A model generated the notes under the pieces. It ran no database searches and was not told where the DNA came from. It saw only the letters and a program-made list of their open reading frames with translations. DNA of 64,000 nt from Podarcis cretensis (taxonomy: Eukaryota), in assembly GCA_951804945.1 (NCBI GenBank), contig OX638151.1, positions 75,454,001 through 75,518,000 of the forward strand. Direction: 5' to 3'. The position numbers and the translations under genes are program-made. Below, piece by piece: positions 1 through 64,000 of the stretch. Position 1 is the stretch's first letter, and every line of letters starts with the position of its first letter.

Positions 1-2815
1 TTGGTGGGCTACCATAAATGGTGGGTAAGTTGTATTTCAGCATGGTCAGAAGTTGCATCATTGTGAATGAAACAGATATTTGAAGAATGCTTTGGGAAGG
101 TAAACAAGTCCATCAAGCAAATTAGTATACCGAATGCTATGAAGTAAATGACTGCCTTGACCCAGAACAGAATGACATTTCTTCAGATGGCCATACATTA
201 ATTTATACCAGATTTGTGGGTGTGTAGCCAATTAAGAAGGGGCCGGCATGACCTGGCTGATTATACATGGCATGCCTGCAACCAAATCTGGCACCATGCC
301 TGTGCACTTTGATCATCTCACTTTTCTCCTGGTGCCACACTGATGGAATTAGTGCAGGTGAGGGGATGGGCAAAGGCCAACTTATATTATCATTATGCAT
401 TAGTTCAAAATCTGCATTGCTAACAAACCACCATGTTAAATTACAGTTGTCTTGTTATGGTTAGTTCTTATATTAGGCCTCCCTGTATTGTTGCATGATT
501 CCAGGGATAGGCTTTAAAGTGACTTCCAACTGTGGCTGAACTTTGACTATTCACAGTTATTTTTCAAAAATCATTAACACAGTAAAACAAATGCTACTCT
601 TTCAATTTACTTCATTTACTTTTCTCTCTTGCTCTCACTCCCAATTGACTTTACCTGTTCTTAGAGTTGTCACCACACAGCCAGAGCTGATCGGCTGTAT
701 GATATCATCCTTTCATTACATGAATCCTGATTAGCTGGCTTCACCCATGTGACAATCTAGACCTGCTAGTCATGAAGAAGCTCTCTCTTCCTCCATCCTA
801 GTAACTTCCTTAAGCTTAGAGATGTAGGTTTCACTCTCTGTCCCCTTTCCAAAAGTGCTGGGTTTGAACAATATTGGTAACATAAGTTCTTCTGATTCGA
901 GCTAGACCTGTCAGTCACAATGAACCTCTTCTTCCACGCCATCTTCCCACTTTGGTGTTTTCTGTTACTTACCCCACCATCCCACCATGGTAAATTTAGA
1001 GGCATGACTTTATTTTTCAACAGATGCTTCTATGCAGCATTATTTTGATGTCTTGATCACCGAGGTGCCACAAATTACTTCAGGAATCTATGATTTGATG
1101 TGCCCACCTCATAGAAATCCTACTTCACCTGTGACCAGCCCCAGATACTTCAGAAGGCATCTCTCTTCACCTCAGGTTTTGCCCAAATCTGATGCATGTT
1201 GAAATTACATGTTGAAATTACATCTGATGATGACCGCTTCAGACAATGACCTGTTTGCTCAACCGTACTGTATTATCAAGCTCCAGAATCAATCATATTT
1301 GGTGGAAAGGTGGGAAACAGATTTAACAAAGGAACCACAAATAAATAATAAGCATAGTTTTCTCATCCAAAATGATCCTAGGCTGAAATCCTAACCATGG
1401 ACTCTTTTCTGGGGGTACATGGTAAGGCTCAACTGCACATCTCATAGTGGAACTGGGCTCGGTTTTGATTTAGATTATTTTACTTTGAAATTAGCTCACC
1501 TTTGCCAAATTGAAACAAGTGCTTAGCCAGGGATACAAAGTTTATGCAAGCTTGGAATGCATCTACCGGGGAGTAAATCTCATTGAACTCACTGGGACTT
1601 CTGAGCAGACATGTCTAGAATTAGGTGTTACAAAATGAATTGCCAAAAGTAGGATTGTGATTACACCATGATTATGTCTGGCAATTTAAAAATACAAAAC
1701 AATGAATTTCAGCTGTCAGACTGGGCTTATAAAACCTGGCACAGGTAAGCACTTTTGTCTGATACTGAAATTGTGAAACACTTAAGTAGCTGTCTATCCT
1801 GCTCACCAAAGAGCTAATTTGAGGTTATGTCGTATAAAAGTAGGAACAAGAGACCAAAGATTCCAGAACAGGAAAGTCAAATGATGTGGAAAGTTAATTA
1901 TATAACTTGCAGTTTCATAACTTGGATTGTGCTGGGTGGGAAATGGTTGTTTATGATTTATATGCTGCACTAGCAAGACTTTAGCTGAATCTTTTATTTT
2001 CTGTTCTGCTACTCCCTTGTATTCCCTTGGGAAAGAAAAGAAGCCATCAGTTCCCAAACAATGGCTTTGGAAATCACAGTACACCATCAAGTACCATTAT
2101 TTCCCAGGGACATTTGTGGTCCATTTTCAAGGTGCACAGCAGCACTGCACCCTAAAATGATAAGTAACAGTCATTTAATCAGAAAAGAATACACATACAG
2201 GAAAAAATATACAATATAACATTTTATATTGCTGAAAGTAAAGGAAGTATATAAAATAAACTATAAAAATAAAAATAAACACTATAGAGACTCTATCTCT
2301 TCCCTAAAATCATTCTGCTTTCTTCTTTCCCTTTGAAAGTTCCCATCATTTGGGCAGGATGTTGATTTTTTTGTGGGGTGGGGAGGAGAGATGATGTAAT
2401 TTAAGAGGGATTTACTTAGAGATGATTTGAGCTTTAATGATGAATGGGATAACTGATTGGCAGCAGGATCTGGGTAGAATATCAACAGATATAAAATAGT
2501 TGCAGAACTGATCTGGTTATTAATCTGGTGATCCGAAGAATGTATATGGTGTGATCTGTGTGGGTAATTAAGTAGATTTATTGAATGGAGAATTATTTTT
2601 AGGAGAAATTAATTGGATTGCATTCTGTAAAAAATTAAATTCTGGTAATTATTTCTGTATTTGCATATACATTAACATATGCAAATTTGTGCCATCATTT
2701 TCCTGTGATGCACCTAGCCAACCCCAAGCCCATGGGCCTTGAAAAATGTGGTGAATATTTCCCCAAATTTTCTCCCAAATTTGCGCCCTACATTGTCATA
2801 TTGCAGATAATGGTA

Positions 2816-2960
2816 AGGTAAAGGTAAAGGTACCCCTGCCCGTACGGGCCACTCTTGACAGACTCTGGGGTTGTGCGCCCATCTCACTTAAGAGGCCAGG
2901 GGCCAGCGCTGTCCGGAGACACTTCCGGGTCATGTGGCCAGTGTGACATCGCTGCTCTGG

Positions 2961-3003
<43 letters not shown>

Positions 3004-3209
3004 CGCACACGGAAACGCCGTTTACCTTCCCGCTGGTAAGCGGTCCCTATTTATCTACTTGCACCCGGAGGTGCTTTCGAACTGCTAGGTTGGCAGGCGC
3101 TGGGACCGAGCAGCGGGAGCGCACCCCGCCGCAGGGATTCGAACCGCCGACCTTTCGATCGGCAAGCCCTAGGCGCTGAGGCTTTAACCCACAGCGCCAC
3201 CTGCGTCCC
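2816..3209 (-). mobile_element. Sauria SINE, full-length, young subfamily
   Basis: On the minus strand: tRNA-like head GGGACGCAGGTGGCGCTGTGGG with B box GGTTCGAATCC, and an (ACCTTT)n tail. 13-bp TSD GCAGATAATGGTA at 2803-2815 and 3210-3222. Confidence 0.95.
2961..3002. repeat. (CCAGAG)7 hexanucleotide repeat inside the Sauria SINE
   Basis: Seven perfect CCAGAG units; source of the PEPEPE/ARARAR/LWLWLW ORFs. Confidence 0.97.
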
Positions 3210-4271
3210 GCAGATAATGGTATCTGGTTCAAAATGGTTTCGGGGAAGGTTGATAAAGGCAGTAAAGACCTGATTGCATGCATGATAGCACATTTCACAT
3301 CACACTGAAGTCAATATTCATCAGAGAGAAAACAACAGAGGAAGGCAAGGCAGGTTCTGCTGGGTTTGGGAGGAAATAAACTAGAGCTTTTTCCAAGCAG
3401 GCCAAGTAAAAGCAGATCCAGGAAAGGTAAGTCTCTCTCAGGAGGTCAGGACCCTGGTCAGCTCTCAGTGGGCCCTCTTGGCTGAGCTATGAAGGATATT
3501 ATCTCAGACAAGAACTGAAAGCATCTGAAGCCTTACCTCCTTGAGAGATTAGTTGTAGTGATTTGAAGAACCCTTGCCGGATTCTGCAGCTACTGATTCC
3601 TACACCGTGGAGGGGATAGGGATCTTACTGGGATTACATCTTCTGAGTCTGTAGAAGGCCAGATAATTTTGTCCTTACATTGGGAGGAACCAGGGGAAGG
3701 TGTTTTGAAAGTGTTTCTTACCTTCAATATTTCCTCTAGGTCTGCACCTTTCTCAGGTTAGTGTGAGGGGGCAGCTTTGGAAGTTATATCCAAAATAAAC
3801 AGGCAAGGTTTCCTGGCTGCACCTGGTGAATCACTCTTTACTACTAAATCCACCATCTAACTGGGAGAGAAAAGAGCCACAGCTCCTTCTCCATGTATGC
3901 CCTGCTCCTTTTCCTTGTCCCACCCTCTCCACCTACTGTAGTGATCACACCTTCTGGTATGTTGCCCAGGAAGTGATCAAAAATGCAGATGAAAGGATTG
4001 GTGGGGAATGCTTTGCTTCCTGCTTCGTTGGTGTTCTTAAACGTAACAAGTAAATCTCTGGATTGCAACCTGACAACCCTGCAATGATTTTATGTAATGC
4101 AGGACCAATCCCTTTGAATATTTTTTTTTAAAAAACTGTCTGTAGGAGAGGAGGAATGAAGGGGGTGTCCCTTTACAAACTGAAGGTTCAGTATTATTGT
4201 CATTAGCTCAAATGGACCAAAGCCGGGTGCCCCCCATTCTATATTTGTGCATCTGATTATTCCTGCCTCAG

Positions 4272-5168
4272 AATATAGAATGGGGGACACCTGGCTTGAC
4301 AGGAGAATATGTGAAAAAATCTAGGGGTCTTAGTAGACCGCAAGCTTAACATGAGTCAACAGTGTGTTGCAGCAGCAGCAAAAAATGCTAGTGTAATTCT
4401 AGACTGAATCAACAGCAGTATAGAGTCGAGATCAAGAGAAGTAATAGTACCACTCTATTCTGCCTGGGTGGGACGCAGGTGGCACTGTGGGTCAAAGCCT
4501 CAGCGCCTAGGACTTGCCGATCGAAAGGTCGGTGGTTCGAATCCCTGCGGCGGGGTGCGCTCCCGCTGCTCGGTCCCAGCGCCTGCCAACCTAGCAGTTC
4601 GAAAGCACCTCCGGGTGCAAGTAGATAAATAGGGACCGCTTACCAGCGGGAAGGTAAACGGCGTTTCCGTGTGTGGCTCTGGCTCGCCAGATGCAGCTTT
4701 GTCACGCTGGCCACGTGACCCGGAAGTGTCTCCGGACAGCGCTGGCCCCTGGCCTCTTAAGTGAGATGGGCGCACAACCCCAGAGTCTGTCAAGACTGGC
4801 CCGTACGGGCAGGGGTACCTTTACCTTTACCTTTATTCTGCCTGGGTGGGGTGTTAGGGGAGAGGTACTACCTTTTGTGGATATCTAAAGGGCTGTCATG
4901 TGGAAGATGGAGCAAGCTTGTTTTCTGTTTCTCCAGAGGGTAGGGCCCAAATCAATGGATTCAAATTACAAGAAAGGAGATTCCAACCAAACATTAGAAA
5001 TTACCTTTTGATGGTAAGAGCTGTTCATCCGTGGAATGGACTGCTTGGAAGGTCATGGACTGGAGGTTTTTAAACAGAGGTTGGATAGCCCAGCTGTGGT
5101 TCCTGCATCTCAGGGGGTTAGACCAGAGGACCCTTTGCATCCTTTCCAACTCTACAACTCTATGACTC
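4272..5168 (+). mobile_element. CR1 LINE 3' fragment, interrupted by a Sauria SINE
   Basis: Degenerate CR1 ORF2 C-terminus (RMGDTWL..CEKNLGVLVDRKLNMSQQC..SRSREVIVPLYSA; later NGFKLQERRF) and a CR1-type 3' end (CCAACTCTACAACTCTATGA). Confidence 0.85.
4470..4833 (+). mobile_element. Sauria SINE, full-length, young subfamily
   Basis: A/B-box head and (ACCTTT)n tail. TSD TATTCTGCCTGGGT at 4456-4469 and 4834-4847. Nearly identical to the copy at 34627-34985. Confidence 0.95.
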
Positions 5169-6416
5169 AATGCAAAAAAGAAAAGAAAAAATCCACCACC
5201 AAACGAACTGTGCAACAATAACTTCTAGAGCGTTTGCTTTCTTAAACAAATAGAAACAGGAAATATCTACTGCATTTCATTCCTGATTCACCCAAAGCAG
5301 GGGCACAACGGGGATTCATTGCACATGCACACGCACACCACCTACTAGTTTTGCAGAAGCCTCATTGAAATGAGTGGAGGATGCAGTGAAACAAGGGGAA
5401 TGACTGTATTGGATGAGACACCCTAACGAAAGCCTTTCCCTCCTTTCCCTTGTCTTCTTTTACCGCCTCCTCTAAGCTGTCTTTCGTGTGGCAGCCAAGC
5501 CCTTCCTCCTACAGAATAAGTTCACAAATACTTACATCACCCCTGACTATTTTCCTCTGATTGGATCTAAAGGAAATATTGCTGCACTTGGTATACTGTA
5601 ATTCCAAGTAATAATTGGGTATGTGACCCCATTTCCTGTATGCATATTTCCTAATCCCCAAGAGATCCAGTTTTCTATTGTGTTCCGTGTTAATGGGAGA
5701 AAGTACTTTGGATGTTGATATCAACTTGGAAGGAGCATATTCCTTCACTGGCTCAACAGATTCCGATTTAATGCTTTCAGTTGGGGGTGGAGGGAACAGA
5801 TGAGAAAAGTCCGCAACGATTGTTCAAGCTCTCCTGCAGACATTGACTTGTTTACACAGTAGCTTTATAGGCATGTCTGGTTGGCTACATGAATAAGTAT
5901 GGTTGCAACAGAGCCAAGGGTCTTTTCCAGATTATAATTTTCTTGCACAGCAAAGGCTTTGATATTGCTCACATGTCATCTCTCCAGGTAGCGTTTCTTT
6001 TCTGATTCACCCTGGATCACAAAAGGGCAATATGTTACTGCCAAGAAAATGATTCCTATCCCACAGGCAAGCACTCTTATTATTATAGTTTCTAAGCTGT
6101 CCCTTAAGAATATCCTCCATGAAAAACACCTCTTCTTTCAGTGTTTGTGTGTGTTACTGAGGGGAGAGGGAGCTGTGAACAGAGACAAAAGTGCTTACCT
6201 ATTAAGAGAGATGTCAGAGAACATTGCCCTCACTCTGATTTGGCTTTTTAATGTCACAATATAGCCAAATCAAATTAGTTATATTGCATTATGAAATAAT
6301 AATCCTAGCTATGTGATCCTTTCTTGCATAGGATGAAATCCTCTGGAAGAACGCTAGTTTAAAAATAGTACCAACGTAGCTGTGGAGAAAGGCAATGAAT
6401 TAAATTAAGGTGAAGT

Positions 6417-6452
6417 TGTGTGTGTGTGTGTGTGCGTGTGTGTGTGTGTGTG
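6417..6452. repeat. (TG)n microsatellite
   Basis: About 18 TG units with one CG interruption. Confidence 0.97.
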
Positions 6453-6958
6453 GCTTTTGAATGATATTTTGAGGGCTACAAAACTCATATTTTGCACTGA
6501 ATATGCTCATGCCTCCCACAGAATTTTTACATCCCCAATCATTTTTAATGCGATCAGTATGATGGTGGTTGCCAAAGTGTTGAAAGCACTTGCCACAGAT
6601 ATTAGGTCACAGACATAAATCTCATCTTTTCTGCCTACACAGTCTTGTGGTCATTTTGAGGACTTTTGGATATGAGCTGCTGTTCCAAGTATGCAGCTCT
6701 CTCAAAACAAGCCTAGGTTGCCTCCTCACTTGAGCCTTTAGTGTTGCTGCGTTATTATTTCTTTGTAGTTAGTTGGAAGCGCACTGAAAATGGTGGTTCC
6801 TTACATCACTTAATAGAGCACTTTATTATCCAGCAATGTCTTTACCTGTTGACTTCTATACTGTTACTTTTTACACAGAACTAAAAAGGTATCTTCCAAT
6901 GCTAACTGAAAGTCTCACATTTGCAGGCACATCCTGGTTTATTTCCTTTGATTCAGGT

Positions 6959-8537
6959 CGGGTGGCGGGATTCAAATTAAACAAACAGAAAACTAAAGTG
7001 CTGGGGAAAAATTTGACAGATACAGAGTCAGAACGGTTTCAGAGAGAGACAGAACTAACTGTGGTTAAAAAAGTAAAGTACCTAGGGGTAAACATAACAG
7101 CAAAAAATCTGAGTCTTTTTAAGGATAATTATGAAAAAATGTTGGTCAGAAATTAAGAGAGACTTAGATAGTTGGACAAAATTGAAACTTTCTTTGTTAG
7201 GCCGAATTGCTGCTATCAAGATGAATGTATTGCCAAAAATGTTGTTTTTGTTTCAAACATTACAGATTGTGGACAAGACGGAGTGCTTCCGGAAGTGGCA
7301 GAGAGATATTTCTAAGTTTGTCTGGCAGGGCAAAAAGCCAAGAATCAAGTATAAGATATTAACTGATGCGAAAGAAAGAGGGGGCTTTGCCCTGCCAGAC
7401 CTAAAGTTGTACCATGAGGCCGCAGCTTTCTGCTGGCTAAAAGATTGGCTACTTCTCGAGGACACTGATGTATTGGATCTGGAAGGTTTTAACAATGCTT
7501 TTGGTTGGCATGCATATTTATGGTATGACAAGGTTAAGATCAATAAGGCCTTTAAGAACCATATTGTCAGAAAAGCAGTGTTTAATGTCTGGACAAAATA
7601 CAAAGACTTACTGGAAAATAAAACTCCAAGGTGGCTTTCACCGCTGGAAGCTAAGGCCCGAAAAAGACCCAATATGGAGGCCAAATGGCCAAAATATTGG
7701 GAAATATTAGAAAAAGATGGAGACAATTGGAAATTGCAGAGTTTGGAGAAAATTAAGGACAAAGTGCGAGACTGGTTACATTACGCTCAGATTAATGAAG
7801 TTTTTAAAAACGACAAAAAGTTAGGGTTCCGGGTGGAGAAATCGAAATTGGAAACAGAACTGTTAGAACCTAAGACTAAGATACTTTCAAGAATGTACAA
7901 CCTGCTGTTAAAATGGAATACACAAGATGAAATGGTTAAATCGGCTATGATAAAATGGGCACAGGACATTGGGCACAACATTATGTTTGAGGACTGGGAA
8001 GGGTTGTGGACCATTGGGTTGAACTTCACTGCATGTAATGCTTTGAAGGAAAATGTAATGAAAATGATATATAGATGGTACATGACCCCAGTTAAACTTG
8101 CCAAAATATACCATTTGTCTGATAACAAATGTTGGAAATGTAAAGAAAGTGAAGGAACATTCTTTCACCTCTGGTGGACTTGCCCTAGAGTGAAGGCTTT
8201 CTGGGAAATGATATATAATGAGCTGAAAAAGGTATTTAAGTATACCTTCACTAAGAAACCAGAGGCCTTCCTTTTGGGTATTGTCGACCAGGAGGTGTTA
8301 AAGAAGGACCGAACATTTTTTATGTATGCAACAACAGCAGCAAGGATACTTATCGCTAAGCATTGGAAAACCCAAGATCTACCCACACTGGAAGAGTGGC
8401 AGATGCAGCTGATAGACTATATGGAACTAGCCGAGATGACTGGCAGAATCCGAGACCTGGGAGAAGAGAAGGTTGAAGAAGACTGGAAGAAATTTAAGAT
8501 TTATTTTAAAAAGTATTGTAATTTGGTTGAATGTTAA
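6959..8537 (+). pseudogene. L1 ORF2 fragment (end of RT, C-terminal domain with CCHC knuckle)
   Basis: VAGFKLNKQKTK..VKYLGV, then LSLLGRIAAIKMNVLPK, GGFALPDLKLY and CWKCKESEGTFFHLWWTC. One +1 frameshift in an A-run at ~7134-7139; otherwise open (468-aa ORF 7131-8537). Confidence 0.93.
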
Positions 8538-8836
8538 GAAGGATGCTAGATCATAAATAATTGACCACCATTAAATTAGATGGAATTAGGATGATAAGTA
8601 GATTGAGGAGAATATAAACCACTTGGAGAACAATTAGATTATGTTTAAAAGAATGGGACCTAAGAATTTAAATAAGATGATAATTTGCTGGTTAAAATTT
8701 AAGACGATGTAAGTGGGAGCGGGAGATGTGAGGAAGTCCAAAGAGGTTTTGAAAATATGTTATGATATATGCTATATTGTTGACTATTTTTGCATTTGTA
8801 TTCAAAAAATCTTAATAAATATTTATAAAAAAAAAA
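6959..8836 (+). mobile_element. L1 (LINE-1) insertion, 5'-truncated
   Basis: 19-bp TSD TATTTCCTTTGATTCAGGT at 6940-6958 and 8837-8855. AATAAA at 8814, poly(A) at 8827-8836, ORF2 C-terminal half. Confidence 0.95.
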
Positions 8837-8914
8837 TATTTCCTTTGATTCAGGTGAGGATTAAGATGTATTATTACATATAGATGTATTATAGATGTAA
8901 TTATTATTACATCT

Positions 8915-9094
8915 ATAGCCCATCTTTTATATCCTCCAAGTAACCCAAGGTGGCATACGTGGTTCTTCCCCTCCCCATTTTATCTTCACAAAAAAAAATC
9001 CTGGGAGGTAGACTAGGCTGAGAGATATCGTGATTGGCCCTAGATATCTCCCAGGCCCTAGTACAGCACTCTAACCCCTATAGCGCACTGGCTC
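8915..9094 (-). mobile_element. MIR/Ther1-type CORE-SINE (Squam3-like), decayed
   Basis: CORE-like CCCCATTTTATCTTCAC..GGGAGGTAGACTAGGCTGAGAG and a tRNA-like end CACTCTAACCCCTATAGCGCACTGGCTC. Confidence 0.65.
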
Positions 9095-10140
9095 TATGGG
9101 CATTGCACATCACTTCCTTTGCACTGTATTTCATTGTCAATGCACCCTTGTGACTGAACACACATAGAGTGTTGACAGGTTCACCCACAGGTGTACCAGC
9201 CCTCACTCCAGCAGTGTGACAGAAAATTTAGCCCAGCTAACATACCATGGTGTTGCTTTCAAAAGGAAACAAGACAGTGCAGATGATATTTGGCAGACAT
9301 TTAATTGTAGTGCAAAGGTTGGAGTTAACAGTGCAAGATAAGTCAAGTGACGCTCTGTTAGTTACCAACTCCTCCAGTGTTTGCCTGGAGGTAACAATGC
9401 GCTCACTGTTACTAATAAACCTAATTACTCCCACTACAAGAGAAATTAGTCAGGGGGAAAGATCCAGCATGTGTAAACAGGATGATTAGCTGTTGGTTTC
9501 ACTTTCGCAAAGACTCTTCATTCTGGCTAAAAAGGCCTAACTTTTGCAAGGTGACAGGTTTGCAACCAGCAAGGCAGAGATGTAGTTATAATTCAGTCCT
9601 TCTAGCTTCAAGTGCTATATTTGGGTTACTATGAGGCTGGTACATTACACAAAGGTTCATATGGATGCTTCCTAGTTCTCTCTTTTTGAACACTGGGCTT
9701 CCATAACCTCCAACAGGTCCACGCCAAAAAATGGGCCACACACCTTCTGGGCTGTGCTCCCAGGAACGTCAAGTGATCCACATGAGCCCAAAACCTTGCT
9801 TTTGGGGGCACCATACTTTTGAGAGCACAGCCTCCCCAAATGGGATGGCCTGTTTTTATCAGAGCAATTGAGGGGTATGGGCTTCCTGGGACTCCCACTC
9901 CAAAAGCTTTAGATGACAATCCTGATGCATGAATGGATGGATCAAATTCATATCCTGCCTTTCCTCCTAAGGAGCTCAGATCTGAATACTGCAAAGGGCT
10001 GTTCAGTTTAAAAACAAAGGAAAATAAGAAGGGAGAGCAGAGACCTTGACATTGTGGATCAACGATTTGTGCCTGGATAGCAAGTTGAACAAGACACACA
10101 CATTACCTGGTCATAGGCTTTCTCACTACAGTGAGATGTA

Positions 10141-10385
10141 CAGTGGTACCTCGGGTTAAGTACTTAATTCATTCCAGAGGTCCGTACTTAACCTGAAACT
10201 GTTCTTAACCTGAAGCACCACTTTAGCTAATGGGGTCTCCTGCTGCTGCCGCTGTGCCACCGGAGCACAATTTCTGTTCTCATCCTACAGCAAAGTTCTT
10301 AACCTGAGGTACTATTTCTGGGTTAGTGGAGTCTGTAACCTGAAGCGTATGTAACCTGAAGCGTATGTAACCCGAGGTACCCCTG
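10141..10385. mobile_element. Tc1/mariner (Tigger/pogo-type) MITE
   Basis: TIRs CAGTGGTACCTCGGGTTA / TAACCCGAGGTACCCCTG; TA on both sides; repeated internal TAACCTGAAG motifs. Confidence 0.92.
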
Positions 10386-10997
10386 TATTTATATTTAAAT
10401 TATAGCCATTTTTTCTAAATTTGGATCTATTTGTCTACGTTAGTGTATATCTGTGCCATCTTTTGCTCTTTTATGTGATACATTTCCTCACTGGGGATGA
10501 TACTTAAGCGACCACCCTACCTGTTAGTGTTTTGGAGAAGGGCCAAATGCCTTCACTTTTGAAACCATCCCTTCCAGTGATGCTCATACGTGGGTGAATA
10601 AGGAATACTAACTTATGGGCCAAAGTCTGCAGTGTGTTTGCACTTGTTGGTGTTCCTATTTAATTTGCACAGTCCACATGACACTACAGTCAAACACCAA
10701 TCTCAATGCTGTTCCCTTTGTTTACCTGCAAAGGTGGATCTAGGGAAGCTTAACCAGTTCAATTGCATGGAGCTGCTGGGGCGCTACAGCAGGCCTTGCA
10801 ACTATGAAGTCCAGGGGAAGGCAAGAGGCAGTGGGAAGGAGTTTGGTGTTGCACATGTTGCTGCTGAAATCTGAGATGCCAAGGTCCGCCACTGTTACCT
10901 GTAACGGTGATAATCCAATAAACTGGGGAATATCTGGCTCCAAACTGCTCCAATTGGGGTAGCAGATGACTTTTATTTCAGTCTTTTTGGGTGGATG

Positions 10998-11133
10998 CAG
11001 TGCTATTTTTCTAGAAAAAGAGGTGTCAGAATTCACAATGAATGTATCCCTTGTTCTCTTATAATGGCAGTGGCACCCACCTGAGAGGTGCCGGAACTGA
11101 ACTTCTGCAAGTTCCAGCTGAAAAAAAGCCCTG
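10998..11133. mobile_element. hAT-type MITE
   Basis: TIRs CAGTGCTATTTTTC / GAAAAAAAGCCCTG; 8-bp TSD GGTGGATG / GGTGGGTG. Confidence 0.8.
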
Positions 11134-13262
11134 GGTGGGTGTATCTATTATCACTTTCTGCTACTCCCCTTTCCATGCCCACTACTTCCCCAGTGTTTTC
11201 ATTTCTTTCCTGGCTGTGCTCATAACTATTTGTGGTGTGCTTCTCAATGGAGGGTGTTCCCTTCCCGCTTTGATCCTTCAGATTTCCACAAAACTGCACA
11301 AGCAAATCGCATTAGAAATTTCTGCACCAGATACATTGAGCAGCAATGTGAAAAGTGTGTGATGAGAATATATAGTTGCCTTCATTTCTTTCCAGCGTGC
11401 TTGCAAGAATGCGTCAGGAGCTGAGCCTTTTATCTATTTCTTTTTCTTTTTATCTCTCAGATTTGCACAAACCCACAAAACTGCACAAGCACATTTACAA
11501 TTGCCTGACTGTGTGCTTTTGCAAGCTTCTTGGGTGTGGATTTTTTCAAACAGCAACAACAAGGTGTGCACACAACTATCTACATGCATGCCCTCTTGGT
11601 ACTTAATTAGCATAATAAAATAAACAAATGAGAAGGCAAAGGGAAACACAAAAGGGAACATCTACTGGTATTAAAGGAGATGACCAAGGTTGTTCCTCAT
11701 ATACAGATTCAAATATGTTTGGGTGTGGACAACTCTGGTCTAATTCAAATGAGGAAAACATGGATTAAAAGCTAAATAATGCTCAAGTGTGGACTAGCCC
11801 TATGTTAGTGATGGTGTGTCAGGAATTTGAGAGTAATGTGCAGTTCAAGTCAACAAATGTGGAGCACAACAGTGTGCATTACTGACAATGGAAAAGACAA
11901 ACAAGAACACTATTGCCACTCACCCATCTCTAGATTATTTCAAATGCAATCCGGAGCACACATACCTGGAAAGTAAACTCATCTGAATATAAGAAACTTG
12001 TTTCTAAGTGAGCATGCCTATGGCTGAATTGTTAATGTGCCATAGTTATAAAGGTCATTATATGCTAAGATACTGCTGGGAATTTTAATTTACATGAGTT
12101 GCAAAAGAAATAAAGGACAGCTTTAGGTTGTTTACAGGTAGTGATTTGCACAACACTGCAAATCTTTTTTACAACCATTTTTTAAGAAATAGGGCATAAC
12201 CAAAGCCTGGCCCTTCGACATAATTAATAAGTTATGCAATCACTCTGTGAAATGTCTCTGGGTTGCTCTAGGTGAGGCATAACATGTTTTTATATATAGA
12301 TATGATGTTGTGTCTATGCACATTGGACTGAGGTAAATTTCTGCCCTGATCTGGTTGAACTAGTTTTGTACAATTTGTCCTGTCCTTTAATACCAGAGCA
12401 ATGTTCTTCCTCCACAGCTCAGTGTGAATCCATAGGATAGGATTTAAGTAAGCCCAGAAATTGTGACGTTACAGATTTTTGTCATTCCATACTCATTTTG
12501 CACAATTTAGTTTGCACATCCATAGACCAAGATTGCACCGGCTCATTTTCTTCATGTCCAAATAATATGCAATTTATAGTGGGATACACCAACTCTTGAC
12601 ACACCCTGATGACAGGGTGGGGCAAGTCCTTTAATTATTTACAAGCAGAATTCAGTCATGTTGATAATGGCAGCAACAACACATGGAATGAAGCTGGTGG
12701 TTGCATTAAGTTTACTCATCATATATCTGTTCTGTAGATTTGCATACAGTAAAATCTTGTCTGGTGACTGAAATGTCTGTTATGCAACATCCTGGAAGAT
12801 TGAGCACTCTTGGATGTCAAGCTGAAAACCTGCTTCTGATCTTTCGGAAATTATCTCAAATTCTAAGTACCGGTCTGGCAACAAAGGCAGATTGCATTTC
12901 CCAATTAGAATGAGACGCAGGTCACCCGTGTGTGTGGCAACAGAAGTGAATGAGCTGCTTTCCACAGGGATGTGCTGAAGTCAATCTTGCAGCCTGAGTG
13001 TCCCCCCCCCCCCCCGCTGGAATGTGCCCTTGAACTCTCATAATGTCTCTTGCAATATCTGGATGGAGAATGCAGAGGGGTGTGTGCAGAAACCACAAAA
13101 TACATTTGTTACTCCAACCAGTTTTGCCTCTGGCACTACCCATCACTGGCATGCGGCCCTCAGAAGGAAATGTGACCCTTGGGCTGAAAAGGCTCTCCTC
13201 CCCTACTCAGTAATGTATCTAGTGAGGCATAAGGAGAATAAATACAGAAAATGAATTATCTA

Positions 13263-13300
13263 CAGTGAGGGGGAAAAGTATTTGATCCCCTGCTAAATTT
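13263..13300 (+). mobile_element. Isolated Tc1-like terminal inverted repeat
   Basis: TA followed by CAGTGAGGGGGAAAAGTATTTGATCCCCTGCTAAATTT resembles vertebrate Tc1 termini. No transposase or second TIR was found. Confidence 0.55.
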
Positions 13301-13360
13301 AGAGAAAAGGGTCTTGAGCTGGGCTGCTGCTATGTTAACCTTCAGTCATATTCTTAGCAG

Positions 13361-13752
13361 GTAAAAAGGTAAAATGTAAAGGACCCCTGGATGGTTAAGT
13401 CCAGTCGAATTTGACTATGGAGATGTGCAGCACTCATCTCTGCTTTCAGGTCGAAGAAGCCGGTGTTTGACCGCAGATGGCTTTTCTGGGTCATGTGGCC
13501 AGCAAGACTAAACTGCTTCTGGCACATGGAACACCGTGATGGAAGCCAGAGCGCACAGAAATGCCATTTACCTTCCCGCTGCAGTGGTACCTATTTATCT
13601 ACTCACACTGGCATGCTTTCGAACTGCTAGGTTGGCAGAAGCTGGGACAGAGCAATGGGAGCTCACCCTGTTGTGCGGATTTGAATCGCTGACCTTCTGA
13701 TCGGCAAGCCCAAGAGGTTCAGTGGTTTAGACCACAGTGCCACCCGTGTCCC
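13361..13752 (-). mobile_element. Sauria SINE, old subfamily
   Basis: Diverged full-length copy; TSD TATTCTTAGC(A/G)G at 13349-13360 and 13754-13765. Confidence 0.9.
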
Positions 13753-14987
13753 TTATTCTTAGCGGGGCTTGCCAATAAAAGACAAGTGGTAAGACATTAG
13801 CTTCCTGACTTTTACCCAGCTATCCTTTGGGGATAAATGTTCTACTAGGTAGGTAATGTTTTGAGGGCTAGCTAGAAGGTTCAACTTGAAGCCACTTGTT
13901 AAGAAAGCCAACTTGTAACTAATTCTGCCTGAAACAAGAGGGTTCCTCAAGGTTTGGCAAAAATGCTTTCCAACAGCAAAAGGAACAGGTTGCACTTTTG
14001 TTCAGACATCGTCTTTAACCTGTGATTCATTTAGGAACTTACTTTGAACTGTTTTTCCTGCCGCGCAGCAGAAGCTGTGGGTGGTATTCGACTACTGTGT
14101 CCCATCAACGCAAGGCTTTCTGCTTGTGCAGCAGAAATCCCCCCTTCCCCTGTGTACACCCTGCACCCTAGAAAAAGAGGGCACAAAGAGTGTTGAGGGG
14201 TTGAGAACATTCTGTTGTGCAGGAAAAATCTTTGCAGTCATGGGACAGCAGGCTCAGTGCTATCTGATCCTGTTGGAGGCCTACACAGTACACATTTTTT
14301 CTGTTTGTTTGGTAAAAAGCCACATTGCAGGCAACAACATATTTGGCTACATTTGTGTAACAAATGGTATTGTGCAAAGTGGGGAGTGAGGAATCCCAAA
14401 AGATTTTGCTTGACTTGCACCTTGCAGCCCTGCTTCTCTTTGTTTACAGCATGCCCTAGAACTTTGTCACTGCCTTCCTTCTGATATTTTGTAATTATGC
14501 CCATGACTATGCCTTATTGAACCTAATAATAGACATTCTGGAAATTACCTGCACTTATAGTGAAACCCATGAGGCGATTACTCTAGCATGATAGTGACTG
14601 CCGTAAATATCCACACCCCTTTCTACATACAAATGTATTATTAAAGATGAAAACAATCTGCCTCATGCTAATTATCTACCCTCAGAATGGGCTTGGCTAC
14701 TGACCACAATGTGAATCATGGAATGAACGAAAGTGCTTTTTGTTTTGTTTCTGTGTTGTCCTTTGAAAATCCCCAAGAATGCATTGCATTCAGGAGAACA
14801 GTAAGACACATGGCATTGCCCGGAGGGCCATACACTTCTACATCATATCAGAGCATGTTTGGCAATCCAGCCTGCCAGTTCATTTCAGGTTACTTTCAGG
14901 TCAGCAGTCTAGTTTCCACTGAAGAAGGGGAACAGAAAACTGATACACTGGATCAAAGAAACTACTCATAAGGAGGAATTCAGAGGG

Positions 14988-15180
14988 CATAAGAAGAACC
15001 TTGTAGAGCTAAACAAAGGCCCATCGCCAGTGTTTGTGACAGCAGCTAATCTAACCAACCTACCTAGGAAGCCTACAAGCATGGTAAAATAGCAGCAGAC
15101 TTCCTGTTCTTTGTCGCCATCATCTGGTACTCAGAGGTATACTGTCTGTGAGTGTGCCTCAGTGGCTAGAAGCCACTGAG
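14988..15180 (-). mobile_element. CR1 3' end, decayed
   Basis: CATAAGAAGAACC..AAAGGCCCATC..GGTACTCAGAGGTATACTG resembles the reverse complement of the CR1 3' end at 49425-49595. Confidence 0.6.
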
Positions 15181-15187
15181 AGGGTGT

Positions 15188-15341
15188 GGGCACATCCAGC
15201 TCACATGACTTCTCCCAAAGAATACTGGGAACTGTAGTTTCCCTCTACAGTGTTACAATTCCCAGCATCCTTAGCAAACTGCAATTCCCAGAATTCTTTG
15301 GTAGAAATAATGTGCTTTAAATGTGTGGTGTGCATCTGCCC
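15188..15341. mobile_element. PIF/Harbinger-like MITE
   Basis: Termini GGGCACATCCA / TGCATCTGCCC; internal inverted CCCAAAGAATACTGGGAACTG / ATTCCCAGAATTCTTTGG; related to 54656-54824. Confidence 0.6.
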
Positions 15342-15440
15342 CCAGTGAAAAATTCTGTGTTAGGAAAGACATCAAAACTTCCAAAATTACAAGGACTTGA
15401 TACAAATCTATGGTGCGAGCACACTTGGAATACTTTGTGT

Positions 15441-16366
15441 CAGTGGTTTTCAATCAGTGTGCTGTGGCACCCTGGGGTGCCTTGAATGATGGCCAGTGGT
15501 GCCGCACGCAGCACTGGCCTCTGTCCCTCTTTCCTTCCCTCCCTCCCCTTAAGGCCTCTTGCATCTCTGCTCCCAAAGGCTTGCACAGCTGTTTGTGGCA
15601 GCAGCCCTGGCTACAAGTTCCGCAGATAAGTGGTGCCTCTGGGGCTGGTTGGCAGGAGCTGAAACAGCCTCAGAGTAAGCAAGCAAGGAGGAAAGGGAGC
15701 CCAGCCAGCTAGTCTGCCAGCCCTCACTGTTGGAAATGGAGAAATAAGTCCTAAGCCCCTGTGGGACAGTGTGAGGAGGCAGAACTCTTTGGGGCGGGGG
15801 GGGGAGGGGTGAGCTCAGAGACCAGGGGCAGCAGCAGTGGAAGCCCAGACAACTCCCAAGGAGAAGGGAGAAGAGAGGAGGCTGAGGGAACACTCCACAA
15901 GGGAGGGTGTTCAAGAAAGGGTAAGAGCATGGGTAGGCAAACTAAGGCCCGGGGGCCGGATCTGGCCCAATCGCCTTCTCAATCTGGCCCGCGGATGGTC
16001 CAGGAATCAGCGTGTTTTTACATGAGTAGAATGTGTCCTTTTATTTAAAATGCATCTCTGGGTTATTTGTGGGGCCTGCCTGGTGTTTTTACATGAGTAT
16101 AATGTGTGCTTTTATTTAAAATGCATCTCTGGGTTATTTGTGGGGCATAGGAATTCGTCCACACCCCCCCCAAATATATATTCCAGCCCCCCACAAGGTC
16201 TGAGGGACAGTGGACTGGCCCCCTGCTGATAAAGTTTGCTGACCCCTGGGTAAGAGGCTGCCAGCTCTGCAGGCAATGGTTGACATAACTGGGCTCCACA
16301 GGAGTGCCACAAAAAGAGTGTAGTTGGTCAAGGGAGCCGTGGACTCAAAAAGGTTGAAAACACCTG
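15441..16366. mobile_element. Non-autonomous hAT (Charlie-like) transposon, outer element
   Basis: TIRs CAGTGGTTTTCAA / TTGAAAACACCTG; perfect 8-bp TSD CTTTGTGT at 15433-15440 and 16367-16374. Confidence 0.9.
15928..16248. mobile_element. hAT-Charlie MITE (OposCharlie1/OC1-like ends), inner element
   Basis: TIRs CATGGGTAGGCAAACT / AGTTTGCTGACCCCTG; perfect 8-bp TSD GGTAAGAG at 15920-15927 and 16249-16256; internal 64-bp direct repeat (16012-16075, 16083-16146). Confidence 0.9.
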
Positions 16367-17355
16367 CTTTGTGTGGTTCTTGTAACCAAATCTCCAAAAG
16401 GATATTCTACAGCTGGAAAAAGTCCAGAAAAGGGCAAGCAATATGATCAAGGGGCGTGAGCAATGGCCCTATGAAGAATGATTACAACATTTGGGGCTTT
16501 TCAGTTTATGCAAAAGGTGAGTAAGAGGGACATTGTAGGGGCGTATAAAATTATGCACCATGTTAATCTTTTATCAGCGGTGCTTGATCTGTGATGGCTT
16601 ATTTATTCACAGGCAAGTCACTACTTGATGTAGCAATCATTAAACGATGAACATACATGTGTGAGCCAGCCCTCATTAAGTTTCTCCTTTATTCCGCTAA
16701 CAGAGCTGTAATCTCATACTGTCCTGTGCCTATTTTTGTTTTAGCTTAGCAAACCACACAAATACATGTGTAACAAATACATGTGTGTGGTCTCATGGAA
16801 TATCAGGCACCAAGTTATCAGTCACATGCTCAGATAACCCGACAGACCTCTGGGCTTTAGATTCGTAAAATAAATAATGTAACAATGATTTGGGGGCTAT
16901 GCAGCTTATGAATGGAGGGTTGTGCCTGTTTTACTGCTGGGAAAGATGCTCTCGATACAATTAAGAGGCATAGATTTTAATCAGGACTGTGGGGTTGGTT
17001 GGTTTGTTGCAGGTCAAGCCCCCTGTCCCCACTCACTAGGGCCTTAATTTGGAGCAAGCCCATGGGAAACAGTTATTTTTGTGAAGGAGGATGAATACCA
17101 CCACCCCCATCTCCCCCCCAAAATTTGGCTGTTACCTTAACCAGGACTGACTGACTGACACACACGCGCACACACACACTATTCCTGGCTTCATTCTACA
17201 GATCACATATATAGGAAGTCAAAGTATAGCTCTGACTCGAGCCTAATTCAGGGACTTCATATGTACAATGTATGAGTGGGTGGTGATAGAACATAGGAAG
17301 CTGCTGCATATGGAGTCCAATAATTGCTCAGTCAACAACAGCCAACATGGAGCTC

Positions 17356-17439
17356 CCCCAGATGTTGTTGGACTGCAACTTCAGATGATGGGAGTTGTAG
17401 TCTTACAACACTTGGATGCCACCATACTGCCTAGACCTG
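17356..17439. mobile_element. ~135-bp palindromic hAT-like MITE, partial
   Basis: CCAGATGTTGTTGGACTGCAACT..GATGGGAGTTGTAG core shared with 21180-21315. Confidence 0.6.
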
Positions 17440-17445
17440 GTTTTC

Positions 17446-17552
17446 TATGGCTGGCAGTGACTCTCTGGGATTTCAGACAGGGGTCTCTCCTAGCCCTACC
17501 TGGAGATGCCAAGTATTGAACCTGGGATCTTCTGCAAAGTAGAAGCTCTACT
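17446..17552 (-). mobile_element. Old tRNA-derived SINE fragment
   Basis: CTGGAGATGCCAAGTATTGAACCTGGGATCTTCTGCA is a reverse-complement B-box region; the body relates to 36680-36803. Confidence 0.6.
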
Positions 17553-19916
17553 ACAGTCCTTTCTTCTCCTCAGTGTGCATGTTGAAATTCATTCTGCAAG
17601 TAAAGGTTTATTTATACAAGTATATGCATGGTAGCACAACTTCATGTGATGGAAACCATGAAAATGCATTTTAATGTATGGACAGCAGGGAGTCAAATCC
17701 ACTCACTATCTGCGCATTCATTGTACAAATGGAAAAGAGCCATAACAATTGAAAGATGCTGAAGAGCCACTGAAATCTGAAGTACTGCTTCTAAAGCGAC
17801 TTCATTGCAACTATCCCTTTTCTGGATTGTGCCCTGATTTTTTTTACATTAGCTGACACAGCTGACATGCTTGAAGCTGTTGCCTTTCCTTATTACTCAG
17901 CCCATGCACATGCCAGAGACTCACACATGTGCAACGTAACAGCAATTTAGCACATGACTCCAGATGGTTGCTGCAAACCTACAGTCAACATCTGCAGAAG
18001 GCAGCACCACATAGCAGGGCAGTAAGGTCCTCATTATCAATGAATCCCACACAAATGGTGAAAGTTGCCTTTTATTTGCCTGTGATATAGAGACATAACG
18101 TACTGCAAACATATGTCACACATAATAAAAGGACAGGGGGCTTGGGATATCATGGAAAAGAAATGCAAGACATCTGTTTCTATTCATCAACAAAAATGGT
18201 ACAAAACTGCATTTCCCATGGTGTTTCTGGATAGGATTCCATCACGGCGATGCACATGGTGCAATGGGCCATTGTTAAGAACACTGCACTGCTTGGCCAA
18301 CCTGCCATTCAGGCTTATGTTGCCCTATGACCTATGTGGCAAAGTTCAGGAAAATAAAAGTAGTGATTTCTACATGTCCTCTGTGTTGCAATGGATACCG
18401 TGCCAGTTGCCATTCTTATAAAGGAATAACATCCTGATTTCAAAAGAGCTGGCCTCCACCTCTTCCATTAGAACCAATAATTGCCTGACTTTGCTGGATT
18501 CTGCCAGATTCAGTCCTGTATAGTTAGCACCCGACCTTAGAGAAAACCAGACAAAACCACACTCTCCAAGTCAGAATCTGACATCTGGCAAACCTTCATC
18601 TACCACGGCACCACAAAGCAGTGGAATTCATTTTCCCCCAGAACGAGGACACCCAGAGTGTAAGTGCCAAGTCTTTTTGCAATAAAAAAATGTACTGGAT
18701 GCCAGTGCAAATCAGATTTCCCAAAGACAGGAACGCTAGCTGGCCTAACTGGAAAAGAATCTGGAACATATGGAAATGTGGGGTGGTAGCAAGTGTGCTA
18801 TCTCACAAGGAAACTGATTTTTAAAAAGATAAAATAATAATAATGAAATAATCAGATTGTGGGAGTAGCCAGCATGAAGTGATTGGAAACTCAGCATCAT
18901 TAGTATAGTATCATTAGTATCATTAGTATAAAAATGGTTGCCATAAACATACAAAGCAAGGAAAGCCCTAAGATTATGTAGAGTAAGAAAACCATATCAG
19001 GTGGCAAGGGGCAGTAGCATCAGCCTCCACTTGTTCTCCTGAACAGCCATTTCTCTTTGTTGCCACATGGCTGCTCCTGAGGGACCCTGCTCTGGTTCAC
19101 TGCCTCAGGTGATTAGAGGATCTTGTCTCTAGTGCTGAACTTTTTTCCCTCTTATGTGCTATAGGAGCATATGCATCAGCTCCTAACAGTCCAGTTCAAT
19201 TGACCAGTTAGCTGAGCTTTCACTAGAGCAATATGTAGCAAAACCTCTTAGGATAAGGCATCTCCAGCCTCATTTCTTGCATACTTGTCATGTAAAGAAC
19301 CAGAGCTGTCCATGTAAGACAAATTGCATCTTGCTGTAATTGTTTTGCAGTTACCTTCACTTTCTTTGCTCCAGCTGCTGATTCACAATGGTCCAGCATA
19401 GATTTTTGGATTAAATTTGGCAATGGAATTCCGTACAACTTATCTGAAGCACTGCACGTCTGTGCTCGTGTGGTATCCATATTAAAACTGTTAAAACTGC
19501 AGAGCCTCCTTCGGTCAAGATGAACTTCTAAACATTCCTTATCAGCAAAACACTGAGTCAAAACAGCTGCTCTCAGAGCACCTGTCCTCCAATTAAAACA
19601 CATGGCTTTTCAGCCCATGCAAAAGTAAAAGTAAAACAGATCTATTCTTTGCCTGTATGTTGCAATTAACATTATAAGGTGAGCCAACAGAATTTAAAAC
19701 TATTCTAAGTAAAAAGAAATTAAAACAGATCATGGAGCTCAAAGACAAGCAGCCTTATTCATCGCCATCTTCACTTGGAAGTTTTCTCTAATGTGCTATA
19801 GATTACTACATGCAGGCAATCTCCCTGCCACCCAGTTCAAAAATGCAGTCTTAAATGGCACAGCCCAGGAACCTGCCACCACAGTCCACCATTGCATTTT
19901 GTGTAAACCAGATTAG

Positions 19917-20253
19917 GGTGCGGGTTAAACCACAGAGCCTAGGACTTGCCGATCAGAAGGTTGGCAATCCCTGCGACGGGGTGAGCTCCTGCTGTTTGGT
20001 CCCAGCTCCTGCCAACCTAGCAGTTCGAAAGCACGTCAAAGTGCAAGTAGATAAATAGGTACCGCTCCGGCGGGAAGGTAAACAGCATTTCCGTGCGCTG
20101 CTCTGGTTCGCCAGAAGCAGCTTAGTCATGCTGGCCACATGACCCGGAAGCTGTACGCCGGCTCCCTCAGCCAATAAAGCAAGATGAGCGCCGCAACCCC
20201 AGAGTCGGCCACGACTGAACCTAATGGTCAGGGGTCCCTTTACCTTTACCTTT
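19917..20253 (+). mobile_element. Sauria SINE, intermediate-age subfamily, slightly 5'-truncated
   Basis: Sauria body, 3' AGAGTCGGCCACGACT hairpin and (ACCTTT)n tail. Confidence 0.92.
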
Positions 20254-21179
20254 AAAGAAATGGAAAGCAAAAGAACCCACATAGATCAGCGTGAACTGAC
20301 AAGCCTGATAATAAGTCAATATATGTGGGGTAGCTGAAAGCTCCTTCTTCCCTTCCTTTCTTCCTTTGCCATGAAGAACATGGGGTTCATTAATTTAGTG
20401 TGCCTGGAGCAATCTGTGTGAAAATTATTAATTTTAAATAACATTTTTTTCCTCCTCAGAGCATGCATTTTAAGGAGAATCATGATTTATTTATTTTTTT
20501 GAGCCGAGAACTGTGTTGGTACATTCAGAAAGTGCAAACATTAGTAGATAGGTAAGTTTTGATCTGCACATTATACTGGGATATATAGATCAGATCAGTC
20601 TGTATCAGAATTCACAAAGATTTATTTACTTAAGCATCCTGCAGAGCTGCTGGAACTTTTCAGAGCGGGCTGACGTCTCCACTCAAAGGCGGCCTTACCA
20701 AATGCACTCGAAACACTTGCCACCCTTTAAGGATGGAACTCCATGTGTGGCATTGTCTACATGTGTTGTGAATTCGCAACGTGCAGTTTTCACATCTGCA
20801 CTGTGATACAGATGCAGCAGCTACAGCCATGTGATGCCTTAGTGCACAGACATGTGTTATGATAGCAAACACATGGGCACCAATGACAAGGATCCCTGGC
20901 TCTACGCCCTTTGCTCCGGCAACCAGCCAAGAGGATAAAATACTGCTCAGGCCTGTAAAATTCTGGGTGGGTGGCAACCCTCGTGACAAGGCAGAGAAAC
21001 CTCCTGGGAGAAACTGGCAGTGTAGAAAGTGAAACTGGTGAGATACAGTTTCAGTGGAAGTGTATATGTGCCATATTCAGATTACTTAAAATACTTAAGG
21101 AACAAGGGTCACCTGCGTAGAGTTAGGGGCTACTGCACACTTTCCTCCATTGGTAATATCATATGTCCTAGGCCAGGTC

Positions 21180-21315
21180 AAGGATGAGGAACCTGTGGCC
21201 TTCCAGATGTTGTTGAGCTCCAATGCCCATCAACCCCAGCTGCCCTGGTCAGTGGTCAGGAATGATGTGAGTTGTAGTTCAGCAACATCTGGAGGGCCAC
21301 AGGTTCCCCAGTCTT
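21180..21315. mobile_element. ~135-bp palindromic hAT-like MITE
   Basis: Arms GGAACCTGTGGCCTTCCAGATGTTG / CAACATCTGGAGGGCCACAGGTTCC. Confidence 0.8.
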
Positions 21316-21816
21316 ACTGTAGGTCTTCTCAGTGATGGGTGTCCTTCCTGGAAACTTGGGCAACACTGATGAGGAAAGGTGCCACCATTTGGTCTTCTCC
21401 AGATGGAGTCATGCTACAGAGGTTCCTATTCCATGAAAGTAGCCAGAGATACAGTCCCAAGGTAGTGCTGACCCCACCCAGACTTCTTGTTCCATGGGAC
21501 TTAAATGTAAACAGTACACAGAGGCCTGCTCCCAAGGTTGGCTCTTGACCAACAGAGGTCTATCCTTCTGCTCTCAGGATGTTGGACATGAAATACCAGA
21601 AATGAGTGAAGGAAAGATATACTTTCCTTGGCTGTTGCAGTCCTCTGCCCTCTCCTGCACCTTTATTGGCACAGATAGCTGTTTTTCAGGTTTAGAGAGA
21701 CTGTGAGAATGCTGAGGTAGGAGAATAGACTATTAACATTCAAGGGGTACACTACTTGCACTGAAATCAACCAATTGATCCCAGATGTTTCCTCACTGTT
21801 GCTGTAGCATTTATGT

Positions 21817-22194
21817 CAGGGATGGGGAATTTTAGGCCTGAGGCCAAAGGTAGCCCTACAGGCCTCTGTATCCTGCCCTTGGGACTCTCACAAAGCCATG
21901 CCCTTACCAGACCTAACTTGGAGGCTATGTCCCTTACTGGCCTTGCTTGAGGCACTCATGGATTGTTTTTGCTTATCTGGAATGTGGCTTTGAACTGTTA
22001 CAATGCCTCTTCATTGCCTGAATGGAGAGAAGGTTGTGGGTGAGAAGACGCATCTGATTTTCATGTGCCTGGAATGTAGCCTGGAGTGTTCCAAAGTATG
22101 TGTCACATCCACTTTTGCCTATGTCCCCATCCATGATGTATCTGTGGCCCTCAGGAAGGAACGTGGCCCTCGGGCTGTGGGTTACCCACCTCTG
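21817..22194. mobile_element. Non-autonomous hAT element
   Basis: Ends CAGGGATGGGGAA / TTACCCACCTCTG; degenerate 8-bp TSD ATTTATGT / ATTGATAT. Confidence 0.65.
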
Positions 22195-23215
22195 ATTGAT
22201 ATAGAGTTGCCTGTTGAAGCTGTTAAGGGTGAATAATGGCTTGGGGAGCAGAGCTCTGGCCATCTGGAGTCATTTTCTGCCCACCCAATGACTCTGTGAC
22301 TCACTTCACAAGTCAAACAACTAATTTTTTTATCCAACTTGAACTTGGATCTGGACTGGGTGAACAAATAGCATTACTTTACGGAAGTTCAGGATGCCAG
22401 ATATGCTCCCTGCTCAGAATGAAAATCTCATGTGTGACCTTTCTATGACAGATATAAACCTTAAGGACTAATTCAAATATTTCCAATTTGGGAAAGATTT
22501 CTGAATGAGCGGCCACTGAACAATCTCAGACACACCCACCAGGTCTTTCAGTAGCTGTAAACTTGGTTTATCATGATCAGTTGGCACAAAGTCAGTGGGA
22601 CCTGGCAGGAATTCCTTAAGCCATTCTTCAGCAGTTGTGCTTCTTTCTGGAAATGAGTATTTATGAGGGGCTGTGGCAAGTAGTTGCTTAGTTTCTTCTG
22701 GGGCTTTCAGAAGGACCAGAAGTTCCCCTAGTAACATGATGCCTTTATATAACTTTGCAAGCTGCATTTGGAATTCTGAGTAGAGTTCTGCTTACCTTTC
22801 ATCTCAAAAAAGGGTAGCTTGGCACCGGGAAAAGTACACAAAAAGGCAATCAAACTGAACAAGGGTCTGGAAGACTTCCCTTAGGAAGAAAGCCTAAAGT
22901 GTTTGGAACTTTTAGTTTGGGGGGTGGGGGACGTCTAAAGCAGCACATAAGAGAGGTTATAAAGTTATGTATGGCTTGGAGAAAGTGGAAAGAGAGGCTG
23001 TTTCCTTCCTCTGTACTAACACTTTCAGGGTAACTGATAAGTAATAAGCTCAGAACAGACAAAAGAAAGTGCTATTTTACACAATGCCCAGTTATTTTAT
23101 GTATTTTGCTGCCACTAGCTAAGCTAGCTTTGAAAGGGATTGGACAAATCTGGAGTATATATCTAATAATAATCAAAGGTAATCAGCCATGTTAGCTAAG
23201 TTGTGACAGCTAAAC

Positions 23216-23216
<1 letters not shown>

Positions 23217-23258
<42 letters not shown>

Positions 23259-23275
23259 TGAATTTATATACCGCC
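23217..23275 (-). repeat. (TTA)n microsatellite derived from an L2-type tail
   Basis: About 13 TTA units abutting GAATTTATATACCGCC, the reverse complement of an L2-like terminus. Confidence 0.75.
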
Positions 23276-23311
23276 TATGCCCAGGGGTCTCATGGACAGT
23301 ATACTTCTAAA

Positions 23312-23431
23312 TCAGGGAAGTTGTTGGACTGCAACTCCCATCAGCTCCTGTCAGCCTGGTCAATGGCTGATCAGGAATAATGGAAGCTGGAGTTCAACAA
23401 CATCTGATGGGCCACAGATTTCCTATCCCTG
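23312..23431. mobile_element. ~135-bp palindromic hAT-like MITE, partial
   Basis: GTTGTTGGACTGCAACTCCCATCAG..CAACATCTGATGGGCCACAGATTTCCTATCCCTG. Confidence 0.7.
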
Positions 23432-24746
23432 CTCAGGACAGTCATTGGAGCTTTCCAGAGGGATCTTGCTAGCCACTGTTGGAAACAGGATGTCAAACTA
23501 GATAGCCCTTGGTCTAATCCAACAGGGCTCTTTCTCTGTTCCCAAGATTGTTTACTCAGTAAGGCTCATCCACTATTTGATGATAAAGTATATTTAAGTA
23601 CCATCAGTGTCAATGGAAGAGTTAAACAGTCCTACCTTTACTTAGATCATTCCCTTAGAATACTAAAATCAGTGAATTTCTTTCAGCATCCTTGATTAAA
23701 GCCAGTAAACATGATTGTTAAAACAACCTTCCTATGCTTGCTTTTATATCCCCAAAGAAGTAGCAAGGAATTAAGTAAGGGAAGGGAAGATGGAGAGTTG
23801 GGTAGATGAGGAAGAGATTTGTCCAGAGGGTACTTCTCTGTGAAATAGGCCACAGGATTTCCTTTTTAGCAAAAACAATAAAGAACCCCCTTTTAAAATG
23901 TTATGTCATCCTTTTTTCAAAGGGCTTTAATTACAGGATAAAGAAGGTTTGTAAGCTTGAACTCTGGGAACACAAGAATAGTGAGTGAAGTTTTCAAAAC
24001 CACAAGCTCCATGAGGTTCTTCCACCCCAACTCTGGAAACAACAAAAGATGAATGTATGATGAATGTCTGTTAAGGATAAGTTTTTGTTTTTAATGATCA
24101 TCTGCAACTTGTTATTCCATAATACAAGCCATTAATAAACTGAATTGGCCTCAAAAGCCTGCTTTGCTAAAAGCGCTATATTTCCTGCATCTGTTTCATC
24201 ACATCTTTGCGTCAGTTTCGAGCACATTGTTCCGTAAACTTACAACAGAAGCCTCTATTATCTGAAGGCTGATTCACACATGTATATTCATCACTCAGTG
24301 CCCCATCATTTGGGGTGCATCACACTGGGAATTTAGTGTAGAATTTCCATGTTTCATTCATTCACTTCTTATGGGGCACTCAGACAGCACTGCCTTCCAA
24401 TCATGGTCCTTCTGTATTTTCCTTGTGGTTCTTCTATCTTTTCTCAGATATCCCCACCCAGAAGAGCAGAAGAGTAGCGCAATATTCACAGGTGTAAGGA
24501 GCCTTTAGGGCTACTCCTGCAACCCTTTTAAAGGAGTGGGGTTTTGATGTGGCAGAAAATGCATTGCTATTTCCCACTTGGTCAGAATGGTGCTGGGAGT
24601 AAAGACTCACGTGATTGGCTCAAGCCAGGCAATTGCAATATTCATACGCTCTCTAGTGTCAGATTACATCACAGGGAAGGGTTCCCAGGCTGCTGCAGGT
24701 ATTTACGAAGAAGATTGTGTTGCCTATTCAGGATGGACAATTAAAA

Positions 24747-25030
24747 CAGGGGTGGGCAACCTTTTCAGTCCAACCCTAATGGGTCAGGTTTGACAGGTGG
24801 GTGGAGTCACTATGACATCAGGTGCCAAAAGTCTTCAGAAATCTTTTTTGAAGCACTAGTTTTCACAGAGCTTTGAATGAGGCTTTGCAGGCACCACCAT
24901 TTAGCTGACTGATGGTGCTTGCAAACATGCTTTTGGCTGAGGCTTGTTTCATACCTGACATCATTATGGGCCAAATGGAGTGACCTGGTTGACCTAATTT
25001 AGGCCTGTGGGCCAGAAGTTCACCACTTGG
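24747..25030. mobile_element. Non-autonomous hAT element
   Basis: Ends CAGGGGTGGGCAACCT / AAGTTCACCACTTGG; 8-bp TSD AATTAAAA / TATTAAAA. Confidence 0.7.
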
Positions 25031-25157
25031 TATTAAAACAATACCCCAGCCTTAGTCCTGTGTCTTCAGTAGAGCTTTGCAATGCAGAAATCTATGTAAA
25101 TCTATAGAACACAGCTAATATTAGAGATGTGGTGTAATATAGAGGTTGAGAGAAGGA

Positions 25158-25194
<37 letters not shown>

Positions 25195-25333
25195 GCTGCC
25201 CAGCTGACTGGGTTGCCCCAGCCACTCTGAGCAGCTCCCAACAAAATATTAAAAACATAATAAAACATCAACCATTAAAAACTTCCCTGAACAGCACTGC
25301 CTTCAGATGTCTTCTAAAAGTCAAATAGTTGTT
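25158..25333 (-). mobile_element. L2 LINE extreme 3' fragment with an (AAT)n tail
   Basis: NNYLTFRRHLKAVLFREVFN matches the ORF end of the L2 copies at 49831 and 62229; 3' stem-loop present. Confidence 0.9.
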
Positions 25334-26448
25334 ATGAGCTAGAAAGTTCTTGGTAGAATTTGACTTCAGCCAGGAGCTATCAGGTTGTGTGTGTTTTTCC
25401 CCCCATTCGCACTTTTCTAAATGTGCACACTCTTCATTTGGGCCTACCCACATGAGACTTTGGAAGAACAAATTCATCTATTGGGGGGGGGGGCGGAGGT
25501 TTACTTTCAAGTATCTTTTGTATTGTTACAACCAGGGAGGTAAATTGTGGAAGCATTTACAAGACTCTCAATAAAAAAACAATATGCTTTTATAAGTGCA
25601 ACAGAAAAGAAAAAGAAAAAAGTCTCACCAGAACACCGAATATGCAAAAAATAAAAGTAAAGCAAAAATCCAAGCCTCTCAAATAAAAAAGAGTCAATCT
25701 CTTTTCAAAGAAAACTAATGATTTCATGATGTGAGCAGTTATCTTCATTACTATAAGACATATGGTTTTATAAATACAAGAGCCGTGGTGGGGTAATATT
25801 TGTAAAAATTTAAGGCCACAGAGCTTCCTAACCTTAGAACAACTAGAAATGCTAACCGATGATGAGAAGCAGATCTACAAACCATGAATCCATGTAAACA
25901 GAGGCTGCTAAAAAACAAAGCTCAAGTTTACACTGTCAGTTCAGAGAAAGTGATGTGTTCTTCAAGGGGACTTTCCAATTCCCTGGGTGGGTGCTAAAAT
26001 ATACAATGATACCTCTGGTTTGAGAGCACCACCCTTCCAAAAAGATTAGCAAGAACAGCATCCTGGCCATTGAAAATCCATTGCTTAGGGTATAGGAGAT
26101 GCTGGGCTGAACAAAAAGTTTCATATGACTCTACACTAAAACGCACATTAGAACATAAGAACTTCAAAAATGTGGAAAATTTTCACCATTATGTGGATTG
26201 GGAGGCTAAATGCATTTACAGTTTGCGAGATTTGTATAAAAATTGTACACCTCTCATTATCATGGAGGCAGGCCTACTGCAATTGACAGCCATCTTGGTT
26301 CCAGCTATTTCAAATCAGACCTTTCAGGGACGGCCTTTGGAAATATGTCACCCTGTGTGAGGCCAACATTTGATGCCCTCCCTCCAGCCCTCGTGGTGCC
26401 AGCTTAAGCCAGGTAAACAAAGCGGTGGGTTTTGGGAAGGAGGCACAA

Positions 26449-26554
26449 GGCTTTGGCAGGGTCCTAGAGCCCTCCCACCTCCTTCCTAAAGCCTGGTAAG
26501 CACTTGCCTGACTTTGGGAAGGAGGAAGGAGGACTCTAGGACCCGGTCAGAGCC
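26449..26554. repeat. Long imperfect inverted repeat (52-bp arms, 2-nt spacer)
   Basis: 26449-26500 matches the reverse complement of 26503-26554 at 42/52 positions with no gaps. Confidence 0.85.
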
Positions 26555-29462
26555 CTAAATCCGCATTTAGACCTTTTGGTTGACAGCTGAGACTCAAACA
26601 AGAAATGCGTTCCTAACAAAATGAATTTCAATAGGGACAAATGTAAGTTCCTATAATTCCTTTAAGGGTTTCTAAGGGACTGTGTTCTCCCTCTTCAGGG
26701 AGATTTGGCTTAACTGGGAAGCATCTCAGTCTTATTGATGAGCTTTTGTTCACTCAATTGAAACTAAATGGAGGGATATCCATGACTGTGGCTGTGCACA
26801 CACCATACATACACAAAGCACACGACCTCAAAGAATCGAGCAAATGCAGCCACTGGTGGTGGAAAGCTGATTTGAATTGGGACCACAACACTGAGACAGA
26901 GGGATGGGTGCGTTTACCTTACCCAGCTCCAGTTTTTGTGGCTGAAAATGGTCTCCTGCCTCAGATGCTATTTGTTTCGTAGCACAAAACATAGGTGCTT
27001 TTTTGGCTGCATTGAACAAATCCCTTTGGGAGAGAGGACTTCCACTAGGAAAATGGCCCTGGGAAAAGCTTTTAACTGTGCCTTTCCCAGGGTTATCATC
27101 CCAATCTCTTCCCCCTTGCATTTGCTATTTTAAAAAAAGACACAATGTGAGAGATCTAATCACAGACTCAACTATTGTGCCTTCCTTGTCCAGCCATTGG
27201 CATCCTCTCTCCTTTGCCCTGTAACTTTCCATAATTGCATCACTCATGCATATTGAATTGAATAACATAAAGCCAGATACACAGCTTTCATCAACTGAAT
27301 GCCTGTCTTCCAGCAAAGGGTACAAGGAATGTATTGGGTGGAATTCAACGCAGTCCTAAGGAGGTTGTTCCATCAGCACAAATCTGCTTGCCAGGTGGAA
27401 CAAACCTTGTTCTAGGCGTTCTCTCTGCCTCCAGAGCAGATTCGGGGGAGGTATGAGGGGGCCTGGGAGGATGAAAAGGGGGAAGCTCTGTTGCACTGGT
27501 GGGAGTCCCTATGCTGCCTTCTACTAGCAGAATGGAAGGTACTTGAACCTAGTCCTATGTATTCACATGCTGCAGACTAGGTAGTTTCCTTAAAGCCAGT
27601 GACGGGGAACCTTTCTGAGAACTACATTCTGAGAACTACATTCTCTAAGGACCACATGCCAGTTGGTAGTGGGTGACGCCATATTTACACCATGCAAAAA
27701 CATGCACAGTACATGCATGCATGTAGACAGACACCCACCTACATTTTAGGCTCTGGGCTAAACTGTGGAATTTTAACATTGTTTCATGTGTGGACTTTTC
27801 TTATTGTGCAAATGTAATATTCCCAAGTCCTGATGGGCATGAGGAAAACCTATCCTTGTGTTCAGCAGAGCCCCATATGTGCCTTGAGGCTGTTGGCCTA
27901 ACTGCATGCCACCCCAATCTCTGAGTGGTGCAAGATTCCAGGGCTTCTAGGCACTTACCCAGGAATTATGTTTCCTTTTGGAAATGAGGCACGGTGGAGT
28001 CTGTGGTGTCTTTAGGATATATAGTTTATTTACACATATACATAACCTGAGCATACAATGGAGGGGTTCACAGCATTAACACTCTAACAGGGTCTTGCTT
28101 TTCCCATAGGCACAGCTTTGAATCCAGACAGAAATCAATCATTGTGCTCTGGCTCTCTCTCCAGCTTGCTGACTTGACCAATCTGCTACCTTTCCTCCCC
28201 CCCAAGTCATGTCCCGGTCAACTCTAAAGCTCTCATTCAAACTCTACCTTTGTCTTCTAACTAACCCTGAGCTGAGAGAGGGGCCCTTCCTATTTTCCGC
28301 CTGGCACCGAGTCCCCTCTCTTTGGCTCATCACCTTCCTTTTGTTCTCCTAATGGCTCATCTCCCAGGCAATTTCCTCATCAGGAAACTGGCCTGGCTTA
28401 TATTTTAACATTTGCTGAAACCAAGGGTTCAGTGTCTGGCCCCCAGAAACTCATAGCACAGGGGGGTCTGAAATATGGAACACAGGGGAATCTGGCATCC
28501 ACAAACTCATAACAATATCTTTTACTGCAGCAGTCTACCTACTAGCAATGGTTTCACCCTGTGCTTCATCATTGTCCTGCTGTTGCTTCATTCTTACAAA
28601 CTGTCCGCAGGCAGCTGCATGACCATATTCCTTAATGTGGAAGAAATGCAAATTGTCTGGCAGAACAAGCCAGGCCTATGGTGTCTCCCAATGGTAGTGG
28701 ATGGAATGAGTGTCAGTTCTGCCAAAGGCTACAGACAAAAGCTTAATCACAACTGAATCAATAGCAAAATTTGCCCAGTTTCAGGGAAGGAAGTTTATTA
28801 TCCTGTGTATAACAACAACAAAAATAGACTAGAGGGAATAATGTAAACATTGGTTTTAAATAGATTTATTTCTATTTCTGTTCATACTGACATCAATGGT
28901 ATAATGTTTATGAGTTAAAGAGACAGCTCAATACATAGCAGAATAAAAAATGAAAGGGCTCGACAGGTTATCGTTGATCTAATTATACCCCAGACAGATT
29001 GTGTAGACAGGTGGAGAGGGAATCTCTTTGTTGTAATTCACAGATATGTAAATCCCAGGAAGCTTTGAAAATCTTGCAAGAGACAGACCTATTTAACATT
29101 AAACTGTCTGAGCAAGAGAGGATCAGACATAGCTTGAAAGAATACTAACTGCAGACAAGAAGTACATAAACAGTCAGAGATAACACGGCTTGGTATCAAA
29201 AGGCATTCTTCAATCTCCTAGAAGCAGATTTGGCTGACTGCAGAAGGAAGGGAGAATCAGTGAAAATCACCTTTCTCCTTCATTAACAGAAGGCTTCACT
29301 AGATTGGAAAGCCTTCCAGGAGAGCAGGAACTCAATTAGATACAATAATTTTAACTGACTGAGGGTTTCTTCTGCATAGACATGCATTTGATTATGCTGT
29401 AAATATCCTTAATTCTTCTTTATTATTGAAATGCATTCAATACTAAGGTTAAAAAAAATGTT

Positions 29463-29660
29463 AACAGAAGAAGAGCCTGCTGGATCAGGCCAATGACCCA
29501 TCTAGTCCAGCATCCTGTTTTCACAGTGGTCAGCCAGATGCCTGTGGGCAACCCGCAAGCAGGACTTGAGCACAAGAGCCCTGTCCCCTTCTGCGGTTTC
29601 AGAAGTGAGTATTTGAGAACGTGGAAGGTAGCGACTGGAAACAGCATAGACATAATGGTT
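29463..29660 (-). mobile_element. CR1 3' end
   Basis: AAGAAGAGCCTGCTGGATCAGGCCAATGACCCATCTAGTCCAGCATCCTG, a typical reptile CR1 3' UTR in reverse. Confidence 0.75.
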
Positions 29661-32600
29661 AAATAAGACAGGTTTACAAAACATGGACCCTATTATACCA
29701 AAGGAGAGCAAATAAAGTATTCAGATGCCCTGATTCGTTGAATTAGCCATATTAATTTGTAGCCCGAGGGTTTCTTGGGCCATGCTCCTCCTTGCTTGCA
29801 AATGAAATAAAGTCAGACCAAACAGGTATGAAATCGTCTTATTTCTTTGGTGCCTGCAAATTCTCAGATTATTGGTTTTTCCAGCAGGGCAATATCTCAC
29901 ACTTTAGTGTACCAAGTAGTAGGATCTATTTCCACTTCCCAAACTGTGTGATGGTCATTCTTACTGCTATAAACAGGTGCAAATTTATTGTGCACATTTT
30001 TATTTCCCTCATTAAATATAGATGAAAAGGCTAATTGAGAAGTTAGGATAATGTGGCAGTTTAAGATCTTATCAATTTCTCATAATACTACTGCTCCAAA
30101 TTCTTGTGCTCTAGTAAAATGTCATAATGATCACATATACATACGCATGTCAGTAAATGTTAAAAGTGGCGGCAACGTAGGTATAGTGTAGTAGAGGCCA
30201 TAGCTATCAGTTGAAGGAGAGCAAGTATACCCAAATCTTCATATTTAACTCTAGCAGTTGCAAGTTAAGCATATTGTGTGACAATCACTTTGTAGGTTCA
30301 CACCCAGAAGTGTTCTATTCTGGGGTAATCCAAATCAAAATATTAATTGGTTTAAGCAAATTAATTGCATATGCCTTAGGCAACTCTAGCCTTGCGTATC
30401 TTCCCCCCTTCTTGTTCATATCTCTTCCACTTTGAAATCTAACGAGTATGCCCTAATGTGCGGTTGGACTCCTGGCAACTAATAGCACTCTCCTGTGTAG
30501 ATCTAAGCCTGAATATAGCAATTGTTTCCTTATTTCCAAATCAGTGATTGAAGAGATTTTCATTGGTATAACGAGGTTGTAGATACTGCATCATTACACA
30601 TTTGGTCCCCAGATCTTACTCATAATTAGTAAGAGTGGCAGGACTGGACCACTATGCCTGTTCTGAGTCTCCCTGTAAGAAAGTTTCGGGTGCGGTGATA
30701 CTGCAAGTTAAAACCACGCCTAAGGGATGTTGCCCAGGGATGCTTGCCAAGCACCTCCTCTGAGAATCAGAACATGGTGATATCTCAAAAGCATTGCAAC
30801 ATCTTGAGCTGGCTTCTGTTGAATAACACTGAACCCAGGGCAAAATGCAATATAACAAACAACCCCAAAACCTAAGACTGAGGCAAAGGGTTTAAAAATA
30901 TAATTGGTAAGGGCTCTTTCCATTTACAGAAAGGGTCCTTTCATACACAGAAGAGATTGAGATCCAGTGGAGGCTCCTGTTAAATTTAAATCCCAAAACC
31001 ATCTGGAGCAGCTTTTCAAGGCACTGAATGGAAGAGGAGCAATTGGCAAAAAATCACCTTCCCCCTTTTCCTCTGGCAGGAACATTTAATGAGTGGTGTG
31101 CCGACTATGGCAATTTTGGATCCAAGCCATAGTACATATAAATATTAATGGACATTGAATAGATGTTCATATTCAAGCCAGCCTTTTTAAGATTCTGAGA
31201 GGTCAAGGAGATAAATGTCCAGTCGAAGCTTCCGTCCCATCTCACTGCGCCCTATGCTGATGTGGTTTTTGCAAAATTGGCAGCTTTTTCATTCAATGCA
31301 GTGGTTCTTTAGTGCATTAAATTCCTCTCCAGTGGCCCATTAGGAATGCAGTGGTTTTTCTAACAATGGCTAGTTTGTTTGTTTATTTTCGTAGGATTTC
31401 TGAATTGGAAGTGATTAGAATAATCAGTTTTATTCAGAAGCTAAACTCACAGCTGGGCCAGCCCCTAGATAAAAATAACCAGAGAGTAAGTCAAAAGCAG
31501 GCTATGCCAGAGTTTATTGTGGTATGATCTTTCAAATTCTGCGGCTACCTTGTTCATCCCTGAAAAAGTGGAGATAGGAGAAACCAATTTTTCTTCTTCT
31601 AAAGAAATGTTTTGCTGGTGTATAGGAGTAGCTGATTCTACTAACAAAGTGTGACTCCAACTTGAGATGCATCTACGATCGACTGCAATCTGTGTTTTCA
31701 AAGGGTTAACTTATTTCATGACAAATGGATATTGCCACCTGATTACTGCATGTAGTAATTTTCCCCATTAGTTAATGACGTTCTGACCTGAAGTCAGTGG
31801 GATTCCAGGGGGGGGAAATGGCAACATTGCCTATGGGCACTTCAGATGCACCACAGACATGGGAGATAAGCTTGCAGCTGATTCATAATGCTAGGCCAAT
31901 CTGCTGGATGATGGGCCTTAGAAGGTGTCTAGTACTGTTTGTGCTATGTTGAAGTTGCCTTCCATTTGTGAAGCCTAGGAAATTGCTCCCATACACTCTT
32001 CCCCACCGCAAGAACCTGAAATGAAATGCAAACATTATCACTTCTGTTTATTTCACGGTCTCACCCCAAGTTTATGGCCAGCAACTAGGTCCACTCATAG
32101 ATGTCTCTGAGGAGAAGGCAGAAGATAGCAGGCCAGTTCTCCATGGCCTCCACTCTGAGAGGGAATATGTCTCAGAAACTTTCCTTTCTGTGAAAGCAAC
32201 TGGGTTTCATACGCCTACACAAATTGCACCCAAAATGGCCACCCTTTTAAATTGATTGAGATGAAAACTTTGCTTGGCACAGAGCTAACAACTATTGCAA
32301 GAGGGAAAGAAGCCCAATGTGTCATACTTTCTCCTTTTAGGGGCTGATTATGTTAATTTCACTACAGTCAATGCCGAGTCATGGATTCACTTGAAGCTGA
32401 CAGGACGAGGTCCTGAGGAACCTGGGGGTGGATGGGAGCGGAGCAGTCTATTCAGAGATTGTTATCAATCGGAGCAATTTCTGTAAATTCCTAAGGACTG
32501 TAGTTAACAAATCCAGTGCATTTAGTTTCTTGTAATTCAGCCTGTCAAGCAATTCATTTTCATCCCAATGAGTCAGCCATCCCGGGGATTCCCAAACGGC

Positions 32601-32919
32601 AAAAGGGTTTCAGTGTTCTGCTTCCCTTGCCATGGTTCATCTGAAGATCTATTTAATTGCTAGTTAAAGCATCCAGTGCATTGTTTTTGTGCTCTTGTAA
32701 GAACCTTTCGGGTGCCAACTTTTGAATCCTGCTCCCAGAAATCTTGCATAGATAGCCAGTTCTCCTGTAATATTCACCCATATATGTCACTTTCAAAAAG
32801 ACATCCCATGAACTCCAAATTTATGTATCCAACTTGGCCAGCATTATAAAAGTCAAAGTAGAAATTTTGCAGGACGTTGTGATTAGGCTCTCCCACTTTT
32901 TAGGCTGTGTGTGTTTATA

Positions 32920-33178
32920 CTTAATGGCCAGGATGGTGTGGCTGCTTTGAAGATCAGGGAGGTGGTGTGCTGGGAGGGGGTGTTTAACCCTTTCCTCCCA
33001 TATCCTTTTCCTGGTCTAAATTGCACCCCCACCCCCACCAGCTGCAATTAGTTTGGGATGGAGGGTGGCCTAACTTCTCTTTTTGCCCCTTTGGATGATT
33101 GAGGAGAGAAGGGTTAAATGCCCTCTCCCAGAGTGCCAATTACCCACCCTTCAAAGCAACTGCACAGAGCCACTAATT
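32920..33178. mobile_element. Old palindromic MITE-like element
   Basis: Inverted blocks TGCTTTGAAG / CTTCAAAGCA and GGGAGGGGGTGTTTAACCCTT / AAGGGTTAAATGCCCTCTCCC. Confidence 0.55.
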
Positions 33179-34316
33179 AGTTAAAAGCAAATTGCCACTT
33201 TCCTGTGTCATGTCTAAGCTTGCCCAGAAAGCTATCATTGGGGTTCATGAGCAAAACCAAGAGGGTGGCCCTGCACCCTGTCAAACAGAGAAAAGTCCTC
33301 TGTTTGAAGGGACACCATCTCTTGGAAGATATTCTGTATTGGGTTGTCCATTTCAAGGTAAGGAATCAAAACAAGGCAGAGCAAAGGCTTTGAGCTTTCT
33401 CATCAACAGTTAACGCATGGACAGTATCCTGACCAGACACAAAATCTTCTTCGCTAAGGTCAGACGTATTGCATTTCTATGTAAATTGTAGTAATTTACA
33501 TCTATACATATAAATGGTCATATTTACCCAGGTCGGTGTCCTCTTTTCTGGCAATGTGTAAGTATTCAGACCAGGTCAAAGGGCTTTTCAGGCTTCTGTT
33601 AGCCTGTAGCTGTGCCTCTGAATCTCACTATATTCATAGGTCCTGTTTGTCTAGCCTGGCCGCCTGATTTTTCCCGGGTTCTAATATTGATATGAATATC
33701 TCTTAACTCCATAGCTAACTTCATCTGCAAGAACAATTCTTAGGCACAGCAGGCCAACATTATGACTGGACTCGCCTTCTGTTCTCTGAACACGCTCACC
33801 ACACTCTCTTTTAGTTTTACCGCTGCTGTTGTTGTTCTCTGCTTGGCTTTCACTTTTCTCAGCTCTGTTTGTTTGTTTGTTTTTTGTTTTGTTTTTTATA
33901 AAATTTTTATTAGGTTTTCACATTTTATAAAACAAAAACAAAAACAAAAACAAAACATATATATTTTTAAACTCTTATTTTCATTACCCCCTTTCCCTGA
34001 CTTCCCCCCACCCCCTCTTCATACATCCCAATTCCAAAAATTAGTTCCACAAGTTCTTATCTCCCATCTTTAACATATTATTGTTATTTTTAAACTTAAT
34101 CCTTTTTACTTATCCAAATTTAATTTATCCAATTCTCTTTTAAACATTAAATCTTTTTTTTTCTAAGGTCGACCTAATTACCCTTCCACGAATTTCTCCC
34201 TTTGTATTTTTGTTAATTATATGTCATAATGGCCAAATACAAAAATCATAAAATTTTGAAATTCTGTTCTCCCCTCCCTCCCTACCCCAGTTTCCATCCC
34301 TTCCCAAGCAATTATC

Positions 34317-35260
34317 CTAGCCCGGATTCCTCACATCAGAGGCCTTCAAGTCTCTGTCAGTCTCTCTCTGCCGATTTTGTTGGTAGCCCTTTTTGTTGGT
34401 CCTCAGGTCTCGAAGGAATTCTATCTCAGTCACATCATATTTTCTTCCATCCAAGATACTTAATAGCAGTTGCTGCAAAAAGTCAGTTGATCTCCCATAC
34501 TCAAGGAGGAAGTCCCAATCATATTTCTTTACTCTTTTGAATTCCAATATTCCAAGTGCTCCCGGGACTTCCTCCTTCATCTTTCTCATCTTTCGCAGAT
34601 TTGTAATCCAAAGATCTTCTTCTTTAAGGTAAAGGTAAAGGTACCCCTGCCCGTACGGGCCAGTCTTGACAGACTCTGGGGTTGTGCGCCCATCTCACTT
34701 AAGAGGCCAGGGGCCAGCGCTGTCCGGAGACACTTCCGGGTCACGTGGCCAGCGTGACAAAGCTGCATCTGGCGAGCCAGAGCCACACACGGAAACGCCG
34801 TTTACCTTCCCGCTGGTAAGCGGTCCCTATTTATCTACTTGCACCCGGAGGTGCTTTCGAACTGCTAGGTTGGCAGGCGCTGGGACCGAGCAGCGGGAGC
34901 GCACCCCGCCGCAGGGATTCGAACCGCCGACCTTTCAATCGGCAAGTCCTAGGCGCTGAGGCTTTAACCCACAGCGCCACCTGTGTCTTCTTCTTTATTT
35001 CCTGACAATATGGGCATCTGATTGATATTTTCCTGCACTTTTTCCATTCCTTCTTTTCTCTCCACCGGTTCCAAAAAAGTTTTTTCTGGTTCAGCTGCAG
35101 ATTCCTTATCAGGCAAATCCTTTATGCATTCAGCAGAGTCGTTTGTTTTGGAATTCAAGGTCATAAGTTCTTTGTTCATAGCCGTACTCTGCTCTTGCAG
35201 GATTCCCACGAGAAAAAACATTCTTTCTATCTCTACCAGTAATTTTCCCTCTGCAGCCAT
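34317..35260 (-). pseudogene. 190-aa ORF of the L1-like element (possible ORF1p derivative), disrupted by a SINE insertion
   Basis: Removing the SINE plus one TSD copy (34615-34985) joins track ORFs 34964..35317 and 34317..34589 in frame with no stop (..SGNKEED|LWITNLRKMRK..). The ATG at 35260 is in ACAATGG context. Confidence 0.75.
34627..34985 (-). mobile_element. Sauria SINE, young subfamily
   Basis: 12-bp TSD TCTTCTTCTTTA at 34615-34626 and 34986-34997; near-identical to 4470-4833. Confidence 0.95.
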
Positions 35261-36537
35261 TGTAATGTCTCTAGTTCCCCCTAGGGGGATTACAGTTGCT
35301 TGATAGTCCTTTTCCAACAGCCCGTTACTTTGTTGTTTATGACTACGTTGTTTCCAGCCACCTCAGTTCAAAAGCAACACTTTTAGTTCAGAAAGTTATT
35401 AAATAACAAAGTTCTTAAATTTTAGCCGCCCGTTTGACAGCTCCTTTGACAGCTGTCAAACTCCTTGTTCTTTTTCCTCCGGCTCACACACAGGACGCTC
35501 CCGGGTTCGGGAGGGGGCGGGTTTACACAAAAGCTTCCAAAACTCCTCACTTTCTCTCCAGCACAAAGACTTCTTCTGTCAAACTCATGGAAATATTTTT
35601 TATCTAACACCAAAAACAGTACTCTCCACCTTAGTCCACCGATCCTTGCTTTAGATCGTTTGTAGATAGGGGGGTGCAGACTTCCCTTTAGCACATCCCC
35701 CGGTTGTACCGAATTCAAAGATATAGATTTTAAAGTCCAAATTCCTTTCTACTCACGGGTTATTTGTTTCCAGTCCGAATTTTGGGGAAAAAGTCAGCGC
35801 TGTCCGGCCATGGCACGCGGCTTCGCTCCACTGAAGTAGCGGTCTACTCTCAGCACCACGCCACCCCCCGTACCCTCTCTGTAGCCTTTAAAAAGGCTCT
35901 TCGTGGGTCAGGGAAGGCGCTTAAAGGTGCCCACCGAGTCACCAAGTCCGCAGGCTTCCGCGCCTGCGGTTTCTGAGGGTCCCCGCGTTATTTGTTTGTT
36001 GTTTGTTTTGTTTTATGCTCCTTTATCAAGCGTGGAGTTGTTTTTGAAACCCTTTGAAGTTTCCCTAGCGAACAAAGTGTTTGCCTCCCCAATGCAGACA
36101 TTGTTTGCATTAAAAGTTCAAAACCAACTGACATCAACAGCAGATGAAAATGGTTACCATCTGACAGCTGCAGGGAGGAGGGGGTGGGCCTTAAAAAAAC
36201 AATTAAAGTCCCCATGCGTGGCAGGGACAGAAAAGCGTGCTTTGGAAGGAACTGAAGAAGAAGAAGAAAAAGTCAAGGTCTACAGTATTCGTTGCCTGTG
36301 ATATGAATCGGATGTGAACAAGTTGGACTTCAGGCTGCTTCCCATGCACATGGCAAAGGACACAGATTAAGCCTTCACATTATGTAGGGAATGGCTGTAT
36401 CCCAGGGCTGTATCCCAGGGGCCATATTGGCTGGGGCTGATGGAGGCCAATGATATCTGGAGAGCCACAGGTCAAACTCACCTGGTTTCCATGCAGAAGA
36501 CCTTCCCAAGGTCAGTCCTTAGCATCGTCCCCTGAAA

Positions 36538-36663
36538 CAAGGGTAGTTAACCTGTTGCTTTCCAAATGTTGCTGGACTCCAGTTCCCAGCCAGCATGGCC
36601 AATGGTCAGAGAAAATGTCAGATGCAGTCTAAGATCTGGAGGGTCATGCATTCCCCATCCCTG
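36538..36663. mobile_element. ~135-bp palindromic hAT-like MITE
   Basis: CAAGGGTAGTTAACCTG..ATCTGGAGGGTCATGCATTCCCCATCCCTG. Confidence 0.65.
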
Positions 36664-36679
36664 GCTAAAAGAATCAAAT

Positions 36680-36803
36680 AGTTGGTGGTGAGAACAACCT
36701 CCACCTGAGATGAGACCCTGGGAGCCACTGAAATCAGCATAGAGAAGACTGGGCTAGATAGACCAATGAGTTAACTCAGAATAAGAAAGTTTTATGTATT
36801 CAT
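36680..36803 (+). mobile_element. Old tRNA-SINE 3' half with a CR1-like tail
   Basis: CCTGAGATGAGACCCTGGGAGCCACTG..GGGCTAGATAGACCAATG..TTTTATGTATTCAT. Confidence 0.5.
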
Positions 36804-37065
36804 ATCTTCCCCTGCTATGCCCAAAACTTCTACAGGTGGAAGCCCAGTTCACACTGATGGCTGTATGCATGGGAAGGAAAGTGTTTGAGCCCCAGACTTA
36901 GTTGCACTCCCCATTGCATATGCAACCTACAAATCAGCTTTTTCTCTCTGCCAAAATCTTAGTCTCCCCCTTTTTTGCTGCTACAGTAACACAGGTATAT
37001 GTTTCACAAGTATGAAGCTTTCCTTGCCATGTCCCAGGAGCATCTTTCAAAACTGAAGGTGAGTA

Positions 37066-37393
37066 CAGTGGTGCCCCGCAAGACGAATGCCTCGCAAGAC
37101 GAAAAACCCGCTAGACAAAAGGGTTTTCTGTTTTTCGAGGCGCTTCGCAAGACGAATTTCCCTATGGACTTGCTTCGCAAGACGAAAACGTCTTGCGAGT
37201 CTTGCGATTTTTTTCGCTCCCCCCCCTTTTCTAAGCCGCTAATAGCCGCTTAGCCGCTTTGCCGCTAATTGCCGCTAAGCCGCTAATAGCGCTAATTCGC
37301 TAAGCCGCTAATAGGGTTGCTTCGCAAGACAAAAAAAACGCAAGACGAAGGGACTCACGGAACAGATTCTTTTCATCTTGCGAGGCACCACTG
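37066..37393. mobile_element. Tc1/mariner (Tigger/pogo-type) MITE, young
   Basis: TIRs CAGTGGTGCCCCGCAAGACGAA / TTCATCTTGCGAGGCACCACTG; TA on both sides; CpG-rich. Confidence 0.92.
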
Positions 37394-38762
37394 TACAATG
37401 ATTTTTGTTTATTTGGATGAACCATGATGTCTTGGAGGGAAGGGTAGCCCTTAGCCAGAGGGATTGTTAGAGTCAACCTGGACCTCTAAGCATTTGTCCA
37501 GCCATGGTACCTACCATTAACAGGTCCAAAGCAGTATGAGAAAATCTGCTAAGCTAGCAATGAAATTGCTACAGGGAGAGAACATGGTCTGGAGCTGCTA
37601 CATTGTTTTCATGGTTGTTTTTTTTCTAAACACACTAAATTGCTTCATAAATGCCCGTCATGCCTCCAGAAATTTAAAGATAGAAAGCATCCATTATATG
37701 ATGGCTTCTGCATTGCTCAGTGTTCATTTGCAGTATTTCAGTACAATAAATTCTAGAGGACAGATGTTCACATCTACACTGGCAGCAGAACTGGGCAAAA
37801 TAATTCTTACCAGTTGTGAAAATAGCAAAGCCAATTAGGTCCCCATCAGATCTATAAAAACCTAGTCATAGTTCCTTGAAAGTTAAGTGCCTTTGCTTTT
37901 TGCATGAACTTTGCACCGAAAAAGAAACAAGCACATTTCCCCCAGCACTAATGCACCCTAAACTTGTTGACGTCCTTTTTTCTTTGGACTTGTGTCAATG
38001 AAATGCTGTTTTATTGTTTTAATTGTATTTTAAATTGGAAAATTCCTCTGATATATTTTATGAACAACAGCTTATAAATAATTAAAAATAAAATCCACAT
38101 ATGTCATGCCAAGTATTGTTTTACTTCTGATAATACAGTATCTTCTGCTGCTGCAATATGGATTGTGTGTGTGTTTTGCTCTTGGCCAAACTGCACATCT
38201 TCAAATATTACTTCTATAGAACTAATGGGAGTGGATCATACATGTCAGCAAGTGGCGTAACTAATACAATTACTAAATTTAGAAAGATGTTCATACTAGT
38301 TAGATGTGCTGTCTTGATATCTGAGTGCAAGTCAAGATCTTGGAATATTGATGATCATTCCTGGTAATCCCATGACTTTGTGACATTTCCTTGGACATAA
38401 ATGTTATAGGTCAGGTTGCCACATAACAGTGTTGGCCCATTCATCATGCAGATCCAGGAAACACCGAGATATATTTCCAAATTTGAAATATTTTGTATTT
38501 GAGAAATCATTCTATGTTGAGCACTAAGTGTACTGCTGTCATGGGGATGAATTATGGGCAAGTTGGTTTCTGCACGCAATGCCTTATCTAGTCTGGTAGG
38601 GTAACCATAGTCCAACAGGGGGCAGGGCTTACAACTTTTTGGGAGGCGCGAGATAGGATATTTGATGGGGCAGCTTCCTGGCCACTGCAACACACCAATG
38701 CAGGGGCATTGTTAGGGGGTGGACTGGGGACCCAAGCCCTGGGGTTTTTTGTGTGCTGCACA

Positions 38763-39478
38763 TAGGAATGGAAGGATTTCAATTCTCCCACTCAGGGGTG
38801 GAGGAAGGTGTGTGTGGTGGGTGTGGTTCACCCGGGTGTCACCACTGAGGGGAGTGTCAAAATGCCAGGTGGCACTCACCCCAGGGCCTGCAGTGCACCC
38901 GAGCCACGCATTTCTCCTGGGAGAGATGTGGTGGCTTGTGCGTGCGCAGGCTCTGCGCCGCCCAAACAGTCTGCCCACTGCCCCCTCCCCAGCTGTAGGG
39001 TGGCTGAGTGGGAGGAGACAGGCAGACTCCAGAGGCTCCGTGGTGCGCCCTGCCCCTGGGCGCGCCGCCCCAGGTGCCCGAGCGGCTTCCTCCACCACTG
39101 CTCTCACTTACTCATATTTCAAATCTTATATTGAGTTCTTCATATTTCTGCAGCTATTTGACATTCATGATGAAAATTCATTAACATTTTAGTGTGACTT
39201 TCCCCCCTGATAAACACAGTTTCGTATGTAGTTTTGACTAAGGTACACATCTTTGCAAGCAATTCCCCTTGCATTTCTATATGTTATTTTCATGAATATA
39301 TTAATTTTTATGTATGCTTTCCCAATACATGTAGTTGTTGGAGAACTGCATTGGAAAATTTGGCTAAGTGCAGATTTCAACAGACAGCTGTATTTTAGTG
39401 CACATATTGTTTTAGAAAGTGTAGGCTTGATAGGGTTCACCTTTAAACGATAAATGAATTGAATCCCCCCCCCAATCT
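38763..39478. mobile_element. Old DNA-transposon-like repeat (TAGG(G/A)ATG start, hAT/Ac-like) hosting a nested hAT
   Basis: Begins TAGGAATGGAAGGATTTCAATT; the AT-rich body resumes after 39108. Boundaries are approximate. Confidence 0.45.
38793..39100. mobile_element. GC-rich non-autonomous hAT element
   Basis: 15-bp TIRs CAGGGGTGGAGGAAG / CTTCCTCCACCACTG; 8-bp TSD CTCCCACT (38785-38792) / CTCTCACT (39101-39108). Confidence 0.85.
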
Positions 39479-40827
39479 TTTGATACACATCAGATTGCTT
39501 GTCCCTTCCACTCCTTTTTTAAAAACTTTACCAACTCTGCGTACAGTACTACGGGGCATGCTGCAAAGCGCAGAGTCCACTCACAATCTGCAGAGCTAAT
39601 TTAAACATATGAATTAGCATTAGCAAATGTTATAAGTAAAATGTGCCTACACCATGGAGTCTTTTAAGTGCTTAGCAATGCCTTGACTCTGTGAAAAAAG
39701 CTGCACTTATAAACCCTTTCTCATCTCCAAAACACTTAAAGGGGCAGACATTTTGCCCCTCTTGGCATATGGTAGATTGCTAGTTTCTTTAAGAGCATGA
39801 CATTTCCTTTAAGAGCCACCATACATTAACCAAATCAGACATCCACAAAACAGAGGCACAACTTAGTTGGAACTGACAGAAATATGTCCCCCCCCCCCCC
39901 CCGCAATTGTGAGACAGAAGAGTAACTTAGACCAGTTTTCAGTGTTAGAGAAGTTTAAACGGTTGGACTTTTAAGTATCTGTGCTCTGGGAATGATCTTT
40001 CACGGAATGCCTTTTTCAGAGAGAAAATCGGCTGCGTTTCACATAGTCCAGATGATGTAGGAACACCTGATTCTTTAGCACTCACTAAATAAGTGTGGAT
40101 CTAATCACTGCTTGGACAGGAAACTAGTGGGTGCCCATGTAAGCTGATCTGACCTTTCCATGGAAGAAAAGGTGATGCCTACCTGAGAACTTGGAGAAGA
40201 ATTCCACTTGGCAAAATTTTGTTCAAGGGCCCAACTTGTAATCAATATTACTATTTGACTCCTATTAATATGCTACTAGTATCCCACTTCATCACAGATG
40301 TAGAAGTTGAAGTGCTAGGAAGTCAGTAATGTTATTAATTATAGTAAATGCTAAAGGACACAATCTGCTGCAGGGACACCCCCTCCCCTCTAAATAATGG
40401 AGAGGACATTTTCTCTTTGTTGTTGTTAGTCCTAATTGAAGTCTTTATTGAGACTGTGGGAATCTGCCAGATCTGGATGCAAGAACAAGAGATTTGGGTT
40501 CTGGGGCTGGTTCTGCCATTTATTTACTGTGTAACCTTTATTGTTAATTGAATCTCTCTGCCCTATTGTAGCATCATTAGCAAATGTCTGTGTTCTTAAG
40601 ACAATGCATTTGTTCGCAATGTTCCTCTGTGTGAAAGCAAGGACGAGATGTCCTCTCGGTGGCCTGCAGCAAAAGCTTCCACAATGATATGCCTATTATC
40701 AGCGCAAACCTGCACAGGATTTGAGGCCTGCTCCTGACCTTACAAACTAAATTCAGATGAAAGGCAGCTCCCCAAACACCAGGAGACACCAGTCTATTTC
40801 CCCCTTTTCAATGTGTAATGTCTAGAA

Positions 40828-40966
40828 GAGGGATAGTTAACATGCTGCCTTCAAAATATGTTTAGATCCCAACTCCCATACATTCCAGCCATCATGGCCC
40901 ATGGTCAGGGATGATTGGAGCTATACTTTCAGCAACATCTGGAAGACCCCACATTTGTTACCCCTG
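40828..40966. mobile_element. ~135-bp palindromic hAT-Charlie MITE
   Basis: 8-bp TSD GTCTAGAA / GTTTAGAA, the Charlie-type NTCTAGAN target. Confidence 0.8.
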
Positions 40967-41260
40967 GTTTAGAACTAGTTTCCTATGTCACTAGTTGGTT
41001 TATTTTTACATAATTGGTTTTATATTCCCACCCCACATCATTGGCTTTAACTGCCAGGCAATGAGTAAATGCACTATGTCTAGACGTCAGTATTGTAAAT
41101 CCATTAGGTGGGGCCTACTGTTGCTCTTATTTTGTCCAGTGTCTTGCTTTTTTCGCATTTTTTGAAGAATCATTATTAATGATGACATGGGCAGGTTGCA
41201 GTATATTATGAAGTTGGAGAGGGAAGATGAACTAGATTTAAAACTGCTATTGACATCAGC

Positions 41261-41262
<2 letters not shown>

Positions 41263-41299
<37 letters not shown>
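41263..41299. repeat. (GT)18 microsatellite
   Basis: Perfect dinucleotide run. Confidence 0.97.
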
Positions 41300-41301
<2 letters not shown>

Positions 41302-43541
41302 CATCTAGTTCCAGTTTGTTAATGGACGTAGTGAATTGTCCATTTGTTATCTTTAGTATATTAATTAATTGAGGCCTGGTTTATACATTGCCAGAGTGAT
41401 CTATCCCATGCTCTTTGAGGAACCTCTATTCGAAGGAACCTCTGGGTGACATAGTCACTTCAGATGCCCACATCACTTGGTTTCCATGCTGCTCGAGCAT
41501 TTAATTAATTGGGTGTGAATGTTTTCCATGCATGAGAAACCAAAAGGTTTTTTTTTAAAAAAAAACCCAATAAGGTCTTCTTCTTTTTGTACCTGGCATG
41601 ACCAATTCCATTCAAAAGGATCCAGAGACTCAATAGCATTAAATACATCCATGGGGACTTACAGTTTTTCTCTAGTTCTGATTTTCTAAGAAGTATCTTC
41701 TCATTCCAGGTGAGTGAACTGACATAATTCACAGACTGCTCATCCTGTTCTGCAAATCTGCTACTCTGTGTATGGCAGAAGGTTAGGTTGGAAGTAGCCC
41801 TGAAGATAGCAGAGTACACCTAGAACTAGTGTTTTAAAAATGTCTACCAAATGCAAGCTTCTCAAGTTGGGTGGATTTAGAATTAGGATTTAGATGTACG
41901 TGTATTTGTGCACATGCACACATCAGTTTATAGCTGACCTCACCAGAAGAGGAACCAATAAAATGTCCCCCCCCATGTTATCTTACAAGGAAGTTTCTGT
42001 TGCCCACACAGAGATGAAAGCACAGAGTGCATTCTGCTCTAGAACATTCTGGAGGGTTTTGTACCATTCAGCTTTTATGCCATTCAGCTAACTATTGTGG
42101 AATTAAAACACAATTAGTGTAGCAAAACAACAGTTTGCATCTTTTAATTATGTCTTTGGTTTCTTTTTAACATAATGTTTTAATTACATTTCTTTCTCTT
42201 TCTCTCTCTCTCTCTTCTGTTCTGTTTTTATTGATTTGGTGCCAGTTCAATTGTGTCACCAAGACCTCCCAGTACTCAATGAATTACCTCGGGGGATTCT
42301 GTCTCTTTCACTGTTTTAAAGTAAACCAGATCTCCAACTACCTACAAAACAAAATCCAAAGAGCAGGAGATGAGAAGAAGAAGAAAAGTTTGTTTGTTTG
42401 TTTGTAAAGGATCCATGCTCTATTCTTAAATTTATTCAGTGAAGGCCAATGAACACATGATATTTCCCCCCACATCTGTGGGGTATTATCCAACCCAGCT
42501 GCATGTTCACATGGCAAAGTAGCTCCTGAACTGCATTTCAGACATGATGGCTTAGGTGAAAGGAGGGAGCAACATACAGATATAAGAAAAGCAGTGGAAC
42601 ACCCACGGAAAGAGAAAAATTCTCCACCATTCATCACTCAGTGAAGAAAACTGGTCAGATATCACCATGACAGGAATTCTGGTAAAGTATGCTGTCCATT
42701 TCCCACATTTGTCTACATAGTTTTTCCTACACTGAGATTATTTCTGGGTAGGAAAAAATGTAATGTATGAAGTGGCCCTGATTGTTTAAAGATTGGCTGT
42801 CATTAGGAATGACATATTTACAAAGACAATAGGCTGGTTTCAATGCACTATCTTCCTCTGCAGAAGTGTTTTTGGATGGATTCCTGCGATGGAATATGAA
42901 CAGGTTTTGCAGGAAAGGTATGTGGACAGGATACTCTATTCCCGCCAGCTTCTGTTCATCCTTTCCGGAAAAGAAATGACCAGTTCTTGCATTGTGTTTT
43001 CCATATATGTAAGAATAATTTCAAAAGCACCTTCCATAGAGGAAAAGTAGATCCAAGGCCAAGGTAGCCGTCTCACTGGAAAAGCACACTGAGTTTGTGA
43101 AAAGTAGCCCAAGCTACTTGTATTGAAATATCTCTTTCATGTGAACCACAGCAGGAAAGTATGCTGTGATGCTTCAGAGTTCCGAGCCAGTCATGTTCTT
43201 ATTCTGAAGCTATGGAGAGCCAGTTCCTATTCCTTGCTTCCATCTTTGGTATATTCCTTGCTTCCTCTGCAGTTTGGTCCTCAGGCCATCACACACAACT
43301 GCCACAGGTATATGTCATGGATGAAGGAAGACCATAGGACCCTGAATAACAAAGATAGTTTGTACCTATGAAGTAAATTTAGCTTATTTCAGGTTAATCC
43401 TGTTCCAGGGTCTTTCATCGCAGGCATATGCTCTGATCAAGACATCTGTAGTCCTCAGATGGAAAGTGCATGAGCATGGGTTTCAGTCATTGAATTAAAT
43501 TAAGAAAACAGGAGAGAGAGAGAGAGAGTGATCCAGTAGTA

Positions 43542-43908
43542 AAGGTAAAGCTAAAGGTACCCCTGCCCGTACGGGCCAGTCTTGACAGACTCTGGAGTTG
43601 TGCGCCCATCTCACTTAAGAGGCCAGGGGCCAGCGCTGTCCGGAGACACTTCCGGGTCACGTGGCCAGCGTGACGAAGCTGCTCTGGCAAGCTGGCACCA
43701 GCGCAGCACACGGAAACACCGTTTACCTTCCCGCTAGAAAGCGATCCCTATTTATCTACTTGCACCCGGAGGTGCTTTCGAACTGCTAGGTGGGCAGGAG
43801 CTGGGATCGCAGACGGGAGCTCACCCCGCCGCGGGGATTCGAACCGCCAACCATGCAATCGGCAAGCCCTAGGTGCTGAGGATTTACCCACAGCGCCACC
43901 CGCATCCC
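43542..43908 (-). mobile_element. Sauria SINE, full-length
   Basis: 12-bp TSD GATCCAGTAGTA at 43530-43541 and 43909-43920. Confidence 0.95.
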
Positions 43909-44442
43909 GATCCAGTAGTACACATGCACTAAGTTGCATGGCAGTGTCATAAATTGTAATTTTGAGGCTGCATACATTGGAACTCTGATGTGCACAATGC
44001 GTGCTGCCAAGTTCACTTAAGTGCCAGCAAGTTGTGAGCCCTGTGTCAGTTTCTGCACATCCCTGGGACATTTGTGAGGGGGTGCTGTTTATCTGAAATT
44101 AAATTTGAGAATATGATGAGACACACGGGAAGATGGACCTGCACTGGAATGAACTGCCCCATACTTTAAGCCTTTCCCCATGTGTATCAGGTCCCTGTGG
44201 GGTCGCAACTACTATCCTAGGACCCATCACCACTTCTGAAATTAATAAACATGGCTAATTGAGGCTCCTTAATTTCAGTGGTCCTCTTCTGACTAGGACT
44301 TAGTTGAATACCACCCTGGACTTTTTTGATGGTGGCCTCAGGTCCCTTTCAATATGCTTGTAAATTACCAGCTACTGGGAATTATTCTGTTTTAAATGTT
44401 TTCTCTCATGAAGTTTTTATGCCAACTTAGTTTTACTGCTTT

Positions 44443-45324
44443 TTATTGTCCCCCTGCTTATTTAACTTATATGCAGAATTAATCATGCGAAAGGCTGGGC
44501 TGGATGAATCCCAAGCCGGAATTAAGATCGCCGGAAGAAATATCAACAACCTCAGATATGCAGATGACACAACCTTGATGGCAGAAAGTGAGGAGGAATT
44601 AAAGAACCTCTTAATGAGGGTGAAAGAGGAGAGCACAAAATGTGATCTGAAGCTCAACATCAAAAAAACGAAGATCATGGCCACTGGGCCCATCGCCTCC
44701 TGGCAAATAGAAGGGGAAGAAATGGAGGCAGTGAGAGATTTTACTTTCTTGGGCTCCTTGATCACTGCAGATGGTGACAGCAGTCACGAAATTAAAAGAC
44801 GCCTGCTCCTTGGGAGAAAAGCGATGGGAAACCTAGACAGCATCTTAAAAAGCAGAGACATCACCTTACCAATAAAGGTCCGTATAGTTAAAGCCATGGT
44901 TTTCCCAGGAGTGATGTATGGAAGTGAGAGCTGGACCATAGAGAAGGCTGATCGCTGAAGAATTGATGCTTTTGAATTATGGTGCTGGAGGAGACTCTTG
45001 AGAGTCCCATGGACTGCAAGAAGATCAAACATATCCATTCTTAGGGAAATCAGCCCTGAGTGCTCACTGGAAGGACAGATCCTGAAGCTGAGGCTCCAAT
45101 ACTTTGGCCACCTCATGAGAAGAGAAGACTCCCTGGAAAAGACCCTGATGCTGGGAAAGATGGAGGGCACAAGGAGAATGGGACGACAGAGGACAAGATG
45201 GTTGGACAGTGTTCTCGAAGCTACCAACATGAGTCTGACCAAACTGCGGGAGGCAGTGGAAGACAGGAGTGCCTGGCGTGCTCTGGTCCATGGGGTCACG
45301 AAGAGTCGGACACGACTAAGCGAC

Positions 45325-45364
<40 letters not shown>
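44443..45364 (+). mobile_element. Bov-B (RTE) LINE, 5'-truncated
   Basis: RT NINNLRYADDTTLMAESEEELK, ESWTIEKADR*RIDAFELWCWRR, HGVTKSRTRLSD; (CAA)n tail 45327-45364; 14-bp TSD AGTTTTACTGCTTT at 44429-44442 and 45365-45378. Confidence 0.97.
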
Positions 45365-46539
45365 AGTTTTACTGCTTTAAAAATGTTTAATATTGTATTA
45401 AACATTTAATATTGTATCAAAGTGCTGTATTTTATGTTGCATTTGTTATATGAATCTAAAAATATTGTAGGTTTGTTTTGGGGATTCCAGTCAAACAATC
45501 AACCAATGAATCCAATATTGCAGAGAGTACTGTACTATACAGTACTGTACTGTAGTGAAGTAGGACCCTAATCCTTCAAATGATCTGAAGCCCATTTAAC
45601 TATGTAGATTTGTGACTTGGCTCTGTAGCTGAAATCTCAGTGCAGACCTTCCTAACCCCCCCTTTTTTTGTAAGCAAGGGAGGAAAATGTTTTTGGTTTC
45701 AGGGTCTTTAGTCCTTAACATTTTCATCTTTCATTTTCTTCATTCCACAGGTAGCTATTTACATCTGCTAGTCATGGGAGAGTCAATGATTAAGCGAGAA
45801 AGCTCTGTACTTTGAGGAAAGCCAAATAACCAACATATATTTGTTTAAATGCCTTTCAAGGGCCCTCTTACCAAGATCTAACCATGCATGTTTCTCTCTC
45901 TCTCTTTCCCTCTCTAAGCTTGAGAAGCCCAGACATGGATTAAAGGATTTAGCTCTAAATTCCTAAAAAGAAAACAACATGAACCACCCAAATTAGCTGG
46001 TAACTTGTCTTGGTCTAACAAAAACAAAACACACAGGAAAACATTAATCATGCTAGCCTCTGTTCAGGTGGAATATGGCAAGTTGCAACAAAATCACTTG
46101 CCACAGGATGAAGGTAATTTATTGTTGGCTATTTAGTTCAGCTGGGGAGAAAGACCCAATAAAAACGCAGAAATGATTTTGTTCCTCCTGAACAGAACTT
46201 GCTGGTTTGGCACCAAGCAGCATTTTGTTTATATGTTTGTACTGTGTGAGTCAGCCAGGACTGGAGTTGACAATTGTTTTTAAGAGAGTGAGGAGTGATA
46301 TGATTGCCCTTGGTGTCAGAACTGGCGCCAGGAGTGAACATTGTCAGTCACCTGCTGAGACCGACATCACAGTAGAGGGTCCCCTGCAAACCTGGCAAGC
46401 CTGTTTCTCCTCCTTGCTGTCACATCCTGTTCACCTGTGTGCTGCAAGTGTGGGAGCAGTGACAAGGAAGGCAAAGGAGGAAGAACCTCCATTTACTTTA
46501 CTCTCCCCCGGAAGCAATGTATATTAGACCTAAATGAGA

Positions 46540-46650
46540 GCTATGGAATCTGTGGCCTTCCATATGTTGTTGGTCTCCCATTTCCACAACCTCCACTTCC
46601 ATTGTCAATGGCCACATCTGATATTTAATCTGAGGGCACCCATGCAGCCT
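46540..46650. mobile_element. ~135-bp hAT-like MITE, decayed
   Basis: GGAATCTGTGGCCTTCCATATGTTGTTGG..ATCTGAGGGCACC. Confidence 0.5.
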
Positions 46651-48696
46651 CATTCTTTAAGTCCAAACTGATGTGCAAACTTTTGCTCTTAAAGCACTCC
46701 AGCAAAGGTCTATATGCTAGGATTGAACTGTCAGGTTACGAAATCTTGACATTTACTGGGATCACAGTGATTTAGTGCAGGGCTTAATAAAACAGCACAA
46801 TGATATGTGGAAAAATAAGGCCCTGGGCTAAACTTGTCTCCTCAGCTCATAAAAGTGTAATAATTGTGACTCTTTAAAAGCATTGAACTGGTTACATGTC
46901 TCTTTGGGTTCTGAACCATCTGTATCCATGAAGATAATTCATGAGTGGAAAAAAAGACAATAGTTTTTAAGAAAGCTAAAAGTGATCAAAAGGAAGTATC
47001 ACTTCCTATGATCTACACACCTTTGGTTTGTTCCACTGTTGCTTCTGGTAAAAGGGGTGTGGCAGATTTTGAAATATCAAATAAGACACAAAGACTATTT
47101 ACTAGAGACAGTGATGGGAAGAGTGTGGTTTCCTGAGAATCATTACAAAATTAAGTTTCACCAGGCCACTTATGAATCAGGTCACACTGTATGGAAAACC
47201 TAAGATTCTACATCATGGAATTAATTTCTGCAAAGCAGAAAATGAGATAGTCTTGTTATATGGGAATGACACTAACAGTAAAGAAAGGAAATATCAGTTT
47301 TTCAGATGTGAAGAAGGACAGCGGATTGTGTGTACCATCACCTTACTTTTGCCTTTGGTAAACAGGTTTTGCAGGGTTTCCTATTTTCCACCCCAAGCAT
47401 CAGTACCTGTTTAACAAAGGTTGAACAAAAGAAATACATGCCTCTCTCTAAACACTTCTAACTGTTCTTGAAAACCATTGTGTGTATCCAGACACACCTA
47501 TATAGTTTTTCATTTGAGAACATCTGAATTATTTGCTTCCTGGTGCTCTTCCTTCTATATACTCTTTGGACTATTGCAAGATCGCTCCATTTCTTTGTTA
47601 CGTGCTTCACACAGAATACAAACAGAAACACGTTGTTTCGGCCCCAAGGTACGAACCAAACACATTGTAATGTCTTGCCATTATTCTAGCTGCTAGTCTT
47701 GTTCTATGAAATGACTTATTCCCCTCTTTCCCTCCACCCCCCCTTAAGCGGAACGGCTGCAACCTGATCGTACCTGCTAATTGCTAGGCAATAAAGTAAA
47801 AGTGTTTATTAGGGTATGGAGGTTTCACAGCTCTGGAATTCCATGAGGAGAAATCAAGGTTATTAAAGGCTTCTTGTGCCCAGGAGTGAAAAGAACAGTT
47901 CTTTCTACCCCACCCCACTCTATCATCCTTTTTACGTTGATACATTCCAGAAAGTACAAGTTTGTTCCCTCCAGTATCCCTGCCCCAGCTACAGATGCAT
48001 GTTTTCATTCTGTAACCAGCTGTAGCTAATTGCATCAGTGCCGCCTTTCGTGCTGTACATGAAAAGGAAACCTGTAATTTATTGCAACAGACCACACCAT
48101 TTCTGCTGTACATCTTGCCTCTTCTGTCATTGCAACGAGCGCATTTTTCATGGCATGTTGGCAGCCCAGCAAGAGGAAAACAACGTTGCCATATGTTGCA
48201 GCCAGATATCGATAAAAGAACAAACAAAAAACATGTTGTTTATTTGTAAGACCAGGATTTCTGAATCAGCCAGAAAGAATGTGGGGCCAAATCCACTGTT
48301 TTGTGTAAACCAGCTTCTCTTTCAACTTCAGTGTTGGCTGAGCACCAACATCATGTGGGGCAGGCATTCCTGCAAAGAAGAAGATGCCAGTACAGCATTG
48401 CCTCAAAGGGTTAACCCAAAAGGGCATGTTCCCACTCAAATCAGTAAATAATCATGCCAGCAGTAGATCGGGCCCCTGGTCTAGGTCTACAAGAACTTAT
48501 TAATCAAGATTTCATAGCATGCATTTTCTTCTTATGCATCTGTTGCTTTTAAAATCTGGAGAAGAATTACATGAGATTTTGAAATTTCTTTCTCTTTCTG
48601 TTTCCCACCTCTTCTTTTTTATCTTTTATTGAACACCAGCAGTATTTATTTCCTTACACCTTTGTTCCATTATGCTATCCAATGTGTCACACTTGT

Positions 48697-48736
48697 GTTT
48701 CCAATCCAGGCACTGACCAGACTTAGCTTAGCTTCA
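48697..48736 (-). repeat. 5S-rRNA-derived (SINE3-like) fragment
   Basis: TCCAATCCAGGCACTGACCAGACTTAGCTTAGCTTC resembles the reverse complement of the 5S internal control region; short and degenerate. Confidence 0.4.
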
Positions 48737-49424
48737 GACCATACCCTGGGACCATCAAGCTTGATAGGGGAGCTCAGGGAAATGGAAAATCCCTTCCTAT
48801 ACTTGCCATCTCCACTACATATTGCACCTTTTGCTTCCACTCTTTTGCAATATTTCTTGAAAACCAATGCTACTATGGACTAACAGACTGGGCCAGACAT
48901 GCTATTTTAAAATCCTGAAATGAAGGTTAAAGCTCAGATAGACAAATTGTTAGTTTTATTTCCAATATAACAGCTGACATTACTGACCTAAGCGTTCCCA
49001 GGGCAGGAAACTGGGGCATCAATGTGAAAGCAGGGTAGCAGGAGGTGGGGCTTGAACAGAAGGGGGAAGGAGGTCAAATTAATATAGGATTGATCATATT
49101 AATCCTGTAAATATAGGCTTAATCTCAGGGAAGACAGCAAGCTGGGGATGGAAGAAAAGAGAAAAAAACATAAACCATATCCAAGCAGTACTATACCCAA
49201 GATGCAATCTTATGTGGAAGCAAGTCTCAATTACTAGATTAACAGTCTCTTACAATATATTCACTCCAGTGCCTATTCCAAACGACGTAACATTGAATCC
49301 AGTAGGGTTAACTCCCAGGAAACTCAATACAGGATTACAGCCCAATGGAGTGATATCTTAAACATAATTCAGAGGCTCATTCATTGCTATCTTATTCCTG
49401 CAGGTAGGTTCTCAGTTCATAGTG

Positions 49425-49595
49425 ATGAAGCCATTCTTCTTCTGAATGCCAATGGCTGGGACATACAAATGAGGAGATTGATGTTGCACTCAGGTTCTAA
49501 TTGGGGACGTCCCATAGGCATCTGGTTGGCCACTGTGGAAACTGGACTTGATGGGCTTTTGGTCTGATCCAGCAGAGCTTTGCTTATGTTCTTAC
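49425..49595 (+). mobile_element. CR1 3' end
   Basis: GGCATCTGGTTGGCCACTGTG..GGTCTGATCCAGCAGAGCTTTGCTTATGTTCTTA. Confidence 0.75.
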
Positions 49596-49830
49596 TATGC
49601 CTGCTTAGAGAGCCTTGGAGTCCTCCACGGACAGGCTGATGCAGCTCAACAACCCACACCTCCAGACTGGTCATGGACTAAGCTCACCACGTAAACAAAC
49701 TCCTTTGTACCTCATACTCAGCAAGGTACAAAATGGACCAAGCAGATCAAACTCAGAATGTGAAGTTCCTTGTAAGTATAAATAAACTAAAGTGTTCTTT
49801 GGCATAACTTCCCCACAGGGTAAGGGACAA

Positions 49831-50752
49831 ATACCCAGCTCTACCTCTCTTTCAAATCGGAAGCAATGAAGGCGGTGAAGGTCCTGTGTGAGTGTCTGGA
49901 GGTGGATGGAGGATGGATGGCGGCTAACAGATTGAGGCTGAATCCTGACAAGACAGAAGTACTGTTTTTTGGGGACAGGAGGCGGGCAGGTGTGGAGGAT
50001 TCCCTGGTCCTGAATGGGGTAACTGTGCCCCTGAAGGACCAGGTGCGCAGCCTGGGAGTCATTCTGGACTCACAGCTGTCCATGGAGGCACAGGTTAATT
50101 CTGTGTCCAGGGCAGCTGTTTATCAGCTCCATCTGCTACGCAGGCTGAGACCCTATCTGCCCGCGGACTGTCTCGCCAGAGTGGTGCATGCTCTGGTTAT
50201 CTCTCGCTTGGACTACTGCAATGCGCTTTATGGGGCTACCTTTGAAGGTGACCCGGAAACTACAATTAATCCAGAATCCGGCAGCTAGACTGGTGACTGG
50301 GAGCAGCCGCCGAGACCACATAACACTGGTCTTGAAAGACCTACATTGGCTCCCAGTACGTTTCCGAGCACAATTCAAAGTGTTGGTGCTGACCTTTAAA
50401 GCCCTAAATGGCCTTGGTCCAGTATACCTGAAGGAGCGTCTCCACCCCCATCGTTCTGCCCGGACGCTGAGGTCCAGCGCCGAGGGCCTTCTGGCGGTTC
50501 CCTCGCTGCGAGAAGCCAAGTTACAGGGAACCAGGCAGAGGGCCTTCTCGGTAGTGGCGCCCACCCTGTGGAACGCCCTCCCACCAGATGTCAAAGAGAA
50601 AAATAACTACCAAACTTTTAGAAGACATCTAAAGGCAGCCCTGTTTAGGGAAGCTTTTAATGTTTAATAGGTTATTGTATTTTAGTGTTTTGTTGGAAGC
50701 TTCCCAGAGTGGCTGGGGAAACCCAGCCAGATGGGCGGGGTATAAATAATAA

Positions 50753-50803
<51 letters not shown>
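49831..50803 (+). mobile_element. L2 LINE 3' fragment, young
   Basis: TQLYLSFKS, WMAANRLRLNPDKTE, VHALVISRLDYCNALY, LHWLPVRFRAQFK, TFRRHLKAALF; one 2-nt deletion frameshift at ~50231; (TTG)n tail 50754-50803. Confidence 0.95.
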
Positions 50804-50805
<2 letters not shown>

Positions 50806-50857
50806 CTATTATTCCTCTATGTCCCATAGTGTCAAAGCATGTAACAATACACCTGTA

Positions 50858-50990
50858 TCTTATTTTAGCCTCATGACAATCCCGTCAGGTATATCAGACT
50901 GTCAATCAGCAAAACACTCAAAGCCACCCAAAAAACTTCCTGACTGAGGAAGGATATGAACTTGGGTCTCCTGTTTCAAAACCCAACATT
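50858..50990 (-). mobile_element. MIR-like CORE-SINE, decayed
   Basis: TTATTTTAGCCTCATGACAATCCCGTCAGGTA..GGATATGAACTTGGGTCTCC. Confidence 0.5.
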
Positions 50991-52039
50991 CTACTGATGA
51001 CATCTTTTTCTAGATAGGGAAGGAATGGATGACATATTTTATTTGTCCAGCTAATTGAGTAAATATGTTCTATTAGTATTTGGACCATGTAAAATGCCTC
51101 ATGTGTTCCAAACAGAATTCAAATAACCTCAGTTTGACCCACTGCAGAGTTAGAGGACCTGAAGTAACTTTGCTTGCTCCATTTCTTGATCAATACAATA
51201 TTTCTTTACCCCCTTCCCTTGCAAATTCAGAAGCCATTTGTACAAATCAGTATGTGAAACCAATGCATTTGCACACCCAATAGTTTACAAAGTGGATCAA
51301 GCAGTTTATCAGTAGTGAAGTCACAAACTAGAGCCCCTGGACCATGGTCTCTCTTTTCTGTCATGTGCAAAATAGAGATGGTAATATTCCAATCTGTAAG
51401 TGTAAGTTCAATTTCAGATTTCTGTGGGAAATGCATGAGAAACATCTGTGGGATTTCCTCCTCCTCAAGACTCAGAGCATCTTTGTTTTATTTGAGGGAT
51501 AGCACTTGGTCTTGGATGTGTGAACAACCAGTCTCAAGATGCACAAATGTCTTCCAGATATTGAAAGTGTGTTTGTGTGTGTGTGTCGTGCACATTTCCT
51601 CAACCCCATTTTCTCCACACTGGATATCTTCCCATACCACATAAATTCACTATAAAATCTGAGGAAGAGGGTGGCTGTTCTGTGAAGGCTGCCCCTCACT
51701 TCCTTCTCTACAGCAAATAAAGGGTGATGTTTGCGCACAAAGGATTCCCTTAGCATATGGACCACAGAGCAGCACTGAAGCCATGTGTTAATATTTAAAA
51801 GGAAAAGCATTTTGCCCCATTTTGCACATGAAGAGGAATGTTGGTTCCCTCTGCGTTTGCTTTCCTTATGTCCACATTGCTCACAATTTAATTTTAGGGC
51901 TTGACATAATCTTTTGGGAGAGGGAAAATAAACCCTGTTACTCCCTACTTTACAACCTGCACCAGTTCCCCTCAAAAATCAAACAATAAAGCTCTTACAG
52001 GCCTTCAGAGCTGCTGCTGCATAAAGGAAATACAATTTA

Positions 52040-52125
52040 TTATGACTTCCAAGGAGGCTAAGGTGGCGTACATGATTCTCTCTTTCCTCATTTTATCATC
52101 ACAACAACCTTGTGGGGTAGGCTAA
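52040..52125 (-). mobile_element. MIR-like CORE-SINE fragment
   Basis: CCAAGGAGGCTAAGGTGGCGTACATG..CATTTTATCATCACAACAACCTTGTGGGGTAGGCTA, similar to 8915-9094. Confidence 0.6.
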
Positions 52126-52249
52126 GAAACTAGATAGTTCAACATTATAACAACTACACTGTGTTGTCTTCTATATGAAGTTCCAGATTCAATGTAGTAG
52201 CTTTGTGCAAATATTTTATTAATAAGCAAGCACACATATTCACACATAT

Positions 52250-52748
52250 CTGGAAGAAGCAAAGACCACCAGTGTTGAAGCAATGATTCTTCAACATCAA
52301 CTTCACTGGACTGGTGATGTTGTTTGAATGCCTGATTATTGTCTTCCAAAGCAACTGCTCTATTCCCAGCTTAAGAATCGAAAGTGAAATGCTGGTGAAC
52401 AACAAAAGAGATTTGAAGACACTTTCAAGGCAAATCTAAAAAAAATGCAGTATAAGCATGGCTAATTGGGAAACACTGGCCTGCGAGCACTCCAATTGGA
52501 GAATAGCCTCTACCAAAAGTTTCATGGACTTTAAAGAAGCACGAATTAAGGATTAAAGAGAGAAACAAGCTAAGAGGAAGGCAAGTTTGTCAAATCCTCA
52601 CTGAGATCAACTCCCACCCAGAAACCTATGTCCCAACTGTGGAAGGATGTGTGGATCCAGGATTGGCGTCCAAAGTCACTTATGGACACACCATTAAGGC
52701 CATATTCATGGAAGACAATCTTACTCGGCTACGAGTGATCACCAAAGA
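52250..52748 (+). mobile_element. RTE-clade LINE (not Bov-B) 3' fragment, decayed
   Basis: EEAKTTSVEAMILQHQLHWTGDVV*MPDYCLPKQLLYSQL and a terminal C2H2-like CPNCGRMCGSRIGVQSHLWTH. Confidence 0.85.
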
Positions 52749-54041
52749 AAACTCTTAGATTCCACTGAAATGCAAGACGCATGTTTCCTTTAAAGAGAGA
52801 TGAAGGAAATATTTACTGCCTTATAAAATTGGAAGAAATATGTGATTAAAAAGCAATCATTAGCTTTAAAGCTCAAGTAAGTTTCTTTATTAGGTGTTAA
52901 TAATTTTATTAGGTGCTGAATTGCTCTAGGGTTGGGACCAGATGATTCAGTATTAAGCATCTTGATGCATCATGAGTCTCCACCCCCTTTTCCTGCTGTG
53001 GCATATGAAGCTATGTGTACATTGAAGGAAACAGGTAATTATTTACAAGGCACCTCTCTTGTCTATGACTAGGTGTAAAGCATCACTAATGTTAGCATGT
53101 CTTTATTCACATGAATACTTTTCCTGTATCTTCATAAGAAAGGTCAAAGGAAACTGCACTATCATGATCTAATGACAATAAATCTGACAGCTCCCTAGTC
53201 AAATCCTTTTTATATATAATAACATTTTTTTTAAAAAAATTCAAATTAAATAAACTGTATTATAAAAATTTACTTTAAAAATACATAGACAAGGGTAAAA
53301 AGAATAACTGTATAATACAACTAAGGTAACACCCCACCAGCAGCAGCCCTCATTCTAAATGATTCATATAATGTAATTTAATGAAATGTAATGTAATGTC
53401 TATTTTGCCAACCTGGATATGAATAGAAAATTGAGTTTTGTATGTAGCAATGCAAGACAAGCACAGTTAAAGTAAAGCTTGTGATATACCCAGTTGTTGT
53501 CCAGGTGTTTGGATATAATCCATAAATGGATGCCAGACTGTGTGAAAGTCCAGTCGTTTAGCTTTCCCTTGGCTCCTTTCAGTGCAAAAATACCTTTATC
53601 TGCCATTGCTATCTTCTATAATCTATGCAGCCAAGCATCATTTGTAAACACTGCCAATAATTTCCAGTGTTTAGCTGTCTCCAGCTAGGCTCCAATAAAA
53701 AGAATAGCAAGGATTCATGTGACACATATTTATCAATTTTATCATACAAATCAAATCATTCTTAAAATCAATGGGGAAGGTCTAGGTTCATGGCTCACCA
53801 AACCCATTCCTAAGCAGGCTAGGCGCTCACTCTTTTGTTTCTTAAGAGCTTTTGTCAGATAAATACCTGACACATCAGGAATACAGTGAAATGGCTCTTG
53901 ACTTTTTAAAAAAGTTTTAAAAACAGGGTTCCTAATAATCACCAAGAGATCTGTACCCACATTCAGATATACATGCAGGACTTTTTACAGCCATTTTAAG
54001 GATTGTGCAACTGCCTTCTGCCACAATGACAGTTCCCTCCA

Positions 54042-54160
54042 CCAGTGTGGAACTTTTGCCCTTCCTAACGTTGAACTCAAACTCCCATCACCCTCACCCA
54101 GCATAGTCAATAATCACACACGATGGGAATTGAAGTCCAACAATGTCTCCTATGCACTCC
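54042..54160. mobile_element. ~135-bp hAT-like MITE, decayed
   Basis: AACTCCCATCACCCTCACCCAGCATAGTCAAT..GATGGGAATTGAAGTCCAACAA. Confidence 0.5.
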
Positions 54161-54655
54161 TCCCCCAGCACAGACATTTCAGCCCCAGAGAACGTTTGTG
54201 CCACACATGGCTGTTACTCGTCCTAAGCAGGTCTTTTTTCACTCTTTCCATTCTGGTTACGTGTAATAAAAAGAAATGTATCAGGTCTCTGTGTTCATTG
54301 ACATTATTGTGCTCTATTTTCCTCACCCCTGTTCCACCTCAGCCAGCTTTTCAAAGGATAGTTCTGCTTTGAAAGATGATTCAAATGTAAACTGTCTGAA
54401 GTGGCAGATATTCCACTTCAGTGCAGAAAAAAAGCTAAATAAGTAGTAAGAAAAACCCAAAGCAATGCTCTGAATTTTCAGAGCAAAACTAAACATGATG
54501 GCAGCAGATCTCTGCACTTACAGCTTGGATTTCAGTAATGAAGTAAGAAATAGGGTAAATTCTATCTATGGATCAAAAGGACAATGCAGCTCTGGAGAGC
54601 TGAAGGTCACCAGTTCTATATCTTACCTCCATGCAACACTTCTTTTGAGGCATTT

Positions 54656-54824
54656 GGTTTTGTACACACCATGCATTTAAAGCACCTTCCCAAAGAATCC
54701 TGGGAAATGAAATTTGCTAAGGGTGCTGGCAATTGCAGGTCTGTGAAAGGCAGTTCTCATGATTTTTCGGTGGGCTGGTGGGGATAGAATGGATGTGCTG
54801 TAAATGTATGGTGTGTACACAGCC
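54656..54824. mobile_element. PIF/Harbinger-like MITE
   Basis: TIRs GGTTTTGTACACACCAT / ATGGTGTGTACACAGCC. Confidence 0.7.
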
Positions 54825-55328
54825 AAAGTCTCTTAGCCAGGGTCACTTTTATGATATCGCCACCTGGCTGGGAGAAAAATGTCTTGGGAGAGAGCTATGT
54901 GGGGATTTCTGAACTTTTCACATCCACACTTCCTTTGTGGTTGTAGCAGATCCAGACTGAAACACAGAGATCTGCCACAATCACATCTATTTTACCAGTC
55001 CTTGAAGGGAGGTTGATAAAGTTTAGCAGTAGCGGCTGGTGAGGCAGCACAGGTGGGCCTCCATTGCTCTCCTGGCTTCCCAACATAGCAGATCACTGGC
55101 ACTTGCTGAGAAGGGAGGGATGAGGCATGGGGAACTCAATGATGCGCCACCGTTGGAGCTAAATGAGACTCACAATTTGGATTTGATTATACTGAGGCAT
55201 ATTGCAGGTGTGTTTGTATTGGCTCATGTCACAGAATGAGGAAGGAGGAGGTAGAAATCTAAAGGATAAGCCAGCACACTAAGACAGCAGTCCCTGAAAC
55301 AATTTAAAGTGGTGTCTTTGAATAACTA

Positions 55329-55660
55329 CAGGTGACACTGTGGGTTAAACCACAGAGCCTAGGACTTGCCGATCAGAAGGTTGGCAGTTCGAATCCCCGC
55401 AACGGGGTGAGCTCCCGTTGCTCAGTCCCTGCTCCTGCCAACCTAGCAGTTTGAAAGCACGTCAAAGTGCAAGAAGGCGGGAAGGTAAACGGCGTTTCCG
55501 TGCACTGCTCTGGTTCTCCAGAAGCGGCTTAGTCATGCTGGCCACATGACCCGGAAGCTGTACGCCAGCTCCCTCGGCCAATAAAGCGAGATGAGTGCCG
55601 CAACCCCAGAGTCAGTCACGACTGGACCTAATAGTCAGGGGTCCCTTTACCTTTACCTTT
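55329..55660 (+). mobile_element. Sauria SINE, intermediate-age subfamily, with an internal deletion
   Basis: Same subfamily as 19917-20253; lacks the TAGATAAATAGGTACCGCT segment. Confidence 0.92.
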
Positions 55661-55683
55661 AATCTTCTATACGTTTTGTATGT

Positions 55684-56060
55684 GGGACGCAGGTGGCGCT
55701 GTGGGTTAAAGCCTCAGCGCCTAGGGCTTGCCGATCGAAAGGTCGGCGGTTCGAATCCCTGCAGCGGGGTGCGCTCCCGCTGCTTGGTCCCAGCGCCTGC
55801 CAACCTAGCAGTTCGAAAGCACCTCCGGGTGCAAGTAGATAAATAGGGACCGCTTACCAGCGGGAAGGTAAACGGCGTTTCCGTGTGCGGCTCTGGCTCT
55901 GGCTCTGGCTCTGGCCAGAGCAGCGATGTCACGCTGGCCACGTGACCCGGAAGTGTCTCCGGACAGCGCTGGCCCCTGGCCTCTTAAGTGAGATGGGCGC
56001 ACAACCCCAGAGTCTGTCAAGACTGGCCCGTACGGGCAGGGGTACCTTTACCTTTACCTT
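55684..56060 (+). mobile_element. Sauria SINE, young subfamily with (CTCTGG)4
   Basis: Full-length; flanking GTTTTGTAT at 55673-55681 and 56066-56074; same subfamily as 2816-3209. Confidence 0.95.
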
Positions 56061-56959
56061 TTAAAGTTTTGTATCACTTTAACTATCATGGCTACTTCTA
56101 ACTGGGTTGGCGGCTGTGGATTCTTTGTTACTATCTTTAGTGCATGAGATAGGGTGCTTCTTCTCCTCCTGCTGCTGCTGCTGCACCAAGGACTGTACCA
56201 GGGTGGGCAGGGCAGGATGGCAGAAAGGTGAGGAAACATCAGGTTGGTAGCTACAGGTGCTTATGTGCAGCAGCACTCCATCTCACAGGCTGCAACTGAT
56301 CCCTAACACCTTTATTGATTGATTTCGTTTCAGGTATTTATCACAACTTATCAGCAGTCTGCATTAAAAACAAACAAACCACACCATACAGAGCATAAGA
56401 GCAATAAAAGTTAATCATAAAAACAGAAAACTGCCTTAAAGTAGTTTAGAAACCACTCTTGCCTAATCTTAAATGCTTAGGCTCTCGCAGAAGAAGGAAT
56501 GACTGTGAAACTAGCGTTAGTGTAAATGTTCTGCATGTGTTAGTTACATCACATGTTCTGGCCCATACTGCAGCCCAAGTTTCATGAGTCAATCATGTGC
56601 AATCTGTTATACGCCATTTATGTCAATGACAAAATTACTCCAGATTTCAATGGTCCACACTATGGAGTCAGCAGCTTAAGAACTAGAGTTGGTGTGTGCT
56701 AATGTAAATTTCTAAGATTATTAAATTTCTTGAAGTAGGGCAACATTTGCCCTGACGGCTTCACTGTAATTAATTACAGCATATTTAGAAGGCGAAAGCC
56801 ACATTTGAAACATGAATATACTTTTCAATGGCAATGCTGTTGTTGAAAATAGCATTCACCTGTATCCTCTTTCCTTGATGCCTAGAAGTCCCACAATAAT
56901 GGAGCCAGGGCTACCTGAAATGATGGTGCAGGTCCAGCAAACGATACCTTGAATGCCCA

Positions 56960-57200
56960 TACAATTGGGGCCCAAAATACCTGAAGGGCTGCCTGATTCT
57001 TTATGTTCTGCTTCAGTCCCTGAGGTCTTCGGATAGGGCACTTTTGGTGGTCCCACATGCCTGGCCTTTACCAGAGGCTTAGCCCTTAGTGTGGCAATCC
57101 TTGCACTGCGAAACTCATTGCCAATAGAAGTCTGGCAGGAGTCATCCTTGCCCATTTTTAGACATCATCAAAAAACTGTATTATCCAGACAGATCTTGCA
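56960..57200 (+). mobile_element. Ancient L2 fragment
   Basis: Degenerate LGPKYLKGCL..LRSSDRALLVVP..NSLPIEVWQ, parallel to the C-terminus of the young L2. Confidence 0.55.
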
Positions 57201-58089
57201 AAACTGAGTTTCTTTGCCAATCAGCTTTTACTTTCTCCTTTCTTGGTTTTACTGTGTTTCTTAGATTGAAATTTTATATGAAATGAATGAATGAATATAA
57301 AAGCTCAGCTGTTATTTATACACTTGCTTGTATGCACCTTGCGTGGATGTTTCTTGTTACTGTATCAGGCCTGAAAAATATGAATACAGTACCTGACTCT
57401 TCCTGGTATTCTGAAAGAGCATGACTAACCCTACTGGATTTCAGCATGCACATTTTTTCTTTGGATGTCAATGACTCCAAGAATACAAATTCTTACTCGC
57501 TTATATTTTGGTAGACAACATGAACTCTGCAACAGGAAGACAGATGGGAAATCCTGGGGTGGCAATCCCACCAGGCCACCCAACAAAACAAAGTGAAAGA
57601 GCACATCACTACATCATATGAAGACAAGCAAGCAATGCAATGAAACTGCTGGTCTAATTACATGGCAAGCACTGTGGGAAACCAGATCCCGTTGTTCCAA
57701 CCACTGTGCATATGCTTCTTTTTTTTAAAAAAAGAAAAGAAATAAACATTAGAAGTACATCTTGCAACACTGATTTGTTTTATCAGTTGGAGGCTAAGAA
57801 AATTCTCAAAAAATACTTAATAGCCCACTAATTGTGTGCTAAAGTCAATGGGAATGACAAATGTGTATGCACTTTCAGGATTCCAGCTGATGCGTCTTGT
57901 GGTGAGAATATTTTGAGTATCAAAGCCAACGTTTTCATTTCTTTATTCATTTCTTTTGATGGGTTTTCCCCCTCACAACTATTTAGTCAGCTTGATGTAA
58001 TGATATTAAGCAAGTGTTTACCATGGACATGTGCAGAAGAATGGATAATCTTCAACAGTACATGAGAAAATGTTCTTTGCATTGATGCC

Positions 58090-58499
58090 TGTCAGGGAAC
58101 TGCCATCGGAGAGTCAGGTGGTGGAAGGGCTCCAGGAGGCTAGGAGACCCTCGGATGCTGAGGAAGGAACCAGCAGGGGGAGAGAGAGAGTTCCTGCAGA
58201 AACTCAGTCGGAGGGAGGGCTCCAAGATACTTCCAGTGAGAACAGCGGAGAAGTCTCAGGACCTCCGTTGGGGACGCCTACTCCGCGCAGGAAACTGTCA
58301 CGCAGAGAATCCAGAAGGAGAGTTTCCGTTAAGGAACTCTTATGTTGGCGTAAATTCCGGAAGCGCCCACTGACAGATTCTGCCAGCGGTTGAGGTAGCC
58401 ATGCACCCATGGCTCCGTGGTCTGGGAGAGTTTTAGAAACTGATTGCATGAGTTGAGAACTCAACCATTTACGCACAAGCAGCCCCTTAACCCATAACA
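58090..58499 (+). mobile_element. Solo LTR (Gypsy-like), 410 bp
   Basis: TG...CA termini (TGTCAGG..CATAACA); perfect 5-bp TSD ATGCC at 58085-58089 and 58500-58504. Confidence 0.85.
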
Positions 58500-58750
58500 A
58501 TGCCATACCATACAAGGGGTCACAGCAGACATACGGGACAATCACCTCTATCTTAAATGCTTTCCTTGCCTAGATATAAATGGGGGTAGGAAAGTCCATT
58601 CATTAGGCAAGAAATAGTACAAAGAAGAAGCAGGGAGAGCTGCTTCTAGCTCGCTATGTTCCACTGCTATTAAGAAGTCCCCCTACCAAGCTCAGTTCTG
58701 ACACTGGAAGTAAGCCAGGCAGGATTGGCCCGAGCGGGTAAGTCCTCCAA

Positions 58751-58888
58751 CAAGGATGGAGAACCTGAAGTCCTCCAGATGTTATTAGACTATAACGCTC
58801 ATCACCCCTAATGCTTGGCCATACTAGTTGGGAATGGTTGGTGGTGAAGTCCATCAACATCTGGAGGGCCACAGGTTCTCCATCCTTA
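58751..58888. mobile_element. ~135-bp palindromic hAT-like MITE
   Basis: AAGGATGGAGAACCTG / CAGGTTCTCCATCCTT. Confidence 0.8.
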
Positions 58889-60203
58889 TTCTATAATTAT
58901 TCTTTATGACACTCCAGATTGGGTTTTGGCTACTCCCCAAGACGAGTTTTTGCACAACAACAGGATCTTCCTCTTGAAACAACATCACCATAAGATCTAG
59001 GTCTACATATATTACCATTGAGAGGCTGCACTGATAATATCAGATCATGAGGAAGAGGAGCCTCTTAAGTAAGCAGGACCTAAGAAGGGAAATCTTCCTC
59101 TCCTATTGCTGTCTTTGGTTCTGCTATTCCACGAGTTTTCATAGTTGCCCAATGATCTTATCACATTGCCACAATTATACCAAGAACACCATTATTTTTT
59201 AAAGAAACCTCTTTTCTCTCTCCCTTCCTTCTCATACAGACTCCAGATACACTTCCTTTTCATACAGAATCCCTGGTTCAGGTCCAAACACCAGCATATG
59301 GTAGCCTGAGGTACTGCTGTCCATAAAACCAGATTGCTGTAGGTAGGAGATGGTAGCTAAAGGGAAACTCTGATCAATCTTGTGAAACAACTGCCATACC
59401 TAAGAAGCATCAAAACTTGATAGTCAAGTTGTACCGCCATCATTTGCAACTTTTAAGGGTATGATTGTCCTTGAATAGTTTCTGTCATTATCTGACTAAA
59501 GAGATTTGTATGGTAACAGTGTGAGGTGAAGCAATATTTCAACCTTCTTAATCATTCTCCTTTGAAAAAAAATAAACTAGATGGAAGGACTTGAAAAGCA
59601 TTTATAGAACACAAGCTCAGGCAAACTGAATCAGAGTTTATGAATGATAATCAGCTTTAATTGAAGACCATAACCTTTGTTTCCAATTATAGCTGACTCA
59701 CTTTGTTTATTTGTTCCTGTTGATCAAGGAAGTGTCTTTGTTCCTGAGGAAATACATTCTGTGGCTCCTCAGTCATGAACCATGACGGAGAGACCTTCTG
59801 AAAGTTTTCACTTATTTAAATGTAGGAGGATGTTGAGTGTGGGTTATATGTGCTCCCCCCTCTTCTTCTTTCTTGGTTGGTTAGGGCCCAGCATGATGAG
59901 ACTATTGAAGTAAACAGTTGGAGAAATGTTAAATATAGCTTAAACAAGAGGAAAATGACTTCCTCAATTTAGCTCAGTGATTTTGGAGAACAAGTATTGT
60001 CGGTACAATGCATAACATTACTAGCTACTTCCATATCAGTGTGGAATTGATATGTTTTAGTCATTCGCTTATTATGGGGCACCCACAAGACATTGCCATC
60101 CAATTGCTGTCCTCAGGGCTGGCCCAAGATATTTTGGTATCTGAGGCAAATCAGAAAATGGCATCTCCACCTGAGATCCATAGTTTGTTAAGGGATATAA
60201 ATA

Positions 60204-60378
60204 CAGTGCTTTTTTCTTAAAAAAATGTTTAGGGGTACTCTCATTTTGACTAAAAATATATATCACAATTTTATAGTTCAAATCGGGGAAAATAAATACA
60301 GTAAATGGACAAAAGTACAAAGATTCACAAAATGTTTAGGGGTATGTGTACCCCTGCATACCCCCAGAAAAAGCACTG
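60204..60378. mobile_element. hAT-type MITE
   Basis: TIRs CAGTGCTTTTT / AAAAAGCACTG; 8-bp TSD TATAAATA / TATAAAAA. Confidence 0.85.
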
Positions 60379-60509
60379 TATAAAAATTTGCAGATGCCTC
60401 TTTCCCAACTCCATTCATCTTTCTTTGCAAATTGCCTCTACTCCTTCCTCTTTGGAACAGACAATAGGGCTCCCAGAGAGGGAAGAAAAAGAGGAGAGCT
60501 TGCTATCTG

Positions 60510-61676
60510 TTTTTTTTATATATATATATAATAATATTTATTAAAGTTTCCAAAAAAAGTTACAAGAATAAGAACAGAAAAAGGAAAAAGAAACAAAAAA
60601 TACAAAATACAAAAAAGTAAAAACAATTAAAAACAAGTCAACCTTTCAATGCCTTAACTTTCATTTGCTTGTTTCCCTGACCTCCTCACACCTCCCTTTT
60701 TTGTATTCTAGTTCAATTAATTATTTCAGCAAATCCTTTCCATTTTTACTTTTATCTTACTAATTTATCTTAATATGTTATAACTTTACATTCTCATCTG
60801 TTAATAATCCATCTTTAAATACTCCTTTACAACATTACTACTAAAACCACATATCTTCATTCCAACATCCATCTAACATTCCTTAATTTTACAATATTTC
60901 TGTAAATAGTCTTTAAATTTCTTCCAATCTTCTTCTACCGACTCTTCTCCCTGGTCTCGGATTCTGCCAGTCATTTCCGCCAGCTCCATGAACTCCATCA
61001 CCTTCATCTGCCATTCTTCCTGGGTGGGTAAATCTTGTGTCTTCCAATACTTTGCAATGAGTATTCTTGCTGCTGTTGTGGCACACATGAAAAAAGTTCT
61101 ATCCTTCTTTGACACCAATTGGCCGACTATGCCCAGGAGAAAGGCCTCTGGTTTCTTCTGGAAGGTATATTTAAATACCTTTTTCATTTCGTTATAGATC
61201 ATCTCCCAGAAAGCCTTGATCCTTGGGCACGTCCACCAAAGGTGAAAGAATGTACCTTCAGTTTCTTTACATTTCCAACATTTATTATCAGGCAAATGAT
61301 ATATTTTTGCGAGCTTGACTGGTGTCATTTTCATAATATTCTCTCTTAAGGCATTACATGCCGTAAACTTCATACCTGTGGTCCATAACTGTTCCCAGTC
61401 AGCCAGCATAATGTTGTGTCCCACATCTTGTGCCCATTTTATCATAGCAGATTTCACCATTTCGTCCTGAGTATTCCATTTCAACAGCAAGTTATACATT
61501 CTTGACAGAGTCTTAGTTTTGGGATCTAACAGTTAAGTTTCCAATTTTGATTTTTCCACCTGGAAGCCAATTTTCTTGTCCAATTTGTATGCCTCCATTA
61601 TTTGATAATAGTGAAGCCAGTCTCGCACTTTGTCTTTTAGTTTTTCAAAGCTCTGCAATTTTCAATTTATCTCCCT
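60510..61676 (-). mobile_element. L1 insertion, 5'-truncated (ORF2 C-terminus 60873-61499)
   Basis: 16-bp TSD GAGAGCTTGCTATCTG at 60494-60509 and 61677-61692; CWKCKETEGTFFHLWWTC knuckle; AATAAA followed by a (TA)n/poly(A) tail. Confidence 0.95.
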
Positions 61677-62116
61677 GAGAGCTTGCTATCTGACTCCTGT
61701 TCTCCACTGCCTCACTCCCTCATGGTCTCCAGCCTTCAGCAGCTTCTTCAAACCATGGCCAGCACCTTCAAAGTTGCCTGGGCAAGCAAATAGGGTCCTG
61801 GTGGCTGCCCTGCATTGTTAGAGTTGTTGTTCTCAGCTCCACAGGCTACCATTAATTCTCCTTCTGGCTCCTGCCCAAGAAAAACTACAATTCTCAAAAC
61901 CCATTGTGAAGGGTTTACCAGGGATTCTGGAAATTGCTGGTGGCTCTTTGATTGGTTGCAAACAAGGAGCCAGCCTTAAAGGCACAACTGTGGTTTGCCA
62001 TGGTGTTCCCCACCTCCCACTACTAGGATACACATATAATCTACAAAGCCTGAAGCCACACTTACTCAAATGGCACATGAGCACTCATTTCAAGGATCTT
62101 CTATCTTCTGAGCAAG

Positions 62117-62229
62117 AGTCAGAGACTGGGCCAGAGAAGAGGGAGACAATATAGATTTACAACAGAGGTTTACGGGAGGTCACAGCTCAGAGGCGAGAAG
62201 CTGAGAAATATTGGGAGGAGAGCAGGAAT

Positions 62230-62271
<42 letters not shown>

Positions 62272-63984
62272 AACAATAATAATTTATTATTTATACCCCG
62301 CCCATCTGGCTGGGTTTCCCCAGCCACTCTGGGCAGCTTCCAACAAAATATTAAAATACAATAGGCTATTAAACATTAAAAGCTTCCCTAAACAGGGCTG
62401 CCTTCAGATGTCTTCTAAAAGTCTGGTAGTTGTTTTTCTCTTTGACATCTGGTGGGAGGGCATTCCACAGGGCGGGTGCCACTATTGAGAAGGCCCTCTG
62501 CCTGGTTCCCTGTAACTTGACTTCTCTCAGTGAGGGAACTGCCAGAAGGCCCTTAGTGCAGGACCTCAGTGTCCGGGCAGAATGATGGGGGTGGAGATGC
62601 TCCTTCAGGTATACTGGACCATGGCCATTTAGGGCTTTAAAGGTCAGCACCAAAACTTTGAATAGTGCCCGGAAATGTATTGGGAACCAATGTAGGTCTT
62701 TCAAGACCAGTGTTATGTGGTCTCAGTGTCCACTCCCAGTCACCAGTCTAGCTGCCGGATTCTGGCTTAATTGTAGTTTCCGGGTCACCTTCAAAGGTAG
62801 CCCCACATAAAGCGCATTGCAGTAGTCCAAGCGAGAGATAACCAGAGCATGCACCACTCTGGCGAGACAGTCCGCGGGCAGATAGGGTCTCAGCCTGCGT
62901 AGCAGATGGAGCTGATAAACAGCTGCCCTGGACACAGAATTAACCTGTGCCTCCATGGACAGCTGTGAGTCCAGAATGACTCCCAGGCTGCGCACCTGGT
63001 CCTTCAGGGGCACAGTTACCCCATTCAGGACCAGGGAATCCTCCACACCTGCCCGCCTCCTGTCCCCCCAAAACAGTACTTCTGTCTTGTCAGGATTCAA
63101 CCTCAATCTGTTAGCTGCCATCCATCCTCCAATCACCTCTAGACACTCACACAGGAACTTCACTGGTTCTGATTTGAAAGAGAGGTAGAGCTGGGTATCA
63201 TCCCCGCATACTGATGAACACCCAGCCCAAACCCCCTGATGATCTCTCCCAGTGGCTGCATGTAGATGTTGAAAAGCATGGGGGAGAGGACAGAACCCTG
63301 AGGCACCCCACAAGTGAGAGCCCAGGGGTCTGAACACTCATCCCCTACCACCACTTTCTGAACACGGCCTAGGAGGAAGGAGCGGAACCACTGCATAACA
63401 GTGCCCCTAGCTCCCAGCCCCTCTAGATGGTCCAGAAGGATGTTATGGTTGATGGTGTCAAAAGCCGCTGAGAGATCCAGCAGAACTAGGAAACAGCTCT
63501 CACCTTTGTCTCTAGCCAAATCATCGACCAGTGCGACCAAGGCAGTTTCAGTCCCAAGATGAGACCAGTGCGACCAAGGCAGTTTCAGTCCCAAGATGAG
63601 GCCTGAATCCCGAATGGAAGGGATCCAAATGGTCCACTTTTTCCAGGTGTGCAAGAAGCACCAGGGGAGAGACAGCTGACAGACTCAGTGTCTTTAGAAA
63701 GCATTCCAGACCCCCCCTCCTCCCAGAACCCCGGTGGGCATTGAAAGTAGGAGAACAGAAAGCTCAGAGGCAGAAAGCACAGATCAGCCAGCACAGGGAT
63801 GGTGTATAATAGGAGAGACGGAGGGGGTGGGGCTTTACTCGGAGCAACGCAATTACTGAAATAGAGGCACCTTCCTAAGCCTCTCTCTGTGAATATTGAA
63901 TCAAAGACTTGGTAAGAACTCTTCTTGTTTATCTGATTCTTGGCGGCCCACCATGGGAGGGATCAGATTCACTGAAGCCTGACA
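62117..63984 (+). mobile_element. Solo LTR (Gypsy-like, ~440 bp) split by an L2 insertion
   Basis: 5-bp TSD GCAAG at 62112-62116 and 63985-63989; termini AGTCAG (inferred T>A change) and CCTGACA; the halves join as GAGCAGGAA|GAAGCACC. Confidence 0.8.
62229..63652 (-). mobile_element. L2 LINE 3' fragment with most of the RT domain
   Basis: HLDPFHSGFR, TETALVALVDDL, LLDLSAAFDTINH, GVPQGSVLSPMLFNIY; YADD broken by a 2-nt insertion; (TTG)n tail; highly similar to 49831-50803. Confidence 0.96.
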
Positions 63985-64000
63985 GCAAGCTACTTTGACA

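Follow-up and report, generated by a model that had tools for sequence, protein, structure and literature searches.

On the minus strand of the window, the 64,000-nt stretch of DNA analysed here, which contains no N, positions 33867-35986 are confirmed to be one retroposed unit. This unit is probably a young, full-length copy of a protein-coding, non-autonomous retroposon family, which relies for its copying on L1 enzymes from other elements. Without the SINE that interrupts it, the unit is 1.75 kb long. Its parts, listed from 5' to 3', are:

35987-36014, minus strand: target-site duplication, 5' copy, AAAACAAAACAAACAACAAACAAATAAC; it is preceded by CAT, so that the target reads T/AAAA
35261-35986, minus strand: leader (5' UTR) of 726 nt, the first ~290 nt of which are CpG-rich
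34986-35260, minus strand: N-terminal frame piece, codons 1-92, with a heptad-repeat helix (residues ~3-39) and an acidic linker
34615-34985, minus strand: tRNA-derived, Sauria-type SINE in sense orientation (34626-34985), with the second copy of its 11-nt duplication (34615-34625)
34317-34614, minus strand: C-terminal frame piece, codons 93-190 and the stop codon TAG (34317-34319), with a conserved KKYDW motif and the family-invariant end RDLKASDVRNPG
33896-34316, minus strand: 3' UTR, with AATAAA at 33906-33911 and the terminal motif TAATAAAAATTTTATAAAAAA
33866-33895, minus strand: short A-tail running into the 3' copy of the target-site duplication

The hallmarks of L1-type insertion are present in the unit: a target-site duplication, a polyadenylation signal, an A-tail and a T/AAAA-like target. 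The flanking duplications (36014-35987 and ~33895-33866) are A-rich and ~28 nt long, the 5' copy and the 3' tail sharing a 27-nt match at 92.6%. Because the A-rich tail fuses with the duplication, the true poly(A) is very short; the 3' UTR with its AATAAA and the A-rich tail together amount to 450 nt. None of the frames inside the unit (the two frame pieces and five others) matches an endonuclease or reverse transcriptase in Pfam. An earlier sequence-only reading of this DNA had described a CpG-rich leader of ~725 nt, a 3' UTR of ~420 nt with AATAAA and an A-rich tail, and the lack of both enzymes, all of which the present analysis bears out.

The leader contains 31 CpG dinucleotides (observed/expected 0.75) and is richest at its 5' end, where the ratio reaches 0.94 in the first 287 nt (35700-35986) as opposed to 0.26 for the whole window. 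There are three upstream ATGs. The last leader codons, IPLGGTRDIT, are kept in relatives of the element, and P0006-P0008 begin 12 codons upstream with MAIPLGGTSDIT. The predicted RNA fold of the first 250 nt is unremarkable (z = -1.6), and scans of 33000-37000 for Rfam families and tRNAs found nothing.

The SINE, 360 nt long, contains a B box (GGTTCGAATCC) as well as a tail of (ACCTTT)n, and the 11-nt duplication AAAGAAGAAGA bounds it at 34986-34996 and 34615-34625. Seven other copies of the same SINE are found in the window with identities of 74-99%, the closest being that at 4476-4833 (98.9%). Its insertion cuts the protein to 92 codons followed by six foreign ones, the truncated frame ending in ...KEEDTGGAVG. 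The two frame pieces were searched separately, rather than as a joined sequence: window:34985-35260:- (92 codons, ending in ...SGNKEED) and window:34317-34613:- (98 codons and a stop, starting with LWITNLRK). Both match a profile built from outside proteins only, at positions 1-94 (E 3e-39) and 88-194 (E 4e-46). The matches are colinear and abutting, and the pieces therefore constitute one frame of 190 codons, as had been proposed for the two open reading frames on either side of the SINE. The start codon at 35260 has the strong context that had been ascribed to it, with A at -3 and G at +4. In other copies the frame is uninterrupted: X5 record 26 (depth 290) is SINE-less and joins 34625 to 35128 by 137 letters, 131 being expected without the SINE. 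The frame of the present copy was split by a later SINE insertion, and this copy is thus unable to make the protein.

The element belongs to a multi-copy family that is very abundant in lizards. When contigs of three lizard species were aligned to the window at a likeness of at least 80%, their summed depth over the element was 10 to ~4000 times that over its flanks, these depths of aligned contigs not being copy numbers. For X1, the summed depth amounts to 37,000-427,000 over the element outside the SINE and to ~50-240 in most flank bins; for X5 the figures are 1,500-22,500 and ~15, and for X12 89-9,000 and ~12. The summed depth peaks at 35742-35963, in the leader. Single variant sites are covered by up to 66 different contigs. 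The junctions between leader and frame and between frame and 3' UTR are conserved in P0006-P0008, P0012 and P0013. X15 contigs, which are only guessed to be RNA, are ~85% alike. A metagenome scan for DNA of other copies gave 167 pattern matches, 0 of which were confirmed. The pile-up in three species, together with the homologous proteins described below, upholds the multi-copy, protein-coding family without reverse transcriptase that had been put forward at the outset.

In X5 record 24, from organism B, a mere 38 nt separate 33859 from 36017, and the flanks of this record differ from those of the window in 1 of ~570 letters (~0.2%). This record is the empty site in a near-identical relative. 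The junction of flank and element is present in X1 with zero differences. The present copy is a true insertion, young and full-length. The absence of ORF2 from this copy is the only observation that would favour an origin of the unit at this locus by a single internal deletion within a full L1, an event to which we assign practically no probability. The sequence-only reading had named a single-copy structure as a finding that would refute its half-L1 proposal; instead, the whole length of the element is covered by many distinct contigs, the two frame pieces are joined in other copies, and full-length homologous proteins exist elsewhere. Moreover, the locus is empty in a close relative, and the unit must therefore have arrived as it is. 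The contig multiplicity and the empty site refute the one-off deletion.

Protein searches found 17 relatives, all unnamed and from Logan assemblies, of which 15 are full-length and two are fragments. In the word search, relatives were found with the N-terminal piece, and nothing with the C-terminal piece. The full-length proteins have 171-215 aa and a pairwise identity of 21-94% (median 39%). Start, stop and the C-terminal ASD..PG end are common to all 15, which differ in length by in-frame indels only and keep the heptad pattern and the terminal motif. The fraction of residues agreeing with the majority is 0.65 and 0.73 at the two ends, compared with 0.41-0.49 in the middle of the protein. 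The conserved C-terminal tail reads KDYQQNRxRGTERDLxASDVRNPG. The linker that follows the N-terminal helix is acidic and evolves fast. Fourteen of the 15 proteins are acidic to neutral, with a pI of 4.5-6.4 in 13.

The 21 best-supported variant sites in the frame include 18 that change an amino acid and one that makes a stop, and no purifying selection is visible in this small, selected sample. The 18 non-synonymous sites would be expected if the frame were unused and the element a long non-coding passenger of L1, made up of leader and 3' UTR, with the frames found in databases being those of the youngest copies. The upstream ATGs and a low-confidence fold model (see below) point the same way, and databases that hold called frames only would favour intact copies. 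This explanation is nevertheless unlikely. Start, stop, heptads and terminal motif are retained in 15 full-length proteins down to 21% identity; such retention, with in-frame indels only, across divergent proteins presupposes a frame that stayed open throughout the master lineages. The conservation is also uneven along the protein, a pattern that uniform drift would not give.

Heptads with a clean a/d pattern mark the N-terminus, for which a parallel homotrimeric coiled coil is predicted. The model of the homologous region, residues 1-60 of P0001 in three copies, scored 0.62, as against 0.01 for the best of three controls; the pass mark was at least 0.32 and 0.20 above every control. In the calibration, which used two copies and not three, 21 of 30 solved homomeric pairs passed and 0 of 23 solved single chains. 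The three trimer runs had a contact agreement of at least 95% and a partner pLDDT of 80, with contacts that were parallel and in register at positions 7, 11, 14, 18, 21, 28, 32 and 35. The heptad-like character that had been noticed in the N-terminus agrees with both the residue pattern and the trimer model. The AlphaFold2 monomer model, made from 11 sequences, had a pLDDT of 41, which was too poor for a fold search.

The predicted parallel trimer resembles the stalk of ORF1p, and the 3' UTR is L1-like. Both would be accounted for if the frame were a cut-down L1 ORF1, in which an internal deletion had taken the RRM, the core of the C-terminal domain and all of ORF2 but spared the beginning of ORF1, with its coiled coil, and the final residues of that frame. 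Such an origin, a sub-case of the explanation preferred here, deserves serious consideration, although we incline slightly against it. Transposase_22 and its companion Pfam models (trimer, dsRBD) were unmatched at E up to 10 by the window pieces and 12 relatives. A profile search should pick up any ORF1p that has the 40-residue start or the 30-residue end in common with the family, yet L1 ORF1p was absent from a search of 1.84 billion proteins, in which none of the 11 matches exceeded 215 aa. A profile search of solved structures gave matches only at E above 1, and no match to human ORF1p. L1 ORF1p is a basic protein, whereas the proteins of this family are mostly acidic. The sequence-only reading was right on two further points: the protein falls well short of an ORF1p in length, and an RRM cannot be recognised in it. 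The family profile found no match in the six-frame translation of the window beyond the two frame pieces, and it therefore has no similarity to the L1 ORF2 tails there.

In Pfam, both frame pieces, 12 relatives and the five other frames of the unit gave chance-level matches only; those to Parathyroid, FAM192A N-terminal, TraI_C and other models were dismissed, as all were below the cut-off. The ESM Atlas returned weak leads, scoring below 0.9 and to be taken as leads only: the whole protein pointed to retrotransposon gag families, and the C-terminal half gave none.

A further possibility, less likely than not, is that the ~190-aa protein is an undescribed kind of retroelement product, in which a minimal trimeric coiled coil is joined by an acidic linker to a conserved tail and whose kinship with ORF1p is absent or unrecognisable. 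Such a protein could give a non-autonomous element a way to commandeer L1 particles, for instance through incorporation into the ORF1p trimers of a helper or through binding to ORF2p, and may have been kept through deep divergence and been very recently active in lacertid-type lizards.

The link to L1 is made through the 3' UTR, which is colinear with two real L1 3' UTRs in the window, at 60505-60872 and 8538-8840; the frame upstream of 8538 matches residues 788-1223 of human L1 ORF2p (E 1e-27). The local scores against these two copies are 411-456, compared with 138 +/- 43 for a genomic null in which 1 of 1411 segments scored as high, and these scores support the L1-type 3' UTR that had been recognised by the sequence-only reading. 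The identity to the L1 copies is ~55-60%, and against block-shuffled controls under strict scoring the result lies only ~2 sd above the mean. The element and both L1 copies have the terminal motif TAATAAA(T/A)ATTT(T)ATAAAAAA in common. The 3' UTR of the element also contains a (TGTTTT)n tract and two G-rich, G-quadruplex-capable tracts (~34270-34290 and 33988-34018). The T-rich tract upstream of AATAAA is consistent with lizard L1 3' UTRs as published (PMC5381506). The window holds no full-length L1 or L1 5' end, and the comparison with L1 within it concerns the 3' UTR only. As the protein has no homology to L1 ORF1p or ORF2p, the argument for L1 descent consists of the 3' UTR and the insertion hallmarks.

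A protein without retroelement homology, and an mRNA-like layout of CpG-rich leader, Kozak ATG, one frame and AATAAA, might also be found in a processed retrocopy of a host mRNA that had become a highly productive source gene and had never belonged to an L1. This origin is highly improbable. No parent protein of any length was matched, the only matches being unnamed Logan proteins of 171-215 aa and two fragments; the abundance is very high in several species; and the 3' UTR resembles those of L1.

Other features are shared with the L1 elements of Anolis (PMC5381506): an A-rich sense strand, a CpG-rich start of the 5' UTR, a T-rich repeat in the 3' UTR, and a terminal AATAAA and A-tail. In contrast, the Anolis L1 5' termini GACTTCCGGTGN8ATGGCG and GGGNGCTGCGCATGC (PMC5381506) are absent, by eye, from the 5' end of the element, where only a loose GGACTTGGTGAC can be seen, 40 nt inside. 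In Anolis L1, G-rich tracts are seldom found in the 3' UTR (PMC5381506), whereas the element has two.

For an element copied in trans by L1, as preferred here, transcription would start in the CpG-rich leader and polyadenylation would occur at AATAAA. ORF2p from an autonomous L1 would then copy the RNA into new sites by target-primed reverse transcription. The protein of the element may help its own RNA to reach the L1 machinery, one possible route being that its coiled coil lets it assemble together with the ORF1p of a helper; it is probably not a basic RNA chaperone like ORF1p.

The closest parallel in design is HAL1, the half-L1 of mammals (Smit 1999; Bao and Jurka 2010, as cited in PMC5753468), which likewise is a non-autonomous retroposon of L1 type, has one frame between a leader and an L1-like 3' UTR, and occurs in many copies. 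Both lack ORF2 and both are presumably mobilised in trans. However, HAL1 encodes a recognisable ORF1p. The lizard protein reaches only about half that length, matches neither the RRM nor the C-terminal domain, and is acidic in most family members. The analogy with HAL1 that had been drawn initially thus stands as one of design, while its second part, the keeping of ORF1, is unproven, given the lack of a Transposase_22 match and the acidic composition. HAL1 has been reported only in mammals in the literature examined, whereas the present family is one of lizards; no paper on a lizard half-L1 was found in the literature searched. With L1 ORF1p itself the lizard protein shares the N-terminal heptad helix, the predicted parallel homotrimer and its position as the first frame of an L1-type unit, but it lacks the basic RNA-binding core, and its stalk has only ~4-6 heptads. 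According to PMC5605252, truncated ORF1 proteins, which are likewise short products of L1-type units, arise in humans at retrotransposition-incompetent L1 loci and can suppress L1 in trans. There the short form is the product of defective loci; in lizards it is the conserved product of a successful family.

In the literature examined, coding non-autonomous derivatives of L1 are reported for mammals only, where they have a normal ORF1p. The lizard family is abundant and recently active, and its much smaller, acidic protein has kept no more than a helix of the trimer type and a short conserved tail. Neither the units nor their frames bear a name in the protein collections that were searched, and SINE insertions conceal some of them, which is of consequence for annotation. 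If the protein is needed for mobility, it would show the minimum that a parasite of L1 must encode, and would provide a natural tool for asking how RNAs obtain access to ORF2p in trans. If it instead interferes with L1, it would be a natural dominant inhibitor.

The element occupies positions 33867-35986 of the minus strand, and its coding frame is interrupted by a SINE. Its parts are as follows.

5' end at 35986, minus strand: leader of 726 nt with a GC- and CpG-rich start
35260, minus strand: start codon ATG, with A at -3 and G at +4
From 35260, minus strand: N-terminal frame piece, 92 codons, ending ...SGNKEED
34626-34985, minus strand, same orientation as the frame: tRNA-derived SINE of 360 nt with a B box and an (ACCTTT)n tail
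From 34613 (LWITNLRK), minus strand: C-terminal frame piece, 98 codons, with TAG at 34317-34319
33906-33911, minus strand: AATAAA of the 3' UTR, which also has two G-rich tracts and a (TGTTTT)n tract

Reading of the minus strand confirms the split coding unit and the anatomy proposed in the sequence-only reading. As had also been claimed there, the unit has no endonuclease or reverse transcriptase (RT): none of its frames matches either in Pfam. The observed/expected ratio of CpG is 0.94 at 35700-35986 and 0.75 over the whole 726-nt leader, compared to 0.26 in the window. An 11-nt duplication, AAAGAAGAAGA, lies on both sides of the frame-splitting SINE. The short A-run after AATAAA merges into an A-rich repeat that recurs at 35987-36014, just upstream of the unit. 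This pair is a target-site duplication of ~28 nt at a CAT/AAAA site.

With the two frame pieces queried separately, the N-terminal one retrieved two unnamed proteins (194 and 188 amino acids). A second search, using one of these as the query, found nine proteins, and 1.84 billion representatives searched by profile gave eleven clusters and no protein longer than 215 residues. In all, the searches yielded 17 proteins (P0001-P0017), every one of them nameless and derived from Logan assemblies. A profile made from nine of these, with the window pieces excluded, matches the window twice, its positions 1-94 corresponding to the first piece (E 3e-39) and 88-194 to the second (E 4e-46), with no further match in the six-frame translation of the window. 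The colinearity of the two matches shows that the SINE splits one frame, as had been suggested for the two ORFs beside it, and that this frame is colinear with a family of 171-215 residue proteins. P0006-P0008 and P0012 begin 12 codons upstream with MAIPLGGTSDIT, equal to the last leader codons of the element, and P0013, a late-frameshifted copy, reads into a G-rich 3' UTR start homologous to the one here. Both frame/UTR junctions are thus features of the family. P0017 resembles P0014 over the first ~85 residues only and diverges thereafter, probably also due to a frameshift.

Contigs of four public runs from lizards (X1 from organism A, X5 from B, X12 and X15 from F) were placed on 33300-36600 at 80% likeness. 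Summed depth, which according to the tool is not a copy number, was ~50-240 in most flank bins of X1 versus 37,000-427,000 over the leader, both frame pieces and the 3' UTR, ~15 versus 1,500-22,500 in X5, and ~12 versus 89-9,000 in X12. Single variant sites are covered by up to 66 different contigs, showing that many diverged copies exist. The X1 flanks and the flank/element 5' junction have no differences from the window. In X5, record 24 covers 33300-33859 and 36017-36599 with only 38 letters between them and one difference per ~570-letter flank. Record 24 thus represents the empty site of a very close relative, making the insertion recent or still polymorphic. In record 26 of X5 (depth 290), 34625 and 35128 are connected by 137 letters, 131 being expected for a SINE-less copy. 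X5 also has, at high depth, segments that differ from the leader at 1 position in 202 and from the 3' UTR at 4 in 229. The sequence-only reading had named a single-copy structure as the finding that would speak against it; the placed contigs show the element to be multi-copy. Taken together, the contig and junction results rule out a one-off internal deletion as well as a single-copy retrogene.

Summed depth over the opening ~250 nt of the leader (35742-35963) exceeds that of the frame or 3' UTR in all four runs, the reverse of the usual LINE 5' truncation gradient; a different and more abundant family, for example the helper L1, may have this leader start in common with the element. Flank bins 33411-33521 and 36408-36600 have a summed depth raised 8-fold to more than 100-fold; the unique flanks contain small repeats. 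X15, guessed to be RNA, has contigs ~85% alike over 35084-35986 (leader and frame start), one of them crossing the ATG. Such coverage would be compatible with transcribed family members; the type of run is a guess, and DNA carry-over is possible.

The frame-splitting SINE has seven further copies in the window.

4476-4833, 55690-56060, 2814-3203, 43542-43900, 19919-20259, 55328-55662 and 13484-13748: SINE copies, 74-99% identity

The closest is 98.9% identical to that inside the frame, indicating very recent SINE activity; the SINE in the frame is real and young. Summed contig depth over the SINE is in the millions. Because of this insertion, the copy at 33867-35986 is dead for coding.

Two L1 copies of one family are present in the window.

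6790-8840, plus strand: 5'-truncated L1 with an RT end (frame 6788-7153), ORF2 tail and 3' UTR ending CTTAATAAATATTTATAAAAAAAAAA
60505-61499, minus strand: second 5'-truncated L1 with a 208-aa ORF2 tail containing CWKCKETEGTFFHLWWTCP

The 468-aa frame 7131-8537 (plus strand) matches residues 788-1223 of human L1 ORF2p (E 1e-27), and it shares a CWKC...HLWWTCP motif with frame 60873-61499 (minus strand). The best window matches of the element's 3' UTR are the 3' UTRs of these two copies, that at 60505-61499 being the top one, scoring 411-456, whereas 1,411 segments drawn at random from the window gave a null of 138 +/- 43. A single one of these segments had such a score, namely the other L1. 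The three 3' UTRs have a common block order: ATGTTTAAAAGA, a G-rich block ending GGAAGTC(A/C), a T-rich tract, and TAATAAA(T/A)ATTT(T)ATAAAAAA. Identity between the element and the L1 copies is only ~55-60% here, and with strict scoring the similarity exceeds block-shuffled controls by ~2 sd. We take this to indicate kinship with a different L1 family, short of proving parentage. The T-rich tract, AATAAA and A-tail match published lizard L1 3' UTRs, whereas the published 5' termini of Anolis L1 are not seen at the element (PMC5381506). The L1-like 3' UTR and the long target-site duplication (T/AAAA) make mobilization by L1 ORF2p in trans the best-supported candidate mechanism. Other RT frames, at 62369-63654 (minus strand; RVT_1 E 5e-17) and 44446-44958 (plus strand; 2e-11), belong to other, non-L1-looking LINEs, frame 62369-62704 having an LHWFPI...FKALNG type tail.

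The 15 full-length proteins are 21-94% identical in pairs (median 39%). Invariant residues are M1, a G-x-L-Q in the first helix, one lysine of a KKYDW motif and a terminal ASD..PG. Conservation is 0.65 and 0.73 at the two ends versus 0.41-0.49 between them, and all indels are in-frame. Residues 7, 11, 14, 18, 21, 25, 28, 32 and 35 occupy the a/d positions of a heptad pattern. When three copies of P0001 residues 1-60 were modeled as a complex, the score was 0.62 and the highest among three controls 0.01, the pass mark being at least 0.32 and 0.20 above every control. In calibration, which used two copies rather than three, 21 of 30 homomeric-pair proteins passed and none of 23 single-chain proteins. 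At least 95% of contacts recur between runs; they are parallel and in register, and the partner pLDDT is 80. The model supports self-association of the first 60 residues. Modeling of the monomer gave a poor result (pLDDT 41).

Of 21 best-supported variant sites inside the frame, a small, selected sample from placed contigs, 18 change the amino acid, mostly shifting this copy toward the family consensus (e.g. M82K, P50T, V9A). Purifying selection is not seen in this sample, which points to rapid evolution of the protein or to decaying copies. A metagenome scan yielded no DNA of relatives. That the frame is simply not used is improbable, however, as the 15 full-length members, some only about one-fifth identical, have the start, stop and reading frame in common, along with the heptad pattern and the terminal motif. 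An open frame was thus needed all along the master lineages.

Descent of the frame from ORF1 is somewhat less probable than not, and no sequence test here backs it. The predicted coiled coil and the lack of an RNA-binding core are confirmed. The comparison with Transposase_22, for which the sequence-only reading had called, gave no match: neither this nor its companion models, nor any other Pfam entry, matches any family member at E up to 10. Solved structures likewise have no match to any member, and a search of the ESM Atlas gave only gag-type protein leads, below the level that counts. L1 ORF1p is basic, whereas 13 of the 15 members have a pI of 4.5-6.4 (the others 7.7 and 10.2). In the literature consulted, half-L1 elements have been described only in mammals, with a normal ORF1p (PMC5753468). 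Apart from the frame as ORF1, the proposed likeness to HAL1 in design holds, and the evidence supports a protein-coding, non-autonomous, L1-dependent family.
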